Assembly (NCBI GenBank): GCA_965223545.1
Contig: OZ245006.1
Coordinates: 3,168,001 to 3,232,000 of the forward strand
Reading direction: 5' to 3'
Origin: Planctomycetota bacterium
GTDB lineage: Bacteria > Planctomycetota > UBA1135 > UBA2386
DNA length: 64,000 nt
Below are positions 1 through 64,000 of this stretch, in pieces. How positions within the stretch are numbered: the first letter of the stretch is position 1; every line of letters begins with the position of its first letter. Made by a program: the position numbers and the translations under genes. The notes beneath the pieces were generated by a model, which ran no database searches, was not told the origin of the DNA, and saw only the letters and a program-made list of their open reading frames with translations.

Positions 1-2
1 GT

Positions 3-416
3 GGAATCGATCCGGCGCTCGGCATCGCCGCGACGCACGAGCCGGGGCGCTGGCGGTTCAACCTCGCGACCTGGTACCGCGTGCACACCGACTCGGACGA
101 CGACGGGTTCCGGCGGGGCGACCGCTGGATCGTCGAGGCGGCTGCCGGCAACCGCTTCTGGCTCGAGCCATACCCCGGCCCGTTCATGCGGCTGGATGTC
201 GCCTTGCGCTACTACCACGAAGACCACGACCGGTTCCGGGGGGCCCTGCCCAACACCGGCGGCGAGCGCGCCACGACCACGGTCAACCTCGCCTTCCGGC
301 CGCAGCCGGCGCTCGACTTCCAGGTCGCCGTCGAGGTGCCCCTGTGGCAACGCCTGGCGGGCACCCAGCTCGGCGAAGATTGGGCGCTCGACCTGACCTT
401 CGGCTACCGATTCTGA
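3..416 (+). CDS. Outer-membrane beta-barrel 'transporter'-type protein, C-terminal part (5' end outside the window)
   Basis: Frame is open from position 3 (GIDPALGIAATHEPGRWRFNL...). Alternating amphipathic strands and a C-terminal aromatic signature LDLTFGYRF. Confidence 0.65.
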   Translation, partial: GIDPALGIAATHEPGRWRFNLATWYRVHTDSDDDGFRRGDRWIVEAAAGNRFWLEPYPGPFMRLDVALRYYHEDHDRFRGALPNTGGERATTTVNLAFRPQPALDFQVAVEVPLWQRLAGTQLGEDWALDLTFGYRF

Positions 417-480
417 GGCGCGCCCGATTCGACCGCGCCCGGGGTTGCTTTTTGTCCCGAGTCCTGCACATCTGGGCTGC

Positions 481-1014
481 ATGAAGTCGCCGAGCATCCC
501 GATCGCCGTCCTCTTGCTCGCCGGGGCCTGCGCCGCTCCGGGTCAGCCGATCTCCGCGCAGCCGGACGACTTCGCGTTCGTCGAGGTCCAGCTCCGCGGT
601 TGAACTTGAAACGAGGAGCTTCTGGGTCTGCAGAAGCTCTTCGAGGGCCTGTACGGTCCCACCCCGCAGATTGACCTCGACCTGCAGATCGCGCGCGCGC
701 GGGTGCCCACTCCGATCGAGCTGGACTTCACCGCGCTCGCCGACGGCGTCGTGCGCAACAACGTCGGCGTCGACGGCATCCGCCTTTGGGCTCGCGGTCG
801 ACTCGAGGCGGATCACTTCGTGTTCGACGCCACCGGCCAACGGCTGCCACTGGCCGCACCTGCGCCAGGGGCCCGCGGCCCGTGGTTCGAGTTTGCGGTG
901 ACCCACTTCGAATCGACACGATCGCCTCGCTTGCAGTGGCTAGCGGATTCGCACACCGCCGGTGCACCGGCGATGGCGCCACGATCCGAAGGTCCCAGCA
1001 CGGCGCCTCGCTGA
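481..1014 (+). CDS. Putative selenoprotein lipoprotein with U-T-U motif, HMA/MerP-like fold (177 aa if both TGA codons are read as Sec)
   Basis: ATG at 481 gives MKSPSIPIAVLLLAGAC (signal peptide plus lipobox). In-frame TGA at 601 and 607 (…VEVQLRG-U-T-U-NEELLGLQKLFEG…). Same frame as ORF 703..1014. SECIS-like hairpin at 612-643. Confidence 0.75.
612..643 (+). promoter_or_regulatory. Bacterial SECIS-like stem-loop
   Basis: CGAGGAGCTTCTG-GGTCTG-CAGAAGCTCTTCG: 13-bp stem (one G-U pair) with apical loop GGUCUG, starting 2 nt after the second in-frame TGA. Loop resembles the E. coli fdhF SECIS (…GCAGGUCUGC…). Confidence 0.75.
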
Positions 1015-1093
1015 GCGCGACTGGAAAGACGGGGGCGCACGGCGCATTCTGCACTGCGAATGCACTGTTCGTTTTTGCGAAAGACAAACTGAG

Positions 1094-1681
1094 ATGAAGA
1101 TTTCCGAGCTGATGTCCCAACCGGTCGTGTTCTGCCGACCGGAGGATTCGCTGGCGCGCGCCGCCGAACTCATGTGGAACCACGACCTCGGCTGGCTGCC
1201 GGTGGCCAACGCCGGCGGATCGTTGGTCGGGGTCGTCACCGACCGCGACGTTTGCATGGCCGCATGGCTGCGGGATCGCCGGCTGCACGAGCTGCAGGTG
1301 GGCGGCGTGATGAGTCAGGCCGTGACCACCTGCAACACCGAGGACACGGTCGAGGCCGCCCACGAGATGCTGCGGCGCGAGCGCCTGCACCGCCTGCCGG
1401 TGATCGACGGCGAGGGCAACCTCACCGGAGTCGTCACCATCAACGACCTCGCGCACCACGGCGCCGCGGGACCGGTGCACGATACGCTCTGCTCCGTGAG
1501 CCAACCGCGCAACGCCCCGGAACGCACCGTGCCACTGCCGAGCCCGGCGTCCAAACCAGCCGTGAAGCGCGCCAAGAGCACCACGAGCGCGAGTTCCACC
1601 AAGCAGACCAAGGCCAAGACCGCGAAGCCGACGCGTTCCACCGCAAAGACGACAAGCCGTCGTGCGGCGAAGAAGAAGTGA
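1094..1681 (+). CDS. CBS-domain pair protein with basic Lys/Ala/Thr-rich C-terminal tail
   Basis: MKISELMSQPVV…LPV…GVVTDRD and RLPVID…GVVTINDL CBS motifs. Tail KPAVKRAKSTT…RRAAKKK. Confidence 0.85.
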   Translation: MKISELMSQPVVFCRPEDSLARAAELMWNHDLGWLPVANAGGSLVGVVTDRDVCMAAWLRDRRLHELQVGGVMSQAVTTCNTEDTVEAAHEMLRRERLHRLPVIDGEGNLTGVVTINDLAHHGAAGPVHDTLCSVSQPRNAPERTVPLPSPASKPAVKRAKSTTSASSTKQTKAKTAKPTRSTAKTTSRRAAKKK

Positions 1682-1825
1682 CCTCGGCGCTCCAGGTCTA
1701 GGGGAGCCCCCGAGATCGCGGGCGGGGATCCCCGCCAGAACCGCCCGCCGCGGGGTTGCCGGTCGACTCCACGGCCCCATTTGGTAGGTTGCGGGGCTGC
1801 CTCAAGAGCCGCAGGACCCTCACCG

Positions 1826-4339
1826 ATGACCCGACGATCCCGCCCGCGCAAGGGAAGCGCCAAGCGCTCGCGCCAGCGCAAGACCGAAGCCGATCAAGGC
1901 GCCGCCGCGCCGCAGCCCGACGAGCTCGAGCCCATTGACGAGCTCGAGCCCATCGAGGAGCTCGAGCCCATCGAAGAGCTCGAATCGCTGCCGCTCCTCG
2001 AAGAGGAGGACGAGCCCGCCGCCCGCCCGCTGTCGGACGACGGGCCGGTGCAAGTGCGCCACGAAGTGCTCGAGGGCAATGCCGACTACGACGCGCGATT
2101 GGCGATCACCGTCGCCGCAATGGACAAGAGCGACGTTTGTGATGCGCTGACCAAGCCGCTGCGCAAGGCGGTGCGTCGGCTGGGGTCCGCGCTTCGGTGG
2201 CAGCGCGTGCTGGTCGAGTTCGACGGCGACGCGCTGATCCCCGGTGCCGCCAAGGACGTGGTGCGCGACGCGTTGGAGCCCGCGAGCCCGCTCTTGATCG
2301 CGGTGCAGCGCGGCTATCCGGACGAGATCGTGCTGCAGGGGACCTTGCCGCAGTGCACCCTGCGCATCGAGCCCGTCGGTGGTGACCAGAAGCGGCTGCG
2401 CGTCGATGTCGACAACCGCGATCTCGAGCCCGAAGACCTGGGAATCGTGATGCGGTCCGAGCTGGAGCAACTGCAGCGCCGCGCCACCGACACCGCGTTC
2501 GAGTTCGGGTTCTCGGGCCCGCTCCCGCTCGACGAGCTGCGCGGTTCACTGCGCGACGCGCTGGCCGAGGCCGGGGCATCGCGCGTCGCGATCGACGAAG
2601 GCGAGCGCGAAGACCTGTTGCACGATCAGGAGCTCGCGGCGCGCATCGTCGTCCAAGACAGCGCCAGTAGCGACGCCGACGTCGTCGTCGCGATGGAACC
2701 GTTCGACAACGAAGAGCGCACTCTGCAGGCCCTTCAGCTCGTGCTCCCCCGCCGAGCGACCCAGCTGACGAGCCGCCGGGTCCGCGTGCAGGTCGCGCGC
2801 CGGTCGCCCTCCCCCACCGAGCTGCTCGAGCTGAGTGGCCAGGCGGCGGCGATGCAGATGACCCGGCTCGAGGTGGTGCCGCCGGACGGCGTCGGTGACG
2901 TCGTCTGGCCACCCGCTCTGCAGGTATCCCGTCAGGGTGACGCCATGACCGTGGCCATCGCGGGCGCCGACCGCGACCGCGACGCGCGCTTCCTCGCGCT
3001 GGCGCGCGAGATCCAGCCGCTGGCGGCCGAGGTTCGCGGCCGCGCACTGACGCTCGACTGGCCGGCGGACGACGTCATCGACGATGCGGTCGAAGCGTGC
3101 GTCCGCGATCACGTGGTGCCCCTGGCCCCCGCCAGCGTCGCGTGCACGATCGCGGGAGCAGCCCGAGAGCCACTGTGGCCGCTGCCGCTGAAGCTGGAGG
3201 CGCGCGACGGCGGCGTCGAGCTCACCGTCGACACCGACGCTGGCAAGCCGGCGGAGCTGGTCCGCGCCGCCGAACGGCGGCTGCCGGCGCTGGCCGACCG
3301 AGTGCGCGACGCCGCCGTCACCATCGCGGTTCGGGGCGAGGCCAGCCCATCGCGCACTCTGCGCCGGACGCTGGTCGACGCGCTGGAACAAGCCGGGGCG
3401 CAGCGTCTGGCAATCTCCGACCACGGCACGACCGATGTGCTCCTGCCGCCGCTGTTGACCATCAAGGACAGCGGCGACGGGGTGCTCGACGCCCTCGTGC
3501 AGCGCGCCGATCGCACGGCCGAGCAGATCGCCAACGCGTTGCAACGCGAGCTCGAGCCGCACGGCAATCCGCGCCAGCTCACCGTCCGGCTGCCCGCCGC
3601 CGATCACGACGAGGCGTTGACGCAAGCCCTGATCGAGTTCGGCGTCGGCCGCATCGCGTTGGCGGGAGACCCCGCGGTGCAGATCCACCCCCCGTTGTTC
3701 GGCGCAGTCGAGCGCGGCGACGGTGTGTTGCAGATCAGCGCCAACCCGACGACCCACGACGAGGGCCTGCAGAGCCAGGTGGAGCGCGAGCTGCGGTCGA
3801 TCCTCGAAAGCGGGACGCTGCACGACTTCGACGTGACGGTGCGTTGGCCCGGCGTGCAGAAGCCGCTCGAAGGCGCCCCACTCCAGTTGTTCGATCAGCT
3901 CGTCGCCGCCGGCCCCGCCACCGTCCGAGTGCAGAGTGGCGACGGCGACCCGGTCGCGCTCTACCCCAAGCCGGTGCGCATCCCGGTGGTCGACCTGGGC
4001 GCCCGCCCCGGAGCGACCCCGCCGATGCTCATGCTGGGTGTCGAGTGGACGGACGATGCAGAAGAGATCGCCGAAACCGCGCAGGCGCTGACGGCGCGGG
4101 GCGAGGCGCTCGCCGGCCACCGCGTGCTGGTCGCCTTCCAGCGAGCCGGCGCCGACCGCGCCGGACCTGCGGACCACCCGCTGGTCACCGCGACCCGCGA
4201 GGCGCTGGCGCCGAGGGTCGCCGCGCTGCTGCAGTTCCAGCCGGCGAGCCGGCGCGCGCCGGCCCACTTCGAGGTGCTGCACTCGGCGATCGAGGGCCTC
4301 GCCGTCGGGACCAAGATGCGGGACCCGCGCAAGACGTAG
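1826..4339 (+). CDS. Large hypothetical protein with about 8 internal ~90-aa alpha/beta repeats
   Basis: Long GC3-rich ORF with an acidic N-terminal linker. Repeated units end in (V/L)(W/L/H/Y)P(P/L/K). Confidence 0.8.
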   Translation: MTRRSRPRKGSAKRSRQRKTEADQGAAAPQPDELEPIDELEPIEELEPIEELESLPLLEEEDEPAARPLSDDGPVQVRHEVLEGNADYDARLAITVAAMDKSDVCDALTKPLRKAVRRLGSALRWQRVLVEFDGDALIPGAAKDVVRDALEPASPLLIAVQRGYPDEIVLQGTLPQCTLRIEPVGGDQKRLRVDVDNRDLEPEDLGIVMRSELEQLQRRATDTAFEFGFSGPLPLDELRGSLRDALAEAGASRVAIDEGEREDLLHDQELAARIVVQDSASSDADVVVAMEPFDNEERTLQALQLVLPRRATQLTSRRVRVQVARRSPSPTELLELSGQAAAMQMTRLEVVPPDGVGDVVWPPALQVSRQGDAMTVAIAGADRDRDARFLALAREIQPLAAEVRGRALTLDWPADDVIDDAVEACVRDHVVPLAPASVACTIAGAAREPLWPLPLKLEARDGGVELTVDTDAGKPAELVRAAERRLPALADRVRDAAVTIAVRGEASPSRTLRRTLVDALEQAGAQRLAISDHGTTDVLLPPLLTIKDSGDGVLDALVQRADRTAEQIANALQRELEPHGNPRQLTVRLPAADHDEALTQALIEFGVGRIALAGDPAVQIHPPLFGAVERGDGVLQISANPTTHDEGLQSQVERELRSILESGTLHDFDVTVRWPGVQKPLEGAPLQLFDQLVAAGPATVRVQSGDGDPVALYPKPVRIPVVDLGARPGATPPMLMLGVEWTDDAEEIAETAQALTARGEALAGHRVLVAFQRAGADRAGPADHPLVTATREALAPRVAALLQFQPASRRAPAHFEVLHSAIEGLAVGTKMRDPRKT
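1919..1984 (+). repeat. In-frame 18-bp tandem repeat, about 3.7 copies (D/E-ELEPI)
   Basis: GACGAGCTCGAGCCCATT / GACGAGCTCGAGCCCATC / GAGGAGCTCGAGCCCATC / GAAGAGCTCGAA. Confidence 0.9.
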
Positions 4340-4379
4340 CGGCGGCTGACTCTTGCCGGCGGCTCGACCGCGACCGAGG

Positions 4380-5939
4380 ATGGGCGCCGAACGCCCCGAT
4401 CGATCCGCCGTGCACTTCGAAAGCCTCATCGACATCGAGTGGCAGCTCCACTCGGACGCTACGACGGCGGACGCCGCGGCGGTGGCCGAGCGGGATGCGG
4501 CGTTGCGCGGGCCGGTGTTGGCCGCCCTCGGGGAGAACGCGGCGGGCGCCCGCGCGAAGCTCGGTGAGGTCGGCTTCCGCCAACGGCTGGCCCGGACCTG
4601 GCTCGACGAGCTGCCCCGCAACCAGGCAGACCGCGGCCCAGGAGCTCGCATCACCCGCGGCTACGACACGCTCGGCTGGCTGCTCCCGCTCGCCGGGGTG
4701 ATCGCCGGCGCCGGGGCAGCGCGGGCGTTCACTGCCTACGACGGCCGCACCCCGGTCAACGTCTTGGCATTCATCGGCTTCTTCGTCGGCCTCCAACTGT
4801 TGCTCCTCCTGGGCGTCGTCTGGTTGGTCTTGGCTCCGCGCCGGGCGGGCCGTGGCGCGGTCGGCGCCCTGTTGGGCCGACTGGCCCAGGGACGCTGGCT
4901 GGATCGACTCTTGGCCAGCAGTGATCGCTCGGCCATCGAAGCGATGCTGACCCTGCGCGGCACGCGCGCGACGGTTGCCGATGCCGAACGATGGCGCTTG
5001 TTCGGCTTGGCACAGCGCTTCGGCGTGGCGTTCAACGCCGGCGCCATCGCCACCTGCCTCTACCTGGTGACGTTCTCCGACCTCGCCTTCTGCTGGAGCA
5101 CGACGCTCGACGTCGACGCCGACACCGTGCATCGGATCGCACAGGGGCTCACGCTGCCCTGGGCCGCGTTTGCCGAGGCCGCAGTGCCCAGCAGGGAGAT
5201 CGTGGAGAGCAGTCAATGGGTACGCCTGCATGGCGGTTTCGCCAACCAGCAGTCGCTGGCCGAAGCGGCCCGCCTGTCGACGCGATGGTGGCAGTTCTTG
5301 GTGGCTTCGGTCGTCGCGTACGGATTGCTACCACGACTGCTGACCTGGGGATGGGCAGCGTGGAGCCACGCGCGCGTGCTGCGCCGGGCACCCTGTGATC
5401 ACGCCGGCTATCAACAGCTGTTCGACCGGTTGCTGCCGGCCAACGTCCACTGGCGCGGGCCGGCACCGGAGTCCGTCGGCTCGCAGGCCCCGGCGGCCGC
5501 CGCCGAAAGAACTCTCCCGCCCCGCAGCGGCGAGCAGGCGACGCTCGTGCTCTGGGGCCGACTGGCGCAGCACGAGGCGGCGGTCCGCCGCGCGATCGAG
5601 AGACGGCAGGCCTTGGCCGGACCAGCTCTGCGCGCCGGCGGCATCGCTCCAGAGCCCGACACCGAGGTCGCGGCCAGCCTCGCCAGCGGCAGTCAAGCCC
5701 GCGTCGTGGTCGCCTTCGAGGCGGGCATGCAACCAACCCGCGAGGTCCTCGGCTTCTTGGCCGAGGTCCGTCGGCACTTGCCAGCCGGTCACCCACTCCT
5801 GGTGTGCCTGTTGGCCGAGACCGAGGCCGGTGGCACGTTCGACGACGCCGAAGCGCAGGAGCTCGCGATCTGGGAACGCTCGCTGGCAACCCGCGGCGAC
5901 GAGTACCTGTGGCTACAACCCACGGCGGAGCCGGCGTGA
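4380..5939 (+). CDS. DUF2868-family membrane protein
   Basis: PVNVL…TM segments, DLAFCWSTTL and YGLLPRLL motifs. Coupled to the downstream GTPase (GTGA overlap). Confidence 0.8.
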   Translation: MGAERPDRSAVHFESLIDIEWQLHSDATTADAAAVAERDAALRGPVLAALGENAAGARAKLGEVGFRQRLARTWLDELPRNQADRGPGARITRGYDTLGWLLPLAGVIAGAGAARAFTAYDGRTPVNVLAFIGFFVGLQLLLLLGVVWLVLAPRRAGRGAVGALLGRLAQGRWLDRLLASSDRSAIEAMLTLRGTRATVADAERWRLFGLAQRFGVAFNAGAIATCLYLVTFSDLAFCWSTTLDVDADTVHRIAQGLTLPWAAFAEAAVPSREIVESSQWVRLHGGFANQQSLAEAARLSTRWWQFLVASVVAYGLLPRLLTWGWAAWSHARVLRRAPCDHAGYQQLFDRLLPANVHWRGPAPESVGSQAPAAAAERTLPPRSGEQATLVLWGRLAQHEAAVRRAIERRQALAGPALRAGGIAPEPDTEVAASLASGSQARVVVAFEAGMQPTREVLGFLAEVRRHLPAGHPLLVCLLAETEAGGTFDDAEAQELAIWERSLATRGDEYLWLQPTAEPA

Positions 5940-7411
5940 CGCTCGAGCCAGGGCAGCAGGCCGGTGGCGAGCCGGTGTTCGCGGTCGTCGGCAACGTCAA
6001 CCAAGGCAAGTCGTCGGTGGTCGCGACCCTGATCGAGGACCCCGCGGTGCCCATCGCGGCACACCCGGGGACCACCACGCGCTCCGGCAGCTACGAGTGC
6101 ACCCTCGCGGGTCGGGTGGTGTTTCGCCTGGTCGACACGCCGGGATTTCAGGACGCCCGGCGGGCGCTGGCATGGATGACCGAGCGCTGTGCTTCGGTGG
6201 CGGACCGCGCCGCGACCGTGGCGGCCTTCGTCCGCGAGCACCGCGACGATCTGTCGTTCCGCGACGAGATCGAGCTGCTGACCCCGATCTTGTCCGGCTG
6301 CGGCGTGCTGTACGTGGTCGACGCATCGGCGCGCTTCCAACCGTCCAACGAGGCCGAGATGGAGATCCTGCGCTGGACCGGCCAACCCGGCATGGCGCTG
6401 ATCAACCACACCCGCGAGCGCGACTTCGCGGCGGAGTGGCGCCCGATCCTGGAGCAGTTCTTCAACTTGGTGCGCGAGTTCGACGCCCACGCGGCGACGT
6501 TCGCCGAGCGCGTCGGCCTGCTGCAGGGGCTGCGCGAGCTGCGCGCCGAATGGCGCACGCCGCTCGACCGCGCGCTCGAGGCGATGCGGGCGGAATGGCA
6601 GCAGCGCACGCGCAGCGCCGCCGCGATCGTCGGCCAGCTGATGCGCGATGCCCTCGGCCACGTCGAGCGCTGCCCGCTACGGATGGGAGCCGACGAGGAG
6701 GCGCCGCGCCAGCAGCTGGAGACCGCGTATCACGAGCGGCTGCGCAAGCTCGAACGCGACGCGCGCGCCGCGATCGAGACGCTGTACCGGCACCCGCGCC
6801 TGGCCCGGGTCGAAGAGGACCTGGACGTCCTCGGCGCCGACCTGTTCAGCGAGGCCAGCTGGCAGCTGTTCGGCCTGTCACGCACGCAGCTGGCGAAGTA
6901 CGGCGCCGCCTGGGGCGCGGTCGCCGGCGGGGCGATCGACCTGATGGTCGGCGGTCTGAGCTTCTTCGCAGGCGCCGGGCTCGGGGCCGGCGTCGGCGCG
7001 CTGACGGGTTGGTTCGGCAGCACCGAGGTGGCCAAGATCTGCAGCAACCAGAGCAAGCTCGCGCAGACGCTGTTCCCAGGCGAGACCGGCCGTTACCTCA
7101 TCATGGGGCCGGCGACCGGCCCGCGCTTCGCGTGGGTGCTGCTCGACCGAGCCCTCCTGCACGTGACCGCCGTGCGCGCGCGCGCCCACGCGCGGGGTGA
7201 CGACCTCGACCTGCGGCGGATGCCCGGTGGCGACGCGGCTCCCGGCATGGTGCAGGACCTGCCGCCAGCGCTCCGCACGGCCATCGACCGCGCGCTGCGC
7301 GCGTTCCTCGGCGAAGCACTGGCACGCCAACCGACGTCGCGCGTCCGCGAGCAGCTCGACACCGCCCTGGCAGACGCGATCGAGCACGCGAGTGGGGCCG
7401 GTCACAAGTAG
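5936..7411 (+). CDS. GTPase / DUF3482 domain protein
   Basis: G1 GNVNQGKSS, G2 PGTT, G3 DTPG. Gly-rich hairpin GAAWGAVAGGAIDLMVGGLSFFAGAGLG. Confidence 0.85.
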   Translation: MTLEPGQQAGGEPVFAVVGNVNQGKSSVVATLIEDPAVPIAAHPGTTTRSGSYECTLAGRVVFRLVDTPGFQDARRALAWMTERCASVADRAATVAAFVREHRDDLSFRDEIELLTPILSGCGVLYVVDASARFQPSNEAEMEILRWTGQPGMALINHTRERDFAAEWRPILEQFFNLVREFDAHAATFAERVGLLQGLRELRAEWRTPLDRALEAMRAEWQQRTRSAAAIVGQLMRDALGHVERCPLRMGADEEAPRQQLETAYHERLRKLERDARAAIETLYRHPRLARVEEDLDVLGADLFSEASWQLFGLSRTQLAKYGAAWGAVAGGAIDLMVGGLSFFAGAGLGAGVGALTGWFGSTEVAKICSNQSKLAQTLFPGETGRYLIMGPATGPRFAWVLLDRALLHVTAVRARAHARGDDLDLRRMPGGDAAPGMVQDLPPALRTAIDRALRAFLGEALARQPTSRVREQLDTALADAIEHASGAGHK

Positions 7412-8601
7412 CTGAGCCACACCGAGCGGTGGCGCCGCTTGTAGTCCGCGTACCAGCGACACAGCGGGTACAGCGCGACGACGGCGGCGATCCACGCGGC
7501 GTACACCACCCACAAGGGCTTGCCGTACCACTCCGGCAACGGCTGACCGCTGAACAACAAGGTGAGGCCTTGCTGGATCGCGGAATAGGGCTCGCCGTGC
7601 ATGGCCCAGTACATCACGCGCGCGGCGGTGTGGATGAGCAGCAGGTGGAACACGTAGTAGAACAGCGGCACCCGGCCGAACGTCGTCAGCCATCCGAGCA
7701 CCCTGCCCACAGGCCGGTCGAACGCGGCCAACACCAACAGGGATGGTCCGAGCGTCATCAAGACGTAGGCCAGCGACGGCGGGTACTTCTGGCAGTTGAT
7801 GAACGCCATGACCGTGCCCAGCGCATCCTCTCGCGCGGCGAACGGTACCGGGTCGCCGTAGTCGGTCGAGAGCCGCAGCGCGACGAACGCAGCGATCGCA
7901 CCAAGGCCCAGCAGGGCAAAGGTGCGGCGACGGCGCGGCGGCGGCAGCTCGCACACCGCGCTGGCGCCGTACCCCAGCGCCATCACGCCCAGCCACGGCA
8001 GCACCGGGTAGATCACCATCACCAGCGGGGCGCCGTCCCACGGAGTGAACGGTCCTCCTCCTGGGCCCATCGACCCTTCCTGCAGTAATGCCCACCACCA
8101 GCCGTTCGCGCCGAAGTCTGCCGAGGACCAGGAGTCGGTAGCATTGTGGCCAGCGACCAACAGTGCGCCGATCGCGGCGACCCACGGCCGCGGCAGGTAC
8201 ACCAAAGCCGCCATCAACACCATCGCGGCACCGATCGCGGCAATCACCTGCACGAAGAACACGATCGGAGTCAGCGTGTGGTTCCACGCGAACGTGACCA
8301 CGGTGAACTCCAGCACGATGAGCCACAATCCCCGCGTCCAGAGGAAGCGCGACATCGCGGAGACCCCGGCACGACGCCCGTACAACGCCGCCCCGAGCCC
8401 GGCCAACAGCACGAACACCGGGGCGCAGAAGTGCGTGATCCAGCGGGTGAAGAACAGCGCCGGCGTCGTCGTCTGCAGGTTGACGGGGTCCACCGCGAAG
8501 TTGCCGAAGTAGTCCCGCGTGTGATCGAGAGCCATCAGCACCATGACCAGCCCGCGGGTCGCGTCGATCGCCGGAATGCGCGTGCTCGAAGCCTGGTTCA
8601 T
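7402..8601 (-). CDS. DUF1624 / HGSNAT-like polytopic membrane protein
   Basis: RIPAIDATRGLVMVLMALDH, RWITHFCAPVF, KYPPSL, FGRVPLFYY motifs. Confidence 0.85.
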   Translation of the reverse strand: MNQASSTRIPAIDATRGLVMVLMALDHTRDYFGNFAVDPVNLQTTTPALFFTRWITHFCAPVFVLLAGLGAALYGRRAGVSAMSRFLWTRGLWLIVLEFTVVTFAWNHTLTPIVFFVQVIAAIGAAMVLMAALVYLPRPWVAAIGALLVAGHNATDSWSSADFGANGWWWALLQEGSMGPGGGPFTPWDGAPLVMVIYPVLPWLGVMALGYGASAVCELPPPRRRRTFALLGLGAIAAFVALRLSTDYGDPVPFAAREDALGTVMAFINCQKYPPSLAYVLMTLGPSLLVLAAFDRPVGRVLGWLTTFGRVPLFYYVFHLLLIHTAARVMYWAMHGEPYSAIQQGLTLLFSGQPLPEWYGKPLWVVYAAWIAAVVALYPLCRWYADYKRRHRSVWLSYL

Positions 8602-8776
8602 GCGTTCCTCGCCTGCCCGCCGTCAGGGCAGTGCGACCGATCGTCGCCCCGCGCCCCGGCCACCGCCACCGGCGACCTCGATCGCCGACGGGTTGGCGCC
8701 CGGATTCCGCGACGCGGCCTTGGCAACACGCCCTGAGTGGGGAGACTCTCCTCAATCTCGACCCTGAGAACGCGAC

Positions 8777-9367
8777 ATGGATTCGGAATCTCCGCCCCGC
8801 CCGTCGTCACCTCCGCTCGCGGCCGGCCCCCTGAAGATCGTGCGCGCGAAGCTGCACGGCCTTCGGGTGACCGACGCCGACCTCAACTACCACGGCTCGA
8901 TCACGCTCGACCCCGACCAGTGCGACCTGGCCGGGATCTACCCGATGGAGTTCGTCGACATCTGGAACAAGTCCTCCGGTGCGCGGCTGTCGACCTACGT
9001 GATCCACGGCGACCCGGGCTCCAAGTGCTGCGTCCTCAACGGAGCCGCCGCCCGCACGAGCCAGCGCGGCGACGAGCTCATCGTCTGCGCTTCCCAGCAG
9101 ATCGACGTCTTCGAGCTCTACAACGTCAAGCCGCGCATCCTGACGTTCATGCCGGACAACACCGTCGACCAAGTGCTGCAGTACGAGGTCTTCAAGAGCG
9201 AGGCGCGCGCGTTCGACTTCCGCATCGTCGATGTGGACACCGAGCGCTTCGACGAGTGCCACACCTATCCCAACGTCGACGTCGCCGCGATCCGGCGCGA
9301 TCTCGAGCGCCGCGGCTGGGCGGCCGCGGAGATCGACAGCTTCTGCGATCAGTACTTGGCGCTATGA
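8777..9367 (+). CDS. panD: Aspartate 1-decarboxylase with C-terminal extension
   Basis: RAKLH, NYHGSIT (Gly-Ser autocleavage site), RLSTYVI, LNGAAAR. Confidence 0.9.
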   Translation: MDSESPPRPSSPPLAAGPLKIVRAKLHGLRVTDADLNYHGSITLDPDQCDLAGIYPMEFVDIWNKSSGARLSTYVIHGDPGSKCCVLNGAAARTSQRGDELIVCASQQIDVFELYNVKPRILTFMPDNTVDQVLQYEVFKSEARAFDFRIVDVDTERFDECHTYPNVDVAAIRRDLERRGWAAAEIDSFCDQYLAL

Positions 9368-10401
9368 CAAAGACCGCGGCCACCGGCTCCTGGCTGCAGA
9401 CCGCGGCGTACCTGATCATCGTGATCGCCGGCCTGCGGGTCGCCGCGCCGCTGGTCCTGCCAATCCTCGTGGCGGCGATCCTCGCGATCGCGCTGCAATG
9501 GCCGTTGCGCGCGCTGACCCGACGGGGCGTGCCCATGGGGCTCGCGATGACCGGCGTCGGCGGTCTGCTGGTGGTGGTTTCCACCGTGCTCACGCAGCCC
9601 GTGGTCCGCTCGATCTCCCAGTTCCGGCAGAACGCCCCGGCCTACTTGGAGCGGCTCAAGGCCAAGATCGAACCGTTGGTGACGTGGGCCGAGAGCACCC
9701 TCGGCACGGCACCCGAGCCAGACCTGCTGCTGCAACCCGACTCCGTCATGCGCGCGGTGACGGCGACCGCCGAAGGCGCGGTCAACCTGCTGTCCAGCAT
9801 GTTCGTCATCGCGCTCATCACGGTCTTCATGTTGTTCGAGGCGCAGAGCCTGCCAGCCAAGCTGGCGCGGGCGATCGACCCCGAAAAGCGCGCCGCCCTC
9901 GGCGAAGTCGTCGACCGCGTCAATCAATATCTGTCGCTGAAGACCGCGGTGAGCGTGGTGACCGGGGTCTGTGCCGGCGTTCTCACCGCCGCGCTCGGTG
10001 TCGACTTTCCAATCCTCTGGGGCGTGCTGGCATTCGTCTGCAACTACGTCCCGACGATCGGCTCGGTAGTCGCCGCGTTGCCACCGGTCGCGCTCGCCGT
10101 GGTGCAGGGCGACTCCTGGACGCTGCCGCTGCTCACCGCAACGGGCTATCTGCTGATCAACGTCGTGATCGGCAACGTCCTCGAACCGCGGCTGATGGGC
10201 CGCCGCATGGGACTGTCGACCCTCGTGGTCTTTCTGTCCCTGCTGTTCTGGGGCTGGGTCCTGGGACCGATCGGCATGCTGCTGTCGATCCCTCTGACGA
10301 TGACGACGAAGATCGCACTCGAGCACAGCACGCGCTACTCGGTCATCGCGGTGCTGCTCGGCCCGCCACCGCCGGATACGGATCCGGCGGCGCGCAGCTG
10401 A
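9364..10401 (+). CDS. AI-2E family transporter
   Basis: NYVPTIGS, GNVLEPRLMG, FWGWVLGPIGMLLSIPLT motifs. ATGA overlap with panD. Confidence 0.9.
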   Translation: MTKTAATGSWLQTAAYLIIVIAGLRVAAPLVLPILVAAILAIALQWPLRALTRRGVPMGLAMTGVGGLLVVVSTVLTQPVVRSISQFRQNAPAYLERLKAKIEPLVTWAESTLGTAPEPDLLLQPDSVMRAVTATAEGAVNLLSSMFVIALITVFMLFEAQSLPAKLARAIDPEKRAALGEVVDRVNQYLSLKTAVSVVTGVCAGVLTAALGVDFPILWGVLAFVCNYVPTIGSVVAALPPVALAVVQGDSWTLPLLTATGYLLINVVIGNVLEPRLMGRRMGLSTLVVFLSLLFWGWVLGPIGMLLSIPLTMTTKIALEHSTRYSVIAVLLGPPPPDTDPAARS

Positions 10402-10416
10402 GTTGCGGGCGACGGA

Positions 10417-11394
10417 TCAGTCGCCGGTCTTGCCGATCTCGGGCTTGCGCAGGCCCAAGTCGGCGAGCTGACGCTCGCGCTCGACCACGCGCTGCTTCTG
10501 CCGCTGCAGATCGCTGAGCTGCCGCACCAGCTTGACCGTGCGCGGCGCGCTGGGCCCGGCCGCGACCAACGCCCGATCCAGCTGTTCCTGCAGGTCGCGC
10601 TCCTTGGCGTCCAGCGTGTCGAACTCATCGAGCAACCGCATCAGCTTGCCGATGGAGGCATTCGCGCTGCGCTCGTACTCGCGGCGCAGGATGTCGTTCA
10701 TCGCCTTCCACAGCTTGGTCTGCGCCTGCCGGCCACTGAACGTCAAGCGCTTCCCCTCGTCGGCGGTGACCAACATCATGTCCTCGTCCCCGGCGAAGAG
10801 GTTGTGGAAGGGGTGGCCCGGCTCCGCCGCGTGCGGCGGCAGCTTGATGCAGTGGAACCAGCGGGTCAGCAACAGCATGCGCTCGTTGGCCCGCACCTGA
10901 TGGCCGAGCAGCGCCTTGTTGGTCCCCACACAGTTGCCGCACTCGCGCAACACCAGCAACGGCCGCGGGTCGTCGCCGCGCAGGCGAACCAGCACCTCCT
11001 CATAGGTGAGCACCTGATCAGTCTCGCGCGGCACGGGATAGTCCCAGCGGACGCGCAGGCGCTCCCGGCTGGTGTCGCCCCGGGTGAACGTCATCACCAC
11101 ACCCCGCGGCAGTGCCGACCCACCGGTCAACGGCCCGCTGCTGCCGCCGGCATTGGGCGTCGTCGGTGCCGGCGACGTCGGCGATGCCGGGCCAGGCGAG
11201 GACGGCGAGCTCGGCCCAGGGGTCGACGGCCCACTCGGTGTGAACGTGCCCGGCCCGCGCGGCGGCTTCGGCTGCGGGCTGAACGCGTTGGGCGGAGGCG
11301 CCGGCGGACCGTGCGGGACGGCGGCGGCCCACGGCGCCGCGAGCATGGCGGCTGCGGCTCCGAGGACCGTCGCTGTGATGGTCTGACTCTTCAT
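10417..11394 (-). CDS. Secreted protein with Pro/Ser-rich linker, CxxC thioredoxin-like domain and coiled coil
   Basis: Signal peptide MKSQTITATVLGAAAAMLAAPWAAA, PGPSSPS-type low-complexity linker, RPLLVLRECGNC, C-terminal heptads. Confidence 0.65.
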   Translation of the reverse strand: MKSQTITATVLGAAAAMLAAPWAAAVPHGPPAPPPNAFSPQPKPPRGPGTFTPSGPSTPGPSSPSSPGPASPTSPAPTTPNAGGSSGPLTGGSALPRGVVMTFTRGDTSRERLRVRWDYPVPRETDQVLTYEEVLVRLRGDDPRPLLVLRECGNCVGTNKALLGHQVRANERMLLLTRWFHCIKLPPHAAEPGHPFHNLFAGDEDMMLVTADEGKRLTFSGRQAQTKLWKAMNDILRREYERSANASIGKLMRLLDEFDTLDAKERDLQEQLDRALVAAGPSAPRTVKLVRQLSDLQRQKQRVVERERQLADLGLRKPEIGKTGD

Positions 11395-11537
11395 CTGCTT
11401 CCTCTTGTGTTCCTCTTGATCGTGCAATTCTCAGGCGGACGGGCGAGGTCCGCGCTGCTGATAAGGACTTCGCCGGAGAGCGTCCCACTGAGCAGGGTCG
11501 GGGAGGATTTCCCTGCTCGGCTCCGTGAGCGGACCGC

Positions 11538-12665
11538 TCAGCGCTGGAAGATCGGGAGGTACTGATACGGAATCTGCAGCACCAGGGTGGCGACCGCTGT
11601 GGAGAACGACTCGCCGGGCCCCGCGGTGCACGGCCACGCGCCCGAGCTCTCCTGCATGTCGAGGAGCTGGCGCCGGGTCGCGGTGAAGTAGCTGCGCCAC
11701 GCGCTGCCGCCGGCGATGTAGAACGCCTGCGTCGCGTAGTAGTGGCCGTAGTAGAAGAAGTAGTGCCCGGCGTAGTAGCTGTTGAACTGCGCCAGGTTAG
11801 TCAGCATGAAGTCGATGCCGCGGCGGATGATCTCGTCGTCGTAGATGCCCGCGGCGAACAGCGTGGTGACGCCCGCCGCGGTCAACGCGAACGACGTCCT
11901 ACTGCGGCTCTGCAGCTGGTAGCGGAACGCGCCGCCGTCCTCCATCATGTGGCTCAGCCGGTAGCCGCCGCGGTAGTGGCGGCGACCACGTCCGCTGCCC
12001 TCCACCGCGCTGAGGCGCACGTAGAGCTCGGCGTCCTTGATGGTCCGAAACGGCACGCTGATCCCGACGTTGCGCGCCGACCGCAACGCGATCACCTGAC
12101 ACACCGTGATCGACATGTCGGATTCGTTCGAGAACGGCCGGTAGCGCCACCCGCCCTCCGAGTTCTGCGAATCGACGATCAGGTTGACGCTCTTCTGCAA
12201 CGCGGCGCGCACCGCGGCGCGCGGCGTCATCCCGTAGATCTCCGCCAAGAACAGGGTGGCGAACGCGTGGCTGTACATGCGCGAGTCGCCGTCGGTGATG
12301 TAGCCGTCGTCCCGCACACAGCCGACGATGTAGTCGAGACCGCGCTCGAGGAGGTCACCGTACTGCCCTCGACCCGGAACGTGCCCACCGGCCAAGAAGC
12401 TCATCAGCGCCAGCGAGGTCACGCCGACGTGCGGCGCGCGCGGCAACGTCACGTGGTAGTTCGCCCGCAGCTTGAAGCCGATGTCCTGCGCCCAGAAGCC
12501 GTCGGCGTGCTGGCGCGCAGCGAGCCATTCGTGGCCGCGCTCGACGGCGGCCTGCAGCTCGGGCGTCAACGCCCAATCCGTTTGCCCGACCTCGCCCTGT
12601 CGCTGTGCGGCCGCGACCACACAGAAGACCGGGGCGATCACCCATCCGCCGATCGACCGTCTCAT
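11538..12665 (-). CDS. Prenyltransferase/squalene-oxidase repeat protein (secreted)
   Basis: QW-like repeats WLAARQHADGFW, SQNSEGGWRY, MQESSGAW. MYSHAFATLFLAE motif. Confidence 0.85.
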   Translation of the reverse strand: MRRSIGGWVIAPVFCVVAAAQRQGEVGQTDWALTPELQAAVERGHEWLAARQHADGFWAQDIGFKLRANYHVTLPRAPHVGVTSLALMSFLAGGHVPGRGQYGDLLERGLDYIVGCVRDDGYITDGDSRMYSHAFATLFLAEIYGMTPRAAVRAALQKSVNLIVDSQNSEGGWRYRPFSNESDMSITVCQVIALRSARNVGISVPFRTIKDAELYVRLSAVEGSGRGRRHYRGGYRLSHMMEDGGAFRYQLQSRSRTSFALTAAGVTTLFAAGIYDDEIIRRGIDFMLTNLAQFNSYYAGHYFFYYGHYYATQAFYIAGGSAWRSYFTATRRQLLDMQESSGAWPCTAGPGESFSTAVATLVLQIPYQYLPIFQR

Positions 12666-12884
12666 GAGTCCCAACATAACCCGACGTGCCGACCCGGCGG
12701 CCGGGTCCGCCGCGGACGCCCATGTGCGGGTCCGGTCCTGTCTCGCTGGCCTGAACATTCCGTTTCACCTCCCGAGAGATCAACTCACCTGGTACGAGGT
12801 TTGCACTGCTCTGCTGAAGTCGGCAGCAGCCGAGCCCCCCACTGGCTTCTGTCGTCGTAGCGGACGCTCGATCTACGAACGAAG

Positions 12885-13088
12885 ATGCTGGTCTACGGAA
12901 CACTCCTGGCAATTCCCCTCTGGGCAGCCCTGCTGTCTGCGGTCGCTGTCGTGGCCCGCTGGACGGGTTGTGAGGAGCTCGCGGCCCCGTTGGCGGCCGT
13001 CTCGGTGGGGTTGATCGCGACGGCTCTTGCCGCCGTCCCAGCAGCCTGGGCCACCCGGTGGCTCGTGCGCCATCGCCAGCACAGCTGA
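12885..13088 (+). CDS. Small two-TM membrane protein
   Basis: 67-aa ORF with two hydrophobic segments, filling the intergenic gap. Confidence 0.45.
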   Translation: MLVYGTLLAIPLWAALLSAVAVVARWTGCEELAAPLAAVSVGLIATALAAVPAAWATRWLVRHRQHS

Positions 13089-13107
13089 CGAAGTTCCGCC
13101 GACACCG

Positions 13108-13743
13108 TCAACGATCCGACGGCGGCGTGCCGCCGCCTGGCGGGGAGAGCACCTCGACGCGCGCGCGGCTGCGGTCGATCAACGCAGCAATCAGCGACGC
13201 GCATTGGTCGTCGGGGACCCGCACCGCGGCGGACACCACCTCGCCGTACTCGGCATCGGACAGGCGCAGGTTCCGACTGGCCAGCACGGCTTCCACCCCG
13301 CGCGTGCAGTCGAACGGGAACCGGATCAGAATCTCTACAACCTCATTTTTGATAGAGACTTCTGCCCGATCGAGCACCTGCCCCGCGGCACCGCCGTAGG
13401 CGCGGATCAGCCCGCCGACCCCCAGCTTGGTGCCGCCGAACCACCGGCTGACCACGACCACCACGTCGCTCAGGTCGTGGCCCTCGATCTGCGCCAGAAT
13501 CGGCCTTCCCGCCGAGCCTCCCGGCTCGCCGTCATCGGCGCAGCGAAACGAGCGCCCGCCGAGTCCCAGGCGGTAGGCCCAGCAATGGTGGGTGGCGTTC
13601 CGGTGCGCGGCGCGGACCCGCTCGAGCCATGCCAAGGCCTCGGCCTCGCTACACACCGGTGCCGCCGACGCGACGAACCGCGAACCCTTGACCTTGGGCG
13701 GCTCGTGTTGGACGGGCCCGCCGATCGAGCGGAACGCCGGCAT
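13108..13743 (-). CDS. YigZ/IMPACT family protein
   Basis: KGSRF, ATHHCWAY, DDGEPGGSAGRPIL, RWFGGTKLGVGGLIRAY. Confidence 0.92.
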   Translation of the reverse strand: MPAFRSIGGPVQHEPPKVKGSRFVASAAPVCSEAEALAWLERVRAAHRNATHHCWAYRLGLGGRSFRCADDGEPGGSAGRPILAQIEGHDLSDVVVVVSRWFGGTKLGVGGLIRAYGGAAGQVLDRAEVSIKNEVVEILIRFPFDCTRGVEAVLASRNLRLSDAEYGEVVSAAVRVPDDQCASLIAALIDRSRARVEVLSPPGGGTPPSDR

Positions 13744-13780
13744 GGAGCCACCATAGTTGCCCGCCAGCGCCGCAACATAG

Positions 13781-13796
13781 TTGAGTATATACTGAA
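13781..13796. promoter_or_regulatory. Palindromic operator upstream of arsR-family gene
   Basis: TTgAGTATATACTgAA with perfect 10-bp core AGTATATACT, AT-rich, directly before the ATG at 13797. Confidence 0.6.
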
Positions 13797-14129
13797 ATGA
13801 TGATCGGTGCCCTGCAGACTCCCCGCCGCCGCGAGCTCTTGCGGTTGGTGTGGCAGAGCGAGCGGAGCGCCGGCGAGCTCCACTCCGCCATGCCCGAAGT
13901 GTCGTTCGGCGCGATCTCCCAGCACTTGCGCGTGCTGCGCGAGGCCGGCCTGGTCGAAGTCCGCCGCGACGGGCGCCGCCGGTTGTACCGCGCCAGACCC
14001 GAGGCGCTGGGGCCCCTGCGCCAGTGGCTGCTCGCCAGCTGGGACGACGCCCTCTATCGGCTCAAGCTCGCCGCCGAGCTCGAGCACGCGCGCCGGGGTC
14101 CGCGACCCACACACCCTGACCCTCGATGA
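13797..14129 (+). CDS. ArsR/SmtB family transcriptional regulator
   Basis: RRRELLRL…AISQHLRVLREAGLVEVRRDGRRRLY winged helix. Confidence 0.9.
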   Translation: MMIGALQTPRRRELLRLVWQSERSAGELHSAMPEVSFGAISQHLRVLREAGLVEVRRDGRRRLYRARPEALGPLRQWLLASWDDALYRLKLAAELEHARRGPRPTHPDPR

Positions 14130-14914
14130 GTTTCGACATGACCGACCTCCCCCACTCGCTCGAACGCCGCATCCACATCCGCGCACCGCGCGCGGTCGTG
14201 TTCCGCTTCCTCACCGAGACCACCGGGTTCGCGCGCTGGTGGGGCGAGGGCTCCAGCATCGACGCGCGACCCGGCGGCGCCGTGCGCATCCACTATCCCA
14301 ACGGCGTCATCGCCGGAGGCGAGGTCCGCGAAGTCGTCGATGGCGAGCGGCTGGTGTTCACCTACGGCTACGAGAGCGGCACCCCGCTGCCACTCGGGAG
14401 CACTCGAGTCACCATCGAGCTGCACGACGATGCGCCCGGGACGACGCTGTGTCTGCGCCACGAGCTCGGCGACGCCGCGCTGCGCGATGCACACCTGCCC
14501 GGCTGGAGCTATCAGCTGGCGGTGTTCGCCAACTTGGTGGCCGACGAGCAGCACGCCCGCGCGGACCGCGAGGTCGATCGCTTCTTTGCCAGCTGGTCGA
14601 TCCCCGACGACGAGACCCGACGGAAAGAGCTGCAGCGCACGGTCACCGACGACCTGTGCTACCGCGACCGCCACGGCCTCGCCGCGAGCCGGAGCGAGTT
14701 CGAAGCGCACGTCGCCGCGGTCCAACAGCACGTTGGCCGAGCGACCGTGCGGCGCGCGGGCGACGTGCACCACTGCCAGGGTCGCGTGTTGGCGCGCTGG
14801 GAGGCGGTGGACTCGGACGGCGCGCCCTTCGCGAGCGGCACCAACGTGTTCGAGCTGGCCGCCGACGGTCGGATTCGCGACGTCGTGGCGTTCTGGGACG
14901 CCCCGAATCGCTGA
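14126..14914 (+). CDS. SRPBCC (AHSA1-like) plus SnoaL-like domain protein
   Basis: IRAPRAVVFRFLT…DARPGG…HLPGW, followed by an NTF2-like domain ending GRIRDVVAFW. Confidence 0.8.
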   Translation: MSFDMTDLPHSLERRIHIRAPRAVVFRFLTETTGFARWWGEGSSIDARPGGAVRIHYPNGVIAGGEVREVVDGERLVFTYGYESGTPLPLGSTRVTIELHDDAPGTTLCLRHELGDAALRDAHLPGWSYQLAVFANLVADEQHARADREVDRFFASWSIPDDETRRKELQRTVTDDLCYRDRHGLAASRSEFEAHVAAVQQHVGRATVRRAGDVHHCQGRVLARWEAVDSDGAPFASGTNVFELAADGRIRDVVAFWDAPNR

Positions 14915-14926
14915 CGCCCGCCGCCG

Positions 14927-15274
14927 TCAGGTGAGCAGGCTCGGCCGCAGCTCGCAGATCGCGCCAGAGACGAACGCGGCCGCGCGCTGCAGCGCGCGCT
15001 GGCGCGGCGCGTCATCGCCGTGCGCCTCCATCAGCTCGACCAAGTTGGTGCGCAACGTTCCGATCTTGCCCGACAGCTCGTCCGACGAGTCGGCGGACAA
15101 GGTCACCGCCAGCCGGAGCTGCTTCAGCGCGTCCGCTGCGGTGTCCACCAGATCCGGGTCGAGGCCCAGCTGCTTGGCCAGCGCGGCGACTTCCTGGTGC
15201 AAGGCGACCAGGGCGTCGCGCAACTCGCTACCGCTCATCGAGACCTGCCGCGTCGCTTGCTCCTGATCCACCAT
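14927..15274 (-). CDS. Hypothetical helical protein
   Basis: 115-aa ATG ORF filling the gap, amphipathic helical composition. Confidence 0.55.
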   Translation of the reverse strand: MVDQEQATRQVSMSGSELRDALVALHQEVAALAKQLGLDPDLVDTAADALKQLRLAVTLSADSSDELSGKIGTLRTNLVELMEAHGDDAPRQRALQRAAAFVSGAICELRPSLLT

Positions 15275-15314
15275 GTCTGCGGTGATCGACCTCCGACGGG
15301 TTAGAACTTGAGCC

Positions 15315-16703
15315 GTGCATCCCCTCCCAACGTGTGTCGCGATGCTCTACATCGCCGCCGTCCACGGCGCACCCTCGGCGACCGCGGCAGTGGCGCAGAC
15401 GCGGCCCAACGTCGTCGTGCTGCTGGTCGATGACATGGGCTACGCCGACCTCGGCTGCTACGGGCACGAAGTCCACCGCACTCCGCACATCGACGCCCTG
15501 GCGGCCGACGGGGTGCGCTTCACCAACGCCTACGCCAACGCACCCAACTGCGCGCCGTCGCGCGCCAGCCTGCTGACCGGTCAGTATCCGCCGCGGCACG
15601 GGATCTACACGGTGGGATCTCCGGCGCGCGGCCGCGCCGCCGACCGGCGGCTGGTGCCACCGCCCAATCGAACGGCGCTCCGGGACGAAGAACGGACCCT
15701 GGCGGAGGGCCTCGCCGGCCGCGGCTACCGCACGGCGTGCATCGGCAAATGGCACCTCGGCGCAGACCCGGCGAGCCAGGGCTTCGAGCACTGTGTCGCC
15801 GGCAACGAGGCCGGTCATCCGCGCAGCTACTTCAGTGGTTACGACAACCCCGATCTCCCCGATGGGCCCGAGGGCGAGTATCTGACCGATCGCCTCACCG
15901 ACGAAGCGGTCGCCTTCATCGACAGCACCGCGAGAGAGCCGTTCTTCCTGCTGCTGTCGTACTTCGCGGTGCACACGCCGGTGCAGGGCCGCGCCGATCT
16001 CGTCGCGTCCTATCGAGAGCGCTACCGCGGCCGCGGGGCCAACGGCCTGCGGCGCCGCGCGGAGTACGCGGCGATGGTGGGCGCGGTCGACGAGAGCGTT
16101 GGCCGTGTGCTCGACGCGTTGCGGCGGCACGAGATCGCGGATCGGACGATCGTCGTCCTGCTGTCCGACAACGGCGGGCACGGTGGGTTCACCACGATGG
16201 CACCGCTGCGGGGCTCCAAGGGCATGCTCTACGAGGGCGGCATCCGCGTGCCCATGATCGCGCGCTGGCCCGGCGTCACGCGCGCCGGCCTTGTCGAGGA
16301 CACGCCCGTGATGGCGCTCGACTGGACGGCGACGCTGTCGGCGGCGGCCGGTGTGCCAGCCGACGCCGACCGCCCCCTCGACGGCGTCGATCTGCGCGGC
16401 CTGCTGACCGGCGAGGCGGCGCTGCAACCGCGCGCGCTCCACTGGCACTTCCCGGCCTACCTGGAGGCCTACTCGGCGCGCGGGGGCCCGTGGCGCACGA
16501 CCCCTGCGGCCGCAGTGCGCATCGGTCGCTTCAAGGCCATCGAGTTCTTCGAGGACCAGCGGCTCGAGCTGTACGATCTGCGCGACGATCCCGGCGAGAC
16601 CCGCGATCTCGCGGCGTCTTCGCCGGAGCGCGCGGCCGCAATGCGGACCACGCTCGAGGAGTGGCGTGCGGCCACCGGGGCGGCGATGCCCACCAGCCAC
16701 TGA
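15315..16703 (+). CDS. Formylglycine-dependent sulfatase
   Basis: PNVVVLLVDDMG, CAPSRASLLTG signature, GKWHLG, SDNGG, LYEGGIRVP. Confidence 0.95.
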   Translation: MHPLPTCVAMLYIAAVHGAPSATAAVAQTRPNVVVLLVDDMGYADLGCYGHEVHRTPHIDALAADGVRFTNAYANAPNCAPSRASLLTGQYPPRHGIYTVGSPARGRAADRRLVPPPNRTALRDEERTLAEGLAGRGYRTACIGKWHLGADPASQGFEHCVAGNEAGHPRSYFSGYDNPDLPDGPEGEYLTDRLTDEAVAFIDSTAREPFFLLLSYFAVHTPVQGRADLVASYRERYRGRGANGLRRRAEYAAMVGAVDESVGRVLDALRRHEIADRTIVVLLSDNGGHGGFTTMAPLRGSKGMLYEGGIRVPMIARWPGVTRAGLVEDTPVMALDWTATLSAAAGVPADADRPLDGVDLRGLLTGEAALQPRALHWHFPAYLEAYSARGGPWRTTPAAAVRIGRFKAIEFFEDQRLELYDLRDDPGETRDLAASSPERAAAMRTTLEEWRAATGAAMPTSH

Positions 16704-16745
16704 CGGGGCATCGCGCGGGCACGCGCGGAACGGCACAATGACGAC

Positions 16746-18428
16746 GTGCCCTTCAAAGGCTTCGTCGAAGCGGCGTCGCTCGTAGCCCTCCCCCTGCTGG
16801 CAGCCTGCGCCACCTGCCAAGACCATCCGCTGTTTGCCCTGCGCGCAGACGGCCACTCCAGGATTCCGCGCGCGCACGCCGAAGCGATCGACGCCGCGCT
16901 GCGCTGGCTGGTCGATCACCAGGCGCGCAGCCCCGACGATCCGCGCCGGGATGGCCGCTTTGAAGCCGGCAGGTTCGAGCGGTGCTGCCCTCCCGACGAC
17001 CCGTGCGCCGGCGCGGGCAGTGTGACCTACGACGTCGGTACCAGTGCACTGGCGCTGCTCGCGCTCATGGCAGGCCCGTCCGGTCAACCCGGCGGGGCAC
17101 ACTACGGCGCCATCGAACGCGGACTTGGCTGGCTGGTGCGAGAGCAGCGCGACGACGGCGTCTTCAGCACCGATGCGGCCCACGATTTCATCTACGGCCA
17201 AGTGATCGCCACGCTCGCCCTCTGCGAAGCGCACGGTCTCTACGGCGGCGATCGTTGGGGCACCGCCGCGCGACGCGCCGTCGGCGACCTGGCCCAGCGC
17301 CGGCATCCGTACGGTGGGTGGCGGTATCAACGCAACGAGGACGGCGACACTTCCGTGACCACGTGGTGCGCGCAGACGCTCGCGGTGGCGCACGCGGTGG
17401 GTCTCGTCGACGACCGCGCTGCGCTGGGACCGGTCAGCAGCTTCTACGACCGGGTGACGAGCCTGGTCACCGGTCGGGCCGGATACACGGATGCGGGACA
17501 ACCATCGGCTCGGACCAGTCCCGACCACCAAACGCAGTTCCCACCCGATCTGGGCGAAGCGCTGACCGCAGCCGCCCTGTACGGGCGCACTTGGCTGGAC
17601 GATCGCATCCTGCACTTGTCCGTCTACGAGCGCGCGTTCGAGGCCATCGAGGCCTCGCCGCCGCGCGGGCAGCCCGGCGGCGCGGTCGATTTTTACTACT
17701 GGTACTACGGGTGCTACGCGCTCGCGTCGTGCGACCGCGGAGACGAATGGCGCGAGACCCTGGCTGATCTACTCCTGCGCCAGCAGCGCGACGACGCGCA
17801 CGCCGCAGGGTCGTGGGATCCGGTGGGCGCCTGGGGCGAGAGCGGTGGGCGGATCTACACGACCGCGATGGCCGCGCTGATCCTGCAGGCGCCGTTTCGC
17901 TACCATCGACCCAACCCGGTCGCGGCGCTGGCGGCGGAGAGTGGCGCCACCGACCTCGGGGGCATGGAACGGCATCTCGCGGGCGGGCGGGTGGATCGAT
18001 TCGCGGCGGCGCGGGAGCGCATGGAAGAACGCGAGGACCTCGATGCCGCGACCCGAGAGGCACTGCCAGAGCTGATCGCCATCCAGCAGCGCGCGGAGGC
18101 CGCGGGCCAGCGCGCGCTGCGCTGGCTGACCGACACGCGGCACTACGTCGACGCCAAAGAGGGCCTCGAGGAGCTGGCGGACGACTTCGGCGATCTCGCG
18201 CCGGGGGCGGAGGCACGGCAGGTGCTGGCCGCGTGGCGGCGTGATCCGCGCGTGCGCAGCGAAGTGCGGGCGATCGAGGACTTCCGCGCGCTGCAAGCAC
18301 GCTTCTCCGGCAGAAAGGCGACGGCGAGTGCTGTTGCCAAGGCGATGGAAGCGTTCCTGCGCAAGCACCAGGGCACGGACGCCGCCCGCGACGCCGAAGA
18401 CTGGCGGCGTGGCCTTTCACTCCGGTAG
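16746..18428 (+). CDS. Prenyltransferase/squalene-oxidase repeat protein with C-terminal helical domain
   Basis: ALRWLVDHQ, WLVREQRDDG, GGWRY, DTSVTTW, YYWYYG, GSWDPVGAWGESGGRIYTTA. Confidence 0.8.
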   Translation: MPFKGFVEAASLVALPLLAACATCQDHPLFALRADGHSRIPRAHAEAIDAALRWLVDHQARSPDDPRRDGRFEAGRFERCCPPDDPCAGAGSVTYDVGTSALALLALMAGPSGQPGGAHYGAIERGLGWLVREQRDDGVFSTDAAHDFIYGQVIATLALCEAHGLYGGDRWGTAARRAVGDLAQRRHPYGGWRYQRNEDGDTSVTTWCAQTLAVAHAVGLVDDRAALGPVSSFYDRVTSLVTGRAGYTDAGQPSARTSPDHQTQFPPDLGEALTAAALYGRTWLDDRILHLSVYERAFEAIEASPPRGQPGGAVDFYYWYYGCYALASCDRGDEWRETLADLLLRQQRDDAHAAGSWDPVGAWGESGGRIYTTAMAALILQAPFRYHRPNPVAALAAESGATDLGGMERHLAGGRVDRFAAARERMEEREDLDAATREALPELIAIQQRAEAAGQRALRWLTDTRHYVDAKEGLEELADDFGDLAPGAEARQVLAAWRRDPRVRSEVRAIEDFRALQARFSGRKATASAVAKAMEAFLRKHQGTDAARDAEDWRRGLSLR

Positions 18429-19322
18429 CGAGGCAGCGCGCACGGTGCGCACCAACGCGAGCGCTGCGGCGGCCGCCCGGCTCGCGCTCCGTCCGGGGGC
18501 GCGGATCACCGAGAGCGTCCGGCTCAGCTCCAGGTCGTCGATGTCGCGCGCGATCAGCCGGCCGGCGCTCACCTCCTCGCGCACGGTGAGGCGAGACAGC
18601 ACGCTGACGCCGTGGCCAGCGGCGACGAAGGCCTTGACCGCATCCGTCCCCTCCAGCTCCATCGCGGGTTGCAGCTGCATGCCTTTGGCGGCGAACGCCC
18701 CTTCGACGACTGCTCGGGTTCCCGAGCCCTCCTCGCGCGCCAGATAGAGCTCCTGGCAGAACGCGGCGGCGGTGAGCGGTGCGCCGCGCGCCCAATCGTG
18801 CCCAGGTGCGGCGACTGCCACCAACCGGTCGCGGGCGAACTCGCGCGCGCGCACCGCCGGATCGCGCTGCGGTCCCTCGATCAGGCCGAAGTCGAGCGAG
18901 CCGTCGAGCACCCGCGCCTCGATCTCGGCCGTATTGCCGATCGCGACGTGCACCGCGATCGCCGGGTGCGCCCGGCGCAGCCGGCGCAGCAGGTCGGGGA
19001 CCAGGTAGACGCCGATGGTCGAGCTGGCGCCGAGGGCGAGCTGGCCTTCGCGCAACTCGCGATGCGCGGCCAGCGCGTCCAGTAGCCGCGCGTGCAGCGC
19101 TTCGATGCGCTGGGTGTACTCGAACAGCAACCGACCGGTCGCGGTGGGTTGCATGCCCCGCGGCAGGCGGTCGAAGAGCGGTTCGCCGACGGCTCGCTCG
19201 AGGGCGGCAACCTGCTTGGACACGGCCGGCTGCGAGATGTGCAGACGCTGCGCCGCCGTGCCGACACGGCCGGCGGCAGCGACGGCATCGAAGACGGCGA
19301 GGTGGTGGCGGTTGAGGTGCAC
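18417..19322 (-). CDS. LysR family regulator (YeiE/CysL-like)
   Basis: HTH AAQRLHISQPAVSKQVAALE, GASSTIG, REEGSGTR. GTG start at 19322. Confidence 0.92.
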   Translation of the reverse strand: MHLNRHHLAVFDAVAAAGRVGTAAQRLHISQPAVSKQVAALERAVGEPLFDRLPRGMQPTATGRLLFEYTQRIEALHARLLDALAAHRELREGQLALGASSTIGVYLVPDLLRRLRRAHPAIAVHVAIGNTAEIEARVLDGSLDFGLIEGPQRDPAVRAREFARDRLVAVAAPGHDWARGAPLTAAAFCQELYLAREEGSGTRAVVEGAFAAKGMQLQPAMELEGTDAVKAFVAAGHGVSVLSRLTVREEVSAGRLIARDIDDLELSRTLSVIRAPGRSASRAAAAALALVRTVRAASLPE

Positions 19323-19331
19323 GGAGCCAAT

Positions 19332-19346
19332 ATAACTGTTGGTTAT
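19332..19346. promoter_or_regulatory. LysR recognition box (T-N11-A)
   Basis: ATAAC-tgttg-GTTAT inverted repeat between the divergent lysR and yeiH-like genes. Confidence 0.7.
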
Positions 19347-19412
19347 CTCAGATGTTCCCTGTTGGTCTTTGTGGAATGCCACGGCACCGCCGATGCTCCC
19401 TCGACGTTCGCC

Positions 19413-20336
19413 ATGTGCCACTTCGCAAGCTCCACGATCCTCGCCGGAACCATCTTCTGTGCCGTGCTTTGTGTCAGCCCCGCCGCGGCCCTCGGGCTCG
19501 GGGCCGCGGCGGCCTGGGGCTGTTCGGCACAGAGCGGACCGGGCTTCGCGCGGCTGCGCCAGCTCCTGCTCCAGGCGGGCGTCGTCGGCCTGGGGCTGGC
19601 CGTCGACCTCGGCGAGCTGGCCAGCGTCGGCGCGCACGGGCTCCTGGTGGCCGCCGGGGGAATCGCGCTCACCCTCGTGTCCGCCCGATGGCTGGCGCGC
19701 CGGCTGGGTGTCGACCCCGTCGCCGGCCTGCTGATCGGCTGCGGCACCGCGATCTGCGGCGGCTCCGCAATCGCTGCGGTCAGCGCCGCGGTCCGCGCCC
19801 GTCACGACGCGATCGGCACCGCCCTGGCGGTGGTCTTTCTGTGGAACGCCGTCGCACTGCTCGTGTTTCCGTGGTGCGGCACCCGGCTCGAGCTCGATCC
19901 CGACGCGTTCGGCCGATGGGCCGGTCTCGCGATCCACGACGTGTCTTCGGTCGTCGGCGCCGCGATGGCCTACTCCGAGGATGCGCTGCCCACCGCGACC
20001 ACGACCAAGCTGTCGCGCACCCTGTGGATTCTGCCGCTGACGCTGGTCGCGGCCGGCATCGTCCGGCGGCGCAGCCCGGACGCCAAACAGTCCAGAGTCG
20101 CGGTGCCCTGGTTCATCGTGCTGTTCGTCCTGGCCTCCGCCGTGCGGACGGCCAACCCGGAGCTCGCGGCGATCGACGGCGACATCATCGCCGCGGCGAA
20201 GGCCGTGCTGACCGGGGCGTTGTTCCTGGTCGGCGCCGGCCTCGACCGCCGGTGTCTGCGGCAGATGGGCTTTCGGCCCCTGCTGCTGGGCGCCGCACTG
20301 TGGCTGGTGGTGGGCGTGAGCTCGTTGTTGGTGTGA
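19413..20336 (+). CDS. YeiH family (putative sulfate exporter) membrane protein
   Basis: GTAICGGSAIAA, WAGLAIHDVSSVVGAA, KLSRTLWILP. Confidence 0.9.
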   Translation: MCHFASSTILAGTIFCAVLCVSPAAALGLGAAAAWGCSAQSGPGFARLRQLLLQAGVVGLGLAVDLGELASVGAHGLLVAAGGIALTLVSARWLARRLGVDPVAGLLIGCGTAICGGSAIAAVSAAVRARHDAIGTALAVVFLWNAVALLVFPWCGTRLELDPDAFGRWAGLAIHDVSSVVGAAMAYSEDALPTATTTKLSRTLWILPLTLVAAGIVRRRSPDAKQSRVAVPWFIVLFVLASAVRTANPELAAIDGDIIAAAKAVLTGALFLVGAGLDRRCLRQMGFRPLLLGAALWLVVGVSSLLV

Positions 20337-20398
20337 GCGCGGGCGGCGGATTGCGGCGCGGAGCGAGAAAATCGAGCCGGACTCCGTACTTTCGCGGG

Positions 20399-21511
20399 AT
20401 GCGGATTCTGCTGGTGGCTCTGTTCTTGTCGGGGGCATTGGGGGCGCAGCGGGGAGGCGCCGAGCCGGCCGACACCGACAACGTCAAGCGCTTCGCCCTG
20501 CAGTCGCGCTTGTTGACCGAATTCTGGGGGCGGGCGCAGGAGATGCGTGCGGGCGTCGTGCTGCCTCCCGACCACCGCACAGACGAGCGTCTGCCCGTGT
20601 GCTACTCGATCCACGGCTTCGGCGGCTCGCACCGCTCCGCGTGGCGCGTCGGGCCGCGGCTGGTCGAGGCGATGGCTACGTCCGACTACCCGCGCATGCT
20701 GTACGTATTCCTCGACGCGAGCTGTCCGCTCGGCCACCACGTGTTCGCCGACTCGGTGAACAACGGACCCGTGGGCCGCGCGCTGATCGAGGAGCTGATT
20801 CCGGCCCTCGAAGCCGAGTACGGGGGGTGGGGCGCAGCCGAGGGTCGCTTCTTGACCGGTCACTCGAGCGGCGGCTGGAGCAGCCTGTGGCTGCAGGTCA
20901 CGTACCCCGATCAGTTCGGCGGCGTGTGGTCCACGGCGCCGGACTCCGTCGACTTCCGCGATTTCACCGGCATCGACGTGTACCGGTTCGACAACGCCTA
21001 CCAGACGCCGGACGGCGAGACGATCCAGCTGGTGCGGCGCGACGGCGAGTGGGTGATGTCGCTGAAGGAGTTCGCCCAGCGCGAAGTGCAGCGCCGGGCG
21101 TACGGCGGCCAGTTTGCCAGCTTCGACGCGGTCTTCAGCCCGCGCGGCGAGGACGGGCGCCCGCTGCCGATGTTCGACCGCGACACGGGGGCGATCGACG
21201 CAGACGTCGCCCTGGCCTGGCAGAAGTACGACATCACCAAGGTGGTGCAGCGCGACTGGTCCCGCCTGCAGTCGGCGCTCGCCGGCAAGGTGCGCGTCTA
21301 CATGGGGACGCTGGACACGTTCCGGCTCGAAGGGGCTCTGTATCTGTTCGACGCGGCGACGCGTGAGCTCGGCGCCGACTTCGAGATCGTGTTCGCCGAG
21401 GGCCGCGACCACGGCTCTGTGCTGCGCAGCCATGAGCTGTGGCCGAACGGCTTGATCGAGCACATCCACCGACAGATGCACGAGCGCTTCGCGCAGGTTC
21501 GCCCGCGTTGA
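20399..21511 (+). CDS. Secreted alpha/beta-hydrolase (putative esterase family)
   Basis: Signal peptide, nucleophile elbow GHSSGG, DSVNNGP, GRDH. Confidence 0.85.
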   Translation: MRILLVALFLSGALGAQRGGAEPADTDNVKRFALQSRLLTEFWGRAQEMRAGVVLPPDHRTDERLPVCYSIHGFGGSHRSAWRVGPRLVEAMATSDYPRMLYVFLDASCPLGHHVFADSVNNGPVGRALIEELIPALEAEYGGWGAAEGRFLTGHSSGGWSSLWLQVTYPDQFGGVWSTAPDSVDFRDFTGIDVYRFDNAYQTPDGETIQLVRRDGEWVMSLKEFAQREVQRRAYGGQFASFDAVFSPRGEDGRPLPMFDRDTGAIDADVALAWQKYDITKVVQRDWSRLQSALAGKVRVYMGTLDTFRLEGALYLFDAATRELGADFEIVFAEGRDHGSVLRSHELWPNGLIEHIHRQMHERFAQVRPR

Positions 21512-23076
21512 CACCCCACGCCGCCTCGGTCGGTGTGCGCTGGTGGCCGGCGGCGTTGATCGCGGGCAGTGCGCTCCTCGCGATCGCGGTGCTCCAGCTC
21601 GGTGAGACGGACAACCAGCAGCGCGCCAACGTGCACAGCCTGGGCGTGGCCGCGCTTGCCGGAGCGTTGTTGTTGGTCTGGTTCGCGCTGTTCTCGCGCT
21701 GCTCGCGTCGCCTCCGGCTGCGATCCCTGGCCGGGCTGGCGGCCACAGGGGTCATCGCCTTCGCATCGCTGCGGGTGCGCGGCGTGACCGGCGACCTGCT
21801 GCCGATCTTCGAGTGGCGCTGGTCCACCCCCGCCGACGCACCGAATCCTCCGCCCCAAGCCGCCGTCACGGACGCGGAACGCACCGCCGAGATCGCCGGC
21901 CTGGCCGACTTTCCACAGTTCCTCGGCCCGGCGCGCAACGGTGTCCTGGGCGGCCCACGACTGGCGCGCGACTGGGCCGCGCAACCGCCCGAGCTTCTGT
22001 GGAGGCGCGCGACGGGCGCGGGCTGGTCGGGCTTCGCGGTCGCTCGCCACCGCGCGATCACCCAGGAGCAGGACGGCGACCACGAGGCCGTGGTCTGCTA
22101 CGACATCGGCACCGGCACCGAGCTCTGGCGCCACCGGCACCGCGCCCACTTCGCGTCGGCGGTGGGCGGCGACGGCCCCCGCGCCACCCCCACCATCGAT
22201 GTCGACCGGGTCTTTGCGCAGGGCGCGACCGGCGTGCTGCGCTGCCTCGCACTCGACACCGGCGCGCTGCTGTGGTCGCGCGATGTCGTCGCCGAGCACG
22301 GCGGCACCGTGCCCGAGTGGGGAGTCTCCGCCTCGCCGCTGGTATTGGCGGAGGCCGCTCCCGCGCACAGTCGCGTGTTCACGGCAGCCGGCGGACCGCA
22401 GCGATCCCTGGTGGCCCTGGCAGCCGACACGGGCGCGACGCTGTTCGGCGGCGGCGGCGATCCGGCACACTACTCCTCGCCGGTGCTCGCCCACCTCGCC
22501 GGACGAAGCCAGATCCTGCTGTTCAACGCCGAGGCCGTCGCCGCGCACGACCCCGGCGACGGCCGCGTGTTGTGGCGGTTCCCGTGGCGCCCCGGACACC
22601 CGCACGTCAGCCAACCGGTGCCAGTGGGCAACGACCGGGTGCTGGTGTCCAGCGGCTACGGCACCGGTGCCGCGCTGCTCCGCGTCACGCGCCGCGCTGA
22701 CGGCCTGGCCGTCGAACCCGTGTGGAAGAGCCGGGCGATGAAGGCGAAGTTCACCAACCTGATCGTCATCGACGATCACGTCTACGGACTGGACGACGGA
22801 ATTCTGGCCTGCGTCGCGCTGTCCAACGGCAAACGCGTCTGGAAGCGAGGTCGCTACGGGCACGGCCAAGTGCTGCGCGTCGGCGATCTGTTGCTGATCA
22901 ACACCGAGTACGGCGACGTCGTCCTCGTCGATCCGTCCACCGAGGGGCTGGTCGAACTCGGCCACTTCTCGGCCCTCGAGGGAAAGACCTGGAACCCCCC
23001 CGCGCTCGCCGGCACCCTGCTCCTGGTGCGCAGCGACACCGAAACCGCTTGCTATCGCCTCCCCACCGAACCGTGA
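21508..23076 (+). CDS. Membrane-anchored PQQ-like (BamB-type) beta-propeller protein
   Basis: Three N-terminal TMs, FPQFLGPARNG, repeated TG-x-x-LW blades, SSP motifs. Start codon uncertain. Confidence 0.85.
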   Translation: MTPHAASVGVRWWPAALIAGSALLAIAVLQLGETDNQQRANVHSLGVAALAGALLLVWFALFSRCSRRLRLRSLAGLAATGVIAFASLRVRGVTGDLLPIFEWRWSTPADAPNPPPQAAVTDAERTAEIAGLADFPQFLGPARNGVLGGPRLARDWAAQPPELLWRRATGAGWSGFAVARHRAITQEQDGDHEAVVCYDIGTGTELWRHRHRAHFASAVGGDGPRATPTIDVDRVFAQGATGVLRCLALDTGALLWSRDVVAEHGGTVPEWGVSASPLVLAEAAPAHSRVFTAAGGPQRSLVALAADTGATLFGGGGDPAHYSSPVLAHLAGRSQILLFNAEAVAAHDPGDGRVLWRFPWRPGHPHVSQPVPVGNDRVLVSSGYGTGAALLRVTRRADGLAVEPVWKSRAMKAKFTNLIVIDDHVYGLDDGILACVALSNGKRVWKRGRYGHGQVLRVGDLLLINTEYGDVVLVDPSTEGLVELGHFSALEGKTWNPPALAGTLLLVRSDTETACYRLPTEP

Positions 23077-23678
23077 TACTGCTGTACGACCACCCCGAAT
23101 CGGGCAACTGCTACAAGGTCCGCCTCCTGCTGGCGCAGTTGGGCATTCCGTTCGAGACGCAGACGGTCTCGGTCACCGGCGACCGCGATGCGCAGCGCGG
23201 CGAGACGTTCTTCGCACGCAACCCCATCGGCAAGATCCCGACGGTCGTCTTGGACGATGGCACCGTGCTCGCCGAGTCCACGGCGATTCTGTGGTACTTC
23301 GCCGAAGGCACGCCGCTGCTGCCAGCCGACCGGCTCGGCCGAGCGCGCGTACTGCAGTGGATGGCGTTCGAGCAGAACAATCACGAGCCGAACATCGCGA
23401 CGGCGCGCCACGCGGTCTCGCTGTCGGACGAGCAACCCGGTGAGGCGCAGCTCGCCGCGTGGCGTGCCGGGGGCAACCGCGCGCTGCGGGTCATGGAGCG
23501 CCACCTGCAGGGCAACGACTGGTTTGCCGCCGGCACCTACGGAATCGCCGACATCGCGCTGTACGCATACACGCACGTCGCCGAAGAGGGCCCGTTCGAG
23601 CTGGCCCCGTATCCCTCGGTGCAAGCCTGGCTGCAGCGGGTCGCCGACCGGCCCGGCCACGTCCCCCTCCGGCCGTGA
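23073..23678 (+). CDS. Glutathione S-transferase family protein
   Basis: SGNCYKVRLLL, NPIGKIP, ESTAIL, IADIALYAYTH. GTGA overlap with the upstream gene. Confidence 0.92.
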   Translation: MILLYDHPESGNCYKVRLLLAQLGIPFETQTVSVTGDRDAQRGETFFARNPIGKIPTVVLDDGTVLAESTAILWYFAEGTPLLPADRLGRARVLQWMAFEQNNHEPNIATARHAVSLSDEQPGEAQLAAWRAGGNRALRVMERHLQGNDWFAAGTYGIADIALYAYTHVAEEGPFELAPYPSVQAWLQRVADRPGHVPLRP

Positions 23679-23680
23679 CG

Positions 23681-26017
23681 TCAGCGCTCGTCGGTGGCGA
23701 CCCGGCACGAGCGACTGCCCAGCCACACGCCGACCATTTCGCCGAGGCCCTTGCGGCCGATCGGCTTGGCCAAGAAGTCGTCCATCCCGACGTCCATGCA
23801 CCGGCGTCGATCCTGCTCGGTGCTGCTCGCAGTCACCGCCACGATCGGCAACTCCGCGCTCGGCCCCGCCATGTTGCGAATGCGGCGCGTCGCCTCGAGC
23901 CCATCCATCTCGGGCATGTGGCAGTCCATAAAGACCAAGCCATAGTCGCAACCATCGCGGGTGAGCAGATCGAGCGCTTCGCCGCCGTGATTGGCAACGT
24001 CGGCATCGCAGCCGAGGGTGCGCAGCATCGCGACGATCACCTTTTGGTTGACCTTGTTGTCTTCGACCACGAGGACTCGGCCGCTCTTGGCCAGCGGCGT
24101 CAGCTGCGCGGCAGTCGCGGCTCCCTGCAGGGACATCGGACGCAGCAGGCCGTCGAGCTCGGCCGCCGCCAGCGGCGTTGCGAGGTCTTCCATGGCGACC
24201 CCGGACATGCGCACCGGGCGCTGCCCCAGCGGCTGCAGGCCGATGACCCGCGGTGGAGTGCGCCCCAGGGCAGCGACGAACTCCTCCTGCACCGCGCGGT
24301 CGCTCGCCATCACTGCCGACGCGTCGACGAACACGACATCCGCCCAGGCTGCCCGAACGAGCGTGCACGCCTCCGCCAGCCCCGCGAACGGCCGCACCCG
24401 CACACCCCACGAGGACAGCTGCCGACAGAGCGCCGCCCGCTGCACCGGGTGCGGCACGATGACCGCTGCGCTGTCGACGTCGAGCCCGTCCCAGGACCTG
24501 CGGACCTTGGTGTCTTTCGGCGGCGGCAGCTCGAGCGGCAAAGACAAGCGGAACTCGCTGCCCCGACCCACCTCGCTGTCGACGCGAATCTCGCCTCCCA
24601 TCAAACCGACGATCTGATGCGACACGGCGAGCCCCAACCCGGCGCCGCCGTAGCGGCGGGTCGTCGACCCATCGGCTTGCTGGAACGATGAGAACAACGC
24701 TTGGATCTCACGCTCCCCGATGCCGATGCCGGAATCGACGACGCGAATCTCGACGGCCACGTGCCGCTCATCATCGATCTGGTGGTCGACGGTGATCACG
24801 ACTTGGCCTCGCTCGGTGAACTTGACCGCGTTGCTGAGGATGTTCAGCAGCACCTGACGCAGGCGCGACGCGTCGGCCAGGAGAGCCGTGGGCAGATCCG
24901 GATCGATATCGACGGCCACGGCCACGCCCTTCTCGTGCGCGTCCCACGCCACCAGGCGTGCTGATTCCTCGACCAGCGCGCGGACGTCGGTCGGCTCGCT
25001 CTGCAGCTGCAGGCTGCCATTCTCCAGCCTGGACACGTCCAGGACGTTGCCCAGCAGGTCCAGCAGGCTCGCCGCCGAGTTGTGCACCATGCCCACCATC
25101 GTGCGCTGCTCGGAGCTCAGGCTCGTGTCCCCCAGCAGCTCGGACATGCCGAGGATCCCGTTCATCGGCGTGCGGATCTCATGGCTCATGTTGGCCATGA
25201 ACTCGCTCTTCAAGCGGTCCACTTCCCGCAGCCGGTGGTTCTGCTCGCGGATCGCCACGTAGGACGCCCGCAAGTTGTCACGCATCCGATCGAGCGACTC
25301 CGCCAAACGCACGAACTCGATCGAGTCCCCGGCGAACACGGCCTGCTCGAGGTCACCGGACCCCAATCGCGACGCGTGGGCCTCCAGCCGATGGAGCGGC
25401 CGCGAGACCAGAGCACGGAGTGACAGAATCAACACCAGGGCCAAGACGAAGAACGTCAGCGCCGCCTGCCAGATCACGCGCCGCTGGCTGGCGGACACCG
25501 GCCCGTCGACGACGCTGGTGGACAGGCCGAGGACGACCTCGCCAAGCGGGTAGTGATCCTCCGGAAACGAGTCCAGGGAGTGCTGACAGCCCTCACCGTT
25601 GTCGAGGCACACGACGCTGCGGTACTCGGCGACGCCGGCTCCGCCCCCCGGCTGCTGGCCCGCTTGAGCCACCACCGTGGCGTCATCCCGCAGGATGCGG
25701 ACGTAGCGCACGTCGTCGGCTCCACCGACGAGACTGTTGACGTTGCTCTGCAGCACGGGGTAGTCCCGCGAAAGCAGCGCCTCGCGGCACGAGAGCGCCG
25801 CGGTGCGCGCGATCCTCCGCCCCTGCTGGTCGAGCAGGTCGGCCATCGAGCGGCGCTGCGACTCGACGTTGTAGTAGCCGCTGGCGACCAGGAGCAACGC
25901 GAGCACGGCGACGATGCCGGCGCCGACGCGCATCGCGATGCTGTGTCGACGCGCCCGTCGCAGCAGAGCTTCGCGCAACCCGCCGAACATCACCGACTCA
26001 CCACCGGCCCCCGACAC
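23681..26017 (-). CDS. Hybrid sensor histidine kinase (TM-HAMP-HisKA-HATPase-REC)
   Basis: [12 protein letters not shown]-box, NAVKFT, DSGIG, GAGLGL, receiver VEDN…[11 protein letters not shown]. Confidence 0.95.
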
Positions 26018-26032
26018 CGCTGCGCATGGCCG

Positions 26033-26929
26033 CTATCGTCCCCGCGGCGGGGTGGACGCGGTATCGCCGACCGCGAAGCGCTGTGCTCCCTGCATCCCGC
26101 GCCGCACGAGCGCGTAGTCCTCATCGGTCGCAACGGCAAAGCCCGAGACCTTGAGGGCCTTCAGGGCAGCCCGCGACTTGAGCGCCAGCAAGGCACTCTG
26201 CAGGGCCTTGTGGTGATCCGCCGGCAACCCGGCGCGCGCCACCCACGGCTTGGTGACGTTGTCGAATCGGTGCAGCACGCGGAGCGGCTGCTTGGCCTTG
26301 TTGAGCTTGGCGAACGTGCCTTCCTTGAGCGATCCGGCGTCGAAGTCGCCGAACTCGACAGCGCGGAACACCTTGTCGTGCCGCCCCAGATAGGCGCTCT
26401 TGCCGAGGTCGTTCTGGAACAGGTCCGCCTTCTGCAGCTCGTCCTGCACCAGGTAGCGGCCGATGGTCGAGTTCTCGTCGCCGAAGGCGAACGAGCGACC
26501 CCGCAGGTCGGCGACCGACTGGATCGGGCTGTCCGCCCGCACGACGATCATGCCTTGAAAGCGCTTCTTCCCACCCACGGTCTCCATCGCGACCAGCGAA
26601 ACCCGCGGGTTGCGGCGCTTGGCCAAGATGTAGGACGCCGGCCCGAAGCGCGCGAAGTCGACTTCGCCCTTCACCAGCGCATCCAGCCCCTGCTCGTACG
26701 AGCTGAAGATGCGGAGCTCGATGTCGGCCGGCCGTTCCAGGACCGCCGCCACCTCGTTCTCGAGCGCCTCGATGACTGGCCGGAACTTGCCGTACATCGC
26801 GCTCGGCTTGTCCGAGGTGTAGACCCCGAAGCTCAGCTGAACAACTCGCTGCTGGGCGTGGACGCCGCCCACCAAGAGGCCGGCGACGATCCCCAACGCG
26901 CCGACCGATCTGGTCACCATCGAATTCAT
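26033..26929 (-). CDS. PhnD/phosphonate-type substrate-binding protein
   Basis: Signal peptide, GEVDFARFGPASY, DLRGRSFAFGDENSTIG, GRHDKV. Confidence 0.85.
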   Translation of the reverse strand: MNSMVTRSVGALGIVAGLLVGGVHAQQRVVQLSFGVYTSDKPSAMYGKFRPVIEALENEVAAVLERPADIELRIFSSYEQGLDALVKGEVDFARFGPASYILAKRRNPRVSLVAMETVGGKKRFQGMIVVRADSPIQSVADLRGRSFAFGDENSTIGRYLVQDELQKADLFQNDLGKSAYLGRHDKVFRAVEFGDFDAGSLKEGTFAKLNKAKQPLRVLHRFDNVTKPWVARAGLPADHHKALQSALLALKSRAALKALKVSGFAVATDEDYALVRRGMQGAQRFAVGDTASTPPRGR

Positions 26930-27134
26930 AGCAGTACTCTCCTCGCTCGATCTGCTATCGACCCCCCCGTGCACAGCCTTGATGGAAGCGCCTCAGGATC
27001 GGACAGGTGCCCTCCCATCAGAGTGCGCGACGCGAGACTGCGGCGCGACCGCGAGCATCACACGTCGCGACTGGGGACGCCGAAACGCAGGTGCGATCGG
27101 TCGTTCTACATCGCCGCCGCGCTCCGACCGGTCT

Positions 27135-28397
27135 TCAGAACAGCCCGGTCATCAGCGGATTGGAGAGCCGAGCTCCCGCCGCCCCGGCGGTCCCCCCCTG
27201 GATGGCGAGCACCGCACCCGCAGCCGACGGAAAGTTCGGCACCGGGACGGCGATCGTCAGGTGTCGGGTCACACCGACGACACCGACCGGAACGGTGAAC
27301 GCCGAAGAGGGGTCGAGCCAGAACGAACCGAAGGGTGTCGACACCGGCGCGACGGCCGGGGCCGCGATCACCAGCGCGGCGGAAGCCCCCACCTGATCGA
27401 ACAAATCCAGCAACGCCGTTCCACCCGGCGGCGCCCCGAGCCCGGTGAGGGATGGCTGCGAGCGGACGATGACGCCCGCCGGACCGCCGATCGCGGCGGC
27501 ACCCCCTGCGGGGAGCAATACGACCTCTGGCGTCAATATCATCCTGCCGCTCTGCGCCAACAGAGCCACCGTGCCCGCCGGCGGCTGCGGGCCGAGGCCT
27601 GCGGCGAAGACGGTGTTGGCATCGCCGACGAGAACGAGCTCACCGCCGACCTGCGAGACCGCCGGCAGTGGGGGCAAGACCGTCGACGACACCGGGTCGA
27701 TGAAGCCGTCGCCACCACTGGCGAGACAGCGGGAGAGGTAGACGTTGCCCGAACGGACGACGACGCCTTCGCCGCCGGGCAAGAGCTGGCCGAGCACATT
27801 CGCACTGCCGGCGCTTCCGTCGAGCTGTCCGGACGCGATCGTCACCTCACTGTTGTCAACGTCGACCGCCGGCCAACCGCCAGCCACGGCACACGCCGTG
27901 ATCGAGACCATGGAGGATTGGTCGATGTCGATCCCACCCGCGCCGACCACTCCAGCCGGAAGGGTCCACGTGCTCGCCTGCAGCGTGACCCGCTCGATAT
28001 GCACGAACCCGCCGTTCTGCTGAATCCGCAACAACGGTCCGGGGTTGTTGGGGCGGTCATCGATCATCGTCACCCCGCACAGGCTCAGCCGCCTGCCGGT
28101 CGGAACGCCGGCGATGCGCAGAGGCCCTTGCACGATCGTCGAGGTCGCGCCCAGGATCGTCACCCCCTGCGACAAGGTGGTCACCGGTTGGCCCACTGGT
28201 GACGACCGATACGTGCCATTGCGCACGACAATGGTGTCACCGTGGGTCGCCACTGCAAAAGCGGGCGGCAGGTCCTTGAAGTGGAAACCCGGACCGCCGA
28301 TAGCATCGACGATCCACCGGCTCTGTCCGCTGATCACACAGCACAGCAGCTGGACTGCCAGCGCGCCGATCATCGGTCCTCGAGGCATGGTTCGCAT
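27135..28397 (-). CDS. Secreted beta-helix-like protein
   Basis: Signal peptide, WIVD…F.DL..A…GDTIVVRNGTY start typical of pectin-lyase-like proteins, Gly-rich beta repeats. Confidence 0.65.
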   Translation of the reverse strand: MRTMPRGPMIGALAVQLLCCVISGQSRWIVDAIGGPGFHFKDLPPAFAVATHGDTIVVRNGTYRSSPVGQPVTTLSQGVTILGATSTIVQGPLRIAGVPTGRRLSLCGVTMIDDRPNNPGPLLRIQQNGGFVHIERVTLQASTWTLPAGVVGAGGIDIDQSSMVSITACAVAGGWPAVDVDNSEVTIASGQLDGSAGSANVLGQLLPGGEGVVVRSGNVYLSRCLASGGDGFIDPVSSTVLPPLPAVSQVGGELVLVGDANTVFAAGLGPQPPAGTVALLAQSGRMILTPEVVLLPAGGAAAIGGPAGVIVRSQPSLTGLGAPPGGTALLDLFDQVGASAALVIAAPAVAPVSTPFGSFWLDPSSAFTVPVGVVGVTRHLTIAVPVPNFPSAAGAVLAIQGGTAGAAGARLSNPLMTGLF

Positions 28398-28496
28398 TTG
28401 CGCCCGAACGAGTCAGCCCGGATTAGACGAGGCCGATCCCGCCGGCACAACCCCTGGACGACGCCGCGCCCGGCGCGCCGCCGCGCGGGGCATGCA

Positions 28497-29336
28497 TCAT
28501 CGGGAGTTCACGTAGCCGACGCCGGGACGGTACTCCTGGGTCGCCAGCACCGCGCCTTGGTCCGAACGCACCTCGATGCGATCGATGAGACCGTCTTGGT
28601 CCGCGTCGATCATCGCCGCGCGTTCCGCACCCCGCAGCTCGACGAGCTCGTCCATGATCCCGTTCTGATCGCGATCGAACCAATGGGCCGCCTCGGCCCC
28701 GGATAGCGCGTAGGCCGTGAACCGCTCGTAGATGCCGTTCTCATCCTCGTCGAACGCGGTGAACCGCAGATTGCCCTGCCGGTCGTGGCTGTGCTGGCGC
28801 TCGATGATTCCGTCGCGGTCGACGTCGACCATCTCGTACGCAATCGCTCCATTGTGGGTCCACTCGCTCAACGAGCCGGTCTCGACGCTCCGCGTCTCCC
28901 AGAGCGGAAATCGCGTCGCGTGCGCCAGCGCAGTTTCCGACTTGGCCCACAGCGTCGCGAACACCAGCGCGACCCCGGCCAACGCCAGAGTCCACCCCCA
29001 CGGTCGCACCCCCCCACGCTCCGACGCGGATGCTCCCGCGGTCGCGGCTTCCTCTGCAGCCAAGGGCTCGTCGCCCAACTCGGCCGCCAGCTGCTCGCCG
29101 CTGCGCTTGGCCGCCGCCAGCGCCGCTTCGGCGTCGGCGACGCGGTCCGCGGGCACGCGCACCGAGACCCCTTGCTGGTTCATCAGGCGTTGGCTGACCG
29201 CGAACTCGTCGGCGAGCATGCCACCCCCGGGTACCAAGACCGGGATCTCCGCATCCTGCAGGACGGCGGCGATCACCTTGGCTTCGAAGGGCGTACGCGC
29301 CTGACGGAACTCGACGAACGACTCAGGTGATGCCAT
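28497..29336 (-). CDS. DUF2007-like domain plus TM plus DxDxDG-repeat protein
   Basis: EAKVIAAVLQDAEIP…VRVP N-domain, one TM, then DVDRDG, DEDENG, DRDQNG, DADQDG. Confidence 0.7.
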   Translation of the reverse strand: MASPESFVEFRQARTPFEAKVIAAVLQDAEIPVLVPGGGMLADEFAVSQRLMNQQGVSVRVPADRVADAEAALAAAKRSGEQLAAELGDEPLAAEEAATAGASASERGGVRPWGWTLALAGVALVFATLWAKSETALAHATRFPLWETRSVETGSLSEWTHNGAIAYEMVDVDRDGIIERQHSHDRQGNLRFTAFDEDENGIYERFTAYALSGAEAAHWFDRDQNGIMDELVELRGAERAAMIDADQDGLIDRIEVRSDQGAVLATQEYRPGVGYVNSR

Positions 29337-29360
29337 GGATGGAAACCCTGGAAAACGCCT

Positions 29361-30488
29361 TCATGAGACCAAGTCGGGATAGTACTCGCCCGCCGGGAAC
29401 GCCATGCCATCGACGCGCCCGCGACACCACTGCAAGACTCGGCTTCGAACCTCGTCGGGGACATCCTTGTGGCGGTCGGCCTTGCCACTGACGAACAGCT
29501 CCGCGTCGGTCTGCAGCACGTGGGGTGGATGCATCTCGAATGCCTCTCCGTGCTCCTTCATGTAAGCGAAACCGCACTTCTCCACAACCGCAGAGCGCTC
29601 TTCCGGGTCGAGGGGGGCCATCTGCAGGAACTCGGCCACCGAGTCGACCACCGCCCCGAGATCCGCCTTCATCGACTCGAAGCTGACGAACAGCACGTTG
29701 TCGTTCTCCGCGGCGGCCTGCCACCATCCCTCGACATGGGTCGGCCAGGTGCCCCACCACATCTTGTCTTCCGACCGGAACCAGTCCTCCACCACATCGA
29801 GCCGGGGGGCAAACGCTCCGATGTTGGTGCGGATGAAGTCCACGCAGCTGGCGAAGCAAGAAACCGGGTGGCGCACGACGTAGACGTACTTGGCCGCCGG
29901 CGAGTACGGACATGCCGATCGCGGCAGGTGGGTCTTGATCACGACCGACGGACGCTCGCTGCCGATCTTGGGCGCGGCGGTGATCGGCACGCTCTTGTTG
30001 GCCTCCACCCACGGCGACACCGAATACAGCGTCGCGCCGCGCTCGACGAGGTCACCCCGGCCGCGCAACAACACTTCGTAGACCACGTGCTGCATCCAAG
30101 TCGTGCCGCACTTCATCTGGGTCACGACGAACACATCGTGCGCCGCGGGCTGGTACCGCATGGCCGCAGAGAAGCTCTCCGCCGAGCAGGTTCCCTTCGG
30201 CCCGGCAACCCCGTCGACCGAGAAGCTGGCCTGATCGAACGTAAAGTTGTCGCGGCGGCTCATCCATCGCAGGACGGGATAGAGCATCACCGCATGCCGG
30301 CGGAGCTTGGCCTTGAACGCCGCCCGTTCCGCGGGCGGCGCGCCGTAGTAGGCGAGCCCTTGCGTTTCTTGCTCGGTCCACGCCATCACGGTGCTGAGGT
30401 GGATGACCTGCACGAGGTAGAGCAGAAACAGCACACCGAGCACGCCGAGGGCAACCCAGAGCACATTCCAGAGATCGAAAGCGAGCAT
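29361..30488 (-). CDS. PAPS-dependent sulfotransferase with N-terminal membrane anchor
   Basis: 5'-PSB TQMKCGTTW, IKTHLP, 3'-PB RHPVSCFAS, FESMKADL. Confidence 0.88.
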   Translation of the reverse strand: MLAFDLWNVLWVALGVLGVLFLLYLVQVIHLSTVMAWTEQETQGLAYYGAPPAERAAFKAKLRRHAVMLYPVLRWMSRRDNFTFDQASFSVDGVAGPKGTCSAESFSAAMRYQPAAHDVFVVTQMKCGTTWMQHVVYEVLLRGRGDLVERGATLYSVSPWVEANKSVPITAAPKIGSERPSVVIKTHLPRSACPYSPAAKYVYVVRHPVSCFASCVDFIRTNIGAFAPRLDVVEDWFRSEDKMWWGTWPTHVEGWWQAAAENDNVLFVSFESMKADLGAVVDSVAEFLQMAPLDPEERSAVVEKCGFAYMKEHGEAFEMHPPHVLQTDAELFVSGKADRHKDVPDEVRSRVLQWCRGRVDGMAFPAGEYYPDLVS

Positions 30489-30637
30489 CGAATCGGCAGT
30501 CCACCGGCAAGGCCGAGCCCCGGCCGCCAGGCGCGGCACCATACCGAGTTCGACGGCTCTGGGCACCCGCGTCCCGGATTCGCCGAGCGCGGGCAATCAG
30601 CAGTGTGGCGCCGTCGCCACCGACTACAGTCTCGACG

Positions 30638-31459
30638 ATGGGCAAGCGACCGCCGCAGATCGTCAAGAGCACCGGCGAAGTCGAGCCGTTCCGGCAGAGC
30701 AAGCTCACGGCCTCGCTGCGCCGTGCCGGGGCCAGCCCGGCCGACGTGCGGCGCGTGGTCGCGGCGTTGCGCGACACGATCCGCGACGGGACCACGACCA
30801 AGGAGCTGTACCGGCGCGCGCACACCCTCCTCCGCCGCGGCGGGCAGGCGACGGCGGCCCGCTACAGCCTACAGCGCGCGATCCAGGTCATGGGACCGGG
30901 CGGCTATCCGTTCGAGTTGCTCGTCGGTGCTCTCTGGCGCGAGGAAGGCTATGCCGTCGACATCGGCACCCATCTACAGGGGCGGTACGTGCGGCACGAA
31001 ATCGACCTGCTCGCCACGCGTGGCAAACACCGCGACCTGGCCGAGTGCAAGTTTCGCAACGCCGCGGACGGCAAGGTCGACGTCAAGGTGGCGATGTACG
31101 TCTACGGCCGCGCCACCGACCTGGCACCTCCGCCGCGCCTGCAGCAGAGGTTCTGGTTGATCACCAATGGCCGCTTCACCAGCGACGCGCTGGCGTTCGG
31201 CGAGGGGATGGGGCTGCGCATGCTGAGCTGGGACCACCCTCGAGACGATGGACTGCGGGAGCGGATCGACCGCGCCGGACTGCACCCGATCACCGCACTC
31301 ACCGCGTTGCGGCAGCGCGACAAGCAGTGGTTGCTGGATCGCGGCGTGGTCCTGTGTCGAGAGCTCTGCGAGCAACCCGCCCTCCTGCGCAAGCTCGACT
31401 TGAGCCCGAGCGCGCTGCGCCGCACGCGCGCGGAAGCCGAGCAGCTGGCAGGCCGCTGA
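30638..31459 (+). CDS. ATP-cone plus Mrr-like PD-(D/E)xK nuclease domain protein
   Basis: IVKSTGEVEPFRQSKL (ATP cone), GYPFE, HEIDLLA…AECKF, LITNGRFTSDA. Confidence 0.8.
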   Translation: MGKRPPQIVKSTGEVEPFRQSKLTASLRRAGASPADVRRVVAALRDTIRDGTTTKELYRRAHTLLRRGGQATAARYSLQRAIQVMGPGGYPFELLVGALWREEGYAVDIGTHLQGRYVRHEIDLLATRGKHRDLAECKFRNAADGKVDVKVAMYVYGRATDLAPPPRLQQRFWLITNGRFTSDALAFGEGMGLRMLSWDHPRDDGLRERIDRAGLHPITALTALRQRDKQWLLDRGVVLCRELCEQPALLRKLDLSPSALRRTRAEAEQLAGR

Positions 31460-31534
31460 AAAAGTCGTTCGCCCCGCCACCCGGCGCCTCGAAGCACCTT
31501 CTCAACCGCCCACTTGCCGGGGAGACCGACGCTG

Positions 31535-32269
31535 TCACACTCCCCAACCGCCGCTGACTTGCAGATTGGCGCCATTGACGTAGCGCGCGCCATCCGAGAG
31601 CAAGTACTCGACCGCGGCCACCGCATCGTCGACGGCGCCGACGTAGCCGGCGGGGATCATCTTCACCATCCGCTGGAGCTCCTCTTGTGGCGCCCCACCG
31701 GAGTCGAGAAACCCAGGCGAGACGACGTTGGCGGTAATGCCGTGCGCCGCCAGAGACTTCGCCAGCGAACGAGTCAAGATCACCACTCCGGCCTTGGCGA
31801 TGTAGTGCGCGGTCACGTGAGTCTGCGCCGCCATCTTGTCGGCGTTGGCCATGGCGAACGTGACGATGCGGCCGAAGCCGCGCTCGATCATGCCGGGGGC
31901 CACTCGTTGCGCCAGGTAGAAGACCGGGTGGAGGTTGTGGTCGAACATCTCGTGCCAACCCTCGACACTCTCCTCCAACAGCGGCACGCGGTGGTAGGGA
32001 CCGGCACAGTTGACCAGCGCGTCGATCCGCCCGAAATCCGCGAGCACGCGGTCGACCAGCGTCGCGCATGCTTCGCCGTCCGACACGTCGCAGCGCAGAC
32101 CGGTCGCGTGGCCGCCGAGCTCGGCGATCTCGGCGACCAAGCTCTCGGCCGCCGCCGAACTCGTGCGGTAGCAGAACGCCACGCGCCAGCCTTGCACAGC
32201 GAGCCGGCGGCCGATGGCGCGCCCGATTCCCTTCGCACCCCCAGTGATCAGCGCAACCCGGTCACTCAT
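31535..32269 (-). CDS. SDR family oxidoreductase
   Basis: TGGAKGIG, VNCAG, YIAK (YxxxK), NVVSPG. Confidence 0.92.
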   Translation of the reverse strand: MSDRVALITGGAKGIGRAIGRRLAVQGWRVAFCYRTSSAAAESLVAEIAELGGHATGLRCDVSDGEACATLVDRVLADFGRIDALVNCAGPYHRVPLLEESVEGWHEMFDHNLHPVFYLAQRVAPGMIERGFGRIVTFAMANADKMAAQTHVTAHYIAKAGVVILTRSLAKSLAAHGITANVVSPGFLDSGGAPQEELQRMVKMIPAGYVGAVDDAVAAVEYLLSDGARYVNGANLQVSGGWGV

Positions 32270-32838
32270 CGCGCCTCCTCCCGCAGCGCCGCACGCAACC
32301 GCTGCTCCGCCTCTTCATCCCAGTAGCCGCAATCGAGCTCGATGAAGACCGATGTGTACGGCAACGTCATGTCGGTCTTCAGCACCAGCACGGAGAACGT
32401 CTCGGCGACCCGATCGAGCTGACCGATGATGTCGCCGTGCGGCGCCGAGCGCGGCCGTGAATCCGCCAACGTCTCGGCCAGCGCCTGGCGAACCTCGCCG
32501 ATCCCCGGCGCGTCCGCCTCGGACACCCGACCGAGCTCGGCATCCGTCCATGGTACGGCGCGGACGTGCGCGCTGCGGCCAATCGCGGCCAGCACCGTGC
32601 GCACCGCGGCCAAGTGGTCACCACCGACATACACGGTCTCGATTCCGCCACCGCTCTGCTCCGGATACGCCGCATCGGCGACGACCACCCAATTGCGGTG
32701 CCCCAGCGATGGGAGCCTGCGCTCGAGCGCAGCCGCCCAATCGTCGCCGTCCCAGGTCGAACGCGCAGCCGGCACGGCGGCACATCCTCCGACCAAGAGC
32801 ACCAGCAGAGGAAGCGACACGCACCATGGCCACACCAT
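32266..32838 (-). CDS. RbsD/FucU-like lipoprotein
   Basis: Lipobox VGGC, LGHRNWVVVADAAYP, LPYTSVFIELDCGYW. Confidence 0.7.
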   Translation of the reverse strand: MVWPWCVSLPLLVLLVGGCAAVPAARSTWDGDDWAAALERRLPSLGHRNWVVVADAAYPEQSGGGIETVYVGGDHLAAVRTVLAAIGRSAHVRAVPWTDAELGRVSEADAPGIGEVRQALAETLADSRPRSAPHGDIIGQLDRVAETFSVLVLKTDMTLPYTSVFIELDCGYWDEEAEQRLRAALREEAR

Positions 32839-33007
32839 GGCCGGCGAGCATAGGGCGACGGGCGCGGGGATCGATCCCGATCCCGCCGGGGAACCAGCGA
32901 ACCCGCCTTGCCCGTACAGTCCCGCGCCAACCGACGCCGATGCAGAGGGAGCGCCCGAAGCTTGCGTAGACTCTAGGGCGACGACTGGCCAAAGCTCGAC
33001 CCGAACG

Positions 33008-34066
33008 ATGACGATCACGCTTCGCTCCCAATGGCTGCGCCGACTTCTCCTGCTCGGCGCGGTCGGCTGTGCGATCGCCGCCGGCGCGGCCGTGCTCTGG
33101 TGGACGCGCCCACCTCTCCTGCAGGTCGAGCACGCGCCGAAGACATTCGCCCGACGCGCGGGCGCACTGAGCGCCAACATCTGCGGCACTGCGTTTCCCT
33201 GGGCAGCGCTGCGATACCGGATCAACGACGCGGAATGGCAACCGGTCCTGGCTGCCGCTCCGCGCACGCCGGCGCCGCGCTGGACCATCGAGCTGCTGCG
33301 CGAGCAGCTCCTACCGGGCGAGAACCGCCTGCAGATCGAAGCCACCGCCTTCGGCCGCGCAACGGTCGCGCGCAGCTTGCGGCTGAACTACGACGACAGC
33401 CCGGTCCGATTGCCCCTGTTGCAGGACTGGAGCGGACCGCTCGACGTACAAGACGGTCGTTGGGAGGTCGTCGAAGTCGATGGCGAGCGCCGGGTGCGGC
33501 CCGCGCTCGGCGCCGAGGGCTACGACCGGCTCCTGCTGGTCTGTGGTGCCGTCCGCGGTGGGCGCCGGGTGGAGACCGAGATCACGCTGCGCGCGTTCAG
33601 CCCCTGGCAAACCTGGGCCGGGTTCGGCGTGCTGACCATGTGGGGCGGACATCTCGACGACGGACACCGACCACGACGCGGCTGGCGCTACGCGATCGCG
33701 TGGTGGATGAAGCCGTACGGACCGTGGTGCGAGTTCTCCAACAAGCACGGCGATGCGCCGCGGCACGATTCCTTCAGCGGGGAGACCCTACCCGAGCCCG
33801 AACCCGGCTCGCGGTGGTCGCTGATCGCGGAGTGCTGGCCCGAACGCGACGCTGGCGGCCGGCATCTCCGGCATCGCCAGCGAATGAAGATCTGGCCCAC
33901 CGGCACGCCCGAGCCCGCGGCGTGGCTGGAGACGACCGACAAGGGCGCCGCCGAGTTGCCACCGGCGGAGTACGCCGTGGCGCTGATCGCGCACGAGTGC
34001 AGCGCCGAGTTCGGCCCCGTGCGCATCACTGCTTTGCCCGCGGCCACGCTGCCCGCACCCCGCTGA
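33008..34066 (+). CDS. Membrane-anchored hypothetical protein (Ig-like plus beta-sandwich)
   Basis: ATG at 33008, one TM, LLPGENRLQIEA Ig-like motif, Trp-rich beta domain. Confidence 0.6.
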   Translation: MTITLRSQWLRRLLLLGAVGCAIAAGAAVLWWTRPPLLQVEHAPKTFARRAGALSANICGTAFPWAALRYRINDAEWQPVLAAAPRTPAPRWTIELLREQLLPGENRLQIEATAFGRATVARSLRLNYDDSPVRLPLLQDWSGPLDVQDGRWEVVEVDGERRVRPALGAEGYDRLLLVCGAVRGGRRVETEITLRAFSPWQTWAGFGVLTMWGGHLDDGHRPRRGWRYAIAWWMKPYGPWCEFSNKHGDAPRHDSFSGETLPEPEPGSRWSLIAECWPERDAGGRHLRHRQRMKIWPTGTPEPAAWLETTDKGAAELPPAEYAVALIAHECSAEFGPVRITALPAATLPAPR

Positions 34067-34413
34067 GACAACGGTCCACGGTCGCAGCGGACGGCCACAA
34101 CTCCGTCGGTTGTAACCGTGGCCCTGGACCCGCTCCCGTGACCGTCCGCGCCACCCCCGTTCGGCCCAGGACGAGGTCGGGGCTTGCCCCGTCCATAAAC
34201 AACGCTACCGTCACCACGCGTCGATGCCGGCTGCGCCCCGCGCGCGGCGGCGTAGTCACGAGACACGTCATGAAGACCAACCGGAGCTGAACCCCCGGCG
34301 GACGCGGTCACCCGCGCCCGCCATGTCGCCCCTGGACCCCTCCCCGCCCCGGCGGGGGACCGCTCCGATCCGGCGCCTTCCCTCGCGCGTTTGCGCGACG
34401 GCGGCGAGCACTC

Positions 34414-35844
34414 ATGAACGATTCACAGTCTCGGCCCGCGCGTGCGGGCTTTCTGCGCCGTGCCTGGCGAGCCACCCGCCGCGCATTGGCGGGTGAGCAG
34501 CAGAGCTACACGACCGGCAGTTTGCACCGCGGCATCTTCTTCTTGGCGGTGCCGATGATGCTGGAGATGGCGATGGAGTCGGTGTTCGCCGTCGTCGACA
34601 TCTACTTCCTCGGCCAGCTGCACGACGCCACCGACGCCATTGCCGCGGTCGGCCTGACCGAGTCCGTGTTGACCTTGCTGTACGCGTTGGCCTTCGGGCT
34701 CAGCATGGCGGTGACCGCGACGGTCGCGCGCCGCATCGGCGGGGGCGACGAAGACGCAGCGGCCACCGCGACGTGGCAGGCGATCTTGCTCGGTCTCGGC
34801 ATCTCCCTCGTGGTCGCGATCCCCGGCGTGCTGTTCGCGCCCCAGGTGTTGGCGCTGATGGACGCACCGGCCGAAGTCGTCGCCACTGGATCGGGCTACG
34901 CCCGGCTTCTGTTCGGCACCAACGCGGTGATCATGCTGATCTTCTTGATCAACGCCGCGTTTCGCGGCGCCGGCGACTCGGCCTTGGCGATGCGGAGCCT
35001 GTGGCTCGCGAACGGCATCAACATCGTCCTCGACCCGTGCCTGATCCACGGCTGGGGACCATTCCCACAGATGGGAGTCACCGGAGCGGCGCTGGCAACC
35101 ACCATCGGGCGCGGCATCGGCGTGCTCTATCAGCTCACGTGCCTGCGCCGGGGACGCGGGCGCCTGCACCTGCAAAACCGTCACCTCACCGCCGACTACG
35201 GCGCCATGCTCCGGCTGTTGCGGGTGTCGGGTGGCGGCATCGCCCAGATGCTGATCGCGACGGCCAGCTGGCTCGGCATGATGCGCATCGTCGCCACGTT
35301 CGGCAAGGTGCCCGTCTCCGGCTACACCGTCGCCATCCGCATCCTGATCTTCAGCTACCTGCCTGCCTTCGGCTTGACCAACGCGGCGGCGACGCTGGTC
35401 GGCCAGAACCTGGGCGCCGGCAATCCCGATCGGGCCGAACGCGCGGTGTGGCTCACCGGTGCCTACACCATGTGCTACACCGCCGTGGTCACGGTGCTGT
35501 TCCTCGCCACCGGCCACCACCTGGTCGCGCTGTTCATCGAAGCCGCACCCGTGCGCCGCGTCGCCGAGGACGCGCTGCGCATCATCACGTACGGCTACGT
35601 GTTCTACGGTTGGGGACTGGTGATGATGCAGGCCTTCAACGGCGCCGGCGACACGATGACGCCGACCCGGATCAACCTGGTCAGCTTCTGGCTCCTGCAG
35701 CTGCCGCTCGCCTGGACGTTGTCGGTACCGGCAGGGCTCGGCCCGCACGGCTCGTTCTGGTCGGTGATGATTGCCGAGGCCGTGCTGACGGCGATCTCGA
35801 TCGCGGTGTTTCGGCGAGGGCGTTGGAAGCAGCGGCAGGTGTGA
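34414..35844 (+). CDS. MATE family efflux transporter
   Basis: LAVPMMLEM, FRGAGD, NIVLDP.LI, AAATLVGQNLGAG, FNGAGDT. Confidence 0.95.
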   Translation: MNDSQSRPARAGFLRRAWRATRRALAGEQQSYTTGSLHRGIFFLAVPMMLEMAMESVFAVVDIYFLGQLHDATDAIAAVGLTESVLTLLYALAFGLSMAVTATVARRIGGGDEDAAATATWQAILLGLGISLVVAIPGVLFAPQVLALMDAPAEVVATGSGYARLLFGTNAVIMLIFLINAAFRGAGDSALAMRSLWLANGINIVLDPCLIHGWGPFPQMGVTGAALATTIGRGIGVLYQLTCLRRGRGRLHLQNRHLTADYGAMLRLLRVSGGGIAQMLIATASWLGMMRIVATFGKVPVSGYTVAIRILIFSYLPAFGLTNAAATLVGQNLGAGNPDRAERAVWLTGAYTMCYTAVVTVLFLATGHHLVALFIEAAPVRRVAEDALRIITYGYVFYGWGLVMMQAFNGAGDTMTPTRINLVSFWLLQLPLAWTLSVPAGLGPHGSFWSVMIAEAVLTAISIAVFRRGRWKQRQV

Positions 35845-35859
35845 ACGTCACCGGCTGGC

Positions 35860-38800
35860 TCACCCGGCGGCCTGCCCCAACACCTGGCGAAGAACGCGGC
35901 CGAGGTCTTCCCGCCGATACGGCTTGGCGAGAACGGCGTCGAAGCCCACGATCGGCACCGTCGAGTAGCCGCTGCTGGCGATGATCTTCAAGTCACCCGC
36001 CAGCTCGCGGACCACGGGCAAGATCTCCGCGCCGCCCTTCCCCCCCGGCACGGTCATGTCGAAGATCGCGCAGTCAGCGGCAAGCTGGCTCGGCGGCCGC
36101 AGCAGGCGCACGACCTCCTCACCCGTCGCCGCCAAGACGACGCGGCAACCCAAGCCTTCCAACAAGGGGCGCACCGCGGCGCGGATCGACTCTTGGTCGT
36201 CCATCACCAACACGGTCGGACGGCCGGCGAGGCCGGTCGCGCGCGCCAACTCCGGCTCTCCCTCCGGATCCGTCGCCGCCACCGGTAGATCGATGCGAAA
36301 CACCGCGCCGCCACCATCGGCATCGCGCACGTCGATCCGACCGCCGTGCTTGACGACGATGGCGCGCGCGGTGGCCAGGCCCAACCCCGAACCACCCGAC
36401 TTGGTGGAGAAGAACGACTCGAACACCCGTTCGCGCAGCTCGGCGGGCACGCCGCAGCCATGGTCGCGCACTTCGAGCACGACGCGCGCCTGGCCGGTTT
36501 CGCCGCGCGAACTCTGCTCAGTCGCGGCATGCACCTCCACTCGACCACCCGGGTCGCTCGCCTGCCGGGCGTTGAGCAACACGTTCTCCAGGACGCGCTG
36601 CAGCTGGGCGGGATCCACCGCCACCGGCGGCAGATCGCCCGGGCAGCTCACTTCGCAGCGGACGGCCGCGCCGCTGAAGACGAGGTCGGCCGCGGCCCCG
36701 ATCAACCGATCCAAGCGCGCCGGGTCGGCCACCGGAACACCACCCCGCGCGAACGACAGTAGCTGGCCCGCGAGCTCGGTGGCGCGCTGCACCGCGTGCT
36801 CACAAGCCCGAACCTCGTTGCCGACGCCGGCCGCCCGGTCGGCCTTCTCGCGCATCAGCGACAGATTGCACGAAAGGGCGGTCAGCACGTTGTTGAAGTC
36901 GTGCACGATGCCACCAGCGAGGACCCCCAACGACCGCAGTCGCTCGCTGTCGGCCAACTCGATCTGATGCGCTGCCAGCTCGCGCGAACGGGCCTGCACC
37001 TCGCGCCTGAGCTCCTTGTTGTAGCGGCGCTGATAGTGCCAACGCTGCCAACCGAACCCGACCAGCGCCAAGCCCGCGGTCGCCACCAGCCAGCCATACC
37101 ATCGATTCCAGATCGGCGCTTGCACAGCGAGCATCGGCCCCGACAGCGGCGATCCCCACGTCGACCACGCATGCCGCGCTTGCGCGACGAAGCGGTAGTT
37201 CCCGGGCGGCAAGCCGGCGTAGTCCACGGTCAGGCGCGTGCGGCCCTTCGACAGGCGCCAATCGCGATCGAACCCCACCAATTTGGTGCGGAACTGCATG
37301 CGGTGCTCGTCGACGAACGACACCGCGCGCAACGCGAACTCGAGGTGGCGGGTTCCGGCGCCCACGTCGATCGACGGTCCATGCCGGGCCTCGCCGTCCG
37401 CCCGCACGTGCTGCACCGCGACGCGCGGCGGCGGGACGGTGCGTTCGCTGCTGGCCTCGTAGACCGAAACGCCCCGGTCGGTGCCGATCCAGACCCGCCC
37501 GTCGGCACCGCACAACGCGGCTCCCCGGTTGGTCTCGTGCCCGGCCAACCCCGTCGAAACCGTCTCGTGGTGAAGGCGTTGGCCGTTCCAGCGGAACACG
37601 CCGTAGTCGGTGCCGATCCAGAGCTCGTCGCGATGGTCGACGACCAGCGAGTACACCGGACGATCGATCGCCAGGGCACGGGCCTTGGGGCGCCGCAACA
37701 CCTGGCCGTCCACTCGCCAGAGCCCGTCCCCCGCACCGACCCAAACCGCATCGTCCGCCGGCAGCACCGTGAACAAGCTGCCGGGCGAGCCGTCCTCGGG
37801 CAGCAGCCGCTCGCAGCGTTCGCCGCTGAACCGATAGAGGCCCTCGATGGTCGCCGCCCACAACACGTCGTCTCGCCAAGCGACGCGACGCACGACGCGG
37901 TCGCCGACCGCGGGCACCGGCCGGACCACGCCACCTTCGCTGCGCCACAAGCCCCGGGAAGTCGCCAGCCAGACACCCCGCGGATCGGTGGCGATCCCGA
38001 CCACTTCGAGGCCGGGAACCGGGGCGACCTCGAACCACTCGAGCCCGTTGTCACCGGTCAGACAACCGAAACCTCGCTGCGATCCGGCAATCCAGACGCG
38101 GTCGTCCGCGTCGACGGCGAGGTCCATTGCCCGCTCGGCGTTGACCCGCGGCGGCCCGGGGGCGCTGAACGGCAGCGACTCGATCCGCCCGGAGTGCAGC
38201 AGGGTCAAGCCGCCGTTGTGGCCGAGAATCACCTGGCCTGTGGAACGCTCTGCGGCGGACGACACCTCGTCGCGCAACAGACCGTGTTGCCGCCCGAAAC
38301 TGGCGAACCGCCGACTCACCAGCTTCGAGACTCCGATGTCGGTGCCGAACCACAGACTCCCCTCGCGATCGCAGTACAGGGCGTTGGCGGTTCCGGACAC
38401 GAGCCCGTTCTGCGTGCCGAGCGACTCGATCCGACCGCCGAGCCCGTGCACGAAGAAGGTCCCGCCGCGCGCCGACACGTACACCCCACCCCGGCGGTCC
38501 GCGGTCACCGCCACCCGCTGCAGCCGGAGCCGGTCGAAGTCGAAGCTCGCGGCCCGGTGCTCGACGCCACCGTCGGGCTGCAGCAGCCCGACCCAGTCCA
38601 GCCCCGCGAGCCAGAGGCCGCGATCGCCATCCGCGGCGAGACCCCACACGCCCTTCTCGGCCGCGTCCGATCCGCCCCACAGCTCGACGACGGAATCGGG
38701 CGACACCGTGAACACGCCGTTGCTGGTGGCGACGCGCAGCACGCCTTGCCAGACTGCGAGGGCGCGCACGTCGCCGTGCCCACTGTCCGGTGCCAAGCGC

Positions 38801-39276
38801 TGCAGCCAACGCTCGCCGTTCCAAAGGAACACTCCTGCTCGGTGGGTGCCGACGACGAGCCCGGCCACCCCGCCGACGTCGACTCCGCGCACGGTGAAGG
38901 GTTGGGTGGCAACCGTGTTCGCCGCGAACTGCGGCAACTCCCGCCACTGCCCTGCACGGTGCAGCCAAACCACTCCGTCGTGGTTCAAGAGACAGAGCTC
39001 ATCGGGTCCGGTGGGCGAGACCGAGATGACCGCCCGCCGCCTGCCGTCAGCACCGGCCTGTAGGCCGGTCCATTGCGTGCCGTCGTAGCTGACCGCGCCG
39101 ACGCGGGTCGCGAACCACATGCGACCGTCCTCTGCCTGGCTCACGTCGTCGACGACAGAACTCGGCAGCCCATCGTGCTCGGTGTAGGAATGCACCAGGT
39201 AGCGCTGAGCAGGTAGCGCACACGCGCAGACCAGCGGCAACAGCACGGCGCGAGCTCGGAGCAGGCAGGCGGACAT
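35860..39276 (-). CDS. Hybrid sensor kinase with beta-propeller (Reg_prop) and YYY sensor domains
   Basis: YTEHDGLPSS…DGRMWFAT repeats, YAGLPPGNYRF, H-box VHDFNNVL, GSGLGL, receiver VMDD…FDMTVP. Confidence 0.92.
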   Translation of the reverse strand: MSACLLRARAVLLPLVCACALPAQRYLVHSYTEHDGLPSSVVDDVSQAEDGRMWFATRVGAVSYDGTQWTGLQAGADGRRRAVISVSPTGPDELCLLNHDGVVWLHRAGQWRELPQFAANTVATQPFTVRGVDVGGVAGLVVGTHRAGVFLWNGERWLQRLAPDSGHGDVRALAVWQGVLRVATSNGVFTVSPDSVVELWGGSDAAEKGVWGLAADGDRGLWLAGLDWVGLLQPDGGVEHRAASFDFDRLRLQRVAVTADRRGGVYVSARGGTFFVHGLGGRIESLGTQNGLVSGTANALYCDREGSLWFGTDIGVSKLVSRRFASFGRQHGLLRDEVSSAAERSTGQVILGHNGGLTLLHSGRIESLPFSAPGPPRVNAERAMDLAVDADDRVWIAGSQRGFGCLTGDNGLEWFEVAPVPGLEVVGIATDPRGVWLATSRGLWRSEGGVVRPVPAVGDRVVRRVAWRDDVLWAATIEGLYRFSGERCERLLPEDGSPGSLFTVLPADDAVWVGAGDGLWRVDGQVLRRPKARALAIDRPVYSLVVDHRDELWIGTDYGVFRWNGQRLHHETVSTGLAGHETNRGAALCGADGRVWIGTDRGVSVYEASSERTVPPPRVAVQHVRADGEARHGPSIDVGAGTRHLEFALRAVSFVDEHRMQFRTKLVGFDRDWRLSKGRTRLTVDYAGLPPGNYRFVAQARHAWSTWGSPLSGPMLAVQAPIWNRWYGWLVATAGLALVGFGWQRWHYQRRYNKELRREVQARSRELAAHQIELADSERLRSLGVLAGGIVHDFNNVLTALSCNLSLMREKADRAAGVGNEVRACEHAVQRATELAGQLLSFARGGVPVADPARLDRLIGAAADLVFSGAAVRCEVSCPGDLPPVAVDPAQLQRVLENVLLNARQASDPGGRVEVHAATEQSSRGETGQARVVLEVRDHGCGVPAELRERVFESFFSTKSGGSGLGLATARAIVVKHGGRIDVRDADGGGAVFRIDLPVAATDPEGEPELARATGLAGRPTVLVMDDQESIRAAVRPLLEGLGCRVVLAATGEEVVRLLRPPSQLAADCAIFDMTVPGGKGGAEILPVVRELAGDLKIIASSGYSTVPIVGFDAVLAKPYRREDLGRVLRQVLGQAAG

Positions 39277-39350
39277 GCGGGTTCTGGTCAAGACGGTAAC
39301 GCATCCGCGCAGGCAGCGCGCACACGGCATTCATACGTGCAACCGCGCGA

Positions 39351-40358
39351 TCAGCGGACGCTCGCCGGCGACCCTCGGCGGGCGGCGGCGACCACGTCAT
39401 CGACGCGCACGACGGTGCCCCCCGACGCCGCACTCTCCTCCGCTGCCGCCATGAAGGCGTAGATGGCCAAGGTCTCTTCTTCCGGCACAGGCACCCGCCG
39501 GTCGACGAAGAACTGCGCGATCGCCTCGACCAGGGGCCGGTAGCCGGTGAACCCAACCGAGTGCGTAATGCTCTCGCGACCGAACACCAGGGCGCCGTAG
39601 TCACGGTGGCCGTCGCGCACGCCGCGCAGCGTACCAACCCGCCCGTCGCTCCAGACTCCGGTCACGACGTCGGCGCCGGCCGTCCGCGTGCACTGCACGG
39701 TCTCGCAACCGGGCCCCATGACGGTGACCAAGATCTCGGCGCCGTGCACACCGTACCAGAACAGGCCGGGGTGGTGCGGCTCGGTGGGCGCCGGACTGAA
39801 CGCGACACAACCGACCGCGTCGCGACGCGCCGCGGGCCGGCCAAGCCGGGCGAAGTCGGGACAGAAGCGCAGTGCCGAGCTCGAGAAGCACGGCACTCCG
39901 CGCGCTCGCGCGCGGTCGAACAAACGCAACACGTCGCCCAGCGACGCCGCCACCGGCTTGTCGACGAACACGGGCAACTGCCGGGCGAGGACCGGTTCGA
40001 TCTGTTCGAGATGCTTGCGCCCATCGACACTCTCGAGCAGCACCGCGTCGACCTGGCCAACCAGCGTCTCGATGCTGTCCACGAGAGTGACCCCCATGTC
40101 CCGGATTTCGTCGCAGAACCGCTCGATCCGGTCCCGGCTGGCGGCGATGTCCGGACTACCGCCGGCGAACGCAGCCGTGACGCGCACCCTCGCCAGCGAC
40201 CCGCGCGCGTCCGGGGCGTTCAACAGCCGGGTGAAGGCGACGGCATGAGAAGTATCCAAGCCGATGATGCCGACGCGCAGGACCGGCGCCTCGCCGGTGT
40301 CCTGTGCCGCGCACGCGGCGGTCCAGCAGAACAACCATCCGATCGCCAGGGTGCGCAT
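39351..40358 (-). CDS. Gfo/Idh/MocA family oxidoreductase (secreted)
   Basis: RVGIIGLDTSH, FVDKP, WYGVHG. Confidence 0.88.
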   Translation of the reverse strand: MRTLAIGWLFCWTAACAAQDTGEAPVLRVGIIGLDTSHAVAFTRLLNAPDARGSLARVRVTAAFAGGSPDIAASRDRIERFCDEIRDMGVTLVDSIETLVGQVDAVLLESVDGRKHLEQIEPVLARQLPVFVDKPVAASLGDVLRLFDRARARGVPCFSSSALRFCPDFARLGRPAARRDAVGCVAFSPAPTEPHHPGLFWYGVHGAEILVTVMGPGCETVQCTRTAGADVVTGVWSDGRVGTLRGVRDGHRDYGALVFGRESITHSVGFTGYRPLVEAIAQFFVDRRVPVPEEETLAIYAFMAAAEESAASGGTVVRVDDVVAAARRGSPASVR

Positions 40359-40386
40359 TGCATCGAACAGTAGCCGATCACCGCCG

Positions 40387-41082
40387 TCACGACCCGCGGC
40401 GGGCGGGCTCCCGCTCCAACCACTCGCGGACCAAGTCTCCGTACGGGTCGGCTGCGGGCAGCGGCCACGAGGCCACCGGCGGCCGCGGGTCGTCGGTCGG
40501 CGCGAGCACCACGACCGCGGCGCGCAGCGCGGCATCGACACCGGGCACCTCGTGCGCCAGCGCTTCGACACTGCCGACGACCGCGTGCCGGGCCTCGCCC
40601 GCAGCGAGCATGTCCTGGGCCTCGACCAACGCCGCTCCCTCCTCACCGGGCTCCACCGACAAGCACAGGGTCGGTCCGCGCAGGCCGTGGCGCAACGCCA
40701 CTTCGCCCGCGCACGAGCTGAGCAACGTGTAGGGAAAGATCGAAGCCTGGACGATTCCTTCGCGCAGGCCACCGACGTACTGCAGGTCGACCTCGAGGCT
40801 GCCCCGCCGGGTCTCGGTGACCAGTGCGGCTCCGGCCCGCGCGCCGCCATCCAGCACGCCCTCCAGCCCGCTGGCCATCGCCGCCAGCGCCAGCGACCGC
40901 GACTGTCGGTCGAGGCGACGGAACGTGTCGTCGCGACGGCCGAACACGGTGCGCGGCGTGCTCCCCCTGCCGGGGGCCGCCACCCCGAGCTCCGACCAAG
41001 CAACCCGCACACCTGCGCTGCCGGCGATGCCGTCCCGATCGACGTGGCCAACGGCAATGATCTTGGGCTGCGGCACGGTCAC
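40387..41082 (-). CDS. Ketosynthase N-terminal-domain protein lacking the catalytic Cys (CLF-like)
   Basis: FRRLDRQSR, FPYTLLS..AGEVALRHGLRGP. The position of the ACAS motif is EEGA. Coupled to the upstream KS. Confidence 0.75.
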   Translation of the reverse strand: MTVPQPKIIAVGHVDRDGIAGSAGVRVAWSELGVAAPGRGSTPRTVFGRRDDTFRRLDRQSRSLALAAMASGLEGVLDGGARAGAALVTETRRGSLEVDLQYVGGLREGIVQASIFPYTLLSSCAGEVALRHGLRGPTLCLSVEPGEEGAALVEAQDMLAAGEARHAVVGSVEALAHEVPGVDAALRAAVVVLAPTDDPRPPVASWPLPAADPYGDLVREWLEREPARRGS

Positions 41083-42197
41083 GACGCGAACACCACCGCC
41101 TGCTGCAGGCCACCGAATCCACCCGCGACCTTGAGCGAACTCCGAGAGCGAGACAACTGCCGCGGCGCGCGCACCAACGCGAGACGATCGTCGACGCCGA
41201 CCGTGTCGAGCCCGACGTTGGCCGGCGCCATTCCGCGCTGTAGCGCGGCGATCGCGATCAACGATTCGATGATCCCCGCGGCGCCGAGGGTGTGCCCGAG
41301 CTGGGCCTTGCTGCCCACTGCCGGAGGCGTGCGGCCACCGAACACCCGGGCCAAGCCGCGCGCCTCGCTGGAGTCGTTGGCCAGCGTGCCGGTGCCGTGC
41401 AAGTGCACCAAATCGATGTCGGCGGGCTTCATCCCGGCATGCACCAAGGCACGCTCGGCGGCCACGGCCAACCCTCCGCCCTCGCGGTCGCACGCGGTGA
41501 CGTGACAGGCGTCGTTGCCGCCGCCAAACCCCGCGACGCGCATACCGACCGATTCCGCCTCGCGCGCGGACAACACCAGCGCGCCCGCGCCATCGCCCAG
41601 CGAGATGCCGCGGCGGCCGGCGTCGAACGGCCGGCACGGCTGCGGATCGAGGATGTGCATTCCGCTGAATCCGGCCAGGATGAACTGGTTGATCGCATCC
41701 GTGCCGACCACGAGCACTCGCTCTTCGCGACCGCTGGCGATGCGGCGCGCAGCCATGGCGATCGCGGCCAACCCGGAGGCGCACGCACAGGAGACGGCAC
41801 CGAGGACGGCGCGGCAACCGAGCGCGACCGCGACCCGGCGCGCCAGCCGCATCGGCGAGGCCAGGCCATCGCCGGGACAGTGGATGCCGGTCAGCTCGGC
41901 CTTGGTCGTCGCCAACACCAAGCCCACGGCGGCGGCATCGATCCAGGCTTCGGCCAGAGCCTCGCGGGCAGCAGCGACCGCGGCAGCCCCCGGCAACGAC
42001 GCTTCGTCGATCCCCTCGCACCAGGGATCGGCGGGGAACTCGGCGACGGCCTGTGCCGCAACCGCCACTGCCGCAGTGCGGCGGCGGGCGCGCAGCGCGC
42101 GCTCGCCGGCGAAGATCCCGCTCAGGAGGGCCGGGACGCCGGCGCCGAACCCGGTGACCGCACCGCGGCCAGAGACGTGCACCGCGCGACTCAGCAC
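41079..42197 (-). CDS. Beta-ketoacyl-ACP synthase (FabF-like KS)
   Basis: Catalytic triad motifs CACASG, HGTGT, SKAQLGHTLGAAG. Confidence 0.92.
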   Translation of the reverse strand: MLSRAVHVSGRGAVTGFGAGVPALLSGIFAGERALRARRRTAAVAVAAQAVAEFPADPWCEGIDEASLPGAAAVAAAREALAEAWIDAAAVGLVLATTKAELTGIHCPGDGLASPMRLARRVAVALGCRAVLGAVSCACASGLAAIAMAARRIASGREERVLVVGTDAINQFILAGFSGMHILDPQPCRPFDAGRRGISLGDGAGALVLSAREAESVGMRVAGFGGGNDACHVTACDREGGGLAVAAERALVHAGMKPADIDLVHLHGTGTLANDSSEARGLARVFGGRTPPAVGSKAQLGHTLGAAGIIESLIAIAALQRGMAPANVGLDTVGVDDRLALVRAPRQLSRSRSSLKVAGGFGGLQQAVVFAS

Positions 42198-42299
42198 GGC
42201 GTCGAGCGTGCGGCCGCGAAGGCAGATGGACCGGGAGCGGACATCGACGCGAATGCTAAGGCGGTGCCGGTGGAATCGCCGCTCTCGTTTTGGCCCCGT

Positions 42300-42929
42300 C
42301 TAGCGCGACGGCTCGAGCCGCGTCTCCTCGCGGGTCTCGATCACGAGCCGGTAGCCGAACCAGTGGTTGTCGACGACCGTGCGTCCCGGCGCGGCCCACC
42401 GTGGGTCGGCCCAGGTGTGGCGGACGACGATCTCGCCGGATGGCTCGCCGTCGACCCGGCGAAAGCGCCGCTCGAGCAGGCGGCCGCCCTCCCACCGTTC
42501 GGAGACCAGCTCGCCATCGACCTCGGCCGAGCGCTCGCCGGCGCCTTCACCCGCCAACCACGGATAGAACGCGCGCTGCACGTCGAGCAGGATGAAGCGC
42601 GGGGGAAACGGCAGGGGCTCGGAGGTGTTGTTCTGCAGGCTCACCTCGCCGTCGTGCAGCTCGATGGCGAACCCGACCCCGACCGGCGACAGCCCCAACA
42701 CCGTGAGCTCGTCACCGCGCTTCTGCACCACTGCGTCGAACCCACGCCGCTCGCCATCCCCCCACTGCGCCGAGACCCGCTGCCGCCACAGGACGTCGAT
42801 CGACAGGTCAGAAACAGCGCGCAGCTCACCGGGATAGTCGGCGTCTACGAGGCGCGGCCGGGGCGGCGACGCGCACGCCGCCATGCCGAGCGCCAACAAG
42901 AGAAGATCCCTCGACTTCGTTCTGCTCAA
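42300..42929 (-). CDS. DUF3261 family lipoprotein (ApeN-like)
   Basis: Lipobox MAAC, LTVLGLSPVG, PRFILLDVQ, YRLVIET. Position in an APE-type cluster. Confidence 0.75.
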   Translation of the reverse strand: MSRTKSRDLLLLALGMAACASPPRPRLVDADYPGELRAVSDLSIDVLWRQRVSAQWGDGERRGFDAVVQKRGDELTVLGLSPVGVGFAIELHDGEVSLQNNTSEPLPFPPRFILLDVQRAFYPWLAGEGAGERSAEVDGELVSERWEGGRLLERRFRRVDGEPSGEIVVRHTWADPRWAAPGRTVVDNHWFGYRLVIETREETRLEPSR

Positions 42930-45292
42930 GGCTCGGCGGACTCGACCGTCAACAGGACGCAGACGGTAGGCGCCACCAGGAGCGCGCACAAGGTGCCGAC
43001 GCCCGCCGTCAGACCGATTCCCGCCAGCGACGGCTGGCCGGAGCACGCCAGCAGCAAGAAGCTCCACGACGTGGTCACTCCAGAAACCGCCACCGCCAGC
43101 AGGGTCGCCTCGAGGGCGCCGCGATCGCCCCGCACTTCGGCCAGAAACACCCCGGAGTCGACGCCGAGGCAGACGACGAACAGCAGCGCCACCAGCGAGA
43201 GCGTGTTGAGCTCGACGCCCAGCAACGCCACCACGCCCATGGCCGCCGCGGCGGCGAGCACTGCCGGCAGGTAGGCGATCGCCGTCGGTCTCAGCGCGCG
43301 GTGGCGCAGCAACACGAGCAGCAAGACCGCCACCAGCCCACCGCCCAGCAGGCGGCTCATGTCAGCGCGGTACGCACCATAGGCGCGACTGAGCACGGCC
43401 TCGATGTCGACCAACCGCGCGCCGTCGATCGCCGCCAACCGCGACTGCACCGCCGCCTCGTCGGCCAGCTCGTGCAAGAAGCTGACGAAGCCGACGCGCT
43501 CGCCCAGAGTGACGCGGAAGGAGCGCACCAGCGGCGCCATGGCGCTGCTCTCCAGCGCGGCCCAGGTCAACGGTGCGGGCGGCTCCGTCGCCAGCGAGGC
43601 CTGCGCCTCGGCGAACGCGTCAGCGCGGAAGCCGTGCGCGGCGAGCGCCGCCCGCAGCCGTGGCCAGACCTCCTCGCCCCGCGCGGCCGCGTCGATCGCC
43701 CGCTGCCGCGACGCGCTCGGCAGCCAACTGGCAAGCGAGCGCACCGCGCCGAGCTCGCCGGCGTCGACGGCGGCCGACAGCACACCGTGCACCGCATCGT
43801 TCACCTCGAGCGCGGCCTGCTCGTCGCTGCCGACCGCGACCACCAGCCGCCGCTGCTCGTAGCGCGTCACGCGCTCGACCACCGCTCGGTCCTCGGCGAG
43901 CAGCGCGGAGTCCGGAGCGTTGAGTCCGGCCAAACTGTCATTCCAACGCAAGCGCGGCAGCCCGACGGCGGCCACCGCGACCGCGAGCACGACCGGCAGC
44001 GCGAGGACCCAACGCCGCGCACCGCGTGGCGACAGCAGCCGCGCCAGCCCGCGCGACGCCCAGCGCGCACAGCCGCCGGCCGCTCCGGCCCCGGCCAGCG
44101 GTGGCAAGAACGCCCAGGTCGCCGCCAGGGCGGCGGCCACCCCGGCTGCCGCGAACCACGCCAGCTCGCGCAACCCCGGGTAGGCCGACACCGACAGGGC
44201 GGCGAACCCCAGCACCGTGGTGGCGGCACCGAGCGTCAGCGCGGGCAGGATCCGTCGCAGCGTGCAGCGCGGCCCGCCGGCGGCAGGCGCCAGCACGTGG
44301 TGGCAGTAGAAGTGCACGGCGTAATCGACGGACACGCCGATGAGCGCGGCGCCGAAGGCCAAGGTGAGCCCGTGCACCGCGCCGCCGGTGAGCAACACCG
44401 CGGTGGTGCCGGCGAGGAAAGCGGCACCGAGCACCGGCAGGACCATGAACACCAGGCGGACCGAGCGAAACAACAGCGCGAACAAGACGGCCAAGCCGAG
44501 CGCCGAGCCGATGCTGACCCGCTGGATGTCACTCTTGATTGCCGCCTCCGCCGCGACGGCGTAGCGATGGGCACCGCTCTGCAGCAGCGACCATTCGGCG
44601 CCGGAGGCGCGGCGCACGCGCTCGAACGCGGCACGCACCCCGGCGAGGAAGGGCCGCTGCTGGCCGGCGTCCACCGACGACGCCCGAGTCGCCAGGAACA
44701 GGACCGCAGCCGTGCCGTCGCCGCTGACAAAGCGGCCGTCGATCACTTGCAGCCCCTCTGCCCTGCCGCCGAGCCAACTCTGGAACAGTCCGGGAAGGAT
44801 CAACAGCGGGTCTCCCGGCGCGACCCGCGTCAGCAACGTCGACATCGGCGACGCCAACCGGCGCTTGAGGCCGGCGACGGCGTCGCCGATCCCTTCGGTC
44901 GACAACACCCGCGCCGCGGCGTCGGCATCGCCCGCGACGAACGACCACCGCCGCGGGTGGTACAACCGCCAGAGCTCTTCCTCCAAGTCCGGCGGAGGCC
45001 CGCCGTCGACGAACGCCAGCTGCTCCGCGACCCCCGGCTGCGCGCGCAGCGCGGCCTCGAACTCGCGACTGGCCCGCACCGCCGCCTCGGTGCTGCCCGT
45101 CTCCACCAGCAGCACCAACATGCGCGACAGCTCACCAGCAGCCAATTGCTTGGCCAGGCGCACGTCATCGCCAGGCGCGCCGTCGGGCAAGAAGTGCGCG
45201 ACGTCGGTGTTCACCGCCAAACGCGCGGCGACGAACCACGCCATCACCGCGAGCGCGGCAATCCCGACGGCGGCCCGCCGGCCAGCGGTCAC
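42926..45292 (-). CDS. MMPL/RND-type exporter (ApeM-like)
   Basis: NTDVAHFLP, DPLL, IGVSVDYAVH, LGVDSGVF. Two TM bundles. Confidence 0.88.
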   Translation of the reverse strand: MTAGRRAAVGIAALAVMAWFVAARLAVNTDVAHFLPDGAPGDDVRLAKQLAAGELSRMLVLLVETGSTEAAVRASREFEAALRAQPGVAEQLAFVDGGPPPDLEEELWRLYHPRRWSFVAGDADAAARVLSTEGIGDAVAGLKRRLASPMSTLLTRVAPGDPLLILPGLFQSWLGGRAEGLQVIDGRFVSGDGTAAVLFLATRASSVDAGQQRPFLAGVRAAFERVRRASGAEWSLLQSGAHRYAVAAEAAIKSDIQRVSIGSALGLAVLFALLFRSVRLVFMVLPVLGAAFLAGTTAVLLTGGAVHGLTLAFGAALIGVSVDYAVHFYCHHVLAPAAGGPRCTLRRILPALTLGAATTVLGFAALSVSAYPGLRELAWFAAAGVAAALAATWAFLPPLAGAGAAGGCARWASRGLARLLSPRGARRWVLALPVVLAVAVAAVGLPRLRWNDSLAGLNAPDSALLAEDRAVVERVTRYEQRRLVVAVGSDEQAALEVNDAVHGVLSAAVDAGELGAVRSLASWLPSASRQRAIDAAARGEEVWPRLRAALAAHGFRADAFAEAQASLATEPPAPLTWAALESSAMAPLVRSFRVTLGERVGFVSFLHELADEAAVQSRLAAIDGARLVDIEAVLSRAYGAYRADMSRLLGGGLVAVLLLVLLRHRALRPTAIAYLPAVLAAAAAMGVVALLGVELNTLSLVALLFVVCLGVDSGVFLAEVRGDRGALEATLLAVAVSGVTTSWSFLLLACSGQPSLAGIGLTAGVGTLCALLVAPTVCVLLTVESAEP

Positions 45293-46005
45293 CGCACAGC
45301 GCGCTCGCCGCGCTTGGCCTCGCCGCCTTCGGCGCGCCCCGCCTCGACAGCGGCCGGACCGAACAGCTGCCGCCGCTCGGCCGCGCTGAAGCGGCGCCGC
45401 GGATCGGCGGCCGTGATCCGCGTCACCGAGCGGTCGCCGTTGGGCTCCTGCACCTCCAGCTCCTCGACCGCCGCGCCGACGCCACGCAGCTCCAAGACTC
45501 GCAGCATCTTCGTCAGCGGCTCGCGCCGCGGCACCAGCCGCAGACGCCATCTCCCGTCATCCGGCGCCGGCACGAACTCGATTTCGTAGGCCTCTGCCAA
45601 CCCGGCCCGATCACCGGACAGCACGCGCACCAACGAGGTCACGAACACCCGCAGCGCGTCGTTCTGCCGCAGGTCGATCACCTCTTCGCCGTCCTCCCCG
45701 CGCATCCGCAGAGTCTTCGGCGTGATCACCAACTCGGTGCGCTCCGGAGCGGTGACGTGCCGGGCGAGAAAGCCGGGGTGCAGATAGTACAGCCGCCCGC
45801 GACTCTCCAGCGGCACCGCCAACAGGGACAGGTGCTTCTCCTCGACGAACTCGGCCTGCAGCCCGCGCACTTCGGCCAGCAGCGCGAGCAACTCGTCGGC
45901 GGTCGTCGGCGAGGGCGCCGCGACCGCGGCGCCCTCGTGCTCAACCTGCTGCGCGGACAGAGGCGTCACGAGCAGACAGCAACCGAGGACGGAGGTGCGC
46001 AACAT
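45289..46005 (-). CDS. LolA-like carrier protein (ApeL-like)
   Basis: Signal peptide, AEFVEEKHLSLLAVPLESRG, WRLRLVP, EPNGDRSVTR. Confidence 0.85.
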   Translation of the reverse strand: MLRTSVLGCCLLVTPLSAQQVEHEGAAVAAPSPTTADELLALLAEVRGLQAEFVEEKHLSLLAVPLESRGRLYYLHPGFLARHVTAPERTELVITPKTLRMRGEDGEEVIDLRQNDALRVFVTSLVRVLSGDRAGLAEAYEIEFVPAPDDGRWRLRLVPRREPLTKMLRVLELRGVGAAVEELEVQEPNGDRSVTRITAADPRRRFSAAERRQLFGPAAVEAGRAEGGEAKRGERAVR

Positions 46006-46172
46006 TTCGTCGAGTCCAAAGCTTGGAGGCGTGGATTGTGTCGCGCTTCGACGACACAAGCCAGCGGTGTAGCGCAGACCGATGGGACACCGAGTGGCCG
46101 TGGTCCGAGCTTGGGTTTCACGGCAGCCGCCCCCTGCCCGAGCCGAAGCCCCTGCAGTAGAAGCCCACTGAC

Positions 46173-46871
46173 TCACGCCGGCCGCTCGCGGAAGTCCAAC
46201 CGCCCCCGCGACCGCCGCCACCCCCCCTTCAGCAGCCAGGTCCGCGCCCGCACCGTCGGCCGCGCCACCGGCTCCGACAGCTCCACCCCCTCGCGCCACC
46301 CGTCGAACCAGGGCCCGGACGAGTAGACGTCGATCGCCTGCCGCGGCCGCTGCCGGTGGTGCCAAGCATTCTGCAGCACATACACCAACGCCCGCCGCAC
46401 CTCCGTCGGCGAGCGCAGCACCCGCTCGTGAAACCGTTCGGCAAACACCCGCCCCGAACGCCCCCACAGCTTGTTCAACCCCCGCGCCATCCGCACCAAC
46501 AGCCCGGTCATCCCCCGCGTCAACGCCTCCCGATCCTTCGCCTCGACCAAGAGGTGCAAGTGATCGCGCTGCACCGAGAACTCCACCAACCGAAACCCGA
46601 ACCGCCCACACCCCGCCCGGATCCGCTCCACCAACATCCAGTAAGTCCGCGCATTCCGTAAGCCCGGCAACCCCCGACACAACCGCACCGTCACGTGCAA
46701 CGGATACCGCGCCACCAACGCCCCCCGCGCCAAGTGCGGCACCGTCTCATCACTCACCTTGGGCCGACCAGCCCCCTCCCGAGCCCCACCCCACTGCCGA
46801 AACGGCAACTCACCCTGCACCACCCCACGGCGTCGTCCACCGCGCCCCGATCGAACTGCCTTGCTCGTCAT
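46173..46871 (-). mobile_element. RAYT / IS200-like Y1 HUH transposase
   Basis: HVTVR, HUH motif DHLHLLVE, RFH, catalytic Tyr YVLQN. Strongly G-skewed coding strand, unlike the neighbouring genes. Confidence 0.85.
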
Positions 46872-46875
46872 TTGA

Positions 46876-46904
46876 ATTAGCGACCTTATCAAAGAGGGAG
46901 TCAA
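46876..46904 (-). promoter_or_regulatory. Possible sigma70-type promoter of the transposase
   Basis: Minus strand TTGACT-N17-GCTAAT, ending 4 nt before the ATG at 46871. Confidence 0.4.
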
Positions 46905-46986
46905 CATGCAAGAATCCGACAAGGAATCTGCGAAAGCGGCCGGCGAATCGCACGCTACCCTGCTCCCAACAATCTCGACTCCAGAA

Positions 46987-47088
46987 CTGAGGCGAGTGCG
47001 CTCCACTCCGCGACGAAAACCGCAATCTTGATTCCGCGACCTTCAGTCTAAGAGAGCCAGCCCATCAAATAGGATCGGGACCGCCGCC
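46987..47088 (+). repeat. Direct repeat, copy 1 (102 bp; copy 2 at 49369-49470)
   Basis: ctgaggcgagtgcgctccactccgcgacgaaaaccgcaatcttgattccgc… is near-identical in both copies. A further 24 bp is identical at 47177-47200 and 49471-49494. Confidence 0.92.
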
Positions 47089-47167
47089 CGCAGCTCCGTC
47101 ACCATCGGCGTCGGTCGCACCCTGTGCCTCGTCTTGGACCGATGCTGATGGTGATGGAGCTGCGGGC
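47086..47167 (+). repeat. REPIN-like long hairpin, copy 1
   Basis: Arms 47086-47116 and 47137-47167 (31 nt; 28 Watson-Crick plus 3 G-T pairs). The 20-nt loop contains an inner GCAC/GTGC hairpin. Confidence 0.9.
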
Positions 47168-47275
47168 AGCCCCGCTAGCTCTCGATCCAGAGGCCGAGGG
47201 AGCAAGCGCTCGCGCTTCCCTCTCCTGCTCCCACACACCTCCAGCTCCAGAGCTGAAGGCTCGCCTCACCACCAT

Positions 47276-49308
47276 GCCGAGTAGCCGCGGGGGGTTGCCC
47301 CCCCGCAGCTCTCACAGAACCGGACTTGTGGGTCACACATCCGGCTCTTCAGGACGGTATCCCCCAAAGGGGCCGCCAGTCGTAACGGCGCTCGTCCCAG
47401 AGCTTGGAAAGCGACACCAGCCGCTCAGCAAACCACTGATTGGGATAAGCGCGTTTGATCGCTCCCGAGTTGCTCTGCCACCACGTGCCACGCCGGCCAA
47501 ACGCGGTGCGTGCAGCCGACTGCCAGCTGCACCCACGGGCGACAAGGTCTCGGAAGAGGTATCGCGGTCTCTTCTTCTGCCGAATGATGATCGCCCGCAG
47601 GCGTCGTCGAATATGGCCATCGAGATTCCGCAAGGTCCGCCACGCGGCCTTCGTGATCAGCTTGAAGTAGCCGATCCAACCACGGAGGTAACGGTTCAGT
47701 CGTTCGATGCACCAGGACAGCCGACCACCCCAGGACCGCGGCGTAAGCTCACGGATTCGGGCGTCGATGCGATCCAGAGTGCGACGGGACAACTGCACCG
47801 TCAGCCAGCCCTTTCGAGTTGCGCCTACGCGAAACCCGAGGAAGTGCCGGCGATGGGCCAGGTCGACGGAACTCTTCGCTTCGTTCACTTTCAGTCGCAC
47901 GCGACGTTCGATGAACCTGCGAATCGAAGCCATGACCCGGTGTCCTGAGCGCTCGCTACCGACGTAGATATTGCAGTCGTCGGCGTAGCGCACAAAACGC
48001 AACCCGCGTCGTTCCAACTCCCAGTCCAGTTCGTCCAGGACGATGTTGGACAGCAGAGGTGATAGCGGGCCGCCCTGGGGCGTTCCTTCTTCCGTGATGA
48101 CGCGGGTGCCATCTGGAAGAACCACGTTCGCTTTCAGCATCAGGCGGATGATCCGCAGCACCCGACGGTCCTTCACCTTCTGAGCCAGCCGGTCCAGGAG
48201 GCGTTGGTGATGGACACGGTCGAAGAACTTCTCCAAATCGATGTCCACCGTGTACCGCCGACCCTGCTTCACGTAACCCGCTGCTTCGGCGATCGCTGTG
48301 TGGGCTCCCCGCCTCGGCCGGAAGCCGTGGCTGCTGTCGTGGAACGTCGGGTCGTAGATCGGCTCCAGAATCTGGCGCACGGCCTGTTGGACCCAGCGGT
48401 CGATCACGGTTGGAATCCCGAGACCCCGCTGCCCACCACTGGGCTTCGGGATCCACACCCGACGAATATCGCCGGGCGCGTAGGTCTCCATGAGCAGAGC
48501 ATCGCGGAGTTTCGGGAGCAGGTGTTTCGCATGACGCTTGACCTCTGACACCGTCTGTCCGTCGACGCCCGGGGCGCCCTTCTTGCTTACGACATGTGCC
48601 AGTGCGCTTCGCAGGTTGCCCTGCTCCGCGACCAGCTCCAGCAGATGGCAGTAGCCGTCCGCTGGCGGTGGAGCCGATTCCGATCGATGGCTGCAATCCG
48701 TCGTAGGCACCGACGTGGACTTCGTGGCAGATTCGTCTGCCCTTCCGGCCACGCCGTCCCCTTGCGGGCTCTCGGCGAAAGCGAACTGCAGTTGCCGTGG
48801 TTTCGGCTTTCTCATCCTGTCACCCCCTTCGCTCCACCGGCATTACCCGGCTTCATCACTACTACGGGGTGATCCGACTTCGCTGCATGCCTTGGTGGGT
48901 CGTCGTTGCCTCCTCCCCACCTACCGCTCGAAGCGGACACACAGAGATCTCCCTGGGTAAGAACGCAGAGTTTCGCGCCGCCGCCGGTTCCAGTACTCCG
49001 AGGTCGCGACTGGATATCGGGCGTCACGTTGGATGGCACGCTGACCCAGACCTCGAGAGCCTTACGGAACTTCGCTTTCGCTCGGTGCTGCGCTGCGTCT
49101 AGGGCTTCCATCCCACACGACCTCGCGGGAACAGCACGGCACGGTGTCCGTCCTGTTCTGGCATCCCGGATCAACACCGCGCACCGCCCTCTCGGACGGC
49201 ACACGGCTCCCCTTTCTGCCTCGTGCAGCTGCCTTCGACTCATGGTTTCCTCCAGTACGGATCCATAAAGAACTTTCATCTTCAACTCTGCGCCCATGCC
49301 AGGCGCAA
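47276..49308 (-). mobile_element. Group II intron (class C-like)
   Basis: 5' end TTGCGCCTGGCATGGGCGCAG. Short domain V GAGCCGGATGTG-TGACC-CACAAGTCCGGTTC (47317-47347). Domain VI with bulged A ending …GCTACTCGGC. Internal RT ORF. Confidence 0.88.
47349..48815 (-). CDS. ltrA: Group II intron reverse transcriptase/maturase (no endonuclease domain)
   Basis: KGAPGVDG, RGLGIPTVIDR, SHGFRPRR, DIDLEKFFD, GTPQGGPLSPLLSNI, RYADD, FLGF, X-domain LRGWIGYF. Confidence 0.96.
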   Translation of the reverse strand: MRKPKPRQLQFAFAESPQGDGVAGRADESATKSTSVPTTDCSHRSESAPPPADGYCHLLELVAEQGNLRSALAHVVSKKGAPGVDGQTVSEVKRHAKHLLPKLRDALLMETYAPGDIRRVWIPKPSGGQRGLGIPTVIDRWVQQAVRQILEPIYDPTFHDSSHGFRPRRGAHTAIAEAAGYVKQGRRYTVDIDLEKFFDRVHHQRLLDRLAQKVKDRRVLRIIRLMLKANVVLPDGTRVITEEGTPQGGPLSPLLSNIVLDELDWELERRGLRFVRYADDCNIYVGSERSGHRVMASIRRFIERRVRLKVNEAKSSVDLAHRRHFLGFRVGATRKGWLTVQLSRRTLDRIDARIRELTPRSWGGRLSWCIERLNRYLRGWIGYFKLITKAAWRTLRNLDGHIRRRLRAIIIRQKKRPRYLFRDLVARGCSWQSAARTAFGRRGTWWQSNSGAIKRAYPNQWFAERLVSLSKLWDERRYDWRPLWGIPS

Positions 49309-49378
49309 CACCGACGACAGCGGTCCAAGACGAGGCACGGGGTGCGACCGCCGCCGACGGTGACGGAGCTGAGGCGAG
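49309..49378 (-). repeat. REPIN-like hairpin, copy 2 (inverted; its 3' arm continues at 47260-47275 after the intron)
   Basis: Reverse complement cagctccgtcaccgtcggcggcggtc-gcaccccgtgcctcgtcttg-gaccgctgtcgtcggtg|atgg matches copy 1. Confidence 0.88.
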
Positions 49379-49494
49379 TGCGCTCCACTCCGCGACGAAA
49401 ACCGCAATCTTGATTCCGCTACCTTCAGTCCCAGAGGGCCAGGCCATCAAACACGACCGGGACCGCCGCCAGCTCTCGATCCAGAGGCCGAGGG
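49369..49494 (+). repeat. Direct repeat, copy 2 (lacks the 88-bp hairpin insert of copy 1)
   Basis: Here …gaccgccgcc is joined directly to agctctcgatccagaggccgaggg. Confidence 0.9.
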
Positions 49495-49509
49495 CTTCCG
49501 GAGGCGGGA

Positions 49510-49950
49510 CTACTCACCATGGTTGACGCTCGGCTCCGGCAGGCGCGCCAGCAGCGCGTCGGGCGTCGTCGCCAACAGCGTCCCGTCAGCGTCGGTGGTC
49601 GCCAACACGGTCGTCGCCCGCGCGCTCCACCGGTCCACCTCGGGGTTGCGGACGTCGTAGCTGATGCGAATCAGCGGCGAGACCTGGCCGAACCACGCGG
49701 TTACGTGCACTGGGTCGCCGTAGTGCAGAGGCGCCATGTAGCGGCACTTCGCCTCGACGACGTACATGCGGAAGCCGAGCTCGCGGATCTGGTGCACTTC
49801 GAGATCGACGCTGGCGAACAGGGCGGCGCGGGCGACTTCCAGCCACTCGAAGTAGCGGCCGTGCCAGGCGACGTTCAGCGGGTCGCAGTGGTGGAACGAC
49901 ACGCGGGTCGTGCTGAGGATGGCGTGTTCCGGGCGTCGGATGCGCGTCAC
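49510..49950 (-). CDS. Acyl-CoA/ACP thioesterase (4HBT hotdog, ApeK-like)
   Basis: FHHCDPLNVAWHGRYFEWLEVAR, CRYMAPLHYGD. Confidence 0.88.
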   Translation of the reverse strand: MTRIRRPEHAILSTTRVSFHHCDPLNVAWHGRYFEWLEVARAALFASVDLEVHQIRELGFRMYVVEAKCRYMAPLHYGDPVHVTAWFGQVSPLIRISYDVRNPEVDRWSARATTVLATTDADGTLLATTPDALLARLPEPSVNHGE

Positions 49951-49958
49951 AACAGGAT

Positions 49959-51206
49959 CTAGTTCAGGTGGGCCCAGATGGCGTCCGCGATCAGCGCCGC
50001 CTTGGCGTGGATGCCACGGTCGTTCATGTGCCCCAGGTCGAGGAACACATCGGAGTAGTCCGCCAGCATCGCGGCGTCGAGGTCGACGAACAACACCGCG
50101 TCGCCATAGCTTTCGGCGATCTCGCGCATGCGCTGGTTGCACTGCTCGACGTGCGCCTTCTGTGGTTCACCGATCTCTGGCGCTCGGTTGTACGGCTGCG
50201 TGGTGAGCACCGGAACCACGCCGCGCGCCAGAGCGAGGTCGGCAAAGGTGCGCACGTTGCGCTCGTACCACCGGAGATCCTCCATACGTTCGCGCTTCGC
50301 ACCGGCATAGCGAACGTCACCGCGCATCGCCGCTGCACCAATCCAGCCCCACGCCGGAGTCTCGAACCAGGCGTCCTGCAGACCGCGGTAGATCACACTC
50401 GCACGCAGCAACCAGCGATCGGGAATCGGCGGCATCGAGAACCGGCGGAGCACATGGCTGTAGTCGGAGCGGGCCTCGGCCCGCACGTCCCGCACCCTTC
50501 CGTCGTTCCACGCGTGGTGGAACACGACGTAGTCGGGCGAGAACCACAGGCCGTTCAAGACGAGATTCACCAGCGAATGGGCGCTCGTGTAGTAGCCGAT
50601 GCCGAAATTGAAGGCTTGCACCTCGGTGCGGCCGCGCACCGGACCGTTCTCATCGAGCGCTCGTTGCAGTCGGGCCCGCGCGATGTCCGGGAACCCCGTC
50701 GCCGTGGTCGAGCCACCGTGGCACACGACGCGCAAGACATGCGCCGGCTTGTCTCGCTCGTGCATCGGACCGAGGAAGCCGAGCTCGTTGAAAGGGGTCG
50801 GCCACCGCATCTGCGCACTGTCCTGCGGCCGGGCCTTGGGCCGGCCGGTGAACTGCAAGAACGGGTGGGCCTGGAACACCACGAGGTCGGGATAGGTCCG
50901 CGCCGAGAGGTCGAGCAAGTGCTGGCGCAGCTCCGGGTCGCGCGCCATCACGACGCGCGCCGTCAGCTCGATGCCGACCAGCAGCAACAGCGGCAATCCG
51001 GCGGCCGCCAGCCGGCCGCCGGACGGACGGCGCCAAACGGCCCAGGCCCACGCCAGACAGAGCGCTGCGCCACACCACAGCGGAAGCCGCTCGGCGGAAT
51101 GCAGCGGTCCCATCGCCACCGTGCGCTCGGCCACGGGAGGCATCAGCAGGATGCCGGCCATCCCGCCGATCACCGCGATGCCGCGCAACAGCGCTCGACG
51201 ACTCAT
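49959..51206 (-). CDS. Membrane-anchored SGNH/GDSL hydrolase-family protein
   Basis: Three N-terminal TMs, block I GGSTT, block II NFGIG, block III AWND, block V DLGH. Confidence 0.8.
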   Translation of the reverse strand: MSRRALLRGIAVIGGMAGILLMPPVAERTVAMGPLHSAERLPLWCGAALCLAWAWAVWRRPSGGRLAAAGLPLLLLVGIELTARVVMARDPELRQHLLDLSARTYPDLVVFQAHPFLQFTGRPKARPQDSAQMRWPTPFNELGFLGPMHERDKPAHVLRVVCHGGSTTATGFPDIARARLQRALDENGPVRGRTEVQAFNFGIGYYTSAHSLVNLVLNGLWFSPDYVVFHHAWNDGRVRDVRAEARSDYSHVLRRFSMPPIPDRWLLRASVIYRGLQDAWFETPAWGWIGAAAMRGDVRYAGAKRERMEDLRWYERNVRTFADLALARGVVPVLTTQPYNRAPEIGEPQKAHVEQCNQRMREIAESYGDAVLFVDLDAAMLADYSDVFLDLGHMNDRGIHAKAALIADAIWAHLN

Positions 51207-51294
51207 CTCGCGCGGAGCATTCGACACAACCACGGCATCGAGACGATCATATGCCGAGCTCGGCAGTCGTGAGACCGAGCCGGCGCACCATGCG

Positions 51295-52197
51295 CTGATC
51301 GCCATCCTGCCGTGGCATCACCGCTACCTCGCCGCTGCCGTCGGGACGCTGGTCGTCGCCAGTGCCTATTGGACCCACCAGCTCGGCCTGACTCTCCTCC
51401 CGGGCTGGGTCGCGCTCAGCGTGTGGGCCGGGCATCGTCAGGGTGCGCCAACCACTCTTGGCACGGTCTTGCTGCTGCTCGCCGCCTACACCGCCGCCGT
51501 CACGCTCGCATTCGCTGCTCCCGCCTGGCGGCACGGCCTCGACGTCACTCCCTCGCTGGCAGCGGCCAGCGGGCATCTCCGACTTCTCGCCGCCGGCGAC
51601 CAGTCGTGGCTCGACGTGCTGTGGCACGGGTGGCTATGGCCGAACGCCGGCATCGTCGGGCTGGCACTCGCCTGCGCATTCCGGTCCGCGGCAGGCGCGC
51701 CAGCCGCGGTCTTCGTGCTGCCGTTGGTGGCCACCGGCATCGTCAGCGGCGCCCTCGAACACGGCGGCTACTCGGTGGGAGCTCTGCCGATGCTGGGCTT
51801 GATGGTGGCACACGGCCGTTGGCGCACCGCGGTCTGGGGGACGTCGGTCGGCTGCGCCCTGGTCGCGCAAGGGTGGCTGGCGCACGGCCACCTCGAACGC
51901 TGGAACGCCCCGGCGAGCGCAACCGAGGCGCAGCAGCGCGTCCCCCGGCTGATCGCCGCCGTCGAGGGAGACGAACCTCCGCAGCGGATGGTTTCGACGA
52001 TCTGTGCGCACATCGATCTCATCCTCGAGCGAGGCGGTCGGGTCGGCTGGGACCTCGGCTTCGCGCGGCACCTCGAACACTTCCCGCGCGCCACGCCGTA
52101 TGCCACCGCGCTGAGTGCCGCGATAGAGAGTCGTTACCGCACCGAGCACCACGCGCACGACACGTGGCCGCTGCTACTCGTCTCCGCGCTGCGGTGA
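51295..52197 (+). pseudogene. Polytopic membrane protein, apparently 5'-truncated remnant
   Basis: Long open frame with several TM segments. No in-frame ATG after the divergent SGNH gene start (ATGs at 51251 and 51290 are out of frame and hit a TGA). Confidence 0.4.
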
Positions 52198-53103
52198 GAC
52201 ATCCGGCGACGGTGCCTGCCAGAAGTCGAAGAAGTTGAACCAGTTGTCCGGCGCCGAACGGGCGTAGACCTGCAAGCGGTCGGCGTAGCGCTGCACGACC
52301 TCGGCCAAGCACTCTTCGCGCCGCGCGCGCGGCAGCTCGATCACGTCGGCGAACGGCTCGCAGTGCAGGTCGTACCGATTGGGCTCGCGATACAGCCCGA
52401 AGACCAGGTAGACCGGGCAGCGCAACAGCGATGCCAACAGGAACGGGCCGGCGGGAAAGCTGGCCTCGTCACCGAAGAACCGGGCGCGGACGGTGCGCTC
52501 GTTCAAGCCGACGCGATCGCCCAAGATGGCCACCAGGTCACCGGCATCGACGCGCTCCTTCACCTTGACCATCGAACCGACGAGGTCGTCGCCGAGGTGG
52601 ATGACGCGCGCGGCCTGCTCGGGATTCAGCGCCTCGAGCAGGCTGTTGATCATCTTCGCGTTCTTGAAGTAGCCGAGGATGTGGATCGGCACGCGGTCGG
52701 CATCGCCGCCCGCCCGCATCGCCTCGAAGCTGCCGAGGTGGGCGCCGAGCAACACCGCGCCCCGGCCGGCGTCGGTCTGCCGCCGCAGGTGTTCGTCCCC
52801 GGTCCGCGTGAAGCGCAGGGCGCCGACCCGGCCGCTAGCGAGGAACACCCGGTCCATGGTGGCCTGGGCGAACGTCCTGATATGACGGTACACCTGCCAA
52901 AACCCGGGCGGCGCCCCGTGCACCCGTTCGAGCCACGCCTTCGAGCTCGCGACCGCGCGTCGATCGAACAGCCTGTAGTAGAGCGCGACGCCCCACACCA
53001 CGAGTCGCATGGCGCGACGACCGAGCAAGGTCGCGAGCCGATAGGTCACGCGGATCAAGAGCAAGGTCCCGCGCTCGCCCTGGCTCAACCAGGTGTCGCT
53101 CAC
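52174..53103 (-). CDS. LpxL-like lipid acyltransferase
   Basis: W..QGERG start, GAHLGSFE, ILGDR, APDNWFNFFDFW. Confidence 0.9.
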   Translation of the reverse strand: MSDTWLSQGERGTLLLIRVTYRLATLLGRRAMRLVVWGVALYYRLFDRRAVASSKAWLERVHGAPPGFWQVYRHIRTFAQATMDRVFLASGRVGALRFTRTGDEHLRRQTDAGRGAVLLGAHLGSFEAMRAGGDADRVPIHILGYFKNAKMINSLLEALNPEQAARVIHLGDDLVGSMVKVKERVDAGDLVAILGDRVGLNERTVRARFFGDEASFPAGPFLLASLLRCPVYLVFGLYREPNRYDLHCEPFADVIELPRARREECLAEVVQRYADRLQVYARSAPDNWFNFFDFWQAPSPDVSPQRGDE

Positions 53104-53861
53104 CCGGCGTCCGCGGTCCGGCGCCGCCCGGTGACCGAGTCCCAGAGCCAACCCACCGAGCCCGCCGTGCAGAGCCGAGCATGCAGCCAGGCGAACGCGA
53201 GGTTGTCGCGCAGCGGCCGAAAGTGGGACACGCCGCCCGCCTCCGGGGTCAAGTAGCGCACCGCCACCGGCAAGTTGACCACCGGAGTGCCACAGCGGAC
53301 GAGCCGGACGATCACCTCGACGTCGAAGCCCATCCGGTCCCCCGTGCGCCCCAGCCGTTCGACGGCGGCCAACGGATAGACGCGAAAGCCGATCATCGCA
53401 TCCGCCACCGTCACCTGCCGGCCGACCTCGAGGGCGACCCACATCGTCGTGAACCGCCGCCCCACGGCACGGACGCGCGGCACGGTCTCATCGTACTGAG
53501 GGTAGCCCAGCACCAGCGCTTCCGGTGCCGCGCGCGCCGCCGCGACGAACTCCGGCACGCGGCCGAGATCGTGCTGTCCATCGGCATCGACCTGCAGCGC
53601 GTGGCTGAACCCGAGCTCGCGCGCCACCGCAAACCCAGTCTTCACCGCGGCTCCCTTGCCGCGGTTGCGGTCGTGGCGGCGCACCGTCGCCGCCCCCGAG
53701 GCGCCGAGCGCGGCACACGCCGCTCGCCCCTCGGCGGCACTACCGTCGTCGATCAGGACGACGGCGAGGCCGTGGGCACCGAGGGTTTCGACGACCGCGG
53801 CGACCGTGCGAGGGTTGTCGTAGGTCGGCACCACCGCGCACACTTCGACCACCGAGCTCAT
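53100..53861 (-). CDS. Glycosyltransferase family 2 (ApeJ-like)
   Basis: VVPTYDN, IDDGS, NRGKGAA, QVDADGQH, GFRVYPL, SHFRPLRDN. Confidence 0.92.
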   Translation of the reverse strand: MSSVVEVCAVVPTYDNPRTVAAVVETLGAHGLAVVLIDDGSAAEGRAACAALGASGAATVRRHDRNRGKGAAVKTGFAVARELGFSHALQVDADGQHDLGRVPEFVAAARAAPEALVLGYPQYDETVPRVRAVGRRFTTMWVALEVGRQVTVADAMIGFRVYPLAAVERLGRTGDRMGFDVEVIVRLVRCGTPVVNLPVAVRYLTPEAGGVSHFRPLRDNLAFAWLHARLCTAGSVGWLWDSVTGRRRTADAG

Positions 53862-55258
53862 CCCGGGTGCACCTCGTCGACGGTGGCCGGCGCGGTGTCG
53901 ACGCTGGCAAACTCGAGCCGCCCGAAGCTGCAGCGCGTCGCAGCACGGCGGACGCAGAACTCGACGCGGCCGGAGCCGGGCGGCGCGAGGACCGCGACCG
54001 TCAGCGTGTCCCCGGGTGCAATGCGCGCCGCGAACTTCAGCCCGTTGAGTCGACGCAAGTCGCCGAGCGCCGGGTTGGCCCGCCGCACACACGGCAAGAC
54101 GAGCTCGTGGAGCTGCACGGCGCCGGCGAGAACGGGATAACCACTGAAGTGGCCGGCGAAGAACGCGTAGCGGGGCGGAACATGCACGCGGTAGCACTGC
54201 CAGCCCGCTCCGAGGGCCGACGCATCGGCCGGCGCCGGCTCGAAACGCAGCGCGCACGTCAAGCGCACTCCGGTCCGGTCGCGGTGGCAAGCCGCCAGAA
54301 CCGCGTTGCGCTGCGGACGCCCGTTGGCGTCCCGTGCGATCTCGGCAACCTCGTGCACGGCAACCGCGCCGGCTTTTTGCATCGCGGCCAGCCGGGCGCG
54401 GACCGCGTCACCTTTGGCGCCAGCCGACTCCGAATCGCCAACGACGGCGACGGCGTGGCCGGCGTCGGCCTCCGCGCTGAGACGCAGCGCCACCGCGTCG
54501 GCGATCCCATCGACTTCGAGCGCCGCGCCGGCGAGGGCGTCGGCCACCGGCTCGCGGTGCGCCGGCGGCACCAACTCCGCGAGCGACGAGACCGACCGCA
54601 CGCCGACTGCTCCGGCACGGGGATCGCCCGTCACGGCGCCCGTCACGCGGCCGGCTTCGCGCAGCGGGATCAACAGCGCCGCGACCAGCGCCGGCGGGTA
54701 CATCGGACACAACGCGCGCGCTGCCGCCCGCGACTCCGCCGTCGCGCCCGCGCGCACGTCCTCGATGCACCGGCGGGTCGCGGCGACGCTGTACGCGTCG
54801 GATCGCAGGGCGCCTTGCCAGTCGAGGGCGAACCCCGTCCACGCGACCTCGTCGCCGGCACCCGGCGCAGCGGCCGCCACGGCCGAGAATCGCGATCCGT
54901 CTCGCAGCAGCCCGGGGACGTAGTGCCCGCGGCCGGCACCGGTGTCGTGCAAGAACTCGACGACCTCCTCGCGCGCCAACACCGGAGCCACGACGACGCG
55001 ACTGGCCGTCTCCGGCAGCGCGGCGGCGTGACCCGCCAACCACGTGCCCAGCAGCGCGACGGCGAACGCGTGTCGATCGCGCTCGAAGGCGAACGCGACG
55101 TGAGATCCCGGCCGCGGGGCCGGCAGCACCGCGGCCACTGCCGCCGCCTGCGCCAAGAGCTCGGTGACGGTCACCGTGCCGCCGGCGCTGCCCTCCAAGA
55201 CCGCGTCGCCACTTGCCCGCAAGAGCCAGAACGGCAAGCCCCGCAACCCCTCGGTCAC
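53858..55258 (-). CDS. Degenerate adenylation-like domain fused to FabZ/ApeI-like dehydratase
   Basis: DRHAFAVALLGTW N-terminus, I.RDANGR, C-terminal FFAGHFSGYPVLAGAVQL…LKFAARIAPGD. Confidence 0.75.
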   Translation of the reverse strand: MTEGLRGLPFWLLRASGDAVLEGSAGGTVTVTELLAQAAAVAAVLPAPRPGSHVAFAFERDRHAFAVALLGTWLAGHAAALPETASRVVVAPVLAREEVVEFLHDTGAGRGHYVPGLLRDGSRFSAVAAAAPGAGDEVAWTGFALDWQGALRSDAYSVAATRRCIEDVRAGATAESRAAARALCPMYPPALVAALLIPLREAGRVTGAVTGDPRAGAVGVRSVSSLAELVPPAHREPVADALAGAALEVDGIADAVALRLSAEADAGHAVAVVGDSESAGAKGDAVRARLAAMQKAGAVAVHEVAEIARDANGRPQRNAVLAACHRDRTGVRLTCALRFEPAPADASALGAGWQCYRVHVPPRYAFFAGHFSGYPVLAGAVQLHELVLPCVRRANPALGDLRRLNGLKFAARIAPGDTLTVAVLAPPGSGRVEFCVRRAATRCSFGRLEFASVDTAPATVDEVHPG

Positions 55259-55866
55259 GACTCGCGGACCTTTGGCCGGGCGACCGGCCGCGGAAACCGC
55301 TGGCGGCGCAACCACCACTCGAGCAGCAGCAGGCCGCCGATCAGGCCGTAAGCCAGCATGCCGTTGTACAGCGCCCACCAAGACACCGGCGCCCAAGCAC
55401 CGAGCGCCAACGCGATCGCGCCGTTGACCACGAAGAAGCCGCACCAGATCCGCGTCCATCCGCGACACCACGCGCGCTGCTCGAGACTCAACGACGGCTC
55501 CTGCAACCTCGCGAAGCGCTCGATCATCGGCACCGAGCCAGCGCGCAACGTCGCGCCGAACGACAGCAACAGAACGGCGTTGACGGCGACAGGGACGGCG
55601 AGCATGAAGCCCATCCGGTCGAGCGCGGCGGCGGACGCCAGCGCGGCAATCGTGACCAGAGGGACGAGGGCGATTCCGCCCACCGGGCTTCGGGCCGCGC
55701 GCCCCCGCAGCAGTGCCGCCGGCACCAGCAGACCGAGCAGCACCAAGGCCGTCCACCGCGGGCCGCGCGCGGTCAGCCCCCACCAGACGAGAACCGGATA
55801 GGCGACCAATACGCAGCCGGCCGCGACTCGAATCAGGCGCGACGCTGGCGTTGGCGTCGACCCCAC
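55255..55866 (-). CDS. COG4648-type membrane protein (APE-cluster associated)
   Basis: VAYPVLV, PVAVNA, FGATL…PMIERFARL, TRIWCGFFVVNG, WALYNG. Confidence 0.85.
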   Translation of the reverse strand: MGSTPTPASRLIRVAAGCVLVAYPVLVWWGLTARGPRWTALVLLGLLVPAALLRGRAARSPVGGIALVPLVTIAALASAAALDRMGFMLAVPVAVNAVLLLSFGATLRAGSVPMIERFARLQEPSLSLEQRAWCRGWTRIWCGFFVVNGAIALALGAWAPVSWWALYNGMLAYGLIGGLLLLEWWLRRQRFPRPVARPKVRES

Positions 55867-55875
55867 GTCACGACC

Positions 55876-56190
55876 TCACGACAGCTCCGACGCCGACGCA
55901 CCAGAAGCCGGTGAGCCGGCGGGATCGGCCGCCGCCTGCCGGCTGCGGATGAACTCGGCGAGCGACTTCACCGAGTAGTAGTAGTCGCGGTTGCGCTCGT
56001 CGTTCTCCTCGGTCTTGACCCCGAACTCGGTATGGAACGCGAGGGCCAGCTCGAGGGCGTCGATCGAATCCAGCCCGAGCCCCTCCCCGAACAGCGGCGC
56101 GTCGGTCTCGATGCTCGCCGGCTCGACGTCTTCGAGGCCGAGCGTATCGACGATGATGTGCTTGATGCGGTCTTCGAGCTGGTCTGACAT
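55876..56190 (-). CDS. Acyl carrier protein
   Basis: LFGEGLGLDSIDALEL phosphopantetheine-Ser motif, acidic composition. Confidence 0.95.
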   Translation of the reverse strand: MSDQLEDRIKHIIVDTLGLEDVEPASIETDAPLFGEGLGLDSIDALELALAFHTEFGVKTEENDERNRDYYYSVKSLAEFIRSRQAAADPAGSPASGASASELS

Positions 56191-56231
56191 GGGCTGATCT
56201 CGTTCGTTGGGTGTTCTCGGTTGGATCCTGA

Positions 56232-57035
56232 TCAGGCGGCAGTCGACGCACCTCTCTGCCAGTCCACGTATCGGGCGGCGACCCGGTCCCGCAAGCCGCG
56301 GCTACCGTCTTCGAACGACGCCGGCGGATCAACCGCCAGCAGGGCCAGCCGCAATCTCGGCGTCGCGCGGGGCGGTCGGAACAACGGCACGTCCTTCGAC
56401 AAGTAGACCGGATCACAGCGCACGGTCAACGAGACCACGGGGACCCGCGCCTGGCAGGCGATCTCGAACGGCGTCCGCGCGAAGCCGTGCAGCCCGCCCG
56501 CCGGCGAACGCGTCCCCTCCGGAAAGACGATCACCGAGAAGCCGGATCGCAACCGCTCGACCGCGGCCTGCACCACGCGCTGGATCGCCACGACGTCGGT
56601 TCCCGGTCCCTCCACGTGTCCGGCACCGACCAACAAGCGGTGCATCAGCCAGCGGCGATAGACCGCCGGCTTGACGATCGTGCAGCCACCGCCCAGCGTG
56701 GCGGTGATCGCCGTGATGTCCATCAGGGTCGGGTGGTTGGCGACGACGACGCACGGTCCTTCCGGCATGCCGGCGAGGCCGCGGCGATGGTCGAAGTCGG
56801 CGATCCGCAACACGCGGAGCCAATCGTGCATCAGCCGATAGGCGACCACCGTGACGCGCTGCAGCCGGCGTGCCCGACGGTTTGGATCTGCGCGCCACAG
56901 CGCGCACAGCACGGCGAAGCCGGCCCAGCCGAACGGAGCGATCACCGCGTAGACTCCGACGGTCAGCACTACGGCCAGCTTGCGCACCGGATACGCCCAC
57001 GCATCCCGAGTCTGGAGTTGGGCGGCGTTCGGCAT
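56232..57035 (-). CDS. Lysophospholipid (PlsC-like) acyltransferase
   Basis: ANHPTLMD (HX4D), FPEGTRS. Confidence 0.92.
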   Translation of the reverse strand: MPNAAQLQTRDAWAYPVRKLAVVLTVGVYAVIAPFGWAGFAVLCALWRADPNRRARRLQRVTVVAYRLMHDWLRVLRIADFDHRRGLAGMPEGPCVVVANHPTLMDITAITATLGGGCTIVKPAVYRRWLMHRLLVGAGHVEGPGTDVVAIQRVVQAAVERLRSGFSVIVFPEGTRSPAGGLHGFARTPFEIACQARVPVVSLTVRCDPVYLSKDVPLFRPPRATPRLRLALLAVDPPASFEDGSRGLRDRVAARYVDWQRGASTAA

Positions 57036-57088
57036 GGCAGTAGGATGCGGCCCCGCGCGGGCGACCGCATCGACTCTATCCCACGCCG

Positions 57089-58855
57089 ATGACCGAGCCG
57101 AACAAGATTCGCGAAGTTCAAGACCCCTGGGACGTGGTGATTTGCGGCGGCGGCCTCGCCGGTCTGCTGCTCGCGCGACAGCTCCACCGCGAGCTCCCCG
57201 GCCTGTCGATCACCGTCCTCGAGCGCACCGCCCGCCCGCTGCCCGACGCTTGCCACAAGGTCGGAGAGTCCTCGGTGGAGCTGGCTTCGCAGTACCTCGA
57301 GAGCTTGGGGTTGGAGAGCTATCTCCTCGATCGACATCTGATCAAGCTGGGTCTGCGGTTCTTCCCGGGCGGCGGCGAGCTGCCGTTGGCCGAACGCACC
57401 GAGATCGGACCGTGCGCAGAGCCCATCGTGCGTTCCTACCAGCTGGATCGCGGCCGCTTGGAGAGCGACCTCCGCGACATGCTGGAGGCCGACGGACACA
57501 CGCTGATCGAGGCGGCTCGGGTGCGGGCGATCGACCTTGGCCACGGCGGCGACGCGCACCGGATCGAGTACGAGCTGGACGGCGAGCCGCGCCAACTGCG
57601 CGCGCACTGGGTCGTCGATGCCACCGGGCGCACGGCGCTGTTGCGGCGCAAGCTCAAGCTGACGCGAGGCTCGCGCCACGCGGCGTCCGCCGGTTGGTAC
57701 CGCGTCAAGGGGCGCGTCGACCTCAACGACATGGTGCCGGCCAGCGCCACCACCTGGCACCAGCGTCCGTGCGCCGAGGAGCGGTGGCGCTCGACCAATC
57801 ACTTCATGGGGCCGGGCTACTGGGCGTGGCTGATCCCGCTGAGCACGGGCTACACGAGCGTCGGCCTCGTCATCCACGACGAGGTGCACGACAAGCGCTG
57901 CATCGCCGGGGTCGAGCGCATGCAGGAGTTCTTCGCGCACCACGAGCCGCACCTGGCGCGCCTGCTCGAGCAACACGCGGCGGCCGATTTCCTCTGCCTG
58001 CACAACTACAGCCACAACGTCGCGCGCGGCTGGTCGGCAGAGCGCTGGGCGGTGGTCGGCGAAGCCGGCGCCTTCGTCGATCCGCTCTACAGCCCGGGCA
58101 GCGACTTCATCGCGCTCGCCAACTGCTTCACGGTGGAAATGATCCGCCAGGAGCGCCAGGGCGGTGATCTCGAGTCGAAGGCCAACCAGCTGAACTCGCT
58201 GTACCGCGCGCTGGTGAGCGGCGCCATCGACTTGTTCCGCAGCGCGGCGCCGGTCTACGGCCATCCCAGCGCGATGGGCACCAAGGTGTACTGGGACAAC
58301 TTCTCCTATTGGTCGCTGACCTGCCATCACTACAAGCAGCACCTGTACCGACTCACGCCGGAGCAGTACGAGCCCTTCAGCCAGATCGGACGGCGCTTCG
58401 TCGCGCTCGGCGCCAACATGCAGCAGCTGCTGCGCGAGTGGGCCACGGTCGCTCCCGAGCAACAGAAACCGATCTTCATCGGCGCGCCGCAGTTTCCCTC
58501 CGTCCTCATCGACGCCCACGTCAAGGTCGCGGAGGAGATGACCACCGAGGAGACTCTCTCCTACATGCGCGAACGGCTGGCGCAGGCCGAGGAGATCGCC
58601 GTGGAGATCGTGCTCCGCGTCGTGCAGCAGCTCGGCCCGGAACAAGCGCGCGGACTGCTCGACAAGATCCAGTTCTCGGGCTGGGACCTACCGATTCCGC
58701 CGGAACGCCTCGACATCGAGGCGCTCGTCGGCCGTGCGCGCCGCGCGCGGCTTTCGCCGATCGCGCGCGACGTCGAGCACACCCTGGGTCGCATCAACCG
58801 TCACGAGCACGCCGATCAGAGCCGCGACCTGCTGGCGCAGGGGGCGGCATCGTGA
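57089..58855 (+). CDS. Flavin-dependent halogenase
   Basis: GGGLAG FAD motif, HKVGES (conserved Lys), WAWLIP (WxWxIP halogenase motif), GEAGAFVDPLYSPG. Confidence 0.88.
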   Translation: MTEPNKIREVQDPWDVVICGGGLAGLLLARQLHRELPGLSITVLERTARPLPDACHKVGESSVELASQYLESLGLESYLLDRHLIKLGLRFFPGGGELPLAERTEIGPCAEPIVRSYQLDRGRLESDLRDMLEADGHTLIEAARVRAIDLGHGGDAHRIEYELDGEPRQLRAHWVVDATGRTALLRRKLKLTRGSRHAASAGWYRVKGRVDLNDMVPASATTWHQRPCAEERWRSTNHFMGPGYWAWLIPLSTGYTSVGLVIHDEVHDKRCIAGVERMQEFFAHHEPHLARLLEQHAAADFLCLHNYSHNVARGWSAERWAVVGEAGAFVDPLYSPGSDFIALANCFTVEMIRQERQGGDLESKANQLNSLYRALVSGAIDLFRSAAPVYGHPSAMGTKVYWDNFSYWSLTCHHYKQHLYRLTPEQYEPFSQIGRRFVALGANMQQLLREWATVAPEQQKPIFIGAPQFPSVLIDAHVKVAEEMTTEETLSYMRERLAQAEEIAVEIVLRVVQQLGPEQARGLLDKIQFSGWDLPIPPERLDIEALVGRARRARLSPIARDVEHTLGRINRHEHADQSRDLLAQGAAS

Positions 58856-58897
58856 CCGTCGCGCAATAGGCGCGTTCGCCACCCGCCGCTGCCCGCG

Positions 58898-59911
58898 ATG
58901 AGGCCAGCCGACACCGACGCGCTGCTCGATGTGCTCGCCGGCAAGCACCGCGCGCAAGCGGTCTCGACGGTCGCGGCGCTCGGGGTCGCCGATCGGTTGA
59001 TGGACGGTCCGCGCTCGCTGCAGGACCTGGCGCGTGAGCTCGACTGCGACGCGCGCGCGCTGCAGTCTGTGATGCGCGTGGCCGCCAGCCTGGGCTTCTT
59101 CTCGGCGGCGATGCCGGGGGTCTACGCGCTGACCGAACGAGGCAGGGCGCTGTGCGCCGACGCTCTCGGCCCACTGGCGGCGTTCGCCGGCAGCCCGCCG
59201 CAGTGGGATCCGTGGTCGCGCCTGCGCGACTGCCTGCGCACAGACCGCAGTCGCCCACCGTTCGAACAGACCTTCGACCGCGACCTGTATCGCTATCTGA
59301 GCGAGCACCCGGAGGCGGCGGCGAGCTACGACCTGGCGATCGAAGCCTTCACCCGACACGAGGCACGGCTGCTGCTGCAAGCCTACGATTTTGCCACCGC
59401 AACGACGGTCGCCGATGTCGGTGGCGGCCGTGGCGTACTGTTGCAGACTCTGCTCGAGCACCACGCGCAGCTGCACGGTGTGCTGATCGATCTGCCGCAC
59501 GTCGTGGACGCCGCTCGCGCGGTGTGGCCGGAGTCGACGGCCGCCCGCGTCGAGCTGGTCGCCGCGGACTTCACCGCGACGCCGCCGCCGGGTGCCGACG
59601 TCTACGTGCTCAAGCACGTGCTGCACAACTGGGACGACACCCGCGCCGGGGCGCTGTTGGCGCGCTGCAAAAGAGCACTTCACTCCGGCGGTCGCGTGCT
59701 GGTGATCGAGACGATTCTGACCCCGGGCGCGCACGCCGATCTGGCCTGCCTGCTCGATCTGGAGATGCACGTGCTGACGCGGGGCCGCGAGCGGCAGAAG
59801 CCGGAGCTGCGACGCCTGCTCGGCGCCGCCGGCCTGCGGCTCGAACGCGCGGTTCGGCTGTCTGCCGCCAGCCACCTGCTGGTCGCCGCGGTCGCCGACA
59901 GCGGCACTTGA
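58898..59911 (+). CDS. SAM-dependent O-methyltransferase (family 2, with dimerisation domain)
   Basis: N-terminal winged helix, DVGGGRG, IDLPHVV, ADF, KHVLHNWDD, GRER. Confidence 0.92.
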   Translation: MRPADTDALLDVLAGKHRAQAVSTVAALGVADRLMDGPRSLQDLARELDCDARALQSVMRVAASLGFFSAAMPGVYALTERGRALCADALGPLAAFAGSPPQWDPWSRLRDCLRTDRSRPPFEQTFDRDLYRYLSEHPEAAASYDLAIEAFTRHEARLLLQAYDFATATTVADVGGGRGVLLQTLLEHHAQLHGVLIDLPHVVDAARAVWPESTAARVELVAADFTATPPPGADVYVLKHVLHNWDDTRAGALLARCKRALHSGGRVLVIETILTPGAHADLACLLDLEMHVLTRGRERQKPELRRLLGAAGLRLERAVRLSAASHLLVAAVADSGT

Positions 59912-59914
59912 CGA

Positions 59915-60358
59915 TCACTCCGGCGGGCGGTCGGCGTGCACCAACGTCATCAGCGCACTGGCAACGACTGCGCCGCGCGCATCGCGGGCCTCGGTGCGGA
60001 ACTGGCTGACGTCGTCGTTGCCCGAGACCCGCTCGGCGAGCAGGGTCAGTCGTTCGCCGACGCGCAGCCGCGGGCGGCCCAGCTCGAGCCGGCGACACGC
60101 GACGACCATGCCAACCCGAACGCCACCGCCACCCGAGAACGCCTCTTGGCCGAGACAAGCCGCCACGCCCTGCGCCATGTACTCGAGCCCGATCACGGTG
60201 TCGACGGTACCATCGACGCTGAGCCAGGGATCGTCCGGCACCGTCATCTCGCACCGCGCCTGCCCACTCTGCCACTCGACGAGCGCGCCGACTGCCAGCA
60301 TGGGTGGCTCGTGCGGCACCAGCTCTAGGATGTCCGGATAGCGCACCATCGCGTTCAC
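59915..60358 (-). CDS. Hotdog-fold dehydratase (ApeP-like)
   Basis: LVPHEPPML, LEYMAQGVAA, GMVVACR. Confidence 0.88.
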   Translation of the reverse strand: MNAMVRYPDILELVPHEPPMLAVGALVEWQSGQARCEMTVPDDPWLSVDGTVDTVIGLEYMAQGVAACLGQEAFSGGGGVRVGMVVACRRLELGRPRLRVGERLTLLAERVSGNDDVSQFRTEARDARGAVVASALMTLVHADRPPE

Positions 60359-61131
60359 TGATCGAAGCCGAGGTGCGCGACGTAACCGCGCCCACCGCCG
60401 CGGTCCAGGGCCACGCGACCCGGCCGTTCGCGCAGGACTGCGTCGACGAGATCGAGCAAACCGACCTGTGGGTTGTGCCGCAGCGCGTCCCCGACGCTTG
60501 CCGGCGCCAAGTCAGCGGGCGGGCCACTCTCCACCGCGACGCGCGCGCAGCGAGCGTCGTCGCCGAGCGGTGCGAGCACCACGGCAGCCGCCAGCAAACA
60601 CCAACGCGGGTTGTCGCCCACCAGACTCTCCGGCACGGCCTCGTCGGCGCACACCACCACGACCGGCCCCCCGCGCGTGGCCACCAGCCCGATCGCCTCG
60701 AGCAGGGCCGCGGCGGGCGTGTCGTCATCGGCGGCGAGCGAGGTGGTGAACCCGCGGTTGCCGTGAGAGATCGAGAGCAGCCCCGAAGCGGCGTTGTGCA
60801 CGCTCGTGGTGAAGGCCGCCGGCGACATCGGCTCTTTGGTCCGCCACAGCTGGTCGAGGAGCCCGATCATCGTCACCGCCTCGCCCACCGACGAGCCGAC
60901 CACGATCGGCACCACGGCGGGATCGACCTGCGCCTCCGTCATCGCCTCGCTGGCGGCATCGGCGATGGCCCGACCGAGAGCGCCCGCGCGTCGCCGATTG
61001 GCCCGGCCGAATGCCGCCCCGACCGGCGCGGGCTGCGCGGCATCGGCGACGCCGCCGGCCCAGGCGGACATCGACGGGAAGCCCGGCGCCCAGAGGCCGA
61101 GGCCCTTGATCGACACCCAGGGACCGGTCAT
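60355..61131 (-). CDS. Ketosynthase chain-length factor (ApeC-like)
   Basis: RRR motif, SPAAFTTSVHNAASG, ALLEA. No catalytic Cys. Confidence 0.88.
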   Translation of the reverse strand: MTGPWVSIKGLGLWAPGFPSMSAWAGGVADAAQPAPVGAAFGRANRRRAGALGRAIADAASEAMTEAQVDPAVVPIVVGSSVGEAVTMIGLLDQLWRTKEPMSPAAFTTSVHNAASGLLSISHGNRGFTTSLAADDDTPAAALLEAIGLVATRGGPVVVVCADEAVPESLVGDNPRWCLLAAAVVLAPLGDDARCARVAVESGPPADLAPASVGDALRHNPQVGLLDLVDAVLRERPGRVALDRGGGRGYVAHLGFDQ

Positions 61132-62309
61132 CGAGGCGCCTCCACCAACAGACTGACGTTGTTGCCGCCGAAGGCGAACGAGTTGCTGAGCACGCGCGCC
61201 AACCGGCCGCGGGTCACCGTCGTGGGGATCTCGAGTCCGATTTGCTCGTCCTGCGGCTCGAGCCCGAGCGCGGGCGGCATGAAGCCCTCCTCGATGGCCA
61301 GCGCCGCGAAACCGAACTCCAACGCCGCCGCCGCGCCCAAGGTATGGCCGGTGTAGGCCTTGGTCGACACCACTGGCGGCGGGTCACCGAAGACCTCGAC
61401 GATCGCCTTGGCTTCGGCGACGTCGTTGAGTCGCGTACCGGTGCCGTGCGCGTTGATGTGGTCGATGTCCGCCGCCGCACACCCCGCGCCCGCCAACGCC
61501 TGCGCCATCGCCGCGCGCGCGCCGCGGCCGTCGGGGTGCGGCGCGCTCACGTGATAGGCATCCGACGTCTCGCCGACCCCGGTCACCAACACCCGCGGCT
61601 CGCCGCGGCGCTCGACCAACGCCAACGCCCCGCCTTCGCCGATGCTGATCCCCGCACGCTCCGCGCTGAACGGCCGGCACGGCTGGCGATCGAGCGCCTG
61701 CAGCGACTGAAAGCCGTGCAGCGTCAACGCGCACAGCGTGTCCAAGCCACCGACGATGGCGGCGTCGATCAGATCGGCAGCCATCAGCCTGGCCGCCGTG
61801 GCGAACGGCTTGCCGCTGGAGGTACACGCGGTCGACGCCATCCACGCCGGGCCGCGCGCGCCGGTGAGCTCGGCGACGACGTGCAGCACGGCACCGAACG
61901 TGTGCTGCCGGCGGAAGTCGTAGGCATCGGGAAACCGACCGCACTCGACGAACTCGCGATAGGCGTGCTCGGTGGTCTCTGCGCCCGCGGTACTGGTGCC
62001 GAGCAAGACCGCGATGCGCTCCGGCCGCCACCGTTCGCGAGCCCGCGCCAGCGGCTCCTCGAGCTGGCCGATCAGCTGCATCGCCATGCGCGCGATGCGC
62101 GTCGACCACGGGCGCAGCGGCGGCGGCAGCTCGGGCAAACCGGCGTCCACCGCGCCGACCGCGGTCTCGAACGACAGCGCAAACGGCGGCGCCAGCAGAC
62201 CGCTCCGCCCCGTGGCCAGGGCCTCGACGTGCTCGGCGCGCGTCGCCCCCAACGCGCTGAGCAAGCCGTAGCCCGTGACCGGGAGCGGGAAGTGACGGTC
62301 TGGCGACAT
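61128..62309 (-). CDS. Beta-ketoacyl-ACP synthase (ApeO-like KS)
   Basis: STACTSSGK, TLHGFQSL, PFS…IGEG, NAHGTGT, STKAYTGHTLGAA, SNSFAFGGNN. Confidence 0.94.
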   Translation of the reverse strand: MSPDRHFPLPVTGYGLLSALGATRAEHVEALATGRSGLLAPPFALSFETAVGAVDAGLPELPPPLRPWSTRIARMAMQLIGQLEEPLARARERWRPERIAVLLGTSTAGAETTEHAYREFVECGRFPDAYDFRRQHTFGAVLHVVAELTGARGPAWMASTACTSSGKPFATAARLMAADLIDAAIVGGLDTLCALTLHGFQSLQALDRQPCRPFSAERAGISIGEGGALALVERRGEPRVLVTGVGETSDAYHVSAPHPDGRGARAAMAQALAGAGCAAADIDHINAHGTGTRLNDVAEAKAIVEVFGDPPPVVSTKAYTGHTLGAAAALEFGFAALAIEEGFMPPALGLEPQDEQIGLEIPTTVTRGRLARVLSNSFAFGGNNVSLLVEAPR

Positions 62310-62384
62310 CGGACCTGGTCTGCGCGTGCGTGGCTGCCGAACGATGGTGCGGCGGGGGCCGGAGAATACCGCCGCAGCACCGCG

Positions 62385-64000
62385 TCAGCGACCCGAAGAA
62401 CGGCCGGCAACCGGCAGCACGCCCGGGCGCAGCACGTTGAGTCCTTCGATCTGCAAGGCGATCTCGTGGCGTGCCACCTCGACACCCACGCGAAACAGGA
62501 TCAGCGAGCGGGCGGTCTCCGGCAGCACCAGCACGTCCGAGCGGCCGCCCTCGATCGGTCGGGTCTTGGCGCGCGGCAAGCGGAACGGATTGCGCTCGCC
62601 ATGGATCCGAGGGTACAGCCACAGCGCGGTGCCGGCCTCGTTGCAGACCCCGAACGCGTCCGCGGTCGCCGGATCCTCGAGCTCGACCTGTGCCAACACA
62701 CGGCGCACCATGGTGATCTCGACCGTCGACTGGGTCTCCGCCGTGAGCGGAGCGTAGGCGACCAGCGTCTCCGGCGACGTCGCGTGCAGCGTGACCCCTT
62801 CCGTGGCCAGCCCGGCGAACGCGAACCGACCGCCGGCGTCGGTGCGCGCCCGACGGCCGTTGAGGTTGATCGACAGCGGCTTGGGAGACGAGGGGTCCTC
62901 GGTCGGAATCTGCATCGACAGGACCGGGACGGTCGCGATCACGGTCGCTCCCTCGACCGGCGCGCCATCCGGCGTGCGCGCGATCCCGCGCAGCCGCGCG
63001 TGGACTCGATCGGTATCGACCACCAGCATCGCGTCCTCGGTGCCGGCGCGCAGCACGGCTTCGGTGCAGACCAGCGATCGCTTGACCATGCAGCGGACGA
63101 CGTAGTCGCGGTCGGCGAGGCCGCCCAGGGCGAACTGGCCGCGATCGTCGCACTTGACCCGGACGCACGGGTCGGTGCGCCGCCCGAGCACGAGCGGTTC
63201 GGCGAACCACGGTCGGTGGTCGTCGCCGATCGGCGTCGGATCGGCGATCCACACCTCCGCGCCGGCCACCGGGTTGCCGCCGTGGTCGATGACGCGGCCG
63301 GCGATGCGCAGCGCGGCGTTCTCCAAGCGCAGCGTGAGCGGCGCACCCGGCGAACCGGAGAGCCCGGTACGCGGGATCGACCGGGGACGGCGACCCGGCG
63401 CCGCGACGCAAAGCGCGTCGATGTGGTCCAGCCGATCGACGGACAACTCGAATCCGCCATCAGCGTCGACGCCGACCATGCGCGGCCCGAAGCCGACCAC
63501 CGCGTCTGCGATCGCCGCACCGGCGGCGTCCACCACTCGGCCGCGAAGCACGACGTCCGCCGACGGCAGTCCGGTCAGCTCGATTCCGATCACCGCACTC
63601 GCGTCCTGCGGCAGCGGCACACGCCGCCCGGTGTAGCCGTCCGCCGCGACGACCAGGTGCGCGGAATCCACCCGATAGGCGGCCTGCAAGGTGAAGTGCC
63701 CCGCGGCATCCGTCACCACCCACGGATGCACGGGGTAAGGGCGGTGGAAGGCGCGCGGCACGGCGCGCCAAGAGCGCTCGGCATGGACCAGGCGGACGGC
63801 CGCACCCGCGATGCCGCGCCCCGCCGGGTCGCGCACGACTCCGCTCAACGTCCGCCGCGGCGCCATCACCAGGGTGCGCGCTCGCGCCGGTCCGCGCCCC
63901 ACCAGCGCGGCGACGACCGGCACCCAGCCGGCTGCCGACGCGGTCAGCTGGCCCGCGCTGCCGCGCGGCACGCGCATCACGAACTCGCCGTGCGCGTCCG
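62385..64000 (-). CDS. Carboxypeptidase-regulatory-like repeat protein (5' end outside the window)
   Basis: Repeated GRVVD..G..IA.A.V and TD..G.F units. Frame open to the window edge. Confidence 0.8.
   Translation of the reverse strand, partial: DAHGEFVMRVPRGSAGQLTASAAGWVPVVAALVGRGPARARTLVMAPRRTLSGVVRDPAGRGIAGAAVRLVHAERSWRAVPRAFHRPYPVHPWVVTDAAGHFTLQAAYRVDSAHLVVAADGYTGRRVPLPQDASAVIGIELTGLPSADVVLRGRVVDAAGAAIADAVVGFGPRMVGVDADGGFELSVDRLDHIDALCVAAPGRRPRSIPRTGLSGSPGAPLTLRLENAALRIAGRVIDHGGNPVAGAEVWIADPTPIGDDHRPWFAEPLVLGRRTDPCVRVKCDDRGQFALGGLADRDYVVRCMVKRSLVCTEAVLRAGTEDAMLVVDTDRVHARLRGIARTPDGAPVEGATVIATVPVLSMQIPTEDPSSPKPLSINLNGRRARTDAGGRFAFAGLATEGVTLHATSPETLVAYAPLTAETQSTVEITMVRRVLAQVELEDPATADAFGVCNEAGTALWLYPRIHGERNPFRLPRAKTRPIEGGRSDVLVLPETARSLILFRVGVEVARHEIALQIEGLNVLRPGVLPVAGRSSGR

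Follow-up and report, generated by a model that had tools for sequence, protein, structure and literature searches.

Where two TGA codons stand one codon apart in a frame that is otherwise open, it must be asked whether the frame is a single gene and, if so, by what means the two codons are decoded and what the product might do. Such a frame is found near the beginning of the window (by which is meant the whole 64,000-nucleotide stretch of planctomycetal DNA that was analysed), where an initial annotation had proposed a hidden lipoprotein carrying two selenocysteine (Sec) residues. The features that bear on the gene and its product are these:

1–416, + strand: outer-membrane β-barrel gene, 3′ part (PF13557/COG4313-like)
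481–1014, + strand: selenoprotein gene, 177 amino acids, two in-frame UGA codons
481–531, + strand: putative lipoprotein signal peptide with lipidated Cys17 (codon 529–531), from a hydrophobic stretch and the conservation of Cys17
568–789, + strand: HMA/CopZ-like domain, residues 30–103 (model pLDDT 85.9; fold and profile matches)
601–603, + strand: UGA 1, Sec41, at the Met position of the G-M-x-C-x-x-C loop (profile register)
607–609, + strand: UGA 2, Sec43, at the first Cys of the HMA CxxC (profile register)
616–618, + strand: Glu46, at the second HMA Cys position, which is Sec in three- and four-Sec relatives
778–951, + strand: C-terminal five-stranded β domain, weakly OB-fold-like (model pLDDT 92.4)
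1044–1063, + strand: weak terminator-like hairpin 3′ of the gene (two found against 0.7 expected)

One frame with two UGA codons

The frame opened by ATG481 comprises 177 codons and ends at TGA 1012–1014; its sole internal stops are TGA 601–603 and TGA 607–609, and the shorter open frame 703–1014 is contained within it, just as the initial annotation had supposed. A sequencing error had been named as a possible source of the TGAs, and on this point the assembled contigs from three of four sequencing runs differ nowhere from the window over positions 300–1100 (the fourth reaches 818–1067 only), although the three agreeing runs share one study, which is probably the source of the assembly. The gene is present in one copy in its own genome. 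It had also been foreseen that gene callers would split it, and so they do: a protein library search gave 197 matches, and most of the 150 listed are pieces cut at the UGAs, either starting 3′ of them or stopping 5′ of them. At the level of sequence, the hydrophobic N-terminus and a Cys17 that is unchanged in all 17 aligned proteins support the proposal of an exported lipoprotein; the lipobox of the window gene, A-G-A-C, is slightly atypical, most homologs having L-A-[AG]-C. No promoter-like site was found at the locus. Another weak terminator-like hairpin (430–447) lies inside the 64-nucleotide gap between the barrel and lipoprotein genes, a gap that is much shorter in many homologs, and on the other side a gene for a two-CBS-domain protein with a Lys/Ser/Thr-rich tail (window 1094–1681, + strand) is a neighbour that is not conserved.

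Homology continues on both sides of the TGAs, and homologs are found that have either TGA or Cys at both positions. U-T-U occurs in 16 of the 16 homologs found among 60 relatives (identity 27–57%), while the position of UGA 1 is TGA in all 41 rows of the family alignment. Among 401 genomes of the phylum there were 29 matches, comprising 27 TGA forms and two Cys forms. Cys stands at both UGA positions in P0035 and P0118, at that of UGA 1 also in P0009–P0011 and P0023, and at that of UGA 2 in P0154; the motifs seen at the site in full-length library homologs are G-C-S-C, C-N-C-K-D-C, C-T-S and L-T-C-N-L-C, and three homologs (P0019, P0108 and P0113) have no ligands there at all. A further 45 metagenome matches were picked by a pattern that fixed both TGAs, and so they are not counted towards TGA conservation; one of them (L071) is a chance match, and two (L062 and L066) look chimeric. 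A scan of genome contigs employed a Cys-only pattern and gave one chance match, so it is uninformative as to TGA forms beyond the phylum.

The search of the host genome for selA, selB, selC and selD that the initial annotation called for was successful, SelA, tRNA-Sec, SelB and SelD all scoring above their cut-offs. The host selD itself carries one in-frame TGA, and since 10 of 24 AhpC/TSA matches in the genome also carry one, the host uses Sec widely; in each of these ten genes the single TGA is at a redox motif, and the genome is a selenoprotein-rich one. Over all genomes tested, 40 of 41 TGA-form hosts have selA, the exception being a 73% complete genome, while in the phylum set selA is present in 27 of 27 TGA-form hosts against 287 of 401 genomes overall (kin among the TGA hosts are not independent). 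A changed genetic code is excluded because TGA is the commonest terminator, closing 3246 of 4706 long open stretches, and because the tRNA-Trp anticodons are CCA; a tRNA-Sec(UCA) is present. A reading of the TGAs as stops, as errors or as codons for Trp (as in a pseudogene, a pair of peptides or a changed code) is scarcely credible for these reasons and because both are kept across many families with continuous homology and Cys, not Trp, replaces them in homologs under the standard code, even though most database entries are split pieces and one JGI record (P0002) gives W-T-W. Taken together, the machinery, the conserved TGAs, the two-sided homology and the Cys homologs make Sec insertion at both UGAs, as originally proposed, close to certain.

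The ligand loop and the number of selenocysteines

The initial annotation had placed the UGAs in the metal-binding loop of an HMA/MerP-like fold. Models and profiles support both the fold and the placement in the loop, but the two Sec residues are not the CxxC pair. In the predicted model, residues 30–103 adopt the ferredoxin-like HMA fold, with fold-match scores that are middling: the top Foldseek rows for the N-domain are PacS-N, CCS and CopZ (best E 0.006, none at E ≤ 0.001), and a structure comparison (VIA) with CsoZ gives Z 7.2 and rmsd 2.2 over 68 aligned residues, the top 17 rows all being HMA-type. A profile search also matches HMA chains, while the window protein has no match to PF00403 over the Pfam cut-off, and among its homologs only the distant P0154 passes. 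The HMA motif G-M-x-C-x-x-C is absent, with G-U-T-U-N-E-E in the same register, and the assignment is accordingly revised to U41 at the Met, U43 at the first Cys and Glu46 at the second Cys; it should be borne in mind that the evidence for this register is partly circular, as profile alignment A4 includes one canonical HMA protein. Because some homologs have Cys at the Met position, a Met → Cys → Sec route is plausible. For the C-terminal domain the structure search gave no clear match, the best Z being 4.7 and the rows mostly OB folds.

In comparison with HMA, CopZ and MerP domains (PF00403; TIGR02052), the fold of residues 30–103 and the position of the ligand loop are alike; like MerP, the protein is apparently exported, and distant relatives of its gene occur in MerR/MerT-type clusters. 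The differences from HMA metallochaperones are that the window protein has U-x-U-x-x-E where they have M-x-C-x-x-C, that it adds a (predicted) lipid anchor and a C-terminal β domain, and that its fixed partner is an outer-membrane barrel.

The number of Sec residues on the loop varies widely. Members further removed show U-x-x-U, C-x-x-U or just one Sec, relatives with C-x-C and U-x-U-x-x-U also occur, U-T-U-N-D-U is found in one genome, and U-V-U-U-E-U, with four Sec in six residues, is found in 8 of 23 genomes of one other family (f62), the four-Sec genes being 33–71% identical to the query. These f62 genes (L152–L159) have adjacent UGA-UGA codons, one genome (G270) has two copies, and in six of the eight the loop of hairpin 1 (see below) is shifted to +33.

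Within the accessible portion of PMC13188914, Table 1 of that work covers 119 selenoprotein families, none with a UxU motif and with at most 2–3 Sec. Two families described there, NF041115 (UxxU) and NF045683 (MerT/CopZ), resemble the window protein in having Sec in an HMA-type loop and two Sec per protein, but it matches neither of them and differs in spacing, architecture and gene context; it falls short of the NF041115 cut-off of 95 bits, and even the distant U-x-x-U relatives score 32–34. A precedent for UxU is the rhodanese-related protein of Olavius symbionts (PMC1976440, as excerpted), which likewise has two Sec one residue apart but has a different fold, and whose UxU is one form of a one-Sec family. 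Elsewhere on the host contig (6555553–6556270, + strand) there is a second hidden multi-Sec lipoprotein gene (L170; homologs L176–L178), with three TGA codons, in which an HMA U-x-x-U domain is fused to a thioredoxin U-x-x-C domain; it adjoins MerR- and MerT-like frames, scores 54.8 bits against NF041115 (below the cut-off), and, as in its homologs, there is one SECIS-like hairpin, at +36.

Pfam and NCBIfam searches with the window protein returned no family match. The selenoprotein family is real, conserved, multi-Sec, of HMA fold and accompanied by a barrel partner, and it is absent from the libraries searched. No description of it was found in the literature, and it is probably new, with the proviso that recent selenoprotein databases or supplements could still hold it.

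Two hairpins downstream of the UGA codons

Bacterial Sec insertion is usually pictured as involving one UGA and one hairpin 16–37 nt downstream, and the bSECIS model specifies a G at loop position 1–2, a loop of 3–9 nt, a stem of 4–16 bp and this same 16–37 nt distance from the UGA (PMC13188914, accessible part). Two candidate elements follow the UGAs of the window gene:

612–643, + strand: hairpin 1, SECIS-like, 13 bp, loop GGUCUG at 625–630
645–659, + strand: hairpin 2, SECIS-like, 5–6 bp, loop at 650–654 with G651-U652

Hairpin 1 is as the initial annotation described it, with 13 base pairs, a GGUCUG loop and a loop G/U that falls at +26/27 when counted from UGA 1 and at +20/21 when counted from UGA 2. 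The 60-nt stretch that contains it has a folding energy of −30.2 kcal/mol (z −4.7), none of 200 shuffles being as stable. If the loop is taken as 4 nt, its G626 is separated from UGA 1 by 22 nt and from UGA 2 by 16 nt (21 and 15 nt with a 6-nt loop), and for both UGAs the hairpin conforms to the bSECIS model (PMC13188914, in part). Such a hairpin alone is not rare, since stems of at least 10 bp with a G[GU] loop occur at 17 of 2377 TGA-NNN-TGA sites in the host genome, and the case rests on conservation. G+25, G+26 and U+29 are unchanged in 41 of 41 genes, though the same bases are also fixed by the Gly-Leu codons; a perfect G[GU]-loop hairpin 1 is found in 34 of 46 family genes, against 14.6 expected under synonymous recoding. 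In a fixed register 64.5% of cells are paired, a slide of +3 being equally good, and the register moves between subgroups. An in-frame hairpin with a small G[GU] loop is shared with the fdhF SECIS of E. coli and with the consensus for bSECIS elements (PMC8659212 and PMC13188914, so far as their available portions go); the window gene differs from fdhF in having two adjacent hairpins and in that hairpin 1 has no equivalent of the bulged U17 (PMC8659212, likewise). An Rfam search over window positions 1–2000 gave three chance matches, none at the hairpins.

The initial annotation had one SECIS serving both UGAs, a view that is probably incomplete, as there is a second hairpin, missed at that time, that is better conserved and tracks with Sec use. 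Its loop is 41 nt from UGA 2 and 32 nt from the Glu46/Sec position. Over +45 to +59 (window 645–659), 95.1% of 205 cells are paired in 41 genome-derived genes, and two-sided change is seen at four of the five pairs, a result equalled by none of 500 shuffles and far above all the slid controls. Both bases of the pair +46/+58 are first positions of codons, so that compensation there alters amino acids, the alternatives being Gly/Pro, Ser/Ser (from different codon families) and Arg/Ala; in 46 genes its states are C-G (20), G-C (9), A-U (9), G-U (3) and mismatch (5), and a tree from which those codons were left out requires nine changes among eight states. Of the 46 family genes, 43 have a G[GU]-loop hairpin at +42 to +64, where synonymous recoding would predict 13.2; among controls it occurs in 3 of 29 selD and 2 of 10 AhpC/TSA genes. 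If the loop G is required at +50/51, the hairpin is found in 41 of the 46 family genes, in all 16 distant Sec forms and in all nine three- or four-Sec genes, compared with one of six all-Cys forms (the register of four Cys forms being unsure by one codon); these hairpin counts include 16 weaker matches, either full-length or two-TGA, and omit some 20 short ones, most of which have no TGA within a long frame. In one close pair, L213, with a single Sec at the second Cys, has a hairpin 32 nt downstream, and the all-Cys L209 does not.

The 41 nt that separate loop 2 from UGA 2 lie beyond the 37 nt of the bSECIS model, to which its loop and stem do conform (PMC13188914, available portion). Ten of the 16 distant Sec forms lack a G[GU]-loop hairpin at +22 to +35 (most have a plain hairpin there), so that the UGA at the first Cys, 41 nt away, is apparently served by hairpin 2 as well. 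Loop 1 of L089, at 7 nt, is too near to the third UGA, and loop 2, at 32 nt, falls inside the 16–37 nt range of the model (PMC13188914, in part). Hairpin 2 is probably the primary SECIS of the clan, and it is likely that it acts as a SECIS in the window gene as well, in tandem with hairpin 1.

It may instead be argued that hairpin 1 decodes both UGAs alone, hairpin 2 being a leftover from a U-x-x-U ancestor, a pausing element or one that protects the mRNA. Loop 1 lies at 22 and 16 nt, both inside the range of the model (PMC13188914, in part), in four of four unrelated U-x-x-U HMA–thioredoxin genes from the same genomes a single hairpin (at +36) serves two UGAs, and in 4 of the 46 family genes hairpin 1 is present alone; against this, 11 have hairpin 2 only, hairpin 2 is the better conserved (41 against 34 of 46), and, unlike a relic, it has been maintained through changes that alter amino acids. 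Such an arrangement, while worth serious consideration, is thus unlikely. Hairpin 2 is missing at +50/51 from five of the 46 genes, and L142 lacks both hairpins in perfect form.

In the tandem scheme that we prefer, both UGAs would be decoded as Sec by SelB. Hairpin 2 would be the older SECIS of the clan, for the CxxC positions (32 nt from the second and 41 nt from the first), and hairpin 1, when folded, would shorten the gap between the first-Cys UGA and hairpin 2; it may have begun as a spacer and gained its SelB-type G[GU] loop where Sec entered the Met position. No report of tandem bacterial SECIS elements was found in the papers searched. A covariance-model scan of the host genome for a second family-type element found none, and a look-alike of the two-UGA start at contig position 7152312 (E 0.06, no hairpin) is probably a chance occurrence. 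Many selD genes (L102–L131 and L006) have a short hairpin at +4 to +16 after the UGA, plus a SECIS-like one near +31.

The barrel partner and the probable role of the site

The barrel encoded upstream has 304 amino acids, the usual PF13557 length; its gene starts 5′ of the window at contig position 3167502, and it matches PF13557 with E 2e-10 and 41.6 bits against a cut-off of 22. In 80 of 88 loci (which are partly redundant) the gene is preceded by a barrel homolog in the same orientation, and of the eight without one, six have 301 nt or less of upstream DNA and two are Cys forms. Across the loci there is no other general neighbour within flanks of 1.5–2.5 kb, nor, within the same flanks, is there any recurrent metal regulator or transporter near the U-x-U subfamily; in barrel alignments no conserved Cys, His or Met stands out. 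The window gene would follow the outer-membrane barrel gene in a module of two and encode a lipid-anchored protein of HMA fold, and whether the two proteins associate physically may be regarded as evenly balanced. The channels Pput2725, SphA and TcpY (PMC4493636, available portion) are, like the upstream partner here, PF13557 members, but theirs is a role in the uptake of hydrophobic organics, whereas the barrel of the present module is paired with an HMA lipoprotein. Four all-Cys relatives (L095, L101, L208 and L210), with C-x-x-C-x-x-C, have no PF13557 barrel match and share an unannotated neighbour; feoA/feoB or fur is found near L101 and L210.

Six distant barrel-plus-HMA loci (L209, L213, L215, L219, L220 and L222) are preceded by a MerR-family regulator, for which the MerR model TIGR02051 is best in four of the six, all below cut-off, and the L209 locus goes on with DUF2703 and a MerT-HMA fusion. 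These genes at distant loci, rather than anything beside the U-x-U subfamily, are the main ground for supposing a soft-metal role, and binding of a metal such as Hg or Cu is fairly likely. The selenolates of Sec41 and Sec43 would replace the Met and the first Cys of the HMA loop, and a soft metal ion (Hg(II), Cu(I) or Ag(I)) or an organometal is what they would most probably bind, at the envelope and beside the barrel. An organometal is possible because characterised COG4313 barrels import hydrophobic organics and not metals (PMC4493636, in the part available).

Alternatively, the U-x-U could be a redox diselenide, in an envelope reductase or isomerase acting on a substrate admitted by the barrel. 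An exposed loop bearing two Sec with a single residue between them would suit this, as would the loss of the second HMA Cys from most members, the lack of adjoining metal genes in the subfamily, and the C-x-U and U-x-C redox motifs of Table 1 of PMC13188914 (in part). It is nevertheless distinctly unlikely: the fold and register are those of a metallochaperone, the presence in relatives of three or four Sec on that loop suits coordination better than one redox pair, MerR-family genes precede the distant relatives, and no recurrent electron-donor partner is found within flanks of 1.5–2.5 kb. A module that handles selenium or sulfur species, the Sec cluster being a selenium store, a carrier or a sensor of supply (the last because a full-length product requires two to four Sec insertions), is quite improbable; up to four Sec in six residues and Sec-rich hosts are in keeping with it, but the gene is unlinked to the sel genes (selA and selD at 1.26 Mb, the lipoprotein gene at 3.17 Mb) and Cys forms with the same architecture exist.

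Computation establishes the frame, its conservation, the machinery, the fold, the register, the gene pairing, the covariation of the hairpin and its tracking with Sec. We incline, on the whole, to the complete account of a two-gene module, two UGAs decoded as Sec, tandem hairpins and a soft-metal site; that the clan at large uses two hairpins jointly to decode two to four UGAs within six codons, so as to build an all-selenium soft-metal clamp at the outer membrane, seems about as probable as its opposite. If true, bacteria would here have solved the problem of inserting several Sec processively, and a single protein would contain more Sec than the 2–3 given for the 119 families in PMC13188914 (available portion). 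The family forms a natural series of 0, 1, 2, 3 and 4 Sec on one loop, with matching RNA structures, so that loop mutants offer a direct test of how clustered UGAs are decoded, and the tandem element, if it works, would be useful for producing multi-Sec proteins. The family also places Sec at the HMA Met position, links a PF13557 barrel to the probable handling of soft metals, and adds to the list of selenoproteins a family that gene callers split.

Follow-up and report, generated by a model that had tools for sequence, protein, structure and literature searches.

Group II introns guided by DNA hairpins are known in two forms, one seeking terminators and the other seeking attC sites. The terminator-inserting introns (B.h.I1, GsI-IIC and E.r.I1) belong to class IIC, which in the available part of its definition has CGC in place of AGC and a distal stem of domain V that is 2 bp shorter than in IIA and IIB (Toor 2006, PMC1702495). 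The IIC complex has its protein bound to a stem of some 12 bp, EBS1 and EBS3 recognise the single-stranded bases next to it, and the primer comes from replication, according to Chung 2022 (PMC10190682). The attC introns (S.ma.I2 type) are described as using a folded single-strand target, on one strand only (Leon 2010, PMC3001079, accessible text). A P. putida group II intron is reported as REP-associated in two of nine copies (Tobes and Pareja 2006, PMC1525189, accessible text). As far as the available parts of these reports go, the attC introns and the P. putida intron are the nearest precedents for the intron described here.

This intron lies in a 64,000-nt stretch of DNA, hereafter the window (G000:C1:3168001-3232000), and its coordinates are given as window positions (Table 1). 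We regard it as probably a distinct class C-related retroelement that retrohomes into transposon-associated single-stranded DNA hairpins. Like B.h.I1, GsI-IIC and E.r.I1, which form its closest RT family (43-50% identity), it has no endonuclease, a short domain V, a 4-nt EBS1 with EBS3 and hairpin-linked targets. It differs from them in its triad, which is AGC and not CGC, in the variable 5-nt loop of its 31-nt domain V, and in the U1 and penultimate G of its sub-branch. Its sites are not T-rich as those of terminator-inserting introns are, but lie inside a 33-36 bp stem, and its RT forms a separate clade. Like the IIC-attC introns, it comes from a class C lineage that seeks a folded single-stranded site belonging to a different mobile system and uses one strand only, but its targets are not attC sites and its EBS1 varies widely (22 sequences in 40 introns of its clade). 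Insertion sequences that target REPs (ISPpu9, ISPpu10, ISPsy8 and ISPa11) also use the palindromic repeat of another element as a safe site. These are DNA transposons, whereas here it is a retroelement, with 13 of 14 copies at such sites and with RNA-DNA pairing.

Table 1. Positions of the intron, its target hairpin and the neighbouring elements in the window.
Feature	Position	Strand	Basis
HUH/Y1 transposase, 232 aa, motifs HLH and YVLQN	46173-46871	-	PF01797 E 1.3e-5; NF047646 35 bits vs RAYT cut-off 80
Hairpin-array spacer repeat, 108 nt	46984-47091	.	Second copy 49366-49473, 91% identical
Empty sister hairpin, subtype B, opposite orientation	47083-47170	+	34-nt arms 47083-47116 / 47137-47170, 88% complementary
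Target 3' arm, last 16 nt (3' exon start)	47260-47275	-	
Group II intron, class C-related, 2,033 nt	47276-49308	-	Ends UUGCG ... CUACUCGGC; Rfam RF02001 match at 48962-49132
Domain VI with bulged A at 47282, seven nt from 3' end	47279-47313	-	Fold; position read from sequence
Domain V, 31 nt, AGC triad, 5-nt loop, AA bulge	47317-47347	-	Sequence; pair counts over 31 distinct clade sequences
Intron-encoded RT/maturase, 488 aa, YADD intact	47349-48815	-	TIGR04416 373 bits, cut-off 300
EBS3 (C)	48993	-	IBS3 comparison at 14 sites and in relatives
EBS1 (CAUC) in 8-nt loop GCCAUCCA	49032-49035	-	Loop placed from Rfam alignment; covariation across relatives
Target 3' arm, first 17 nt, terminating in IBS1 GGTG (5' exon end)	49309-49325	-	
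Target hairpin loop	49326-49345	-	Refold of rejoined exons
Target hairpin (subtype A) 5' arm	49346-49378	-	Refold of rejoined exons

Removal of the intron restores a 33-bp imperfect stem when the rejoined exons are refolded, and the rejoined 110-nt stretch folds at -36.0 kcal/mol as DNA. The boundaries and the restored hairpin arm of the original prediction are exact, and the same ends are common to all 14 full-length genomic copies. These copies, found by BLAST of the genome, are 99.46-100% identical and represent seven distinct sequences; one further match is a short 73% stretch in another RT. The intact sister hairpin named in that prediction is real, but it is of a different subtype and opposite orientation, and its 3' arm diverges from that of the target after ATGG. 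Empty subtype A copies are found elsewhere in the genome (e.g. C1:7636525). The intron-encoded protein matches RVT_1 and GIIM only. No Pfam endonuclease match was found across its 488 aa, and its best PDB match is the GsI-IIC RT (E 2.8e-119). The surrounding genes at this locus are on the minus strand, in the same orientation as the intron, so read-through from them could drive its expression.

The intron falls in a 55-row clade with support 100 in a 145-row RT tree, where a tagged long-branch row (L110) lies outside. A hand-picked tree of 76 rows, whose references are without classes g6, U1 and U2, gives a 30-row clade (support 99) within a 69-row class C-like node (support 100). By its RT sequence the intron is in a well-supported, distinct class C-related clade. 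The integron attC introns L254 and L255 group outside the clade and both have CGC; on these two references, membership of IIC-attC is rejected. The domain V character is found in the relatives too. The five closest genome matches with an intact 3' end (found by protein, 50-58% identity) have the AGC triad, a 31-nt domain V and a 5-nt loop, and four rhizobial and sphingomonad plasmid copies, also found by protein, share the AGC-type domain V. A domain V pattern occurs in at least 120 metagenome stretches and in 6 of 400 other genomes of the phylum. This pattern fixes the triad and the loop length in its matches by construction while compensatory pairs are not forced, and such pairs are observed among 31 distinct clade sequences. 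The canonical controls have CGC in 49 of 57 cases, with 8 not parsed. The 31-nt length agrees with the shortened domain V of IIC. The intron behaves like one of IIC, but its AGC triad and non-terminator target depart from two defining properties of that class, and the assignment to canonical group IIC is rejected. Our literature search, which was thin on subscription papers, found no description of the AGC clade or of intron homing into hairpins of HUH elements. It is possible that the copy in S. meliloti SM11 has already been listed under class C.

Thirteen of the 14 copies interrupt the 3' arm in a single family of hairpins, on the same arm and strand (seven in subtype A, four in B and two in C). 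The expected single arm position holds for arm and strand in these 13, but not for the exact cut, which lies 14, 17 or 20 nt into the 3' arm. Together with the remaining copy, which is antisense within a long open reading frame outside the hairpin family, six site classes are distinguished (A at two registers, B at two, C and non-family). With introns excised, 11 of the 13 family copies are found at most 800 bp upstream of an HUH/Y1 transposase. The other copies had been predicted to share the context seen in the window. They do so as far as the hairpin family is concerned, but not in the open reading frame, and two of the 14 lie in a hairpin of the family that is embedded in an ISL3-type element (1,443 bp; family assigned from its protein by eye). 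These two have identical introns and flanks and may represent one insertion event. The two subtype C copies may be one event.

A census of long hairpins on the intron-excised chromosome gives 26 of the target family, 13 occupied and 13 empty, and 172 others (198 in total). None of the 172 holds an intron, though in 46 of them an arm matches G[AG]TG[GA] (Fisher p 1.5e-7). The family makes up about 0.03% of the chromosome, and the naive binomial p for 13 of 14 copies there is ~1e-45, with copies that are not fully independent. Chance placement in the hairpin family is excluded. All 13 family copies are on the strand that folds more stably, by 2.7-8.5 kcal/mol, and the other strand has one or two matching sites too. 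No terminator-like match is found at the insertion site in the window. These comparisons support the hairpins as the homing target of the intron within this genome, as had been predicted.

The bases next to the insertion sites follow the intron RNA. IBS1 is GATG at 9 of the 14 sites, which pairs fully with CAUC, and GGTG at the other 5, with one wobble. Twelve sites have G as IBS3 at +1 and two have A, one of them the window locus, whose site GGTG|A is one of the two weakest among the 14. The pairing sought in the original prediction is thereby identified, and it is retained in the relatives. Among the 40 clade introns, 38 pair EBS1 with IBS1 at three or four of the four positions, and EBS3-IBS3 is Watson-Crick in 30. 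We took one intron per EBS1 sequence (n=22) for a covariation test with 10,000 permutations. The mean number of EBS1-IBS1 Watson-Crick pairs is 3.27 of 4 versus 1.54 when permuted (0/10,000 reached 3.27), and EBS3-IBS3 pairs are formed in 15 of 22 versus 6.4 expected. EBS1 and EBS3 explain the sites used here and covary with the targets across relatives. No shared IBS2 is found; the 14 sites have different bases at exon positions -7 to -12. The E. rectale structure has one more pair, at exon position -6, which is not general here, with G at just 8 of 14 sites.

The adjacent gene had been read as an HUH transposase of RAYT type with a REPIN-like hairpin. The first part stands. It is an HUH/Y1 transposase, and among 120 homologues the two His residues are conserved in 98% and 100% and the Tyr in 99%. 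The second part is rejected. Its profile score is far below the RAYT cut-off (35 versus 80 bits), and the Tyr motif of the 120 homologues is YVLxN followed by A, not P, without YxxxNP. RAYTs are single-copy, domesticated genes in the available text of Bertels 2017 (PMC5581495), whereas the present gene has 12 full copies of 94-100% identity and one fragment, and its hairpins are mostly local and not dispersed away from the gene. It is similar to RAYT/REPIN (TnpA-REP) and IS200/IS605 Y1 systems in its HUH motif, its catalytic Tyr and the long palindromes beside the gene, and differs from both in copy number and in the local position of the hairpins. Its YVLxN fits none of the Y1 class signatures, which include YxxxNP and YxxxQ, in the accessible part of Quentin 2018 (PMC6006769). 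Some of the homologues carry the automatic name RayT.

The hairpins are closely connected with this transposase. Twenty-three of 28 motif-defined hairpins are within 1 kb of a transposase gene, three are in the ISL3-type element and two are degenerate solos. Upstream of the transposase, all 13 transposase loci carry an array made of A hairpins and inverted B hairpins; its composition varies, and its spacers are conserved. The intron has invaded 8 of the 10 transposase loci with complete hairpins. No right end common to all transposase copies is found past the stop codon in this genome. Matches to the transposase are present in 19 of 60 relative genomes (at least one each, up to 47). Homologous hairpins stand beside homologous transposases at 4 of 28 relative loci, from 2 of the 19 genomes (G017 and G011). 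In G017 there are 74 hairpin-motif matches, and units of 1,374 bp stand there in tandem, flanked on either side by hairpins. Since they are local, transposase-linked and kept in relatives, the hairpins probably serve an IS-like element as functional parts. The arrays grow and shrink among transposase loci, and tandem occupied B units are found at C1:6.35 Mb. Other RT introns near a transposase or hairpin in relatives (L018 in G040 and L298 in G017) belong to a distant group and were set aside; that of L298 stops about 250 bp before the hairpin, not inside.

The genome also has a conventional RAYT-type gene with the motif YIDHNP at C1:1729907, and the associated REP family comprises 221 arms. 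No intron is found in this family. Of the 221 arms, 20 have the preferred G at +1 and 79 have A, so part of the avoidance may be plain sequence mismatch.

We then compared the targets of relatives. The 135 domain V matches gave 38 full-length introns; with the four plasmid copies added, flanks required and duplicates removed, 37 clade targets were obtained and compared with 51 canonical control targets and 23 GC-matched controls. One of the 37 clade targets has a T-rich exon end; among the canonical controls 37 of 51 do, and among the GC-matched ones 18 of 23. The first ten bases of the 3' exon pair strongly with the 5' exon in 12 of 37 clade targets, versus 8% of chimeric pairs (p ~2e-5) and 1 of 51 controls (p ~8e-5); on metagenome contigs of multi-copy introns the flanks are possibly chimeric, which would lower this in-stem count. 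Several clade introns, such as L034 and L137, sit just past a hairpin, as in ordinary IIC. A GCGNAGC/CCGNAGG mini-hairpin (GNA mini-hairpin) within 40 nt is found at 24 of 37 clade targets, versus 1 of 51 controls and 1 of 23 GC-matched controls; this motif was chosen after data inspection, and the four plasmid loci are close kin. It occurs in 1 of 37 on the reverse strand and in 4% of background windows. The target in the window genome is without it. The nearest full-length relatives, L129 (88% nt identity) and L111 (79%), likewise interrupt long hairpins within the 3' arm, and 10 and 9, respectively, of the first ten 3'-exon bases pair upstream. The L111 hairpin resembles the family of this genome and follows a DDE transposase.

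A DDE transposase or integrase core is near 9 of 23 clade loci scanned, and no Y1 domain is near any of these 23 (three longest ORFs per side). Two Y1 queries gave no tblastn match in 139 clade loci, many of them short. The prediction that hairpins of the HUH transposase serve as targets holds within this genome, and no support for it was found across the lineage. The HUH link appears to be local to this genome, and the relatives target other hairpins, often GNA mini-hairpins by DDE transposases. This bears on the idea that the intron is a RAYT/REPIN specialist, perhaps aided by the HUH enzyme through a nick or a bound protein that marks the site. The nearness of 11 of the 14 copies to a transposase gene, the high share of invaded loci and the co-occurrence of hairpin and transposase in G017 and G011 speak for such aid. 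However, the true RAYT/REP family is unused, the ISL3-borne hairpins are used although they are far from any Y1 gene, and the relatives have DDE enzymes at some of their loci and no Y1 match. We consider this reading improbable.

The distribution of identical introns is informative for how the copies arose. One intron sequence, present in five copies, is found in A, B and non-family sites, and another, in three copies, in three different site types. Passive co-transposition cannot account for all copies, and the pattern points to repeated retrohoming. One or two old insertions could otherwise have been multiplied passively along with the hairpin unit, through its transposition, its gene conversion or recombination of the arrays. 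The changing arrays and the tandem occupied B units described above would fit this, as would a contig from run X1 that is without one whole array unit and its intron, possibly an assembly join over a 51-nt repeat. Against it are the six site classes, the identical introns in different classes and the nearest relatives, which use unrelated hairpins in the same manner. Passive spread alone is largely refuted by these comparisons, and we regard it as highly improbable.

We favour a mechanism in which the intron RNP retrohomes into single-stranded DNA hairpins. Its niche here is the hairpin arrays upstream of the IS-like HUH/Y1 transposase and also those within the ISL3 element. The RT thumb/DBD would dock on the loop-proximal stem by analogy with IIC introns, and EBS1 and EBS3 would recognise five 3'-arm bases. 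The IBS1 of subtypes B and C is paired, fully or except for its last base, even with the 5' exon folded alone. A fully folded hairpin has the five bases paired, so the attack would probably occur on a partly zipped arm, or EBS1 would displace the arm. Partial zipping could take place at a replication fork or transcription bubble, and the nascent strand would then prime cDNA. The transposon would supply and multiply non-coding landing sites and probably carries some introns along. It is likely that the intron is a recently active, endonuclease-less group II retroelement whose preference is for hairpin shape plus a five-base match, and not for the transposase itself. Beyond copy number, target family, strand, registers, EBS1/EBS3 rules and clade identity, which the sequence comparisons establish, we infer the capture of a single-stranded hairpin with EBS1 displacing a partly zipped arm. 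Several observations run counter to this explanation. Among them, in-stem pairing is strong in just 12 of the 37 clade targets, and one of the 14 copies and additional X1 junctions are outside the hairpin family.

The geometry of subtype A would also allow ordinary IIC targeting, in which an inner 11-bp stem is read like a terminator, insertion follows 6-9 nt beyond it with the outer pairs open, and only the niche is unusual. This inner stem ends at a T-T mismatch that lies 6 or 9 nt ahead of the two insertion sites. In the available parts of the sources, IIC splice sites lie 3-11 nt past a stem-loop (Toor 2006, PMC1702495) and the IIC stem has about 12 bp (Chung 2022, PMC10190682); the insertions of L034 and L137 directly after a hairpin also favour this reading. 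The inner stem fits subtype A, but not B or C, where with the 5' exon folded alone the stem runs unbroken across IBS1 or stops one base short of its end. Furthermore, the clade avoids terminators, as is seen from its exon ends, and domain V departs from the IIC definition. Ordinary IIC targeting is possible but rather doubtful.

A wider reading than capture of partly zipped hairpins in this genome can be put forward tentatively, as something that may well be wrong but deserves serious attention. A third, undescribed class C lineage, widespread across phyla, may have left terminators for single-stranded hairpins of transposons and mobile elements (long stems and GNA mini-hairpins). It would have remodelled domain V, would invade paired stems by a re-programmable five-base guide, and would parasitise or disable the ends of the elements. 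Within the genome studied here, one mobile element breeds landing sites for another, as the invasion of 8 of 10 hairpin-bearing transposase loci illustrates. With 13 occupied and 13 empty hairpins, two strands, three registers and an unused REP family as control, this genome is a clean natural experiment, and what RNPs read in a DNA hairpin becomes a directly testable question. The varied EBS1 of the clade and its altered domain V are relevant both to the evolution of ribozymes and to gene targeting directed by structure.

As regards the lagging-strand template, which class C introns prefer, 10 of the 14 copies are co-directional with the fork as inferred from GC skew (p 0.18), and occupancy is 9/14 versus 4/14 hairpins (p 0.13); neither bias is significant. 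Run X1, possibly the source sample, has additional non-family junctions. Runs X5 and X7, from two other studies, each contain contigs with one exon-intron junction in the hairpin family, at the 20-nt register.

The ends of the intron set a small group apart within the clade of class C-related introns with an AGC triad. A first base U together with a penultimate G is observed in three related introns, namely the window intron (49308 and 47277) and its nearest full-length relatives L111 and L129; the other 39 clade introns start with G and have A as the penultimate base. The U/G ends of these three introns likely represent a compensatory change of the end-to-end pair that arose in a single evolutionary event. 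Among the copies in the source genome (G000), a one-base insertion close to the end of the ORF alters the C-terminus in two (G000:C1:1355549-1357582 and 6127148-6129181).

The subtype C hairpin is embedded close to the 5' end of an ISL3-type element in G000. Both copies of this element that are co-directional with the replication fork contain the intron; the third, head-on copy is empty. Targets of other clade members were also found. In the plasmid-borne members L248-L251 the insertion point is GCGTAG|C, within a GNA mini-hairpin, and their hosts are culturable, which makes them handy for experimental work. In the 5' exon of clade intron L034, the target is a perfect-palindrome hairpin lying in an apparent coding region, with the insertion point 4 nt beyond the stem. 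Tandem insertions are observed as well: L112, L125, L126, L138, L143, and L164 each have a second group II intron, or the end of one, directly before or after them. An intron of the same distant group as the single-copy G000 intron starts ~240 bp upstream of a homologous Y1 transposase in the related genome G040 (L018).

In the window, the block of transposase, hairpin array and intron is enclosed by a fatty-acid/polyketide-type cluster. The tandem Y1 units in the related genome G017 suggest an undescribed IS-like family with the motif YVLxN. By eye, the hairpin arms show a 3-nt periodicity (window 47137-47165; L259 and L270 in relatives), and those in G000, G017 and the related genome G011 resemble D-A-D/E-G-D-G codons, with differences among the three mainly at third positions of this codon-like reading.

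Two conventional RAYT-type genes are present in G000, the second at C1:3914571. The first is flanked by a repeat starting with GTAC, which has 221 arms genome-wide, many of them forming perfect palindromes of 35-64 bp.

Coordinates of the features in the window, the source genome and relatives
Feature	Location	Remarks
Cluster genes around the block: ketosynthase, MMPL, LolA-like, thioesterase, GDSL hydrolase, ACP	window 41079-56190	minus strand
ISL3-type element	G000:C1:2608349, 3672973, 5061446	1,443 bp; three copies
Conventional RAYT-type gene (first)	G000:C1:1729870-1730900	motif YIDHNP; separate from the window's Y1 transposase
Group II intron, distant group	G000:C1:4530840 region	single-copy
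Tandem units of homologous Y1 transposase	L297 = G017:C34:166500-172500	1,374 bp each; hairpins on both sides
Clade introns on plasmids of S. meliloti SM11, Novosphingobium, Rhizobium	L248-L251
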